DNA of 17,108 nucleotides, taken from the IMG/VR virus record IMGVR_UViG_2869976549_000007, one strand, 5' to 3'. The notes below the pieces were generated by a model that worked only from the letters and a program-made list of their open reading frames with translations, ran no database searches and was not told the origin of the DNA. Position 1 is the stretch's first letter; the number at the start of each line of letters is the position of its first letter. This stretch comes from a virus (lineage: Duplodnaviria > Heunggongvirae > Uroviricota > Caudoviricetes). The translations under genes were made by a program, and so were the position numbers. This document shows, one piece after another, positions 1 to 17,108 of this stretch.

Positions 1-363
1 ATGCAGACGAAACAACGTCTTGATGTACCGCTGAGTCTGAAATCTGTCAGTGACTCCGGTGAGTTTGAAGGGTATGGCTCCGTCTTTGGTGTAAAGGACA
101 GCCACGATGATGTGGTGATGTCCGGGGCATTTGCTGCTTCCCTGCGGGCGTGGAGTGACAGAAAAGCGTTACCTGCGCTGCTCTGGCAGCACCGCATGGA
201 TGAACCCATCGGTGTTTACACCGAAATGAAGGAAGACGATGTCGGGCTTTACGTCAGGGGACGGTTGCTTATTGATGATGATCCCCTCGCAAAACGTGCA
301 CATGCACACATGAAGGCCGGTTCGTTAACCGGCCTTTCTATTGGGTACGTCCTGAAAGACTGA
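1..363 (+). pseudogene. Phage prohead protease (HK97/S78-like) N-terminal fragment, truncated by the IS600 insertion
   Basis: The 120-aa translation (…EFEGYGSVFGVKDSHDDVVMSGAF…LWQH…) resembles the N-terminal region of HK97-family prohead proteases. Its stop codon TGA (361..363) is the first three bases of the IS600 left end. No capsid gene follows. Confidence 0.55.
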
Positions 364-424
364 GGTAGCCTGAGTTTAACGGACGCTCCTTCCTGAAATA
401 GAATGGCATCAGAAGGAGCTAATA

Positions 425-727
425 ATGAGCAGAAAAACCCAACGTTACTCTAAAGAGTTCAAAGCCGAAGCTGTCAGAACGGTTCTTGAAAATCAACTTT
501 CGATCAGTGAAGGCGCTTCCCGATTATCTCTTCCTGAAGGCACTTTAGGACAATGGGTTACCGCCGCCAGAAAAGGGCTCGGTACTCCTGGTTCCCGCAC
601 GGTGGCTGAACTGGAATCTGAAATTCTGCAACTGCGTAAGGCGTTAAATGAAGCTCGCCTTGAGCGAGATATATTAAAAAAAGCAACAGCGTATTTTGCA
701 CAGGAGTCGCTGAAAAATACGCGTTAA
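425..727 (+). CDS. IS600 OrfA (helix-turn-helix transposase N-terminal component)
   Basis: 100-aa ORF with IS3-family OrfA features and a leucine-zipper-like C-terminus (LQLRKALNEARLERDILKKATAYFA). A ribosome-binding site (AGGAG) precedes the ATG. Confidence 0.85.
   Translation: MSRKTQRYSKEFKAEAVRTVLENQLSISEGASRLSLPEGTLGQWVTAARKGLGTPGSRTVAELESEILQLRKALNEARLERDILKKATAYFAQESLKNTR
676..682 (+). other. Slippery A7 run (A_AAA_AAA) for programmed -1 frameshift producing the OrfAB transposase
   Basis: The A-run sits in the orfA zero frame (ILKKA). The orfB frame is open from 682 through the first ATG at 763. This is the standard IS3-family arrangement. Confidence 0.5.
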
Positions 728-762
728 TCGAACAATGGCGACAACAATTTCCCATTGAAGCG

Positions 763-1581
763 ATGTGTCAGGTATTTGGTGTATCCAGGAGCGGTTATTA
801 CAACTGGGTACAGCATGAACCCTCAGACAGAAAACAAAGTGATGAGCGGCTAAAACTGGAGATTAAGGTGGCACATATCCGCACTCGCGAAACATATGGA
901 ACCCGGCGGCTCCAGACGGAGCTGGCAGAGAATGGCATCATCGTTGGTCGTGACCGACTGGCACGTCTTCGTAAGGAGCTAAGGCTACGCTGTAAGCAGA
1001 AACGCAAGTTCAGAGCGACTACGAACTCGAACCACAATCTGCCAGTTGCGCCAAATCTGCTGAACCAGACGTTCGCTCCTACAGCACCAAATCAGGTCTG
1101 GGTGGCGGACCTGACGTATGTTGCCACACAGGAGGGATGGTTGTACCTCGCTGGCATCAAAGATGTTTATACGTGCGAAATTGTCGGCTACGCCATGGGA
1201 GAGCGCATGACAAAAGAGCTGACAGGTAAAGCCCTGTTTATGGCGCTCAGGAGCCAGCGCCCACCTGCCGGGCTAATCCACCACTCTGATCGAGGTTCAC
1301 AGTACTGCGCATACGATTACCGGGTCATACAGGAGCAGTCTGGTCTGAAAACATCAATGTCGCGTAAAGGTAACTGTTACGACAACGCTCCGATGGAAAG
1401 CTTCTGGGGAACGCTGAAAAATGAGAGCCTGAGCCACTATCGTTTTAATAACCGGGATGAAGCCATCTCAGTAATACGGGAATACATTGAGATTTTCTAC
1501 AATCGTCAGCGTCGTCACTCTCGTCTGGGGAATATCTCCCCGGCAGCCTTCAGGGAAAAATATCATCAGATGGCTGCTTAA
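763..1581 (+). CDS. IS600 OrfB (DDE/RNaseH-fold transposase catalytic domain, expressed as OrfAB fusion)
   Basis: 272-aa ORF from the first ATG; the frame is open upstream to about 682. It carries IS3-family catalytic-region motifs (…HSDRGSQY…, …CYDNAPMESFWGTLKNE…). Confidence 0.85.
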   Translation: MCQVFGVSRSGYYNWVQHEPSDRKQSDERLKLEIKVAHIRTRETYGTRRLQTELAENGIIVGRDRLARLRKELRLRCKQKRKFRATTNSNHNLPVAPNLLNQTFAPTAPNQVWVADLTYVATQEGWLYLAGIKDVYTCEIVGYAMGERMTKELTGKALFMALRSQRPPAGLIHHSDRGSQYCAYDYRVIQEQSGLKTSMSRKGNCYDNAPMESFWGTLKNESLSHYRFNNRDEAISVIREYIEIFYNRQRRHSRLGNISPAAFREKYHQMAA

Positions 1582-1643
1582 AAAAAGAACAAATGGTAGT
1601 GTCCGCTATTGCCAGTACACCTCAAGGATAAGGCTAAAAAATC

Positions 1644-3140
1644 ATGACGATAAGTTTTAATACTGTTCCGTCGAATACGCTGGTGCCGTTGTTCTACGCC
1701 GAGATGAACAATTCTGCGGCAAATACAGCGGTGACCAGCGCGCCTGCATTACTGATCGGGCATGCCAGCAACGATGCAGCCATTGAGGTTAACAGCCTGG
1801 TGCTGATGCCATCGGCAGATTATGCCCGCCAGATTTGTGGGGCGGGGAGCCAGCTGGCGCGTATGGTGGAAGTCTACCGTCAGACAGATCCTTTCGGTGA
1901 ACTGTATGTTATTGCAGTACCGGAAGCCAGAGGGGCGGCGGCGACGGTCAGGGTGACGGTTGCCGGAGAAGCAGAGGAAAGCGGCACCCTGAGTCTGTAT
2001 GTCGGGCGCTCCCGTGTACAGGTGCCTGTGGTGAATGGCGATGATGCCACTGCGGTTGCCACCGCGATTAAGGAAGCGGTAAACGGGGTTATCACCCTGC
2101 CGTTTACGGCGTCATCTGATGCAGGTGTGGTGACGCTGACTGCCCGTCATAAGGGGCTGTATGGTAATGAGTTACCGGTCTGTCTGAATTATTATGGTTC
2201 TGGTGGTGGTGAGATTCTGCCAGCAGGGCTTCGGGTGGTGACGGAAGTCGGTGCTGCCGGTAGCGGAGCGCCTGATCTTACCGCCGCTGTTGCTGCTATG
2301 GGCGATGAGGCATTCGACTTTATCGGTCTGCCGTTCAACGATGCCGCCTCCATCAATATGATGATGACCGAAATGAATGACAGCAGCGGTCGCTGGAGTT
2401 ATGCGCGCCAGTTATACGGGCATGGCTATACCGCAAAACTGGGAACGCTGTCAGAGCTGGTTGGTGCCGGAGATATGCATAATCAGCAACATATCACGCT
2501 TGCCGGTTACGAAAAAGAAACCCAGTCGCCTGTCGATGAACTGGTTGCCAGTCGCCTTGCCCGTGAAGCGGTATTTATCCGGAATGATCCTGCCCGTCCG
2601 ACACAGACGGGGGAGCTGGTGGGGATGCTTCCGGCACCGAAAGGTAAGCGATTCATCATGACAGAGCAGCAGACCCTTTTATCTCACGGCGTGGCGACGG
2701 CTTATGTGGAAGGCGGCACGTTGCAGATCCAGCGTTCCGTAACCACCTACAAAAAGAATGCGTATGGCGTGGCAGACAACAGCTATCTGGACAGTGAAAC
2801 TCTGCATACCAGTGCATATGTTCTTCGCAAACTGAAATCGGTCATCACAAGCAAGTACGGACGTCACAAGCTGGCAAATGATGGTACCCGTTTTGGTCCG
2901 GGGCAGGCGATTGTCACTCCTGCCGTTATCAAAGGGGAACTTCTGGCGACATATCGTCAGATGGAGCGTGCCGGTATTGTGGAAAATTACGATCTGTTTA
3001 AACAGTATCTGATAGTTGAGCGTGATGCAGATAACCCGAACCGACTGAATACGCTGTTCCCGCCGGATTATGTTAATCAGTTACGTGTCTTTGCGGTGGT
3101 TAACCAGTTCCGTCTTCAGTATTCAGAGGAGTCAGCATAA
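1644..3140 (+). CDS. Contractile tail sheath protein (Mu gpL-like)
   Basis: 498 aa. The N-terminus MTISFNTVPSN…VPLFYAEM resembles Mu-type sheath proteins. The size fits, and its stop overlaps the next start (ATAATGG). Confidence 0.85.
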   Translation: MTISFNTVPSNTLVPLFYAEMNNSAANTAVTSAPALLIGHASNDAAIEVNSLVLMPSADYARQICGAGSQLARMVEVYRQTDPFGELYVIAVPEARGAAATVRVTVAGEAEESGTLSLYVGRSRVQVPVVNGDDATAVATAIKEAVNGVITLPFTASSDAGVVTLTARHKGLYGNELPVCLNYYGSGGGEILPAGLRVVTEVGAAGSGAPDLTAAVAAMGDEAFDFIGLPFNDAASINMMMTEMNDSSGRWSYARQLYGHGYTAKLGTLSELVGAGDMHNQQHITLAGYEKETQSPVDELVASRLAREAVFIRNDPARPTQTGELVGMLPAPKGKRFIMTEQQTLLSHGVATAYVEGGTLQIQRSVTTYKKNAYGVADNSYLDSETLHTSAYVLRKLKSVITSKYGRHKLANDGTRFGPGQAIVTPAVIKGELLATYRQMERAGIVENYDLFKQYLIVERDADNPNRLNTLFPPDYVNQLRVFAVVNQFRLQYSEESA

Positions 3141-3496
3141 TGGCAAAGATCGCCGGAACCTGTTTTTTTAAAGTGGATGGTCAGCAGTTATCGCTGACAG
3201 GTGGCATTGAAGTGCCGATGAACACCAATGTCCGGGATGACATCGTCGGCATGGCAGGGGATGTGGATTACAAGGAGACCTGGCGGTCACCTTACGTTAA
3301 GGGCACGTTTAAAGTGCCCAAAAACTTTCCGGTCGACAAAATTACCACCTCAGACCAGATGACGATTACCGCTGAGCTGGCAAACGGCATGGTGTATGTG
3401 CTTTCGGCGGCATGGCTGCACGGAGAGGCTAATCATAATGCCGAAGAAGGCACGGCAGATCTTGAATTCCACGGCGAAGAGGGAGGGTATCAGTAA
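3140..3496 (+). CDS. Tail tube protein (Mu gpM-like)
   Basis: 118-aa ORF immediately after the sheath gene, translationally coupled to it. Position and size fit a Mu-type tube protein. Confidence 0.65.
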   Translation: MAKIAGTCFFKVDGQQLSLTGGIEVPMNTNVRDDIVGMAGDVDYKETWRSPYVKGTFKVPKNFPVDKITTSDQMTITAELANGMVYVLSAAWLHGEANHNAEEGTADLEFHGEEGGYQ

Positions 3497-3831
3497 TGGC
3501 AATGAACGTTACAGAAATAGTTTTAAAAAAACCGGTGACAGCGCATAACGAAATGCTGCATGTGCTGGAGTTGCGCGAGCCCACGTATGACGAAATCGAG
3601 GCGCTGGGTTTTCCTTTCATTATTTCCGGTGAAGGCAGTATTAAACTGGACAGCCAGGTGGCACTGAAATATATCCCGTTGCTGGCGGGGATCCCGCGTT
3701 CATCGGCGGCGCAGATGGCAAAACTGGATATTTTTAAGACCAGCATGCAGATCCTGCGTTTTTTTACCCAGTCGGAGACGGGAAGCACCTCCGGAAACGA
3801 CTCTACAATGTTGCCTGGTTCTGGAAACTGA
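3496..3831 (+). CDS. Tail assembly chaperone (Mu gp41-like)
   Basis: 111-aa ORF between the tube and tape-measure genes, containing a T_TTT_TTT slippery heptamer near its 3' end. Confidence 0.6.
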   Translation: MAMNVTEIVLKKPVTAHNEMLHVLELREPTYDEIEALGFPFIISGEGSIKLDSQVALKYIPLLAGIPRSSAAQMAKLDIFKTSMQILRFFTQSETGSTSGNDSTMLPGSGN

Positions 3832-3923
3832 ATCCACTGGAGCTGCGACGGGGGGCTGTTTCGCAGTTTACAGAACTGGAAGCCGAGGCCGTCCGCATTA
3901 ACGAGGAGATGAAGCATGGCTGA
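3759..3923 (+). other. Programmed -1 frameshift site (T_TTT_TTT, 3759..3765) and -1 frame extension of the tail assembly chaperone
   Basis: The heptamer lies in the zero frame (cgT TTT TTT acc). The -1 frame is open for 52 codons (YPVGDGKHLRKRLYNVAWFWKLNPLELRRGAVSQFTELEAEAVRINEEMKHG) and stops at 3921..3923, just past the tape-measure ATG at 3916. Confidence 0.5.
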
Positions 3924-5865
3924 CAGTTTTCAGCTGAAGGCGATCATCACTGCCGTGGATAAGGTATCGGCACCGCTGAAGGGAATGCAGCGCCAGCTGA
4001 AAGGTTTTAAAAAGGAGTTTGCCAGCCTGTTACTGGGCGCAGCGGGTGCCGGAACCGCAGTACTGGGGGCGCTGGCGCTCCCGGTCAAATCTGCCATTGC
4101 CCTTGAATCAAAAATGGCGGATGTCCGGAAAGTGGTGGATGGTCTGGATACGCCGGAAGCGTTTAAGGCAATGACGGAGCAGGTGCGCGACCTGTCAACA
4201 GAACTGCCCATGTCGGCGGAAGGTATCGCCGAAATTGTGGCGGCGGGTGGTCAGGCTGGTATCGCCCGTGACGAGCTGATGCAGTTTACTGACGATGCCG
4301 TGAAGATGGGCGTGGCCTTTGACACCACGGCAGAAGAATCCGGTCAGATGATGGCGCAGTGGCGCACTGCCTTTAAACTGACACAGGGAGAGGTGGCAGG
4401 GCTTGCGGATAAGATTAACTATCTTGGTAATACCGGTCCTGCAAGTGCGAAAAAGATTTCTGATGTTGTGACCCGTATTGGCCCTTTAGGCAGTGTTGCG
4501 GGTGTGGCCTCCGGAGAGATTGCCGCAATGGGGGCAACCATTGCCGGAATGGGGGTGGAGTCAGAAATTGCTGCGACGGGGATAAAGAATTTTATGTTGT
4601 CGCTGACAGCGAGGGATTCTGCCACCAAATCGCAGAAAAAAGTGCTCCGCTCGTTGCGCATTAGCCCGAAAAAACTGGCGGCGGATATGCAGAAAGACGC
4701 CCGCGGGGCCATGCTGCACGTACTGGATTCTCTGGCAAAAGTGCCGAAAGAAAAACAGGCTGCTGTGCTGAAAGCGCTGTTCGGGAAGGAATCCCTGGGG
4801 GCCATTGCGCCGCTGCTCACGAATCTGGATTTGTTGCGAACCAACTTTAATCGTGTGGCGGATGCGCAGCAGTATGGCGGCTCAATGCAGAAAGAATATG
4901 CCGCCCGTGCCGCGACGACAGAAAATCAGTTGTTGCTGCTGCAGAACCAGATCAATGCGATTTCTTCCACGCTGGGGGAAACCTTCCTGCCTTCACTCAA
5001 TGAAGGCATAAAAGAGATGAAGCCTTTTCTGGAAGAAGTGCGCACGTTTGTCAGAGAAAATCCTGAGGTCGTAAAAACCATCGCGAAAACTGGTGCGGCA
5101 TTACTGACGATGGGCGTGGCGATTGGCACATTGACACGCATAACAAAAATCATGGGTAGCGTGATGAATATGACGCCGGCAAAGGGATTAATTGCGCTTC
5201 TCGTCGGTGGTGCATATCTCATAATTGATAACTGGGAAACGGTCGGTCCGGTTGTGAAAAAAGTCTGGCAGGAGGTTGATCAGGTTGTCAGAGCAATGGG
5301 GGGATGGGAACAGGCAGTAAAAACAATAGCAACGGTTTCTGCCCTGTATATTGGTGTGAAGGCGGTGGCAAGTATTCGTGCGGCAACAGTCGCCCAGAAT
5401 CAATGGACAACGGCGGCAGGAAAAACAGGGCTGAAATTAAAGGGCCTCGGAAAGATCAGTCTGATTGGTGGATTGCTTGAACTGGGCATGATGGCGCAGG
5501 AGTTTGAAAAAGCACATCCCTGGCTTGTTAAAAATTTTGTGGCTGATGCACTGAACAGTGGATTTGGTCTGAATGATAAGTTCGACGAGTGGGGCAAACA
5601 GTTCCATGATTTTGTCTATGACATGACCGGATGGCAGATGCCACGTGGTGATGGGTATTTATCTCCCGATAAACGCTACACCCCGAATGTATCACTGGAA
5701 AGGAATCAGCTGTTAAGCCTTGCATCTTCACCGGCAACCCGCAGCGAACTTAAGGTGACGTTTGACAACGCGCCGCCTGGAATGCGCGTTATCGATTTGC
5801 CGAAAACAGGCGATCCCTTTATGAAAATCACCCATGATGTTGGGTATTCTCCATTTAAAAGGTGA
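3916..5865 (+). CDS. Tail tape measure protein (Mu gp42-like)
   Basis: 649 aa, directly downstream of the chaperone frameshift window. Ala/Gly-rich N-terminus and an internal hydrophobic segment (…GAALLTMGVAIGTL…GLIALLVGGAYLII…) are typical of tape-measure proteins. Confidence 0.8.
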   Translation: MADSFQLKAIITAVDKVSAPLKGMQRQLKGFKKEFASLLLGAAGAGTAVLGALALPVKSAIALESKMADVRKVVDGLDTPEAFKAMTEQVRDLSTELPMSAEGIAEIVAAGGQAGIARDELMQFTDDAVKMGVAFDTTAEESGQMMAQWRTAFKLTQGEVAGLADKINYLGNTGPASAKKISDVVTRIGPLGSVAGVASGEIAAMGATIAGMGVESEIAATGIKNFMLSLTARDSATKSQKKVLRSLRISPKKLAADMQKDARGAMLHVLDSLAKVPKEKQAAVLKALFGKESLGAIAPLLTNLDLLRTNFNRVADAQQYGGSMQKEYAARAATTENQLLLLQNQINAISSTLGETFLPSLNEGIKEMKPFLEEVRTFVRENPEVVKTIAKTGAALLTMGVAIGTLTRITKIMGSVMNMTPAKGLIALLVGGAYLIIDNWETVGPVVKKVWQEVDQVVRAMGGWEQAVKTIATVSALYIGVKAVASIRAATVAQNQWTTAAGKTGLKLKGLGKISLIGGLLELGMMAQEFEKAHPWLVKNFVADALNSGFGLNDKFDEWGKQFHDFVYDMTGWQMPRGDGYLSPDKRYTPNVSLERNQLLSLASSPATRSELKVTFDNAPPGMRVIDLPKTGDPFMKITHDVGYSPFKR

Positions 5866-5999
5866 GTTCTTTTTTTGTGGTGAAAGATGAGGCAAAATTA
5901 TCGCGTAACATGCTAACAATGGAGTTTGTTTTGTGATAAAGCCATTTTTAATGACGGTTGCAATATTAACCTCTTGCTGTGCTCAGGCGAAAATACTAA

Positions 6000-7195
<1,196 letters not shown>

Positions 7196-7209
7196 ATAGT
7201 GGAGACAGT

Positions 7210-8601
7210 ATGGACTTACCTTCTTTACCTTCTCTTTCTTCACTCTTTTCTGCATCTTCAGGTATCAATTGGCGCGATAATCTTTACGACGCTTCATTTC
7301 GTGGCGTTCCGTTTTCGGTGGAGAGCGACGAGGGTTCGTTCGGACGCCGCGTTCAGGTCCATGAATACCCAAACCGTGACAAACCGTACACGGAAGATCT
7401 CGGGCGTGCCACGCGACGGCTGACGATTAATGCGTATCTCGTTGGTGATGATTACGCAGAGCAGCGCGACAGGCTGATTACAGCGATTGAAACCGCCGGG
7501 CCGGGGACGCTGATCCATCCGCAGTTCGGTGAAATGCAGGGCTGTATTGACGGGCAGGTGACCGTTTCTCACTCCGGCACTGAAGGCCGTATGTGCCGGG
7601 TTTCATTTCAGTTTGTTGAGAGCGGGGAACTGTCATTTCCGGTCGCCGGAGCTGCAACCGCCAGAAAACTGGAGGAGTCGTCCGTATTCCTGGATGAGTT
7701 GATTGAAGACATGTTCGGCGATTTTGATCTCGCGGGAATACCGGACTTTATTCAGAACGATGTTATTGCCCGGACGACCGATATGCTGGGAACCGTTCAG
7801 ACAGCTTTCAAAATGGTTAATTCGGCTGTTTCTGCCGGAGCGAGACTACTGCAGGGCGATTTATCCGTCATTCTGATGCCGCCGTCGGTTGCCAGTGATT
7901 TTGTGCATACGTTGCAGGATACCTGGCGGGCCGGAACCCGGCTGGTGGATAACACACAGGATCTGGTGCAGTCCATAACGACAATGTCCGGCATTACGCT
8001 GGACCCAGGACTGGCACCGCGTGCGGTGTGGCCCACAGATTCCGCATCGGTTATCAGGCAAAAACAGCAGACAAACCTTGTGGCTGCTGTCATCCGGACG
8101 ACGGCAATCAGCGAAGCCACAAGGGCGGTCACTTCACTGCCACAACCCGGAAGCCTGGTGAAAAATCAGCAGGCGGTTGTGGCTGTTGGTGGTTCCACTG
8201 AACGTCAGTCCGATATTATTCACGTTTCTCATCCGGCACTTGACAGCGTGGCAGCCAGCACAGGACAGGATGAGAGAGCGCAACCACCCACGCGGGAAAA
8301 TCTCACCATCATACGCAAATCGCTGAACGCGGCGATTGAACAGGAGCTCAGGCGTACGGCGGATGACAGGCTGTTTTTTCAGCTGACGTCATTACGTACA
8401 GAACTGAACCGGGATATTCAGGCGCGTCTGGTTCAGACGGAGGAAACCGCAGAGCGAACGCCAGCGGAAGTTCTGCCTGCGCTTGTTCTGGCTGCGTCAT
8501 GGTACGACGATGCGTCCCGTGAAACTGATATCCTGGATCGAAATGCCATCTCTCATCCGGGCTTTGTTCCGGTCAGGGCATTAAGGGTACCCGTCAGATG
8601 A
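7210..8601 (+). CDS. DNA circularization protein N-like (Mu gpN/gp43-like)
   Basis: The ORF-track start at 7030 lies inside IS5. The first ATG after the IS5 right end is 7210 (MDLPSLPSLSSLF…) with GGAGA 6 nt upstream. Position after the tape-measure gene fits Mu gene order. Confidence 0.65.
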   Translation: MDLPSLPSLSSLFSASSGINWRDNLYDASFRGVPFSVESDEGSFGRRVQVHEYPNRDKPYTEDLGRATRRLTINAYLVGDDYAEQRDRLITAIETAGPGTLIHPQFGEMQGCIDGQVTVSHSGTEGRMCRVSFQFVESGELSFPVAGAATARKLEESSVFLDELIEDMFGDFDLAGIPDFIQNDVIARTTDMLGTVQTAFKMVNSAVSAGARLLQGDLSVILMPPSVASDFVHTLQDTWRAGTRLVDNTQDLVQSITTMSGITLDPGLAPRAVWPTDSASVIRQKQQTNLVAAVIRTTAISEATRAVTSLPQPGSLVKNQQAVVAVGGSTERQSDIIHVSHPALDSVAASTGQDERAQPPTRENLTIIRKSLNAAIEQELRRTADDRLFFQLTSLRTELNRDIQARLVQTEETAERTPAEVLPALVLAASWYDDASRETDILDRNAISHPGFVPVRALRVPVR

Positions 8602-9698
8602 ATGATACCGTTTTACTTCGGGTTTCCGGTCGCGAATGGGGCGGCTGGACATCCGTCCGTATCAGTGCGGGCATTAACCGTATTGCCCGGGATTTTAATG
8701 TTGCCATTACCACCCGCTGGCCCGGAAGCCGGGATTATCAACCCCGGATAAAAAATGGTGAGCTGGTTGAAGTGCTTATCGGGGATGAGCCTGTGCTCAC
8801 CGGATATGTGGAGGCACTACCGCTTCGTTATGACGCCAGCAGCGTCAGCATGGGAATTGTCGGGCGAAGCAAAACAGCCGATCTGGTTGACTGCTCTGCT
8901 TTGCCACTCCAGCAGAGCGGAAAAAACCTGCTCAGAATAGTCAGTGAACTGGCTGCGCCATTTGGCATCACCGTTGTTGATGCTGGCGTGCCGCAGACAG
9001 CGGTGATTGATGCCCAGCCGGAACACGGCGAAACCGTTGCCGATTGTCTTAACCGGTTACTGGGGCAGGTTCAGACGCTGGCTTATGACGATGAATGCGG
9101 GCGACTGGTTCTGGGAAAACCCGGAACAGGTAAAGCGGCGACGGCGCTGGTGCTGGTGCTGGTGCTGGTGCTGGTGCTGGGAGAGAATATTCTTTCCTGT
9201 GACACGGAAAGAAGCATCAGAGAGCGGTTTTCTGAATATCAGGTCAGTGGGCAGCGCCCGGGCAACGACGATGATTTTGGTGAGGCCACCATTGCCGCAA
9301 TACGTCAGACCATTCAGGACAGTGGCGTGACCCGTTATCGCCCTTTGTTGATTCAGCAGTCAGGCACAGCAACGACAGCAACCTGTAAGGCCCGTTGTGA
9401 ATTTGAAGCGCGCCAACGGGCTGCGCTTACCCGTGAGACAACATATACGGTTCAGGGCTGGCGGCAGGGCAGTGGCGCGTTATGGCGTCCGGGGTTATCT
9501 GTCATCGTTTTCGACCCGCTGAATAATTTTGATAATGATGAACTGGTGATCGCAGAAGTTACCTATAACCAGGACGACCGGGGCACGACGACTGAATTAC
9601 GGGTTGGCCCGGCAGATGCTTATCTCCCCGAGCCTGTTACCGCCAGGAAGAAAAAAATGTTGAGGAGGATTTCTGATGAACGGGTTTTCTCTTCGTAA
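8598..9698 (+). CDS. Baseplate hub protein (Mu gpP/gp44-like)
   Basis: 366 aa; its ATG overlaps the upstream stop (ATGA). Position matches Mu gene order. Contains an in-frame hexanucleotide repeat. Confidence 0.6.
   Translation: MNDTVLLRVSGREWGGWTSVRISAGINRIARDFNVAITTRWPGSRDYQPRIKNGELVEVLIGDEPVLTGYVEALPLRYDASSVSMGIVGRSKTADLVDCSALPLQQSGKNLLRIVSELAAPFGITVVDAGVPQTAVIDAQPEHGETVADCLNRLLGQVQTLAYDDECGRLVLGKPGTGKAATALVLVLVLVLVLGENILSCDTERSIRERFSEYQVSGQRPGNDDDFGEATIAAIRQTIQDSGVTRYRPLLIQQSGTATTATCKARCEFEARQRAALTRETTYTVQGWRQGSGALWRPGLSVIVFDPLNNFDNDELVIAEVTYNQDDRGTTTELRVGPADAYLPEPVTARKKKMLRRISDERVFSS
9146..9181 (+). repeat. Tandem hexanucleotide repeat (GCTGGT) x ~6 inside the baseplate hub CDS, encoding (LV)n
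   Basis: Direct reading: gctggtgctggtgctggtgctggtgctggtgctggg, translated in frame as ALVLVLVLVLVLGE. Confidence 0.9.
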
Positions 9699-10209
9699 TC
9701 TGATTTCCCGGGCTGTCATCACGGCGGTGGATTCCGCCAGAAAGTGTCAGTCTGTAGGGTTGAAAATGATAGCCGGAGATCAGAAACAACACGTTGAGCA
9801 CCTTGAACCTTATGGTTTTACATCTGCCGCACAGAACGGTGCTGAGGGCGTTGCTTTATTTCCGGCGGGCGATCGTTCTCATGGTGTGGTTGTGGTCGTG
9901 GCTGACAGACGTTACCGGCTGAAAGGACTGAAACGTGGGGAAGTGGCGCTTTATGACGATCTGGGACAGTCCGTTGTCCTGACCCGTTCCGGTATTGTGG
10001 TGGACGGGGCCGGGAAGGCCATAATTTTTAAAAACGCGCCTAAAGCGCGCTTTGAAATGCCAGTCGAATCCACCGCCGATATTACTGACAATTGCGACAG
10101 TGGCGGACTCAGCATGCAGCAAATGCGGCAGGCCTACAATGCCCACAAACATACCGAAAATGGTGATGGTGGCGGGATCACTGACACGCCGGATCAACCG
10201 ATGGGCTGA
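9676..10209 (+). CDS. Baseplate spike / assembly protein V-like (Mu gp45-like)
   Basis: 177 aa with a strong ribosome-binding site (GAGGAGG). The C-terminal motif …HKHTENGDGGGITDTP resembles the P2 gpV/Mu gp45 family (…HTHKHPGDSGGTTG…). Confidence 0.7.
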   Translation: MNGFSLRNLISRAVITAVDSARKCQSVGLKMIAGDQKQHVEHLEPYGFTSAAQNGAEGVALFPAGDRSHGVVVVVADRRYRLKGLKRGEVALYDDLGQSVVLTRSGIVVDGAGKAIIFKNAPKARFEMPVESTADITDNCDSGGLSMQQMRQAYNAHKHTENGDGGGITDTPDQPMG

Positions 10210-10214
10210 AAATC

Positions 10215-10625
10215 ATGATGATTAATGTTAACGGGCGACCCGTGTCGACCGGGGCTTCGATCGACCTTCTGACGCGTGCTGTGATTATTTCGCTTTTTAC
10301 ATGGCGGCGTGCCGGGCGTGATGATGCACCACGGATATTTGGATGGTGGGGGGATACCTGGCCTGCGGTTCAGAATGATCGCACGGGGTCGCGTTTGTAT
10401 CTGTTGCGACGCAGCAAGCTGACAAATAAAACCCCGCAGCTTGCCAGAGATTATGTCCGTGAGGCGCTGGCGTGGATGGTGGAGGATGGTGTTGCTTCCC
10501 GTCTTGATATTAACGCTGTCCGGACCGGGACAGACTCGCTGGCACTTGCCATTACCATTTACCAGCGTGACGGCAATATTCACAACATTATTTTTGATGA
10601 TATCTGGAGTGAACTGAATGGCTGA
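10215..10625 (+). CDS. Baseplate protein, Mu gp46-like
   Basis: 136-aa ORF between the spike and the baseplate J-like gene; overlaps the downstream start. Confidence 0.6.
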   Translation: MMINVNGRPVSTGASIDLLTRAVIISLFTWRRAGRDDAPRIFGWWGDTWPAVQNDRTGSRLYLLRRSKLTNKTPQLARDYVREALAWMVEDGVASRLDINAVRTGTDSLALAITIYQRDGNIHNIIFDDIWSELNG

Positions 10626-11226
10626 CAGTCAGTTTTATCGCCCCGGCCTCCCGCAACTTATTTCTATGATCCGGAGCGATTTATTAACCCGCTTTGAGCA
10701 GGATACGCTGCTTCGTCGTATGGATGCGGAAGTGTATGCCCGTGTACAGGCTGCAGCCGTACACACGTTGTACGGGTATATCGATTATCTTGCCAGAAAT
10801 CTGTTACCGGACGTGTGTGATGAAGACTGGCTGTACCGGCACGCCAGAATCAAACGCTGCCCGCGAAAAGAAGCGGTGGCAGCCCGGGGATTTGTGCGCT
10901 GGGATGGCGTAGAGGGGACGCCGGTATTGCCAGCGGGAACGCAGATCCAGCGTGATAATCAGGTGACCTTTACCACGACGGCGACGGTGACCGCAGCCGA
11001 TGGTCTTCTCCGGGTGCCTGTTGTGGCAGACGAACCGGGATCGGCGGGGAATACGGATGATGGTATTGCCATGCAACTGGGAACACCCGTCAGTGGTCTG
11101 CCGTCCACAGGGTACGCTGACACCATTACAGACGGTGAAGATATTGAAAATCTGGAAATATGGCGTGCCCGCGTTATGGAACGTTATTACTACATTCCAC
11201 AGGGGGGCGCAGGTAATGACTCCAAC

Positions 11227-11730
11227 TTATTGATAGTGTTTTATGTTCAGATAATGCCCGATGACTTTGTCATGCAGCTCCACCGATTTTGAGAACGACA
11301 GCGACTTCCGTCCCAGCCGTGCCAGGTGCTGCCTCAGATTCAGGTTATGCCGCTCAATTCGCTGCGTATATCGCTTGCTGATTACGTGCAGCTTTCCCTT
11401 CAGGCGGGATTCATACAGCGGCCAGCCATCCGTCATCCATATCACCACGTCAAAGGGTGACAGCAGGCTCATAAGACGCCCCAGCGTCGCCATAGTGCGT
11501 TCACCGAATACGTGCGCAACAACCGTCTTCCGGAGACTGTCATACGCGTAAAACAGCCAGCGCTGGCGCGATTTAGCCCCGACATAGCCCCACTGTTCGT
11601 CCATTTCCGCGCAGACGATGACGTCACTGCCCGGCTGTATGCGCGAGGTTACCGACTGCGGCCTGAGTTTTTTAAGTGACGTAAAATCGTGTTGAGGCCA
11701 ACGCCCATAATGCGTGCAGTTGCCCGGCAT
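11227..11730 (-). CDS. insB: IS1 InsB (expressed as InsAB' by frameshift)
   Basis: 167-aa minus-strand ORF overlapping insA. The A6C slippery motif (minus-strand TTAAAAAAC) lies near 11671..11681. Confidence 0.9.
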
Positions 11731-11924
11731 CCAACGCCATTCATGGCCATATCAATGATTTTCTGGTGCGTACCGGGTTGAGAAGCGGTGTAAGTGAACT
11801 GCAGTTGCCATGTTTTACGGCAGTGAGAGCAGAGATAGCGCTGATGTCCGGCAGTGCTTTTGCCGTTACGCACCACCCCGTCAGTAGCTGAACAGGAGGG
11901 ACAGCTGATAGAAACAGAAGCCAC
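11649..11924 (-). CDS. insA: IS1 InsA
   Basis: 91 aa, [43 protein letters not shown]…, matching IS1 InsA. Confidence 0.95.
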
Positions 11925-12476
11925 TGGAGCACCTCAAAAACACCATTATACACTAAATCAGTAAGTTGGCAGCATCACCGGGGGCGCAGACCCTGATTAT
12001 GTTATCTGGGCGAAAGAAGTTCAGGGTATTAACCGTGCATGGACTTTCAGACACTGGAAAGGCACTGGAACGGTTGGCGTGATGGTGGCGACAAACGATC
12101 CGGAACGCCCGGCCCCGGATGAAAGCGTGATTAACGCAGTCAGGGACCACATCCTTCCTCTGGCACCTGTTGCCGGAAGCGGATTGTATGTATTCGGTGC
12201 CACAGAAAAAGTCATCCCGATGACGATTGCATTATCGAAAGACACACCGCAGATCAGGACTGCAATAAAAGCAGAGCTGAATGCACTGATGTTACGGGAT
12301 GGTGTGCCAGAGGGGCGTATGTATCTGTCCAGAATCAGTGAGGCCATCAGTTTGTCTGCTGGTGAAGTGGCCCACCGGTTAATCGTCCCTTCATCGGATA
12401 TTGACCTGGGGGAGACCGAGCTTCCGGTGCTCGGCGAGATCACCTGGCAGGCTTATGACCCGGCAAGGAGTAAATA

Positions 12477-13067
12477 ATGGATTCGTTACAGGATGATTAT
12501 ACAAAGCTGCTGTACGGACTGATGCCGCCGGGGCCTGCATGGTCAGATACCGACGGTGTACTTGACGGTCTGGCACCATCGCTTGTGCGTGTTCACCAGC
12601 GGGCTGATGAACTGGTGATTGAAATCGATCCCGGTCAGTCCACAGAGCTGATTGAACGTTATGAAGAATTGTATGGTTTACCTGATTCCTGTTCCCCTGT
12701 CGGAACCCAGACATTACGCCAGCGTCAGCAACGTCTTGAAGCAAAAGCCAATGTGGCTGGTGGCATAAATGAGCAGTTCTTCCTGGATCAGCTTGAGGCG
12801 CTGGGATATACCGGCGTAACGATCGAACAGTTCCAGCACTTGGATGCAAGCCCCGATCCGGAATGGGGAGATCGCTGGCGTTATTTCTGGCGTGTGACGT
12901 TGCCGATGGATGCCGGTGCTCAGTGGCAGACATGCACGGACGCCTGCAACACACCGATCCGGACGTGGGGGGATACGGTTGCGGAGTGCGTGATTAATAA
13001 ATTATGTCCGTCACACACCGTCGTTTTATTTTCCTATCCAGATGAGGATGAAGATGCACAGGATTGA
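12477..13067 (+). CDS. Tail/baseplate protein, Mu gp48-like (DUF2313/YmfQ-like)
   Basis: 196 aa; its start overlaps the baseplate J stop (TAATGG). Position between baseplate J and the tail fibre fits Mu gene order. Confidence 0.65.
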   Translation: MDSLQDDYTKLLYGLMPPGPAWSDTDGVLDGLAPSLVRVHQRADELVIEIDPGQSTELIERYEELYGLPDSCSPVGTQTLRQRQQRLEAKANVAGGINEQFFLDQLEALGYTGVTIEQFQHLDASPDPEWGDRWRYFWRVTLPMDAGAQWQTCTDACNTPIRTWGDTVAECVINKLCPSHTVVLFSYPDEDEDAQD

Positions 13068-14094
13068 TACGCTGACTGCGGTAAAAGATAAGTTTGGTCC
13101 GGGTAAGAACGGATTTACTGACGGAAATCTTCGCACAGGACGTCTTGCTACCTGGCTGAACAGTGCCATGTGGAATGCCATTCAGGAGGAAATCTGTGGT
13201 GTCATTGAGAAGGCCGGGATAGAACTGAATAAAGAAGAACACGACCAGCTATATAAGGCTATATTATTGCTGGTGGGCGGTGCAATTAACGAAGAGGCAT
13301 TGCTGATAAAAAATAACCTTTCGGATGTGGAAGACAGGGATGAGGCTGTTGAAAACCTCGGATTAAAACCCACGGTGGATAAGGCAAAAAATGCCGTTCA
13401 GCGTGATGGCGACACCATGACCGGAGAGCTGAAAATCCGTGGTGTTAATGCGCTGAGGATTTTCAACGAAGCTTTTGGCCTGATTTTTCGTCGTTCGGAA
13501 GAGTGCCTGCACCTTATTCCCACCAGTGAAGGTCAGGGGGAAAATGGCGATATTGGTCCCCTGCGCCCGTTCACCATTAATCTGCGGACGGGTGAAATAT
13601 CCATGTCGCATAAAGTGTCTGTTGGCGGTGGTTCGCAGGTCAATGGTGCGCTGGGTATCGGCGTTCAGAACGCCCTGGGGGGGAATTCAATTGTTCTTGG
13701 TGATAATGACACCGGATTCAAACAGAATGGTGATGGCCTGCTGGATGTTTATGCCAATAGCGTGCATGTGTTGCGTTTTCAGAGTGGCAGTATCCAGAGT
13801 AATAAAGCTGTAAACGTTACAGGACGGGTAACACCGTCAGACTACGGAAACTTTGATGCCCGTTACCAGCAGCGAAATGGTGGCGTGCAGGATGTGCGGT
13901 ATGGTTATGAAATGTATTACACCCCCGGCAGTAACACCGTTTCGTGGACATTTCGCTCACCTTCGGGACACGGGCTGTCAGGGATATCGATATCGGATAC
14001 CGGCCGTAACTCAGCGGATAACGTCAACGGCGTGTATTACCGACCGCTGCAAAAACTGATTAATGGCACCTGGTATAACGTAGCGAGTATTTAA
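13042..14094 (+). CDS. Tail fibre protein (Mu S-like N-terminus)
   Basis: The N-terminal motif …HRIDTLTAVKDKFGPGKNGFTDGN…WLNSAMWNAIQEEICGVIEKAGIEL… resembles conserved tail-fibre N-termini. Start is ambiguous (in-frame ATGs at 13042, 13048, 13054). Followed by a tfa-like gene. Confidence 0.7.
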   Translation: MRMKMHRIDTLTAVKDKFGPGKNGFTDGNLRTGRLATWLNSAMWNAIQEEICGVIEKAGIELNKEEHDQLYKAILLLVGGAINEEALLIKNNLSDVEDRDEAVENLGLKPTVDKAKNAVQRDGDTMTGELKIRGVNALRIFNEAFGLIFRRSEECLHLIPTSEGQGENGDIGPLRPFTINLRTGEISMSHKVSVGGGSQVNGALGIGVQNALGGNSIVLGDNDTGFKQNGDGLLDVYANSVHVLRFQSGSIQSNKAVNVTGRVTPSDYGNFDARYQQRNGGVQDVRYGYEMYYTPGSNTVSWTFRSPSGHGLSGISISDTGRNSADNVNGVYYRPLQKLINGTWYNVASI

Positions 14095-14096
14095 CA

Positions 14097-14642
14097 ATGT
14101 TGCATTTAAAAAATATTACGGCAGGTAATCCGAAAACCGCGGAATAATATCAGCTGACAAAACAGTATGATGTCACCTGGCTTTTTTCGGAAGACGGCAA
14201 AAACTGGTATGAAGAACAGAAGAACTTTGCCAGTGACACCATAAAAATGGTTTACACCGGAGACGGGCGCGTGGTGTGGGTCGGTAAGGATGTGACAGGC
14301 ATTGAACCCCGTAACGCCAGTGTTATTGAAGTTCCTGATATTACCGCCAACCGCCGCATTACCGCGCCGGGTTACTGGTTTTACCGCAATGATGAATTTG
14401 TCTTTGACTACAGACTCAAAGCGGAAGATGAGCGTGATGCCCTTCTGGCTCAGGTCAGTGCCCGGACAGGGGAATGGGAAGAAGACCTGCTGCTGGGGCT
14501 AATCAGCGACGAAGACCGGGAAAAACTGAAAGCGTACCGTATTTACGCGAAATCGCTGCAGGCGATGGATTTCAGCACCATCACTGATAAATCCTCATAT
14601 AACGCCATTGAATGGTCCGTCTCTCCGGAAGGTTCTTCCTGA
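14097..14642 (+). pseudogene. Tail fibre assembly protein (Tfa/Mu U-like) with in-frame ochre codon at 14145..14147
   Basis: The ATG at 14097 gives MLHLKNITAGNPKTAE, then TAA, then in the same frame YQLTKQYDVTWLFSEDGKNWYEEQKNF… continuing to 14642. The Tfa-like N-terminus (MxHLKNITAGNPKT…) therefore lies upstream of the stop. First in-frame ATG after the stop is 14247. Confidence 0.6.
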
Positions 14643-14665
14643 TTTAATTTATCGCGAGAAAAACT

Positions 14666-15934
14666 ATGTCTGTAGTGATATCAGGTGCGCTGACTGATGG
14701 CGCAGGCATCCCCATGTCCGGATGCCAGATTATTCTGAAATCCCGTGTAAACATCTCAGAAGTGGTGATGCGTACCAGGGCTGATGTAGTGACCGGAAAT
14801 AACGGTGAATATTCGTTTGAGGCACAGGTCGGAAAATATTGCGTGTATCTGAAACGGGACTGGCGCGACGAGTACTGTGTTGGCGACATTGCTGTATACG
14901 ACGACTCAAAGCCCGGCACGCTGAATGACTTTCTGATTGCTCCTGATGAGGGCGACCTGAAACCGGATGTCGTCAAACGCTTTGAGGAAATGGTGGCGCA
15001 GGCGCAGCAGAGCGCCGGGGCCGCAGCCGGAAACGCACAGCAGACGGCGCAGGATGTGGCGGCAGCCGCAGGTTATGCCCGCGCAGCAGAGCAGGCCAAA
15101 AATGACATTGATGCTGCGCTGACCGGCACTCTGAAAACGGCTAACCATCTGTCTGAAATCGCAGCAGCAGGCGAAAAGGCACAACAGAAGTCCCGGGATA
15201 ATCTGGGGCTGAAAAGTGCGGCCACGATGGAAGCACAGAGCGACATTTACGACCGGACAAAAGGCCGTCTGGCGATACCCGGCGCATTCGGCTTTGGGTG
15301 TGCTTTTCTGCCTGAAGATGTTATCCGTTTTGACACTAAGAGTGATTTCCTGGCCTGGGTAAGGAATGCGCTGCCAGGTGAATATTCCGTTGCTGGCCCC
15401 TACGACATCATCATACCCGACACACGGTTTGAAGGGGTGCTCAGCATCCGGTGGACTGATGCACGCCCTGAGACAACAGAACCGAGGTACAGAGCCAAAT
15501 CCCTTACTTTTTACGGCATTAACGGCCCCATTTATCACACCCGCTACTGCTACTGGCCCATATCCAGACTGACTGGCTGGGTGAAAATAAATATAACCAC
15601 AGAAGATATTATTTACAGAATCGTGGCGAGCTCTGTCTGCAACAGATGGGGAGACCCTGACATTGGCGGGCTGATTATTGCTGCGTACCAGGGAGAAGCT
15701 GACGGTGATAAAGTCATCAGACTTGTCAGGGGGCAGTCATACAGAGGCTCACGACTGGGACCGGTGGGGATTTCAGTGCCCAGTACTCCCACCGGAACGT
15801 ATATAGCATCCCCACAATTTTTCATTACGGGATGTTCAGAGCATTCATTACCGGGGTCATATAGCGCCCTGTCCGGGGTGCCGGATGCTCATGTCTCTGG
15901 CGCAATGCCCGGGCTTTTTATTCGCACATCGTGA
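14666..15934 (+). CDS. Second tail fibre-like protein: lambda Stf-type N-terminal domain, Ala/Gln-rich linker, unrecognised C-terminal domain
   Basis: The N-terminus MSVVISGALTDGAGIPMSGCQIILKSR…YDDSKPGTLNDFL closely parallels the lambda Stf N-terminus (…TDGAGKPVQNCTIQLKARR…VYEDSQPGTLNDFL). An Ala/Gln-rich segment follows. The C-terminal ~220 aa has several Cys and no motif I recognise. Confidence 0.6.
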   Translation: MSVVISGALTDGAGIPMSGCQIILKSRVNISEVVMRTRADVVTGNNGEYSFEAQVGKYCVYLKRDWRDEYCVGDIAVYDDSKPGTLNDFLIAPDEGDLKPDVVKRFEEMVAQAQQSAGAAAGNAQQTAQDVAAAAGYARAAEQAKNDIDAALTGTLKTANHLSEIAAAGEKAQQKSRDNLGLKSAATMEAQSDIYDRTKGRLAIPGAFGFGCAFLPEDVIRFDTKSDFLAWVRNALPGEYSVAGPYDIIIPDTRFEGVLSIRWTDARPETTEPRYRAKSLTFYGINGPIYHTRYCYWPISRLTGWVKINITTEDIIYRIVASSVCNRWGDPDIGGLIIAAYQGEADGDKVIRLVRGQSYRGSRLGPVGISVPSTPTGTYIASPQFFITGCSEHSLPGSYSALSGVPDAHVSGAMPGLFIRTS

Positions 15935-15944
15935 GGAATGCACC

Positions 15945-16508
15945 GTGGAAATTAAAAAAATCATTAATCCCCGTTATACCGAAAGTGGCGCAGTAGACTG
16001 TGACGTTTTTTTTGACGACAGGGACCAGGCAGTCCCCTACACAGCCACCGCTGATGATGTCGCACCGACGGGTCAGCGAATCTGGCAGGAACTGCAAAGT
16101 GGCAAATGGGGTGAGATAGCCCCATTCACTGTGACACCAGAAATGCTGGAAGCGGCCAGAGAGGCCAGACGTCAGGAAATTGAAGCATGGCGCACAGAAC
16201 AGGAGGCGAAGCCGTTCACGTTTGAATGGAATGGTCGTATCTGGAATGCTGGCCCCGACTCACTGGGCCGCCTGTCCCCGGTAGTCATGCTGGCAAAATC
16301 TGTCACAGCACAAACGCATATGGCGTGGGGTGATGCCGATAATCAGCAGGTGAAACTGTCGATGCCGGAACTGGAAGAACTGGCGGCAGCAATGGTGCAG
16401 GCGCAGGTCGATCGCAACGATGAGATTTATCGCCGTCAGCGTGAAATGAAAGAGGAGCTGAGTGGTCTGGAGGATTTGGGAACAATTAGAGCGTTTGATG
16501 TTACGTAA
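15945..16508 (+). CDS. Putative tail fibre chaperone / assembly protein (DUF4376-like)
   Basis: A GTG start at 15945 with GAGGAA 7 nt upstream, just after the upstream TGA (15932..15934). The ORF-track ATG at 15885 would overlap the upstream gene. The 187-aa product has a C-terminal pattern (…FEWNGRIWNAGPDSLGRL…WGDADNQQVKLSMPELEELAAAMV…) resembling fibre-associated chaperones. Confidence 0.45.
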   Translation: MEIKKIINPRYTESGAVDCDVFFDDRDQAVPYTATADDVAPTGQRIWQELQSGKWGEIAPFTVTPEMLEAAREARRQEIEAWRTEQEAKPFTFEWNGRIWNAGPDSLGRLSPVVMLAKSVTAQTHMAWGDADNQQVKLSMPELEELAAAMVQAQVDRNDEIYRRQREMKEELSGLEDLGTIRAFDVT

Positions 16509-16554
16509 TTGGTAAGCTGCATCGTGTTAAATTGTTACCCTTATTTACAACTAG

Positions 16555-16588
16555 AAAAGCCTCTGACTTCATAATCAGAGGCTTTTTT
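16555..16588 (+). terminator. Rho-independent terminator (12-bp perfect stem, 8-nt loop, T6 tail)
   Basis: AAAAGCCTCTGA (16555..16566) pairs with TCAGAGGCTTTT (16575..16586), followed by TT. The A-run on the other side could make it bidirectional. Confidence 0.65.
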
Positions 16589-16706
16589 GAAATGCACGTG
16601 CATTTTGCGTGTATATTTTTGTCTTTTTCTGGTCCGCTTACTGTCTGGTCAGTGTCCGTAAGTGACTGTTTTTATAGTCTCTGTCCGGTTGCAGTCCTGT
16701 CAAAAG

Positions 16707-17069
16707 TGGTGGAGCTGGCGGGAGTTGAACCCGCGTCCGAAATTCCTACATCCTCGGTACTACATGCTTAGTCAGTCTTTACATTCGCTTGCCAGCTGCG
16801 GACGGACACGCCACTAACAAACTAGCCTGATTAAGTTTTAACGCTTCAACCCCAGGCAGGGCTTCCACGCGATCTCTTTTGGGTTTGACCTCTCTTGATC
16901 CCCGTCCTAAGAGCGGAGGCTAGGGAGAGAGGGCTCTAAGCAGGTTATTAAGCTGCTAAAGCGTAGTTTTCGTCGTTTGCGACTATTTTTTGCGGCTTTT
17001 TACGAGGCCAACCGCCCCTCGGCATGCACCTTGGGTTTCGCAAATCCCGTCGAATCCAGAATCAGCCCC
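16707..17069 (-). ncRNA. ssrA: tmRNA (transfer-messenger RNA)
   Basis: The reverse complement reads GGGGCTGATTCTGGATTCGACGGGATTTGCGAAACCCAAGGTGCATGCCGAGGGG…GCAAACGACGAAAACTACGCTTTAGCAGCTTAATAA…GGGTTCAACTCCCGCCAGCTCCACCA. This is an enterobacterial ssrA with the ANDENYALAA tag-coding region and 3' CCA. Confidence 0.95.
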
Positions 17070-17083
17070 AATGTGTAAAGGTA

Positions 17084-17089
17084 AGTATA
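17084..17089 (-). promoter_or_regulatory. Candidate ssrA promoter -10 element (TATACT on minus strand)
   Basis: TATACT lies 15 to 20 nt upstream of the mature tmRNA 5' end, consistent with a short 5' precursor leader. The -35 region would fall at or beyond the window edge. Confidence 0.4.
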
Positions 17090-17108
17090 CCAGATTTATG
17101 AGCGCCAT

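Follow-up and report, generated by a model that had tools for sequence, protein, structure and literature searches.

Organization of the locus around the IS600 copy

The DNA analysed here (17,108 nucleotides, hereafter the window) forms the right arm of a phiP27-like prophage that is defective and adjoins ssrA in Shigella sonnei. Its beginning contains a fragment of a prohead protease gene, a complete IS600, the last bases of a DUF2635 gene and an intact tail sheath gene (Table 1). The sheath gene, which at 1497 bp is equal in length to the TD225-C4 and phiP27 L44 genes, is the first surviving gene of a Mu-like tail module. The baseplate and tail domains Gp45, GP46, Baseplate_J and Gp48 of this module were found in the window, Baseplate_J being split by IS1. 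The original prediction had assumed a Mu-type layout, which had to be dropped for the head module; this is of HK97 type, with a Peptidase_S78 protease and a P27-family terminase small subunit, and only the tail and baseplate are Mu-like.

Table 1. Positions of the features at the IS600-bordered junction in the window.
Feature	Position	Strand	Description
Prohead protease fragment (HK97-family, Peptidase_S78)	1..360	+	5' 360 bp, codons 1-120 of 216
Left 3-bp flank, candidate half of a target-site duplication	358..360	.	GAC
IS600 (IS3 family), complete	361..1624	+	1264 bp; assigned by identity to annotated copies, domains and length as in control copies
IS600 orfA	425-727		HTH_Tnp_1 domain
A7G run	676-683		within the orfA/orfB overlap region
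IS600 orfB	763-1581		HTH_21, rve and rve_3 domains
Right 3-bp flank	1625-1627		AGG; first 3 bp of the DUF2635 remnant
DUF2635 gene remnant	1625..1647	+	last 23 bp; holds the sheath ribosome-binding region; window 1625 = L001 15872
Tail sheath gene, intact	1644..3140	+	498 aa; Phage_sheath_domII, Phage_sheath_1 and Phage_sheath_1C domains

The called protease ORF spans positions 1-363 and encodes 120 aa, and its stop codon, TGA at 361-363, consists of the first three bases of IS600. The reading frame thus ends at the first codon of the element, after codon 120 of 216, and on the other side the sheath ATG begins at the 20th base past the IS600 right end with 19 nt between them, both as originally predicted. 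The protein aligned with residues 1-120 of the 216-aa proteases of FDAARGOS_944, TD225-C4 and phiP27 (L39), its identity with L39 being 89% over the 120 aa kept. The match to Pfam PF04586 (E=6.9e-21; 75.5 bits against a cut-off of 21) extends over profile positions 6-115 of 165 and falls short of a full Peptidase_S78 domain, which together with the 120 of 216 residues present identifies a gene fragment. The exact truncated protein was seen on 622 contigs, with names including [Shigella sonnei] and [Shigella sonnei Ss046]. What S. sonnei records list as a 120-aa “HK97 family phage prohead protease” is a truncated pseudogene, with a stop codon supplied by IS600.

The IS600 copy has exact ends (TGAGGTAGCC...ACACCTCA), the same length as the control copies and 99.0-99.7% identity to copies annotated in RefSeq as “IS3-like element IS600 family transposase”. 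A “programmed frameshift” is annotated on homologous copies, and a -1 frameshift is predicted for the window copy. The terminal repeats, TGAGGTAGCCTGAGTTTAACGGAC and GTCCGCTATTGCCAGTACACCTCA, are imperfect; 16 of 24 positions, counted by eye, match between the left end and the reverse complement of the right end (TGAGGTGTACTGGCAATAGCGGAC), and the ends are of the 5'-TG...CA-3' form. An inverted-repeat search did not report these repeats, the exact seed being only 6 nt. Length, identity, terminal repeats and the two-ORF layout all agree with IS600, and the 3-bp duplication is absent. A promoter and terminator scan of positions 1-2000 gave counts no higher than in shuffled sequence; the sole promoter-like site (376-404) lies inside the IS600 left end, and the scan is uninformative on sheath expression.

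The differing 3-bp flanks reported earlier, GAC and AGG, were confirmed, so the window IS600 has no target-site duplication. Two random 3-mers differ by chance in 63 of 64 cases and the mismatch alone is little proof; it gains weight because each of three control IS600 copies at E. coli loci keeps a perfect 3-bp duplication (ATG/ATG, AAG/AAG and ATT/ATT). The unequal flanks indicate that the window IS600 is not at a simple insertion site and are no argument against its identity as IS600.

The missing segment in comparison with undeleted relatives

The nearest undeleted relative is a prophage of E. coli FDAARGOS_944, which is 100% identical to the window across both breakpoints. Window positions 1-362 correspond to 12001-12362 of its locus (L001), the protease fragment accounting for 12001-12360, and window positions 1625-2097 correspond to L001 15872-16344. 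The 3,511 bp between these flanks (L001 12361-15871) are not represented in the window. On the left, the position of the breakpoint is uncertain by 2 bp, since TG is both the next dinucleotide of the intact phage and the first of IS600. On the right, the DUF2635 coding sequence of the relative (L001 15733-15894) runs into the sheath gene, which starts at 15891.

The RefSeq annotation of the two E. coli prophages and of phiP27 supplied the list of genes in the missing segment. The genes in phiP27 (NC_003356), FDAARGOS_944 and TD225-C4 follow the order 216-aa protease, major capsid, head-tail connector, head closure, 174-aa protein, tail terminator, DUF2635 and sheath. The DNA absent from the window therefore includes, on the head side, 291 bp at the 3' end of the protease gene (the C-terminal 96 codons) and the major capsid, head-tail connector and head-closure genes, and on the neck side the 174-aa gene, the tail-terminator gene and most of the DUF2635 gene (its initial 139 of 162 bp). 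An IS600-associated deletion of several kb, as had been proposed, is thus borne out by the alignment that mapped its breakpoints. An intact relative in which a short protease is followed directly by the sheath would have spoken against it, and all three relatives carry the intervening genes. The further claim that the head genes had been removed held for the capsid, connector, closure and 3' protease sequences, and was too narrow in that the tail-neck genes (tail terminator, 174-aa protein and DUF2635) were lost too. Collinearity with the intact relative is strong evidence for deletion. We are highly confident that 3,511 bp were deleted, from protease codon 121 up to the last 23 bp of the DUF2635 gene, and that the one intact IS600 marks the scar.

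Each of the 19 complete S. sonnei-type genomes sampled, CP000038.1 among them, contained both 40-nt junction strings, which indicates an old and fixed event and not an assembly artefact. The left junction gave no match in an exact-pattern scan of GTDB species representatives, which is the outcome to expect if an E. coli genome stands for Shigella in that set. The left side of the prophage remnant in S. sonnei abuts IS4 next to bamD, a non-native neighbour; the 3' end of the portal gene (90 bp) still precedes the protease in S. sonnei genomes and abuts this IS4. The loss of the portal and terminase genes is not due to the IS600-bordered deletion. The loss of head and neck genes leaves the prophage unable to build capsids or complete tails. 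Thus, the deletion explains why the S. sonnei prophage is dead, and its exact breakpoints are available for annotation.

Possible routes to the deletion

We consider recombination between two IS600 copies to be the most likely route, with about an even chance of being the correct one. Two equally oriented copies would have been inserted, one into the protease gene at GAC and one into the DUF2635 gene at AGG, the second perhaps by a local hop, and each insertion, by copy-out-paste-in via a circle, would have made its own 3-bp duplication. RecA-dependent recombination between the copies would then have looped out the 3.5 kb together with one IS600, and the product would be a single IS600 bordered by half of each duplication, the left half coming from one and the right half from its counterpart. 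The locus has the features of a scar of recombination between direct IS repeats, namely a single IS, 3-mers that differ and flanking sequences collinear with those of an intact relative. IS600 is among the five IS expanded in all Shigella, where IS copies have been described as facilitating deletions between homologous copies (PMC7373316). [quoted passage not shown]

Earlier stages of such a recombination were searched for. In 5,426 complete E. coli genomes, queried by megablast with IS600 plus 100-bp flanks, no match reached into either flank in the proper context, so that no genome with IS600 at one or both sites was found there and the two-copy stage is hypothetical. The two best partial flank extensions were chance matches at unrelated loci, one near a torS-side integrase and one near dicB/recE. 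In exact-pattern scans, the IS600 right end followed by GAC and the rest of the protease gave no match in GTDB species representatives and JGI metagenomes, and DUF2635 sequence up to AGG followed by the IS600 left end gave none in JGI metagenomes. A 47-aa partial DUF2635 protein of S. flexneri was rejected as a truncation at the same site, as its N-terminus is cut by a contig start at codon 7, a different position. The strings CAGTACACCTCAGACTGGGAATACGAC and GTGTTAAACAGGTGAGGTAGCCTGAG together in one genome would support recombination between two copies.

A less probable route, which still deserves weight, is an adjacent deletion driven by transposase from one end of a single IS600, inserted at AGG or GAC. 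One end of the element would have been joined to a site 3.5 kb away, by aberrant or “sloppy” strand transfer, through the active IRR-IRL junction formed in a transient tandem dimer or by end-joining repair, with the interval lost and the IS kept. Such a deletion yields exactly the product observed, an intact IS with exact ends and no duplication, and it needs only one insertion, which agrees with the two-copy intermediate not having been found in the E. coli genomes, GTDB or JGI. The 2-bp TG overlap of phage and IS600 at the left junction fits assistance by microhomology, although such evidence is weak (chance 1/16) and no overlap exists at the right junction. Flanking deletions are, however, “not consistent with this mechanism” of copy-out-paste-in unless an extra reaction is added (bioRxiv 10.1101/2023.06.07.543989). 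In addition, IS excision goes with the IEE-linked deletions described, but the window IS600 was kept intact, and a word search of the IEE paper PMC9943667 found no mention of Shigella. The final sequence is alike under recombination between two copies and under one-ended deletion, and the routes are not separable here. It is a rather doubtful possibility that the scar records a true one-step, one-ended IS600 deletion joined at the TG microhomology in a host not known to carry an IS-excision enhancer; if true, it would be a natural IS3-family reaction outside the copy-out-paste-in prediction. The choice between these routes is of modest specialist interest.

That the head genes were moved and not lost, by recombination between IS600 copies that translocated or inverted the segment and left the partner flanks at another copy, is very improbable. 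The S. sonnei genomes are heavily rearranged by IS, and the non-native IS4 junction beside bamD would suit such an origin. However, the IS600 flanks are collinear with those of intact prophages and match them in order and orientation, and direct repeats within one molecule recombine to excise the interval as a non-replicating circle, so that loss of the interval is predicted and a partner flank at another IS600 is not expected. For the seven proteins of the interval, from the full-length protease to DUF2635, the source names listed for the exact FDAARGOS_944 versions are E. coli, Enterobacteriaceae or S. flexneri and never S. sonnei, with at most 3 names listed per sequence, which makes this weak evidence. 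A naturally headless element (tailocin or satellite) with a simple IS600 insertion, or an assembly collapse at the repeat, can practically be dismissed: a tail-only cluster superficially resembles R-type bacteriocin loci, but the genes on both sides are cut mid-domain (the protease at 115/165 and DUF2635 down to its last 23 bp), a tail terminator is among the genes deleted, Baseplate_J is split, a protease fragment is present and the 3-bp duplication left by simple insertion is absent, while the 19 genomes sharing identical junctions were assembled independently.

Relation to known prophages and IS-associated deletions

The tail arm (window 1625-16478) is collinear with and 94.5% identical to phiP27, an Stx2e phage (NC_003356 / AJ298298). 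The phiP27 genome and the phiP27-like E. coli prophages have the same order as the window arm, which in phiP27 runs through portal, L39 protease, L40 capsid, neck genes and L44 sheath. Unlike phiP27, which is a complete and functional phage, the window copy has lost 3.5 kb of head and neck sequence and bears IS600, IS5 and IS1; on its sequence, it may be filed as a degraded phiP27-like member with the head and neck part missing. The window prophage is located at ssrA, whereas that of TD225-C4 is on the yecE/yecD side. The Shigella serotype-converting phages SfV, SfII and SfI are, like the window element, mosaics of an HK97-like head and a Mu-like tail. At about 77-80% nucleotide identity in parts of the protease and tail genes, they are far more remote than phiP27; they are also functional phages with gtr genes, which were not seen in the window.

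A literature search found no paper on the 3.5-kb deletion, and the genome accession numbers had no literature match. The event itself is of an ordinary and already known kind, prophage decay driven by insertion sequences. As summarized in PMC9943667 and bioRxiv 10.1101/2023.06.07.543989, the flanking deletions associated with IS629 and IEE in EHEC O157 (Kusumoto et al, 2011) also involve an IS3-family element and start at the IS end, and the use of microhomology has been proposed for them. According to the same sources, those events depend on IEE and accompany IS excision, unlike the window, where IS600 was retained intact. A parallel in element and host group is the expansion of IS1, IS2, IS4, IS600 and IS911 in Shigella (Hawkey et al, 2020; PMC7373316), which has the same outcome of gene loss bordered by a single IS without duplication. 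That study catalogues insertion sites and pseudogenes genome-wide, and the word “prophage” does not occur in it. With the present deletion, the documented cases of IS-driven prophage decay in Shigella increase by one; the deletion opens no new question and, in common with many IS sites of S. sonnei, is fixed in the species (PMC7373316).

IS600 junctions and the missing interval

The protease ORF stop TGA (361–363) was the opening triplet of IS600, and its Peptidase_S78 match was confined to profile positions 6–115 of 165. Protein alignment placed the fragment at residues 1–120 of the 216-aa relatives, with identities of 100% to E. coli FDAARGOS_944, 90% to TD225-C4 (a second E. coli prophage strain) and 89% to the Stx2e phage phiP27 (NC_003356). 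The sheath ORF started 19 bases beyond IS600, and the 3-mers outside the element were GAC (left) and AGG (right). Thus, the predicted layout, with the protease stopping at IS600, the sheath gene 20 bp on and unequal flanks, was read in the sequence in every element. Among 5,426 complete E. coli genomes, ~1,100 carried the protease fragment and ~1,100 the sheath region.

The IS600 copy was 99.0–99.7% identical to RefSeq copies annotated as “IS3-like element IS600 family transposase,” and homologous RefSeq copies carry a programmed frameshift label. The GAC/AGG mismatch is weak when taken alone, as two random 3-mers differ with a chance of 63/64. Because all three complete control copies, present in loci fetched for other reasons, had perfect 3-bp duplications (ATG/ATG, AAG/AAG and ATT/ATT), as a simple IS600 insertion leaves, the window copy is not a simple insertion.

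Features of the window around the IS scars
Feature	Position (nt)	Size	Details
Prohead protease fragment ORF	1–363	120 codons	Pfam Peptidase_S78 “Caudovirus prohead serine protease,” E = 6.9e-21
IS600 (IS3-like)	361–1624	1264 bp	ends TGAGGTAGCC... and ...ACACCTCA
IS600 first ORF	425–727		HTH_Tnp_1 (Pfam)
A7G run	676–683		close to orfA end
IS600 second ORF	763–1581		rve/DDE (Pfam)
DUF2635 gene remnant	1625–1647	23 bp	final 23 bp of gene
Tail sheath ORF	1644–3140	498 aa	three phage tail-sheath domains
IS5 copy	6000–7195		4-bp flanks CTAA and ATAG
IS5 transposase	6068–7048	326 aa	DDE_Tnp_1/DUF772
Mu GpP-like baseplate gene	8598–9698		
GCTGGT repeat	9146–9180	×5.8	perfect hexanucleotide repeat in GpP-like gene
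Baseplate_J ORFs	10618–11292, 12079–12477		one gene split by IS1
IS1	11212–11979		InsA/InsB, minus strand
ssrA (tmRNA)	16707–17069		minus strand, right end

The closest undeleted relative was the prophage locus of FDAARGOS_944 (NZ_CP065613; L001). Window 1–362 and 1625–2097 matched L001 12001–12362 and 15872–16344, respectively, at 100% identity, and 3,511 bp (L001 12361–15871) had no counterpart in the window. The left breakpoint has a 2-bp ambiguity, TG being both the IS600 start and the next phage bases, and the right one is exact. In RefSeq, the interval holds the remainder of the 216-aa HK97-family protease, the major capsid protein, a head-tail connector, a head closure protein, a 174-aa hypothetical protein, the tail terminator and a 53-aa DUF2635 protein. 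The gene order was the same in TD225-C4 and phiP27; the equivalent phiP27 interval is ~3.5 kb, with L39 as the 216-aa protease (labelled “major head protein”), L40 as capsid and L44 as sheath. A relative whose protease ends here with the sheath gene next was looked for, and all three relatives had the 216-aa protease and the intervening genes. On these alignments, the original prediction of an IS600-associated deletion of several kb stands. The head genes are gone as predicted, and the tail-neck genes (tail terminator and DUF2635) were lost too. With its protease cut short and its capsid, connector and head-closure genes lost, the remnant is incapable of making capsids; it has no tail terminator either.

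The exact 120-aa truncated protein was found on 622 contigs and is recorded as “HK97 family phage prohead protease [Shigella sonnei]” and “putative prohead protease [Shigella sonnei Ss046].” Both 40-nt junction strings were present in all 19 complete-genome loci, including CP000038.1, retrieved by the exact protease fragment or exact sheath protein. Because all 19 S. sonnei loci carry both strings and the truncated protein is on S. sonnei records, the junction is genuine rather than a product of misassembly, and it seems to be fixed in this species. The IS600 junction was absent from the 5,426 complete E. coli genomes searched. The exact sheath protein occurred in 2,065 indexed blocks, the longest contig being 2–5 kb in 1,888; these contigs probably arose where short reads assembled the 4.4-kb stretch from IS600 to the following IS by itself.

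Routes to the deletion

Two routes yield an identical final sequence. In the first, the protease gene (at GAC) and DUF2635 (at AGG) would each have received an IS600 copy, the two lying as direct repeats and each creating a separate duplication, and homologous recombination would then have excised 3.5 kb and one IS copy as a circle. This is what would conventionally be expected of an IS3-family element, and we consider the chances that it made the deletion evenly balanced. [quoted passage not shown] Somewhat more doubtful is a one-ended event joining one IS600 end to a site 3.5 kb off. Adjacent flanking deletions are documented for the IS3-family element IS629, but these are tied to excision dependent on the IS-excision enhancer and are mechanistically unsettled (bioRxiv 10.1101/2023.06.07.543989; PMC9943667). 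The TG overlap would fit such an event with the first insertion at AGG, although it is expected by chance in 1 of 16 cases. An intermediate having IS600 with an intact duplication at one site only was found in none of the complete E. coli genomes, GTDB species representatives or JGI metagenomes. Relocation of the 3.5-kb segment elsewhere in the genome is unlikely because the phage DNA on either side of IS600 is collinear and runs in one orientation; among the source names listed for exact FDAARGOS_944 versions of the segment's seven proteins, S. sonnei never appeared, a weak point against relocation. A naturally headless element was ruled out by mid-domain cuts on both sides and the tail terminator loss.

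Decay of the prophage and its relatives

As a prophage in decay, the locus is a textbook example. IS1 in the Baseplate_J gene is bordered by a perfect 9-bp duplication (GGGGGCGCA) and is a simple insertion, unlike the IS600 and IS5 scars. The IS5 copy, with unequal 4-bp flanks, stands in for 448 bp of FDAARGOS_944 (L001 21551–21998), the bulk of a hypothetical gene that has the tape-measure and DNA-circularisation genes as its neighbours. Other S. sonnei genomes keep those 448 bp with IS1 inside, and the IS5 junctions were found in 0 of 19 S. sonnei loci; the scar is a second, strain-specific IS-bordered deletion.

In S. sonnei genomes, IS4 cuts the 5′ side, with just 90 bp of portal sequence left, and the order left of the window (L003, an S. 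sonnei locus, 8440–10000) is clpB-yfiH-rluD-bamD, IS4, the portal 3′ end and protease. The prophage site is ssrA, shared with E. coli C311. In the K-12 map, bamD is normally found beyond ssrA/smpB, and the orientation would fit an IS4-mediated inversion parting the prophage left arm from the window remnant. The GCTGGT repeat behaves as a VNTR: the GpP-like product ranges from 350 to 364 aa among S. sonnei genomes, and alignments to the window vary by 6-bp steps.

The FDAARGOS_944 prophage, with 100% identity at both breakpoints and 99.8% over window 2087–5999, is decaying independently, with ISEc60 (IS4-like) in its portal and sheath genes (L001 10570–11861 and 16344–17637) and frameshifts in terminase and Q genes. 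S. flexneri drafts (L017–L019) contain a related DUF2635-sheath-tube cluster on contigs opening at DUF2635 codon 7, and many partial neck proteins stop at contig edges (connector fragments of 80–101 aa and, on 395 contigs, a tail-terminator fragment of 74 aa), suggesting that the IS breakpoints differ in the version of this prophage type carried by S. flexneri.

Comparison with known prophages

IS-bordered deletions without target duplications are well known, as is IS-driven prophage decay in Shigella; the finding of the IS600 scar is correct and ordinary, nothing new in kind. Our literature search found no paper on this scar, and PHAST-type S. sonnei surveys already include phiP27-like regions (PMC5447701). 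The predicted Mu-type layout held for the tail and baseplate, to which the Mu-type domains (DNA_circ_N, GpP-like, Phage_Mu_Gp45, GP46, Baseplate_J and Phage_Mu_Gp48) are limited, and not for the head module, which is HK97-type. With 94.5% nucleotide identity to phiP27 over window 1625–16478, the element overall is phiP27-like.

Follow-up and report, generated by a model that had tools for sequence, protein, structure and literature searches.

Our analyses of a 17,108 nucleotide stretch of viral DNA (referred to here, at its full length, as the window) have identified a run of seven T residues at positions 3759–3765 of the plus strand which is, at a probability that we place at about 0.85, the signal of a programmed -1 ribosomal frameshift of the P2 E/E+E' type (lambda G/GT type) in a tail assembly chaperone gene. 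This T7 run is carried by a prophage that resembles phiP27 and ST64B and has a contractile tail of the Mu-like kind. The conserved programmed -1 site is an ordinary, unannotated example of the lambda/P2 mechanism and it changes no concept, because neither the mechanism nor its conservation is new, both dating in the literature from 1993–2004; its value lies mainly in annotation, as a 142 amino acid (aa) tail-assembly protein is missing from the records of the clade that were inspected. The evidence consists of the anatomy of the site, its conservation across relatives in many genera and the coding signature of the -1 frame, and these also bear on the other explanations that can be offered for the same arrangement.

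The slippery site and the genes around it

The slippery site is located in a contractile, Mu-like tail module on the plus strand. The tail sheath gene (1644..3140; Pfam PF04984, PF17482 and PF17481) is followed by the tail tube gene (3140..3496; PF10618 Tail_tube, E=1.4e-33), which lies directly 5' of the G/E-like tail assembly chaperone gene; the zero-frame ORF of the latter (3496..3831 in the ORF list) encodes 111 aa with a computed mass of about 12.1 kDa and a computed pI of 5.3. The gene for the tape measure protein (3916..5865; 649 aa; PF10145, E=1.4e-44) is found downstream. Read directly, the zero-frame codons at the T7 run are CGT TTT TTT ACC, and the heptamer T_TTT_TTT (3759..3765) is thus an in-phase X_XXY_YYZ motif. 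The first codon after a -1 slip is TAC at 3765, and from there 52 sense codons (3765–3920; YPVGDGKHLRKRLYNVAWFWKLNPLELRRGAVSQFTELEAEAVRINEEMKHG) follow in the -1 frame before a TGA stop codon at 3921–3923. This T/E'-like extension (3765..3923 including the stop) ends 5 nt past the tape-measure ATG (3916–3918), and the two genes share an 8-nt overlap, ATGGCTGA. The preceding stop of the -1 frame is at 3735–3737, so that the frame is open only from 3738, and within the window it contains no ATG, GTG or TTG before extension codon 48; the extension is missing from ORF lists because its frame lacks a start codon. An earlier, sequence-only reading of this DNA had claimed an in-frame T_TTT_TTT heptamer in a 111 aa chaperone-like ORF, a -1 frame open for 52 codons that ends 5 nt after the tape-measure ATG, and the absence of this frame from the ORF track for want of a start codon, and it was correct on all of these points, the gene being a member of PF10109.

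The predicted trans-frame fusion (3496..3923; join 3496..3765, 3765..3923) would be 142 aa long with a mass of about 16.2 kDa. Its predicted junction peptide is FFYPVGDGK, and the peptides LYNVAWFWK and GAVSQFTELEAEAVR are predicted from the extension. The extension is basic (pI 9.3) and predicted to be helical. The zero frame runs for 21 codons beyond the slip site, and the tail which these codons encode is acidic and rich in Ser and Thr.

The 111 aa ORF belongs to the Pfam family PF10109 (Phage_TAC_7; E=6.3e-7), described as 'Phage tail assembly chaperone proteins, E, or 41 or 14', which is the family of P2 gpE. It scores 29.8 bits for this family against a gathering cut-off of 25, and the scores of P2 E+E' and of the SfV protein are 47.8 and 56.7 bits, respectively. 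The same ORF matches phrog_166 ('tail protein', E=5e-28), and in near-identical E. coli prophages this short ORF bears the PGAP name 'phage tail assembly protein'. The extension matches phrog_32181 (E=8e-5), and no match to it was found among the Pfam families (to E<=10) or the NCBIfam families; NCBIfam held nothing for any part of the fusion, nor for P2 E+E'. A search with the extension alone against a database of 5.8 billion proteins returned four partial matches. Because these were the only matches, a deeper alignment of the extension was not possible and the confidence of the AF2 model in this part is low. For the 142 aa fusion as a whole the AF2 model has a mean pLDDT of 74.5, with residues ~11–90 modeled confidently as a beta-hairpin plus helices and the extension modeled weakly as two predicted helices. 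The best match of this model in BFVD is a 'tape measure chaperone' (E=6e-5), followed by other tail assembly chaperones; in the PDB there was no sequence match, and Foldseek against the PDB gave only noise (E>0.1).

The chance of meeting such an arrangement was estimated within the window itself. In its plus-strand genes, the -1 frame is open for at least 50 codons at 6.7% of codon positions, with a median of 10 codons. Two of the 24 in-phase heptamers in the window lie near the 3' end of a gene and are accompanied by a long -1 ORF, viz. the T7 run at 3759 and a classical IS3-family orfA/orfB site at 676. From one sequence alone, the frameshift site is therefore suggestive; it is far beyond chance because it is conserved across relatives.

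Conservation of the heptamer and coding signature of the -1 frame

Homologous loci were compiled from contigs taken at one genome per species, which yielded 19 loci from eight or more enterobacterial genera (including Shigella, Escherichia, Mixta, Pantoea, Buttiauxella, Erwinia, Mangrovibacter, and Leclercia), with chaperone domains that are 56–99% identical to that of the window. All 19 of these loci contain the in-phase sequence TTTTTTT-AC, followed by a -1 ORF of 51–54 codons. The in-phase T7 run is likewise present in all of the 80 IMG/VR loci, 79 of which have an extension of 52–57 codons, and in the phages phiP27, ST64B, and YeP2; the sole exception to an open -1 frame of 51–57 codons is a mutationally fused form. 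Other forms of the heptamer are limited to more distant relatives, viz. T_TTT_TTC with a 53-codon extension in SfV, EPP-1, and AH07, and T_TTT_TTG with a 57-codon extension in P2, where the E+E' join is annotated with a '-1 translational frameshift'. Within the T7 group, the codon 5' of the Phe pair may be CGT, AAT, GGT, or AGT (encoding Arg, Asn, Gly, and Ser, respectively), its wobble base is always T, and both Phe codons are always TTT and never TTC. In E. coli genes the heptamer UUUUUUU is rarer than expected in each of the three frames (PMC4066793), and for this reason the invariance of the T7 run argues for selection.

The extension stop falls 8–11 nt into the tape-measure gene in the relatives compared. 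A start codon for the -1 frame is absent entirely in several relatives and none is conserved in position, and in the alignment of relatives the conserved extension peptide starts directly at the heptamer. Conservation of the -1 frame had been set beforehand as a test by which the frameshift could be refuted, and variation of the T7 run among relatives had been named alongside it; the frame has kept its length, its end point and its amino acid sequence, and the run does not vary in the 19 genome loci, the 80 IMG/VR loci and the three phages. As a separate observation, the unverified record of Paraburkholderia phage IPK has a homologous extension in the -1 frame, and no X_XXY_YYZ heptamer was seen in the region examined around its frame overlap.

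The pattern of substitutions indicates that the -1 extension is under protein-coding (purifying) selection. In extension codons 24–50, which is the part beyond the zero-frame stop, the mean pairwise variability at -1-frame codon positions 1, 2, and 3 is 0.26, 0.17, and 0.54, respectively, and position 3 exceeds both position 2 (Wilcoxon, p=3e-5) and position 1 (p=9e-5). Among 21 sequences, synonymous codon variation is seen at every one of the invariant residues of the extension (9/9), including switches between TCN and AGC codons for Ser and between CGN and AGG codons for Arg. In the T7 group the extension is 57–77% identical to that of the window and the chaperone domain, at the same loci, 57–73% identical, and the zero-frame tail falls below both of them at 43–57%; this tail is also shortened in some relatives, the SfV group keeping 3 residues and Leclercia and YeP2 keeping 8. 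Variability follows the -1 frame in the 21-codon overlap too (0.32, 0.20, and 0.40 for the three positions). The usual zero-frame stop, T(G/A)A, sits inside conserved Leu/Ile-Asn codons of the -1 frame (cTG AAt or aTA AAt), and because of this embedding the uniform length of the zero-frame tail is probably a by-product.

Proposed mechanism and competing explanations

We infer the ribosomal nature of the slippage, its efficiency and the chaperone roles of both products. In the proposed mechanism, the majority of ribosomes would read CGT TTT TTT ACC in frame and end at 3831, yielding the 111 aa chaperone. A minority would slip back by one base with tRNA-Phe in both the P site (UUU at 3760–3762) and the A site (UUU at 3763–3765), where each of the two tRNAs could again pair without mismatch to UUU in the -1 frame; these ribosomes would then translate 52 further codons and stop at 3923, yielding the 142 aa fusion. 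If lambda G/GT is taken as the model, both products may bind the tape measure protein through their common N-terminal domain, the rarer extended product may recruit the tube protein through its extension, and neither product would be kept in the virion. Heptamers of the form H_HH.U_UU.Y belong to the motifs at which -1 shifting is efficient in E. coli (Sharma et al., 2014; PMC4066793), and U_UU.U_UU.U and U_UU.U_UU.C shift at more than 0.1% without a stimulator (PMC4066793).

A stimulatory structure downstream of the heptamer, for which the sequence-only reading had suggested a search, did not emerge as a conserved feature from folding, RNAalifold or Rfam. The fold of 3766–3865 is no more stable than its shuffles (z=0.06), twelve 45-nt folds from relatives gave z values of -1.0 to +0.5, and RNAalifold on 16 sequences returned only one 4-bp element, without support. 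A recurrent GUCG...CGAC helix 2–4 nt past the heptamer was considered as a candidate and rejected, as it is 77% paired, has no compensatory changes and does not rise above shuffles. No conserved purine-rich, SD-like motif is evident upstream in the alignment of relatives, and Rfam has no family around the site even at E<=1. The window resembles P2 in having no downstream hairpin; the P2 frameshift works without one, and none has been reported for the relatives of P2 either (PMC3091744).

The one serious mechanistic rival is transcriptional slippage, because the same protein would result from it. In this explanation the longer product would be made mainly after RNA polymerase has added an extra U on the T7/A7 template, the frames being fused in a U8 mRNA. 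Homopolymers of A or T do trigger such slippage, which is possibly the reason for the under-representation of UUUUUUU (PMC4066793), and the conservation of the run length and of the wobble T is predicted equally well, as is an identical protein (RFFYPV...). However, efficient runs in bacteria have a length of about 9 and sometimes 8 (PMC1088944), and the run of 7 seen here is shorter than the A/T run of ~8–9 or more that characterizes programmed transcriptional slippage. Moreover, the two-frame arrangement is kept with only six T's in SfV, EPP-1, and AH07 (T6C) and in P2 (T6G), every variant is a valid in-phase X_XXY_YYZ heptamer, and PMC3091744 and the P2 record both present the P2 frameshift as translational. 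Slippage of RNA polymerase could occur at a low level at the U7 run, but as the main source of the longer product we consider it quite improbable. The two frames might be the outcome of a frameshift mutation, i.e., an ancestral 142 aa gene broken by an indel in the T run, with the extension a decaying pseudogene; T runs are prone to indels, the prophage in the window is degraded, and single-ORF 'fused' proteins of ~140 aa exist in databases. These 'fused' proteins were examined as natural single-ORF versions and rejected as such, since alignment and DNA comparison resolve them into indel derivatives or multi-frame chimeras: the S. flexneri form has a G insertion 30 nt downstream, and the others are multi-frame chimeras typical of homopolymer sequencing errors. 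Fused forms are rare and each derives from a different indel, whereas the split form with exactly T7 is found in all of the ~100 loci, in many genera and in viable phages, and the purifying selection indicated for the extension is not expected of a pseudogene, all of which makes a mutational origin very improbable.

Synthesis of the extension as a separate small protein, by internal initiation or coupling and with no fusion, is just as hard to credit. The PHROG small-protein families phrog_32181 and phrog_11318 do match the extension, which implies that it has been called as a separate ORF elsewhere, but in the window there is no ATG, GTG or TTG between the stop at 3735–3737 and extension codon 48, several relatives have no start at all and share no start position, and the heptamer marks the start of the conserved peptide. 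It could finally be supposed that the T run merely encodes a conserved Phe-Phe, with an open -1 frame by chance and no recoding. The Phe-Phe pair is invariant in the protein and would preserve most of the T's, and chance -1 frames of at least 50 codons occur at 6.7% of positions in the window; against this, neither Phe is ever encoded by TTC in the T7 group, the wobble T is kept across four different preceding amino acids, synonymous substitution and coding periodicity are both seen in the -1 frame, and this frame ends at a constant position with respect to the tape-measure start in all relatives. On these comparisons coincidence appears effectively refuted. Programmed -1 ribosomal frameshifting remains our preferred reading, and three recoding-related possibilities that would enlarge upon it are, taken jointly, unlikely but retain a small real chance; they include a dual mode for the U7 run, in which RNA polymerase slippage contributes materially alongside ribosomal slippage, and a functional, dual-coding role for the 21-codon zero-frame tail in place of its being a by-product. 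If true, PF10109 chaperones of Mu-like tails would use at least three recoding solutions (T7 -1, T6C -1, and Mu -2), and the extensions of those chaperones would be too diverged to be recognized as one family.

Relationship to P2, lambda and Mu, and annotation of the clade

The arrangement had initially been likened to the lambda G/GT frameshift. That likeness holds for the structure of the locus and for its conservation, and we refine it in one respect: P2 gpE/gpE+E' is the closest precedent, rather than lambda G/GT. The programmed -1 frameshift of P2 gpE/gpE+E' was reportedly described by Christie et al. in 2002; the lambda gpG/gpGT -1 frameshift is said to have been described by Levin, Hendrix and Casjens in 1993 and to have been the subject of further work by Xu, Hendrix and Duda in 2004, 2013, and 2014; and a survey of the tail-chaperone frameshift in long-tailed dsDNA phages is likewise said to have been made by Xu et al. 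in 2004. Lambda is a siphovirus, and its heptamer is G_GGA_AAG.

The window and P2 share an N-terminal domain in PF10109, a contractile tail, a gene position between the tail tube and tape-measure genes, an in-phase T_TTT_TTN heptamer after a Gly/x-Phe motif, a fusion length of 142 aa (P2 length from PMC3091744) and an 8-nt overlap with the tape-measure gene (P2 E+E' ends at 19857 and T starts at 19850; NC_001895). They differ in the last base of the heptamer, which is G in P2 and T here, and because of this difference the A-site tRNA is a Phe tRNA in the window, with perfect re-pairing, and a Leu tRNA in P2. With its position and phase unchanged, the heptamer here (like T_TTT_TTC of the SfV group) represents a variant of the P2 signal and not an exact copy of it. 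The zero frame past the slip site is 21 codons long here and 6 codons long in P2, and the rest of the tail module in the window is Mu-like and not P2-like. The extensions differ as well: reconstructed P2 E+E' matches PF06528 (Phage_P2_GpE, the E' part) at 1.2e-21, whereas the extension in the window has no match to this family at E<=10. Direct comparison of the extension with P2 E' gave an hhalign probability of 3.5% and an HMM E-value of 0.6 against a very small database. Neither P2 E' nor the -2 extension of Mu shows significant homology to the extension, and both were rejected as homologues, though an aromatic-x-P-x-E-L motif is flanked by co-linear stretches in the alignments. With no PF06528 match and no significant similarity to E', the extension cannot be assigned to the E' family; and because it belongs to no Pfam or NCBIfam family either, its putative T-domain function rests on position and analogy.

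The likeness to lambda is one of position and proposed mechanism. Neither part of the window's product matches Pfam chaperone families other than PF10109. In both systems the chaperone gene lies just upstream of the tape measure gene and a -1 shift near its 3' end leads, in the window by prediction, to a minor extended product, and the window shows the features that mark the lambda type, viz. the order tube–chaperone–tape measure, an overlapping ORF without a start codon, a conserved slippery site and a signature of coding selection. The division of labor that we propose between the two products would also parallel the lambda model, in which the common N-terminal domain binds the tape measure protein, recruitment of the tube protein falls to the extension and the ratio of the products is critical (PMC5009743). 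The frameshift efficiency in P2-like phages is 2- to 3-fold above that of lambda (PMC5009743).

The sheath, the tube, the DNA-circularisation protein and the gp44, gp45, gp46, and gp48-like baseplate proteins of the window are homologous to those of Mu. Despite this Mu-like tail module, Mu gp41 is a poor comparator. It is 144 aa long, it scores 24.7 bits for PF10109, which is below the cut-off of 25, and it matches PF23746 (Gp41_Mu) at 9e-35, a family that the window protein lacks. The sequence-only reading had proposed a comparison of the extension with its counterparts in Mu-like phages, and this was unproductive for Mu: gp41 lacks an in-phase X_XXY_YYZ heptamer, the +1/-2 frame is the one that holds its candidate extension, and the two extensions have no significant homology. 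For Mu the literature reports a shift of -2 (PMC5009743, which cites Xu et al., 2004, and Baranov et al., 2006).

The region shares 96.5% identity with phiP27, a Stx2e phage. Among 5,426 complete E. coli genomes, 51 contain prophages that match it at 94.5–99.8% identity, and positions 1625–5999 (sheath to tape measure) are 99.8% identical to loci of Shigella flexneri SFBU1023 and E. coli ECMA0423. The downstream genes are of Mu type and encode a DNA-circularisation protein and gp44/P-, gp45-, gp46-, J-, and gp48-like baseplate proteins. Relative to the prophage of FDAARGOS_944, an IS3-family element (363–1624) replaces ~3.5 kb of genes from the capsid to the tail terminator; an IS5-like element (~6000–7195) lies between the tape-measure and DNA-circularisation genes, and an IS1 (~11213–11979) interrupts the baseplate J-like gene. 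Judged by its gene content, the prophage is a defective, head-deleted and IS-riddled remnant that has lost its head and neck genes to an IS element. Because of this defective state, the recoding signal, though intact, is probably a relic that is no longer used for virion production in this genome.

No joined CDS is annotated at the site in phiP27, ST64B, SfV, YeP2, AH07, EPP-1, or one near-identical RefSeq E. coli prophage, whose records give just the short product under the name 'tail protein' or 'phage tail assembly protein', and in the 30 listed of the 51 matching E. coli genomes the only product named is the short 'phage tail assembly protein'. Full-text searches of the literature on phiP27, ST64B, SfV, and SfIV in connection with frameshifting returned no description of the site, although an earlier listing by Christie et al. 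in 2002 or Xu et al. in 2004 is possible. A 'tail assembly gene frameshift mutation' is mentioned for ST64B, which we take to concern a different tail gene. The locus of this mutation is given only by locus tags (PMC7067206). The clade includes Stx2e-converting and serotype-converting phages as well as tailocin relatives, and correct annotation therefore matters for judging the ability of a prophage to make tails. Its members, together with P2, also provide a natural T_TTT_TTN series (T, C, and G) on homologous chaperones, which could be used to relate the identity of the heptamer to the G:GT ratio.

Fused and frame-switching forms of the chaperone

In some Shigella flexneri prophages, for example the IMG/VR locus L056 of the VA-6 type, one additional G (CCGGAAAC to CCGGGAAAC) has been inserted about 30 nt 3' of the T_TTT_TTT heptamer of the tail assembly chaperone gene, at the position equivalent to 3791-3792 of the window. 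This insertion joins the zero frame to the frame of the -1 extension, resulting in a single 142-aa ORF that is represented in the database by proteins P0001-P0005, of which P0003 is found on 661 contigs. The S. flexneri form is a natural "GT-only" allele and not the ancestral form of the gene. Five other database proteins matching the chaperone (viz. P0007, P0008, P0013, P0016, and P0027; about 120-158 aa), exemplified by RFLPSRRREAPPETTLQCC...WFWKLNPLELRR, change among all three frames 3' of the T run, and they are most likely the result of homopolymer indel errors in assemblies. These proteins illustrate how spurious fusions can arise from T7 sites in large protein collections.

Sequence features of the chaperone frames in the window and in relatives

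The zero-frame tail of the chaperone, which consists of 21 aa and is acidic and rich in Ser/Thr, is poorly conserved, and its length is constant in most relatives. The zero-frame stop, T(G/A)A (window 3829-3831; columns 101-103 of the nucleotide alignment of this region), lies inside conserved Leu/Ile-Asn codons that are part of the WK(L/I)NP motif of the -1 frame, and this embedding may explain the constant length of the tail.

A homologous extension is also present in the -1 frame of a high-GC relative, Paraburkholderia phage IPK (locus L025, about 1762-1990; HMM E=1e-11). The Phe-Phe codons of this phage are TTC TTC, the overlap between its frames amounts to only about 4 codons, and inspection of this region of L025 revealed no X_XXY_YYZ heptamer. 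Either the shift of phage IPK takes place at another site, or its unverified record contains errors.

Near the 5' end of the chaperone gene (window 3522-3531), two further in-phase slippery heptamers are present, T_TTA_AAA at 3522 and A_AAA_AAA at 3525. Because the -1 frame at these sites is closed after 5-6 codons, a slip there would merely abort translation. Both heptamers are shared by phiP27-type sequences and are absent from more distant relatives.

Insertion sequences and the integration site

An IS3-family insertion sequence (window 363-1624; HTH_Tnp_1 and rve domains), comprising orfA (425-727) and orfB (763-1581), has replaced a segment of about 3.5 kb that in the prophage of FDAARGOS_944 (L002 2413-5921) contains the head and neck genes and the tail-terminator gene. 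This element carries its own -1 frameshift site, which is of the classical kind: an in-phase A_AAA_AAA heptamer (676-682) followed by G (676-683), at which the -1 ORF of 299 codons is orfB.

The baseplate J-like gene is split by IS1 (window about 11213-11979; transposase 11227-11730, - strand), and the ORF there (10618-11292) has just 224 aa and matches the Baseplate_J profile, which is 255 positions long, from position 2 to 137. These findings are further evidence for a defective prophage. A complete tmRNA (ssrA) gene is located at 16707-17069 on the - strand (Rfam RF00023, 295.8 bits), and the orientation of its 3' end toward the tail-fibre end of the prophage suggests integration at ssrA.

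An IS5-like element (about 6000-7195; transposase 6068-7048; ISKpn26-family by RefSeq naming) separates the tape-measure gene, which ends with its stop at 5865, from the DNA-circularisation gene, whose true start is at about 7210. Thousands of E. coli records contain copies of this element that are about 99% identical. Similarity to the window ends at the same break point, 5999, in both S. flexneri SFBU1023 and E. coli ECMA0423, and an IS1-like sequence that is 90.8% identical to the IS1 of the window starts in these two about 0.5 kb beyond it.

Follow-up and report, generated by a model that had tools for sequence, protein, structure and literature searches.

The GCTGGT repeat in the baseplate hub gene of a defective phiP27-like prophage is the Shigella sonnei typing locus SS13

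A baseplate hub gene in a stretch of phage-derived DNA contains a perfect tandem array of the hexanucleotide GCTGGT, and the question raised by this locus is whether the array is a working, length-variable part of a tail protein or the product of a recent slippage expansion in a gene that is no longer under selection. The whole stretch that was analysed, referred to here as the window, is 17,108 nucleotides long and belongs to the IMG/VR virus record IMGVR_UViG_2869976549_000007 (Caudoviricetes). The array and its immediate surroundings in the window consist of the following features:

7210–8601, + strand: gene for DNA circularisation (Mu gp43-like), the immediate upstream neighbour of the hub gene
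8598–9698, + strand: Mu gp44/GpP-type baseplate hub gene, 366 aa, with a C-terminus changed by a frameshift
9073–9092, + strand: forward-primer site of SS13, AGACGCTGGCTTATGACGAT, an exact match to the primer in PMC3420240 Table 1
9146–9180, + strand: GCTGGT tandem array, VNTR SS13, allele "6", encoding (LV)5-L
9676–10209, + strand: Mu gp45-like baseplate assembly (spike) gene, with a 23-nt overlap with the frameshifted hub ORF

The array was detected by Tandem Repeats Finder as 5.8 copies of GCTGGT at positions 9146–9180 (period 6, 100% matches, score 70). A preliminary description of the window, made from its letters, had reported a perfect in-frame repeat in the hub gene at 9146–9181; the repeat and its start are confirmed, while the end was placed one base too far, base 9181 being a G that breaks the unit. 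There are 29 consecutive period-6 matches in the array, compared to a longest period-6 run of 12 among 500 mononucleotide shuffles of the window and 10 among 500 triplet shuffles, and the array is therefore far beyond what could arise by chance. The reading frame across the array is CTG GTG, in frame with the ORF at 8598–9698 (+ strand), and the translation reads ...GKAATA-LVLVLVLVLV-LGENIL..., that is, A-(LV)5-L-G, which bears out the Leu-Val run of the preliminary description. Each unit gained or lost changes the length by 6 nt, so that every allele is automatically in frame.

The identification of the gene as a baseplate hub is well founded. The window protein contains all four Pfam domains of the GpP/gp44 hub (PF21683 at residues 5–91, PF22255 at 93–173, PF22630 at 210–266 and PF21929 at 259–345), each exceeding its gathering cut-off, and it matches Mu gp44 (PDB 1WRU) with E = 5.7e-43 and the MuSo2 hub (PDB 3CDD) with E = 7.1e-43. 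For the comparison of folds we used P0002, an E. coli homologue 97–98% identical to the window protein, as a stand-in; its predicted fold matches 3CDD, 1WRU and 9KI1 with TM values of 0.76–0.82 (Foldseek). Together, the domains, the 1WRU match and the fold of P0002 show that the hub label of the preliminary description was right. The order of the genes is that of a Mu-like tail module (tape measure, DNA circularisation, hub, gp45, gp46, J/gp47, gp48). Among phages the nearest is phiP27, an Stx2e phage with 96.6% DNA identity, whose orthologue P27p49 (L49) has 351 aa and is annotated as "baseplate hub". The window thus resembles Mu gp44 (gene P; 1WRU/9KI1) and phiP27 L49 in the four hub domains, the fold and the gene order. 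It differs from both in an 8-residue (LV)4 insertion in the LVLGENIL strand, in the frameshifted C-terminus and in belonging to a prophage incapable of making particles.

The sequence of the window points to Shigella sonnei. Over 7,101 bases, positions 5598–12698 show 100% identity with CP022672.1, a chromosome of S. sonnei, a look-up of the window protein by its exact sequence leads to entries named Shigella sonnei, and the window's allele was found in none of 5,426 complete E. coli genomes. SS13 is reportedly a locus of the S. sonnei MLVA26 and 7-locus scheme of Liang et al. 2007 (J Clin Microbiol 45:3574). The forward primer for this locus is given as AGACGCTGGCTTATGACGAT in Table 1 of PMC3420240, where Liang et al. 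2007 are credited; in the window this 20-mer is found once, without a mismatch and 54 nt upstream of the array, and chance alone would give 0 matches. The forward primers of the other six MLVA loci (SS1, SS3, SS6, SS9, SS10 and SS11) have no match in the window, and neither GCTGGT nor its complement ACCAGC is present in the S. flexneri MLVA paper. In a global survey of 1,672 isolates SS13 was described as having a 6-bp unit and 5 alleles, clonal group A having 2–6 repeats, group B either 0 or 2, and group C 2–4 (PMC3310650). It is the least variable of seven loci (D = 0.42) and served as a low-variability "trunk" marker dividing biotype a from biotype g strains (PMC3420240), and the MLVA scheme that includes it has been in use in PMC3420240, PMC3310650 and PMC4873039. 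The primer site, the 6-bp unit and the published range of copy numbers all agree with the array, and from these three points we identify the array as the catalogued S. sonnei typing locus SS13. The two share the same primer site, 6-bp unit, five alleles and species, and nothing substantive sets them apart; the feature has been known as SS13, and used in typing, since 2007. The SS13 MLVA papers PMC3420240 and PMC3310650 do not mention the gene context. What is worked out here for SS13 is its phiP27-like hub-gene context, its ancestral proto-repeat and the order of events at the locus.

Copy-number variation within S. sonnei was surveyed by exact-sequence look-ups of the S. sonnei protein built with 0 to 8 LV units. 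Proteins with (LV)1, (LV)2, (LV)3, (LV)4 and (LV)5, corresponding to 1.8, 2.8, 3.8, 4.8 and 5.8 units, occur on 187, 819, 898, 250 and 78 contigs, respectively, counts that are confounded by clonal sampling and do not represent allele frequencies. Proteins with (LV)0, (LV)6, (LV)7 and (LV)8 were absent from the same look-ups. The natural S. sonnei members of the protein cluster include one with (LV)2 (P0010), two with (LV)3 (P0006 and P0012), two with (LV)4 (P0013 and P0014) and the window protein itself with (LV)5 (P0001). The window allele is the longest and the rarest in this five-step series, and it is also the largest known SS13 allele. Once the fractions are rounded up, the recovered series of 1.8–5.8 units agrees with the published 2–6 repeats. 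Both the series recovered here and the published one (PMC3310650) substantiate the expectation in the preliminary description that the array should change in copy number while keeping the reading frame.

Outside S. sonnei the site is unexpanded. At the array, phiP27 and three prophages of E. coli are shorter than the window by exactly 24 bases, or four units, in a DNA alignment, and in all 50 of 50 full-length copies from complete E. coli genomes the corresponding span is at most 327 bases, compared to 351 in the window. A flank-anchored pattern that allowed 1 to 6 units was matched by 29 IMG/VR contigs and 6 metagenome contigs, and 34 of these 35 contigs (28 of 29 from IMG/VR and 6 of 6 from metagenomes) contain 1.8 units in the 7-base form. 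The single IMG/VR contig with 2.8 units (L016) is S. sonnei-like, being 99.6% identical to the window and having the same IS1 insertion and A7 run (see below). The pattern had no match in a collection with one genome per species, where the representative probably lacks the prophage. All non-sonnei homologues are unexpanded.

The unexpanded site occurs among the homologous loci (L001–L039) in three synonymous versions, ACTGGTGCTGG, GCTGGTTCTGG and GCTGGTGCTGG (ACTGGTG-CTGG, GCTGGTT-CTGG and GCTGGTG-CTGG). The last of these is alone in forming a perfect 11-nt proto-repeat and is the version of the S. sonnei background; expansion is seen on this perfect version only, and in S. sonnei only. At the protein level, the residues T-A-L-V-L-G-x-N-I of the strand TALVLGENIL are invariant or nearly so in 38 representative Enterobacterales homologues with 57–98% identity, none of which (0 of 38) has an insertion at TALVLGxNI, and the aligned position in Mu gp44 reads LVLGENLL.

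The state of the prophage was assessed by mapping the colinearity of the window with phiP27, using the phiP27 gene table. Damage is visible at the following positions:

363–1624, + strand: IS3-family element with 100-aa and 272-aa ORFs (HTH_Tnp_1 and rve domains), which we take to be IS600-like
6000–7195, + strand: complete IS5 between the tape-measure and DNA-circularisation genes, encoding a 326-aa protein with DDE_Tnp_1 and DUF772 domains
9651–9657, + strand: A7 homopolymer in the hub gene, which is A8 in phiP27, in most E. coli copies and in most homologues
10618–11211, + strand: N-terminal fragment of the baseplate J gene, truncated by IS1, with the rest restarting at 11980
11212–11979, − strand: IS1, 768 bp, within the baseplate J/gp47 gene (DDE_Tnp_IS1, E = 5.8e-78)

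Where the IS3-family element stands, phiP27 has about 3.5 kb of head genes, the major capsid gene included. The IS5 copy has the terminal inverted repeats GGAAGGTGCGAA(C/T)AAG, and the IS1 copy is flanked by a 9-bp target duplication, GGGGGCGCA, which can be read directly at 11203–11211 and 11980–11988. Loss of one A from the A8 run changes the hub C-terminus from ...KKKNVEEDF to ...KKKMLRRISDERVFSS, each followed by a stop codon, with the last ~10 codons shifted; the A7 run is common to all S. sonnei alleles. In short-read assemblies of S. sonnei the locus lies on contigs of about 4.3 kb (mostly 2.8–4.5 kb) terminating at the IS copies on either side, which is explained by the IS5 at 6000–7195 and the IS1 at 11212 in combination. 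The S. sonnei prophage is defective and cannot make particles. A Mu gp44/GpP hub gene would be expected to be intact, functional and part of a complete tail module. The window copy is not, and the A7 frameshift, the (LV)4 insertion in an invariant strand, the IS1-split J gene and the lost head genes make it a decayed member of that family.

Several minor features of the prophage were also noted. The right end of the IS3-family element (1609–1624, TTGCCAGTACACCTCA) is identical to bases 1–16 of the 20-base SS1 MLVA forward primer, and from this match the SS1 primer seems to bind the terminus of a different copy of the same element. Two short tandem repeats, TTACCTTCT in two copies and a 12-nt unit in 2.1 copies, occupy positions 7216–7258 at the very start of the DNA-circularisation gene, right after the end of IS5. 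The A7 run is also found in E. coli ETEC1746 (L004) on the GCTGGTT proto-repeat background, and its presence on a different background suggests recurrent homopolymer slippage at the poly-A run. The tail-fibre region at 14040–16478 has 75–80% identity to phiP27, compared to 93–96% across the rest of the tail module, which fits the usual mosaic exchange of fibre genes.

The order of events can be read from the unexpanded S. sonnei copies. Two IMG/VR contigs with 1.8 units (L022 and L007) are 99.4% identical to the window and possess both the A7 run and the same IS1 junction in gene J, and the IS1 insertion is found in S. sonnei contigs with 1.8, 2.8 and 5.8 units. As the IS1 insertion and the frameshift are common to unexpanded and expanded S. 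sonnei alleles, both predate the expansion from 1.8 to 5.8 units.

These results lead us to regard it as highly probable that the array is the SS13 microsatellite, generated by neutral slippage in the hub gene of a dead phiP27-like prophage. The seed would have been the 11-nt proto-repeat GCTGGTGCTGG (1.8 units), which codes for the conserved hub strand A-LVL-G. The phiP27-like prophage was first inactivated in S. sonnei by the IS1 insertion in gene J and the A8-to-A7 frameshift in the hub gene, and the window's copy additionally has IS5 upstream and the IS600-like element where the head genes would be. With selection on the hub protein gone, gains of whole units would be tolerated and would segregate as the alleles of 1.8–5.8 units, the array growing and shrinking through replication slippage (slipped-strand mispairing) and the repeat presumably having no function of its own. 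Replication slippage is the most likely mutational process given the whole-unit stepwise alleles, their unimodal spread around 2.8–3.8 units and the lack of expansion on the imperfect proto-repeats. That such gains are tolerated only because selection on the S. sonnei copy has ceased is suggested by the near-invariance of the strand and by the lack of expansion in prophages without IS disruption, and the copy number of SS13 is accordingly likely to be neutral. Of the two readings that the preliminary description had offered, the one supported is the recent expansion in a gene released from selection, and the support comes from the lost head genes, the IS1 in J, the frameshifted hub and the unexpanded non-sonnei homologues.

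The other reading, a length-variable linker, finds no support. In its functional form it holds that the array is an adaptive segment of a working tail or tailocin hub, where the copy number tunes baseplate geometry or host range. All alleles remain in frame, the array lies between the second (93–173) and third (210–266) Pfam domains, and the sheath, tube, tape-measure, hub and fibre genes persist as ORFs, as such a role would lead one to expect. However, with J split by IS1, the head genes lost and the hub frameshifted near its end, no particle or tailocin should assemble, and expanded copies are found in neither the intact E. coli prophages nor phiP27. The repeat, moreover, duplicates part of the near-invariant TALVLGENIL, which shows no length variation in the 38 homologues and aligns to the LVLGENLL of Mu gp44. 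For P0002, the E. coli homologue, AlphaFold predicts a confident beta-strand at this segment: the mean pLDDT is about 91 over residues 181–190, and strands at 170–173 (LVLG), 184–186 (LVL) and 190–194 (ILSCD) look like a hairpin. In the model of the window allele the pLDDT is under 50 across residues 187–259 and those strands are gone, although domain 3 is poorly modelled in both monomers, which leaves only the local drop in confidence usable, and AlphaFold is not a predictor of stability, so that the drop is a weak indicator of destabilisation. The models hint at a location of the repeat within a conserved, structured strand rather than a flexible linker, and we consider a functional linker very unlikely.

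There is a similarly slim chance that the hub ORF is still expressed and that the (LV)n strand or the GCTGGTG array itself is selectable, in which case the copy number would track lineage fitness or local recombination.

A still less probable explanation appeals to the resemblance of the array to Chi. The Chi octamer is GCTGGTGG, and GCTGGTG constitutes its first 7 of 8 bases; the cluster of five overlapping 7/8 sites in the array might attenuate RecBCD or stimulate local recombination and thereby drive instability. GCTGGTG does occur five times in the array (9146–9176) and 12 times in the window compared to 3.0 expected, and four true Chi sites are present in the window on the same (+) strand as the array, exact copies of GCTGGTGG being located at 2615, 7941, 12756 and 13269 where 0.75 would be expected. 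Yet no copy in the array is a full Chi, the eighth base being C, or the sequence continuing as G-G-A at the last copy. A Chi hotspot is defined by the exact octamer and the array holds only GCTGGTGC. The resemblance follows trivially from CTG-GTG, the two commonest E. coli codons, and the stepwise single-unit alleles are explained by slippage alone. Searching the literature for the related chi* sequence yielded nothing but unrelated primer matches.

The least probable of the explanations weighed here is that the length of the array is an error of sequencing or assembly, for instance through the collapse or inflation of a short repeat, a concern that the preliminary description had itself raised. 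Homopolymers and short repeats are classic error sites, and the hub gene also has the A7 versus A8 difference. Against this, the 5.8-unit allele and the A7 run recur together in the complete chromosome CP022672.1, and the allele is present in many independent NCBI and Logan assemblies, with the protein found in 156 index blocks and on 78 contigs. The 35-bp array is also shorter than any modern read, and PCR fragment sizing gives alleles of up to 6 repeats (PMC3310650). The recurrence in a closed genome and in independent assemblies, together with the published PCR sizing, excludes an artefact for practical purposes. A phase-variation switch was rejected, as the 6-nt unit keeps the frame and the gene lies in a defective prophage.

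Comparisons with known repeat systems place the SS13 microsatellite among epidemiological markers. The 6-bp MLVA loci of E. coli O157 and Salmonella have short in-frame units, change by stepwise slippage and are used as epidemiological markers, and SS13 is like them in all three respects. It is unlike them in being short (at most 6 units) and slow, and in having arisen after the pseudogenisation of its host gene. The contingency loci of Neisseria and Haemophilus likewise consist of a perfect short tandem repeat in a coding region that mutates by slippage. There the repeat shifts the frame or the promoter spacing of a functional gene, whereas the unit of SS13 is a multiple of three, there is no frame switching and the prophage is dead.

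Little new biology attaches to the variability of the array, which has served in the typing of S. sonnei since 2007 and is documented in thousands of isolates. The practical use of the repeat is as a slowly evolving strain-typing marker, and its copy number is readable from genome assemblies, since the locus lies on a characteristic contig, about 4.3 kb long, with IS5 and IS1 at its ends. SS13 also provides an example of the birth of a microsatellite, in which an 11-nt proto-repeat frozen in functional phages has expanded in the disabled S. sonnei copy.

A different length variant was observed at the same place in E. coli. The 337-aa variant P0008 is missing 14 residues (KPGTGKAATALVLG), equivalent to approximately 9108–9150 in the window. 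Flanking the loop are two direct repeats that code for LVLG, CTGGTTCTGGGA and CTGGTGCTGGGA, and the loss has the look of a deletion between them; P0008 would then represent a second type of length change mediated by repeats at the hub repeat site.

Follow-up and report, generated by a model that had tools for sequence, protein, structure and literature searches.

The region between positions 14666 and 16508 of the 17,108-nucleotide stretch analysed here (IMGVR_UViG_2869976549_000007, Caudoviricetes; hereafter the window) is very probably the second fibre cassette of a phiP27-type temperate myophage lying next to ssrA in Shigella sonnei, made up of a fibre with its distal tip and a DUF4376 chaperone. 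The cassette is an ordinary second tail fibre and chaperone gene of a phiP27-type prophage, previously annotated in S. sonnei, and there is nothing novel in the pair. The fibre gene (14666..15934, + strand), an open reading frame standing where the earlier note had placed a second fibre gene, encodes a 422-aa protein that matches exactly the S. sonnei tail fibre protein WP_052983223.1 (NCBI), and PHROG 2636, 'tail fiber protein', covers its residues 133-421 (E 5e-204). It occupies the position of L56 in phiP27; judged by sequence, it is the L56 homologue, and 15945-16508 is the L57 homologue.

An alignment to phiP27 covers 67% of the window at 94.5% identity, and the order gp48, fibre 1, Caudo_TAP, fibre 2 and DUF4376 is identical to that of phiP27 L53-L57. 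The same gp48-to-DUF4376 order was found in E. coli FDAARGOS_944, C311, Rac-SA53 and pPE4, with the cassette at the prophage end. The combination of an Stf-type fibre with a Mu-type baseplate, read earlier as a mosaic join, is nothing special to this locus: phiP27 (L54-L57) has it as a fixed arrangement, as do many E. coli and Shigella prophages. In the window the first tail-fibre gene (13042..14094, +; 350 aa) is the phiP27 L54 homologue by PHROG 6859 (E 1.6e-209) and synteny, and the chromosomal gene adjoining the prophage end is ssrA (tmRNA; 16707..17069, - strand, located with ARAGORN), with the same ssrA/prophage junction in E. coli C311. An invertible segment in the style of the Mu G segment was considered and rejected: there is no invertase, the two cassettes are co-directional and the lone inverted repeat linking them, 18 nt at 89%, was taken to be a chance match.

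The prophage at ssrA is defective. An IS1 (11212..11979, -, ends approximate; DDE_Tnp_IS1 E 6e-78 and IS match) lies inside the baseplate J gene, which it splits into 10618-11292 and 12079-12477, and so leaves the entire tail module broken. An IS5-family element (5995..7200, +), with terminal inverted repeats and a DDE_Tnp_1 plus DUF772 transposase, lies between the tape-measure and DNA-circularisation genes. In the Caudo_TAP tail-fibre assembly (Tfa) gene of the first cassette (14097..14642, +; PF02413 on the remaining ORF, E 7e-21), the stop codon reported earlier was found as TAA at codon 17 (14145-14147), where the alignment has CAA in three relatives, a nonsense change that inactivates the gene. 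The second cassette is thus literally the only intact fibre cassette left, as had been supposed, but the point is moot with the tail module broken by IS1. The cassette itself is intact but stranded, and a tail able to carry the fibre is not expected to assemble.

We consider it fairly probable that the cassette is a decaying remnant without present function, its intact frames reflecting how recently the prophage was inactivated. Together with the two insertions and the nonsense codon, this is favoured by the many database copies that are partial and by a frameshifted ipaH adjoining one E. coli copy. Both genes are nevertheless full length and, compared with the E. coli copy, have dN/dS values of 0.2-0.3 (fibre 0.34, chaperone gene 0.21), a signal that may wholly predate the decay; furthermore, since S. 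sonnei genomes carry several phiP27-like prophages (PMC5447701), complementation by a second such prophage in the genome is conceivable. Decay of this kind competes only with a present function in this prophage and is compatible with the identity of the cassette.

Regarding the fibre itself, its N-terminal anchor (residues 1-131; 14666..15058, +) is a lambda Stf-type, Ig-like 'collar' domain, in agreement with the earlier note. PF08400 (phage_tail_N) matches residues 1-131 over profile positions 1-131 of 134 (E 6.1e-63, 211.2 bits, gathering cut-off 26.6 bits), and in a phmmer comparison residues 1-92 align with residues 1-92 of lambda Stf itself (PDB 9e7m chain Ta, Stf 1-94; E 1.2e-16). When the whole fibre was searched against PDB sequences this domain was the sole matching part; the XM1 collar spike gp40 (PDB 7kjk) aligned over fibre residues 1-198 with E 7.6e-7. 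The domain is 84-85% identical to those of phiP27, C311, Rac-SA53 and pPE4. In Ur-lambda the Stf N-terminal domain makes up a dodecameric collar where gpV meets gpM, and flexible linkers connect it to the trimeric shaft (PMC12617516), and in XM1 six gp40 trimers are bound to the neck through their N-terminal domain (PMC10457771). By analogy, these solved structures suggest that the anchor would form a collar round the tail or neck rather than dock onto the baseplate. The anchor is followed by the Ala/Gln-rich linker already noticed from the sequence (residues ~106-190; 14981..15235, +), a presumed trimeric coiled coil defined by its composition, with 41% Ala+Gln in residues 106-190 versus 8% in the remaining protein. 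This shaft is variable in length among relatives, whose fibres range from 421 to 1061 aa.

A conserved neck block (15131..15291, +), delimited by DNA identity and motif conservation, forms the upstream homology arm of a tip replacement. Its motif, ..NLGLKSAAT..QSDIYDRT.GRLAIPGAFGFG, is conserved in all tip-family members, and at the DNA level it shares 75-79% identity with phiP27 and with a P2 H-type fibre (L011), whereas the adjoining tip cannot be aligned. DNA identity to the relatives ends at ~15291-15298 and returns at 15931-15986. The exchange concerns the tip alone (~15298-15931), the neck block on one side of it and the chaperone gene on the other being conserved; at the protein level the tip is 35-36% and the chaperone 71-77% identical to phiP27, C311, Rac-SA53 and pPE4. 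The tip therefore swaps independently of the 84-85% identical N-terminus, which answers a question raised with the first reading of this DNA. Host range would evolve through such tip-only replacement, by recombination between the neck block and the chaperone gene, and the exact boundaries are a possible guide for fibre-tip engineering and for the retargeting of phages or tailocins.

The gene downstream (15945..16508, +; 187 aa) starts with GTG 15945, 10 nt after the fibre stop codon. A longer ORF (15885-16508, +; 207 aa from ATG) starts within the fibre gene and carries 20 extra residues absent from homologues; the GTG start, and with it the 187-aa length given in the earlier note, is supported by phiP27 L57 and six further homologues in alignment, and by a GAGGA 6 nt upstream. 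The product matches PF14301 (DUF4376; E 1.5e-16, 61.2 bits, gathering cut-off 25 bits) over residues 90-194 of the 207-aa form, as well as PHROG 1141 (E 3e-88), so that what had been called chaperone-like belongs to a family of fibre chaperones. In 12 of the 12 loci examined a DUF4376 gene lies directly downstream of the tip-family fibre. The cassette is closed by an intrinsic terminator-like hairpin followed by a T-run (16552..16589, +), which the promoter/terminator scan had missed and which RNA folding confirmed as a terminator (16545-16600, -20.6 kcal/mol, z -5.56).

For DUF4376 proteins of other phages, a role as fibre chaperones has experimental support (PMC7289586, PMC7882524). In V22 the chaperone gp27 is essential for active fibres (PMC7289586) and the H-fibre of CJIE1 requires its DUF4376 neighbour (PMC7882524); A5 gp9 is dispensable (PMC10579305). 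The AF2 model of the protein encoded here (pLDDT 90.5), with three N-terminal strands and a helical body bearing two beta-hairpins, appears to have the elements described for V22 gp27 and A5 gp9 (PMC10579305), and a PDB profile search with the chaperone family found nothing. It has been claimed that DUF4376 resembles the C-terminus of Mu Tfa (PMC7882524); hhalign against the neighbouring Caudo_TAP Tfa family gave, from shallow profiles, a probability of 0.3%, and hence no support for a relationship. The 187-aa protein would act as the intermolecular chaperone of the fibre encoded just upstream, and by analogy with V22 and A5 one would expect it to form a trimer by way of its helical body and to pair its N-terminal beta-strands with the tip, thereby allowing the trimeric tip to fold.

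The chaperone varies far less than the tip it would fold, which a specific interface between the two would not lead one to expect; this counts against the explanation, unless the chaperone contacts only the conserved residues GSRL, PGxYxALSG and GLFxRxA. The same mismatch, a strongly conserved protein beside variable tips, can be read in favour of a structural distal subunit or adhesin that is kept on the virion in the manner of T4 gp38, as can the proposal of a transient 'cap' on the fibre tip (PMC10579305) and the statement that Mu Tfa stays bound to its fibre (PMC7882524). We regard this as improbable, because an adhesin in contact with the receptor should vary, yet within the distal cassette no part is better conserved (71-77% identity versus 35-36% for the tip). 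Moreover, V22 gp27 is described as a chaperone needed for an active fibre (PMC7289586), and the 'tail fiber protein' labels that homologues carry in GenBank and PHROG, which would also favour a structural role, are automatic annotation.

The distal tip (residues ~211-422; 15298..15931, +) is predicted to have two beta-rich subdomains and is presumed to bind the receptor. Residues ~190-422 (~220 aa) had no Pfam or NCBIfam match, the NCBIfam scan of four fibre-region proteins was empty throughout, and no gp37-like tip or other Pfam fibre-tip family was detected on residues 132-422. Against PDB sequences the tip was matched neither by the fibre query nor by the tip-family profile, which gave chance-level hits to Lon protease (E 1.6). 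The C-terminal domain, called unrecognised in the earlier note, is thus without a match in Pfam, NCBIfam and the PDB, but it is known to phage databases as PHROG 2636. As judged from these profile matches it is a member of a recurrent enterobacterial fibre-tip family, which comprises 94 clusters at 50% identity and is found behind PF08400 (Stf-type), PF12571 (P2 H-type) and Vequintavirinae (rV5-type) N-termini, nearly all full-length matches ending 1-3 residues from the protein C-terminus. This family has neither a Pfam model nor a solved structure.

The tip-family alignments contain 16-20 invariant positions, mostly Gly, Pro, Trp, Tyr and Phe; in the alignments with 19-20 invariant columns, these include the neck motif DIYDRT..PGAFGFG and the C-terminal GLFxRxA. 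Three of the four tip cysteines (212, 295, 325, 390) are unconserved across the family, whereas C390 occurs in 11 of the 15 aligned sequences with a residue at that position. The fold neighbours of the tip model, all of them weak, are phage fibre and receptor-binding proteins only (phi812 RBP, R2 pyocin fibre, phage K gp144, T4 gp34 and the Mu fibre), and the BFVD matches are tail fibres throughout. Among publications on PF08400 and phiP27 tail fibres, we found none on the receptor or the function of L56-type fibres. Of the two roles offered earlier, receptor binding or some other effector function, the fibre tip stands, and nothing in its conserved residues or its neighbours points to an effector. 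A depolymerase, esterase, toxin or other effector on a fibre scaffold, for which one could cite that the function of the tip is not defined by any curated domain model or solved homologue and that, in other genomes, homologous cassettes are followed closely by cargo genes such as ipaH and eib, was rejected as very improbable, since the invariant positions form no conserved catalytic-type constellation, the cysteines are not conserved, no Peptidase_S74 or enzyme domain was detected in the C-terminal part by Pfam, NCBIfam or PDB sequence searches, the domain is only ~220 aa at the extreme fibre C-terminus and paired with a fibre chaperone, and ipaH and eib are separate cargo outside the fibre.

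The fibre read as part of a phiP27-type second cassette would presumably be a homotrimer, with anchor, shaft, neck motif and distal tip in that order. A further step, possible though on the doubtful side, is that in contractile-tailed phages of the phiP27 type the second fibres with an Stf-type N-terminus are not baseplate fibres but neck or collar fibres like XM1 gp40, that their tips have a two-subdomain receptor-binding fold and that one near-universal DUF4376 chaperone matures tips only ~30-40% identical to each other; host range would then change by swapping the tip alone. Beyond annotation the cassette has little significance, the result being a clearer account of a prophage module that is very common in enterobacteria, composed of an anchor, a shaft, a conserved neck, a swappable tip and a generalist DUF4376 chaperone.

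The closest known system is L56/L57 of phiP27 (an Stx2e phage), which shares the N-terminus (85%), the neck motif, the tip (36% over 221 aa; E 7e-16 by tblastn with the tip alone) and the DUF4376 gene (74%). Here the shaft is shorter by 68 aa and the tip is another allele, without DNA similarity across 15298-15931; the prophage lies at ssrA and is IS-disrupted. With lambda Stf/Tfa the homology is limited to the N-terminal ~92 residues (E 1.2e-16); the distal part is unrelated and lacks both a gp37-like tip and a His-box, DUF4376 takes the place of Caudo_TAP as chaperone, and the virion is contractile-tailed. The gp40 of the Vibrio myophage XM1 is homologous in its N-terminal domain and in the coil after it (E 7.6e-7), but at 839 aa it has an unrelated distal part, and attachment to the neck, known for XM1, is a candidate for the phiP27 type.

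The Alteromonas phages V22 (gp26/gp27) and A5 (gp8/gp9) also encode a short knob-tipped fibre followed by a protein of ~190-240 aa with a C-terminal DUF4376, a likeness of shared Pfam membership only, in which the tips may be unrelated folds. Some relatives on either side have a duplicated knob, namely Rac-SA53 on the phiP27-type side and A5 on the Alteromonas side. Finally, the second fibres of P2 H type in E. coli prophages (PF12571, 408-416 aa) share the slot, the neck block, the DUF4376 chaperone and the tip family, at 30-44% identity, and differ in their N-terminal anchor, which is of the P2 H or tail-collar type and not of the Stf type.

The window covers the tail half of a prophage and ends beside ssrA (tmRNA, 16707-17069, minus strand), which adjoins the prophage end. 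On the plus strand the genes run in the order sheath, tape measure (3916-5865), DNA-circularisation protein, Mu gpP, gp45, gp46, baseplate J, gp48/YmfQ, first fibre (13042-14094), Caudo_TAP assembly gene (14097-14642), second fibre (a 422-aa ORF, 14666-15934) and a last ORF encoding a DUF4376 protein, whose stop codon ends at 16508. About 45 nt past the last stop codon, a strong hairpin with a T-run behind it (16552-16589; -20.6 kcal/mol, z -5.6) closes the operon. An 18-nt inverted repeat (89% complementary) joins the two fibre genes (13774-13791 and 15122-15139), and since the window contains no invertase gene this is probably a chance match.

The window shares 94.5% identity with the Stx2e phage phiP27 across 67% of its length, and phiP27 has exactly the same arrangement: L53 (gp48-like), the fibre L54, the assembly protein L55, the fibre L56, L57 and then attR. 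The five-gene order was also found in E. coli FDAARGOS_944, E. coli C311 (where the copy again lies at ssrA) and phages Rac-SA53 and vB_Apl-pPE4. The combination of an Stf-type N-terminus with a Mu-type baseplate, read in the earlier note as a mosaic join, is thus no local mosaic event; a known phage group has it as its fixed layout. The cassette is an already annotated and very common module of phiP27-type prophages; NCBI lists the identical 422-aa protein as a tail fibre protein of Shigella sonnei (WP_052983223.1), the last ORF's 207-aa product has exact matches on 502 contigs, and phiP27-like prophages have already been reported in S. sonnei (PMC5447701).

About 200 bp lie between the DUF4376 gene and ssrA in the window, where the cargo slot is empty. 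The slot after the homologous DUF4376 gene holds virulence cargo in other genomes: FDAARGOS_944 has a frameshifted ipaH effector gene directly 3' of it (positions 7454-9095 of the locus L001), and the P-EibD and P-EibE records carry immunoglobulin-binding eib genes in the same place, 3' of 'orf-191'.

The cassette sits in a dead prophage. An IS1 (about 11212-11979) splits the gp47-like baseplate J gene (10618-12477) into ORFs of 10618-11292 and 12079-12477, and the tail module is therefore defective. Between the tape-measure and DNA-circularisation genes sits an IS5-family element (5995-7200), bounded by 21-nt terminal inverted repeats and coding for a DDE transposase of 326 aa; it may have a polar effect on the baseplate genes further downstream. 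The stop codon reported in the Mu-type assembly gene is real: codon 17 (14145-14147) is TAA, compared with CAA in FDAARGOS_944, C311 and phiP27, the remainder of the gene being intact and in frame. The second fibre cassette is intact. Its dN/dS values against the E. coli copy, 0.34 for the fibre (~20 changes) and 0.21 for the chaperone (~16 changes), show only that these genes were constrained in the past, and this copy should not yield a functional tail.

What had been observed in the sequence was correct in all particulars. The Stf-type N-terminus of the second fibre is supported by a match of residues 1-131 to PF08400 (phage_tail_N, E 6e-63) and by the alignment of residues 1-92 with the lambda Stf N-terminal chain (PDB 9e7m, E 1.2e-16); residues 1-198 also align with the gp40 collar spike of the Vibrio myophage XM1 (7kjk, E 7.6e-7). 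The linker is indeed rich in Ala and Gln, which make up 41% of residues 106-190 vs 8% elsewhere. The C-terminal domain is unrecognised insofar as residues ~190-422 had no match in Pfam, NCBIfam or PDB sequences, even with the family profile, but PHROG 2636 ("tail fiber protein") does recognise residues 133-421 (E 5e-204).

Searching with the tip only, tblastn found matches of 30-35% identity at the fibre C-termini of phiP27, Rac-SA53, SerU-LTIIb, Av-05 and related Vequintavirinae, Goslar (first half of the tip only) and pPE4. A profile search gave 299 clusters at 90% identity, mostly from Escherichia, Shigella, Salmonella and Citrobacter. When 1.84 billion representatives were scanned exhaustively with HMMER, 94 clusters at 50% identity emerged; in nearly all of the 94 the domain is the extreme C-terminus of a protein of ~200 to 1300 aa. 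Every member has the neck motif ..LGLKSAA..QSDIYDRT.G.LA.PGAFGFG and finishes in GLFxRxA. Gly, Pro, Trp, Tyr and Phe account for most of the invariant columns, and three of the tip's four cysteines lack conservation. The AlphaFold2 model (26-sequence alignment; mean pLDDT 78.9, pTM 0.50) has two beta-rich subdomains, the first of which is repeated on its own in the Rac-SA53 and Goslar fibres. In Rac-SA53 tail3 (1061 aa; locus L005, 1393-4578) the neck motif and first subdomain occur in additional internal copies before the terminal full tip, resembling the 'knob duplication' of Alteromonas phage A5. Nothing favours an effector role, which the earlier note had allowed for, or an enzymatic one; we conclude that the domain is probably a receptor-binding tip of a recurrent family without a solved structure.

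The earlier note asked whether the tip swaps independently of the N-terminus, and it does. Compared part by part with phiP27, C311, Rac-SA53 and pPE4, the window's proteins are 84-85% identical in the N-terminal domain, 35-36% in the tip and 71-77% in the chaperone. DNA similarity runs through the N-terminal domain and again through the neck block (15131-15291), is gone at ~15291-15298 and returns at the chaperone gene start (15931-15986); therefore the tip alone has been exchanged, with a conserved arm on either side. Elsewhere among E. coli prophages, fibres with a P2 H-type N-terminus (PF12571) fill the same slot, sharing the neck block, tip family and DUF4376 gene but differing in the N-terminus, and shaft length varies as well (fibres of 421 to 1061 aa). 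Anchor, shaft length and tip thus vary independently, with the chaperone as the constant element.

The reading of the cassette as a fibre with a swappable tip and a chaperone was right at its core. The downstream gene matches PF14301 (DUF4376, E 1.5e-16), and the seven aligned homologues all begin at the position of GTG 15945 (GAGGA 6 nt upstream), which gives the 187 aa of the earlier note; a start at ATG 15885 would add 20 residues absent from every one of them. Tips that diverge widely appear to be served by one near-universal chaperone; its conservation, much higher than theirs, suggests that it may contact conserved tip residues only. The two parts of phrog_11571 match residues 1-63 of the Caudo_TAP fragment (N-terminal part) and residues 72-206 of the DUF4376 protein (C-terminal part), which hints that some phages have chaperones that are hybrids of these two families.

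In other phages, experiments support a chaperone role for DUF4376 proteins whose genes follow a fibre gene: V22 gp27 is required for an active fibre (PMC7289586), and the Campylobacter CJIE1 H-fibre depends on its DUF4376 neighbour (PMC7882524). A5 gp9 is dispensable, but in a model it caps the fibre tip as a trimer (PMC10579305). The predicted structure of the window's protein (pLDDT 90.5), with three N-terminal strands, a helical body and two beta-hairpins, would have the same elements as described for V22 gp27 and A5 gp9. As for its place on the virion, the second fibre of phiP27-type phages would more likely belong to the collar or neck than occupy the baseplate fibre socket, where the first fibre presumably sits. 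We infer this from Ur-lambda, whose Stf N-terminal domains assemble into a dodecameric collar where gpV meets gpM (PMC12617516), and from myophage XM1, in which six trimers of gp40 dock on the neck via the homologous domain (PMC10457771).
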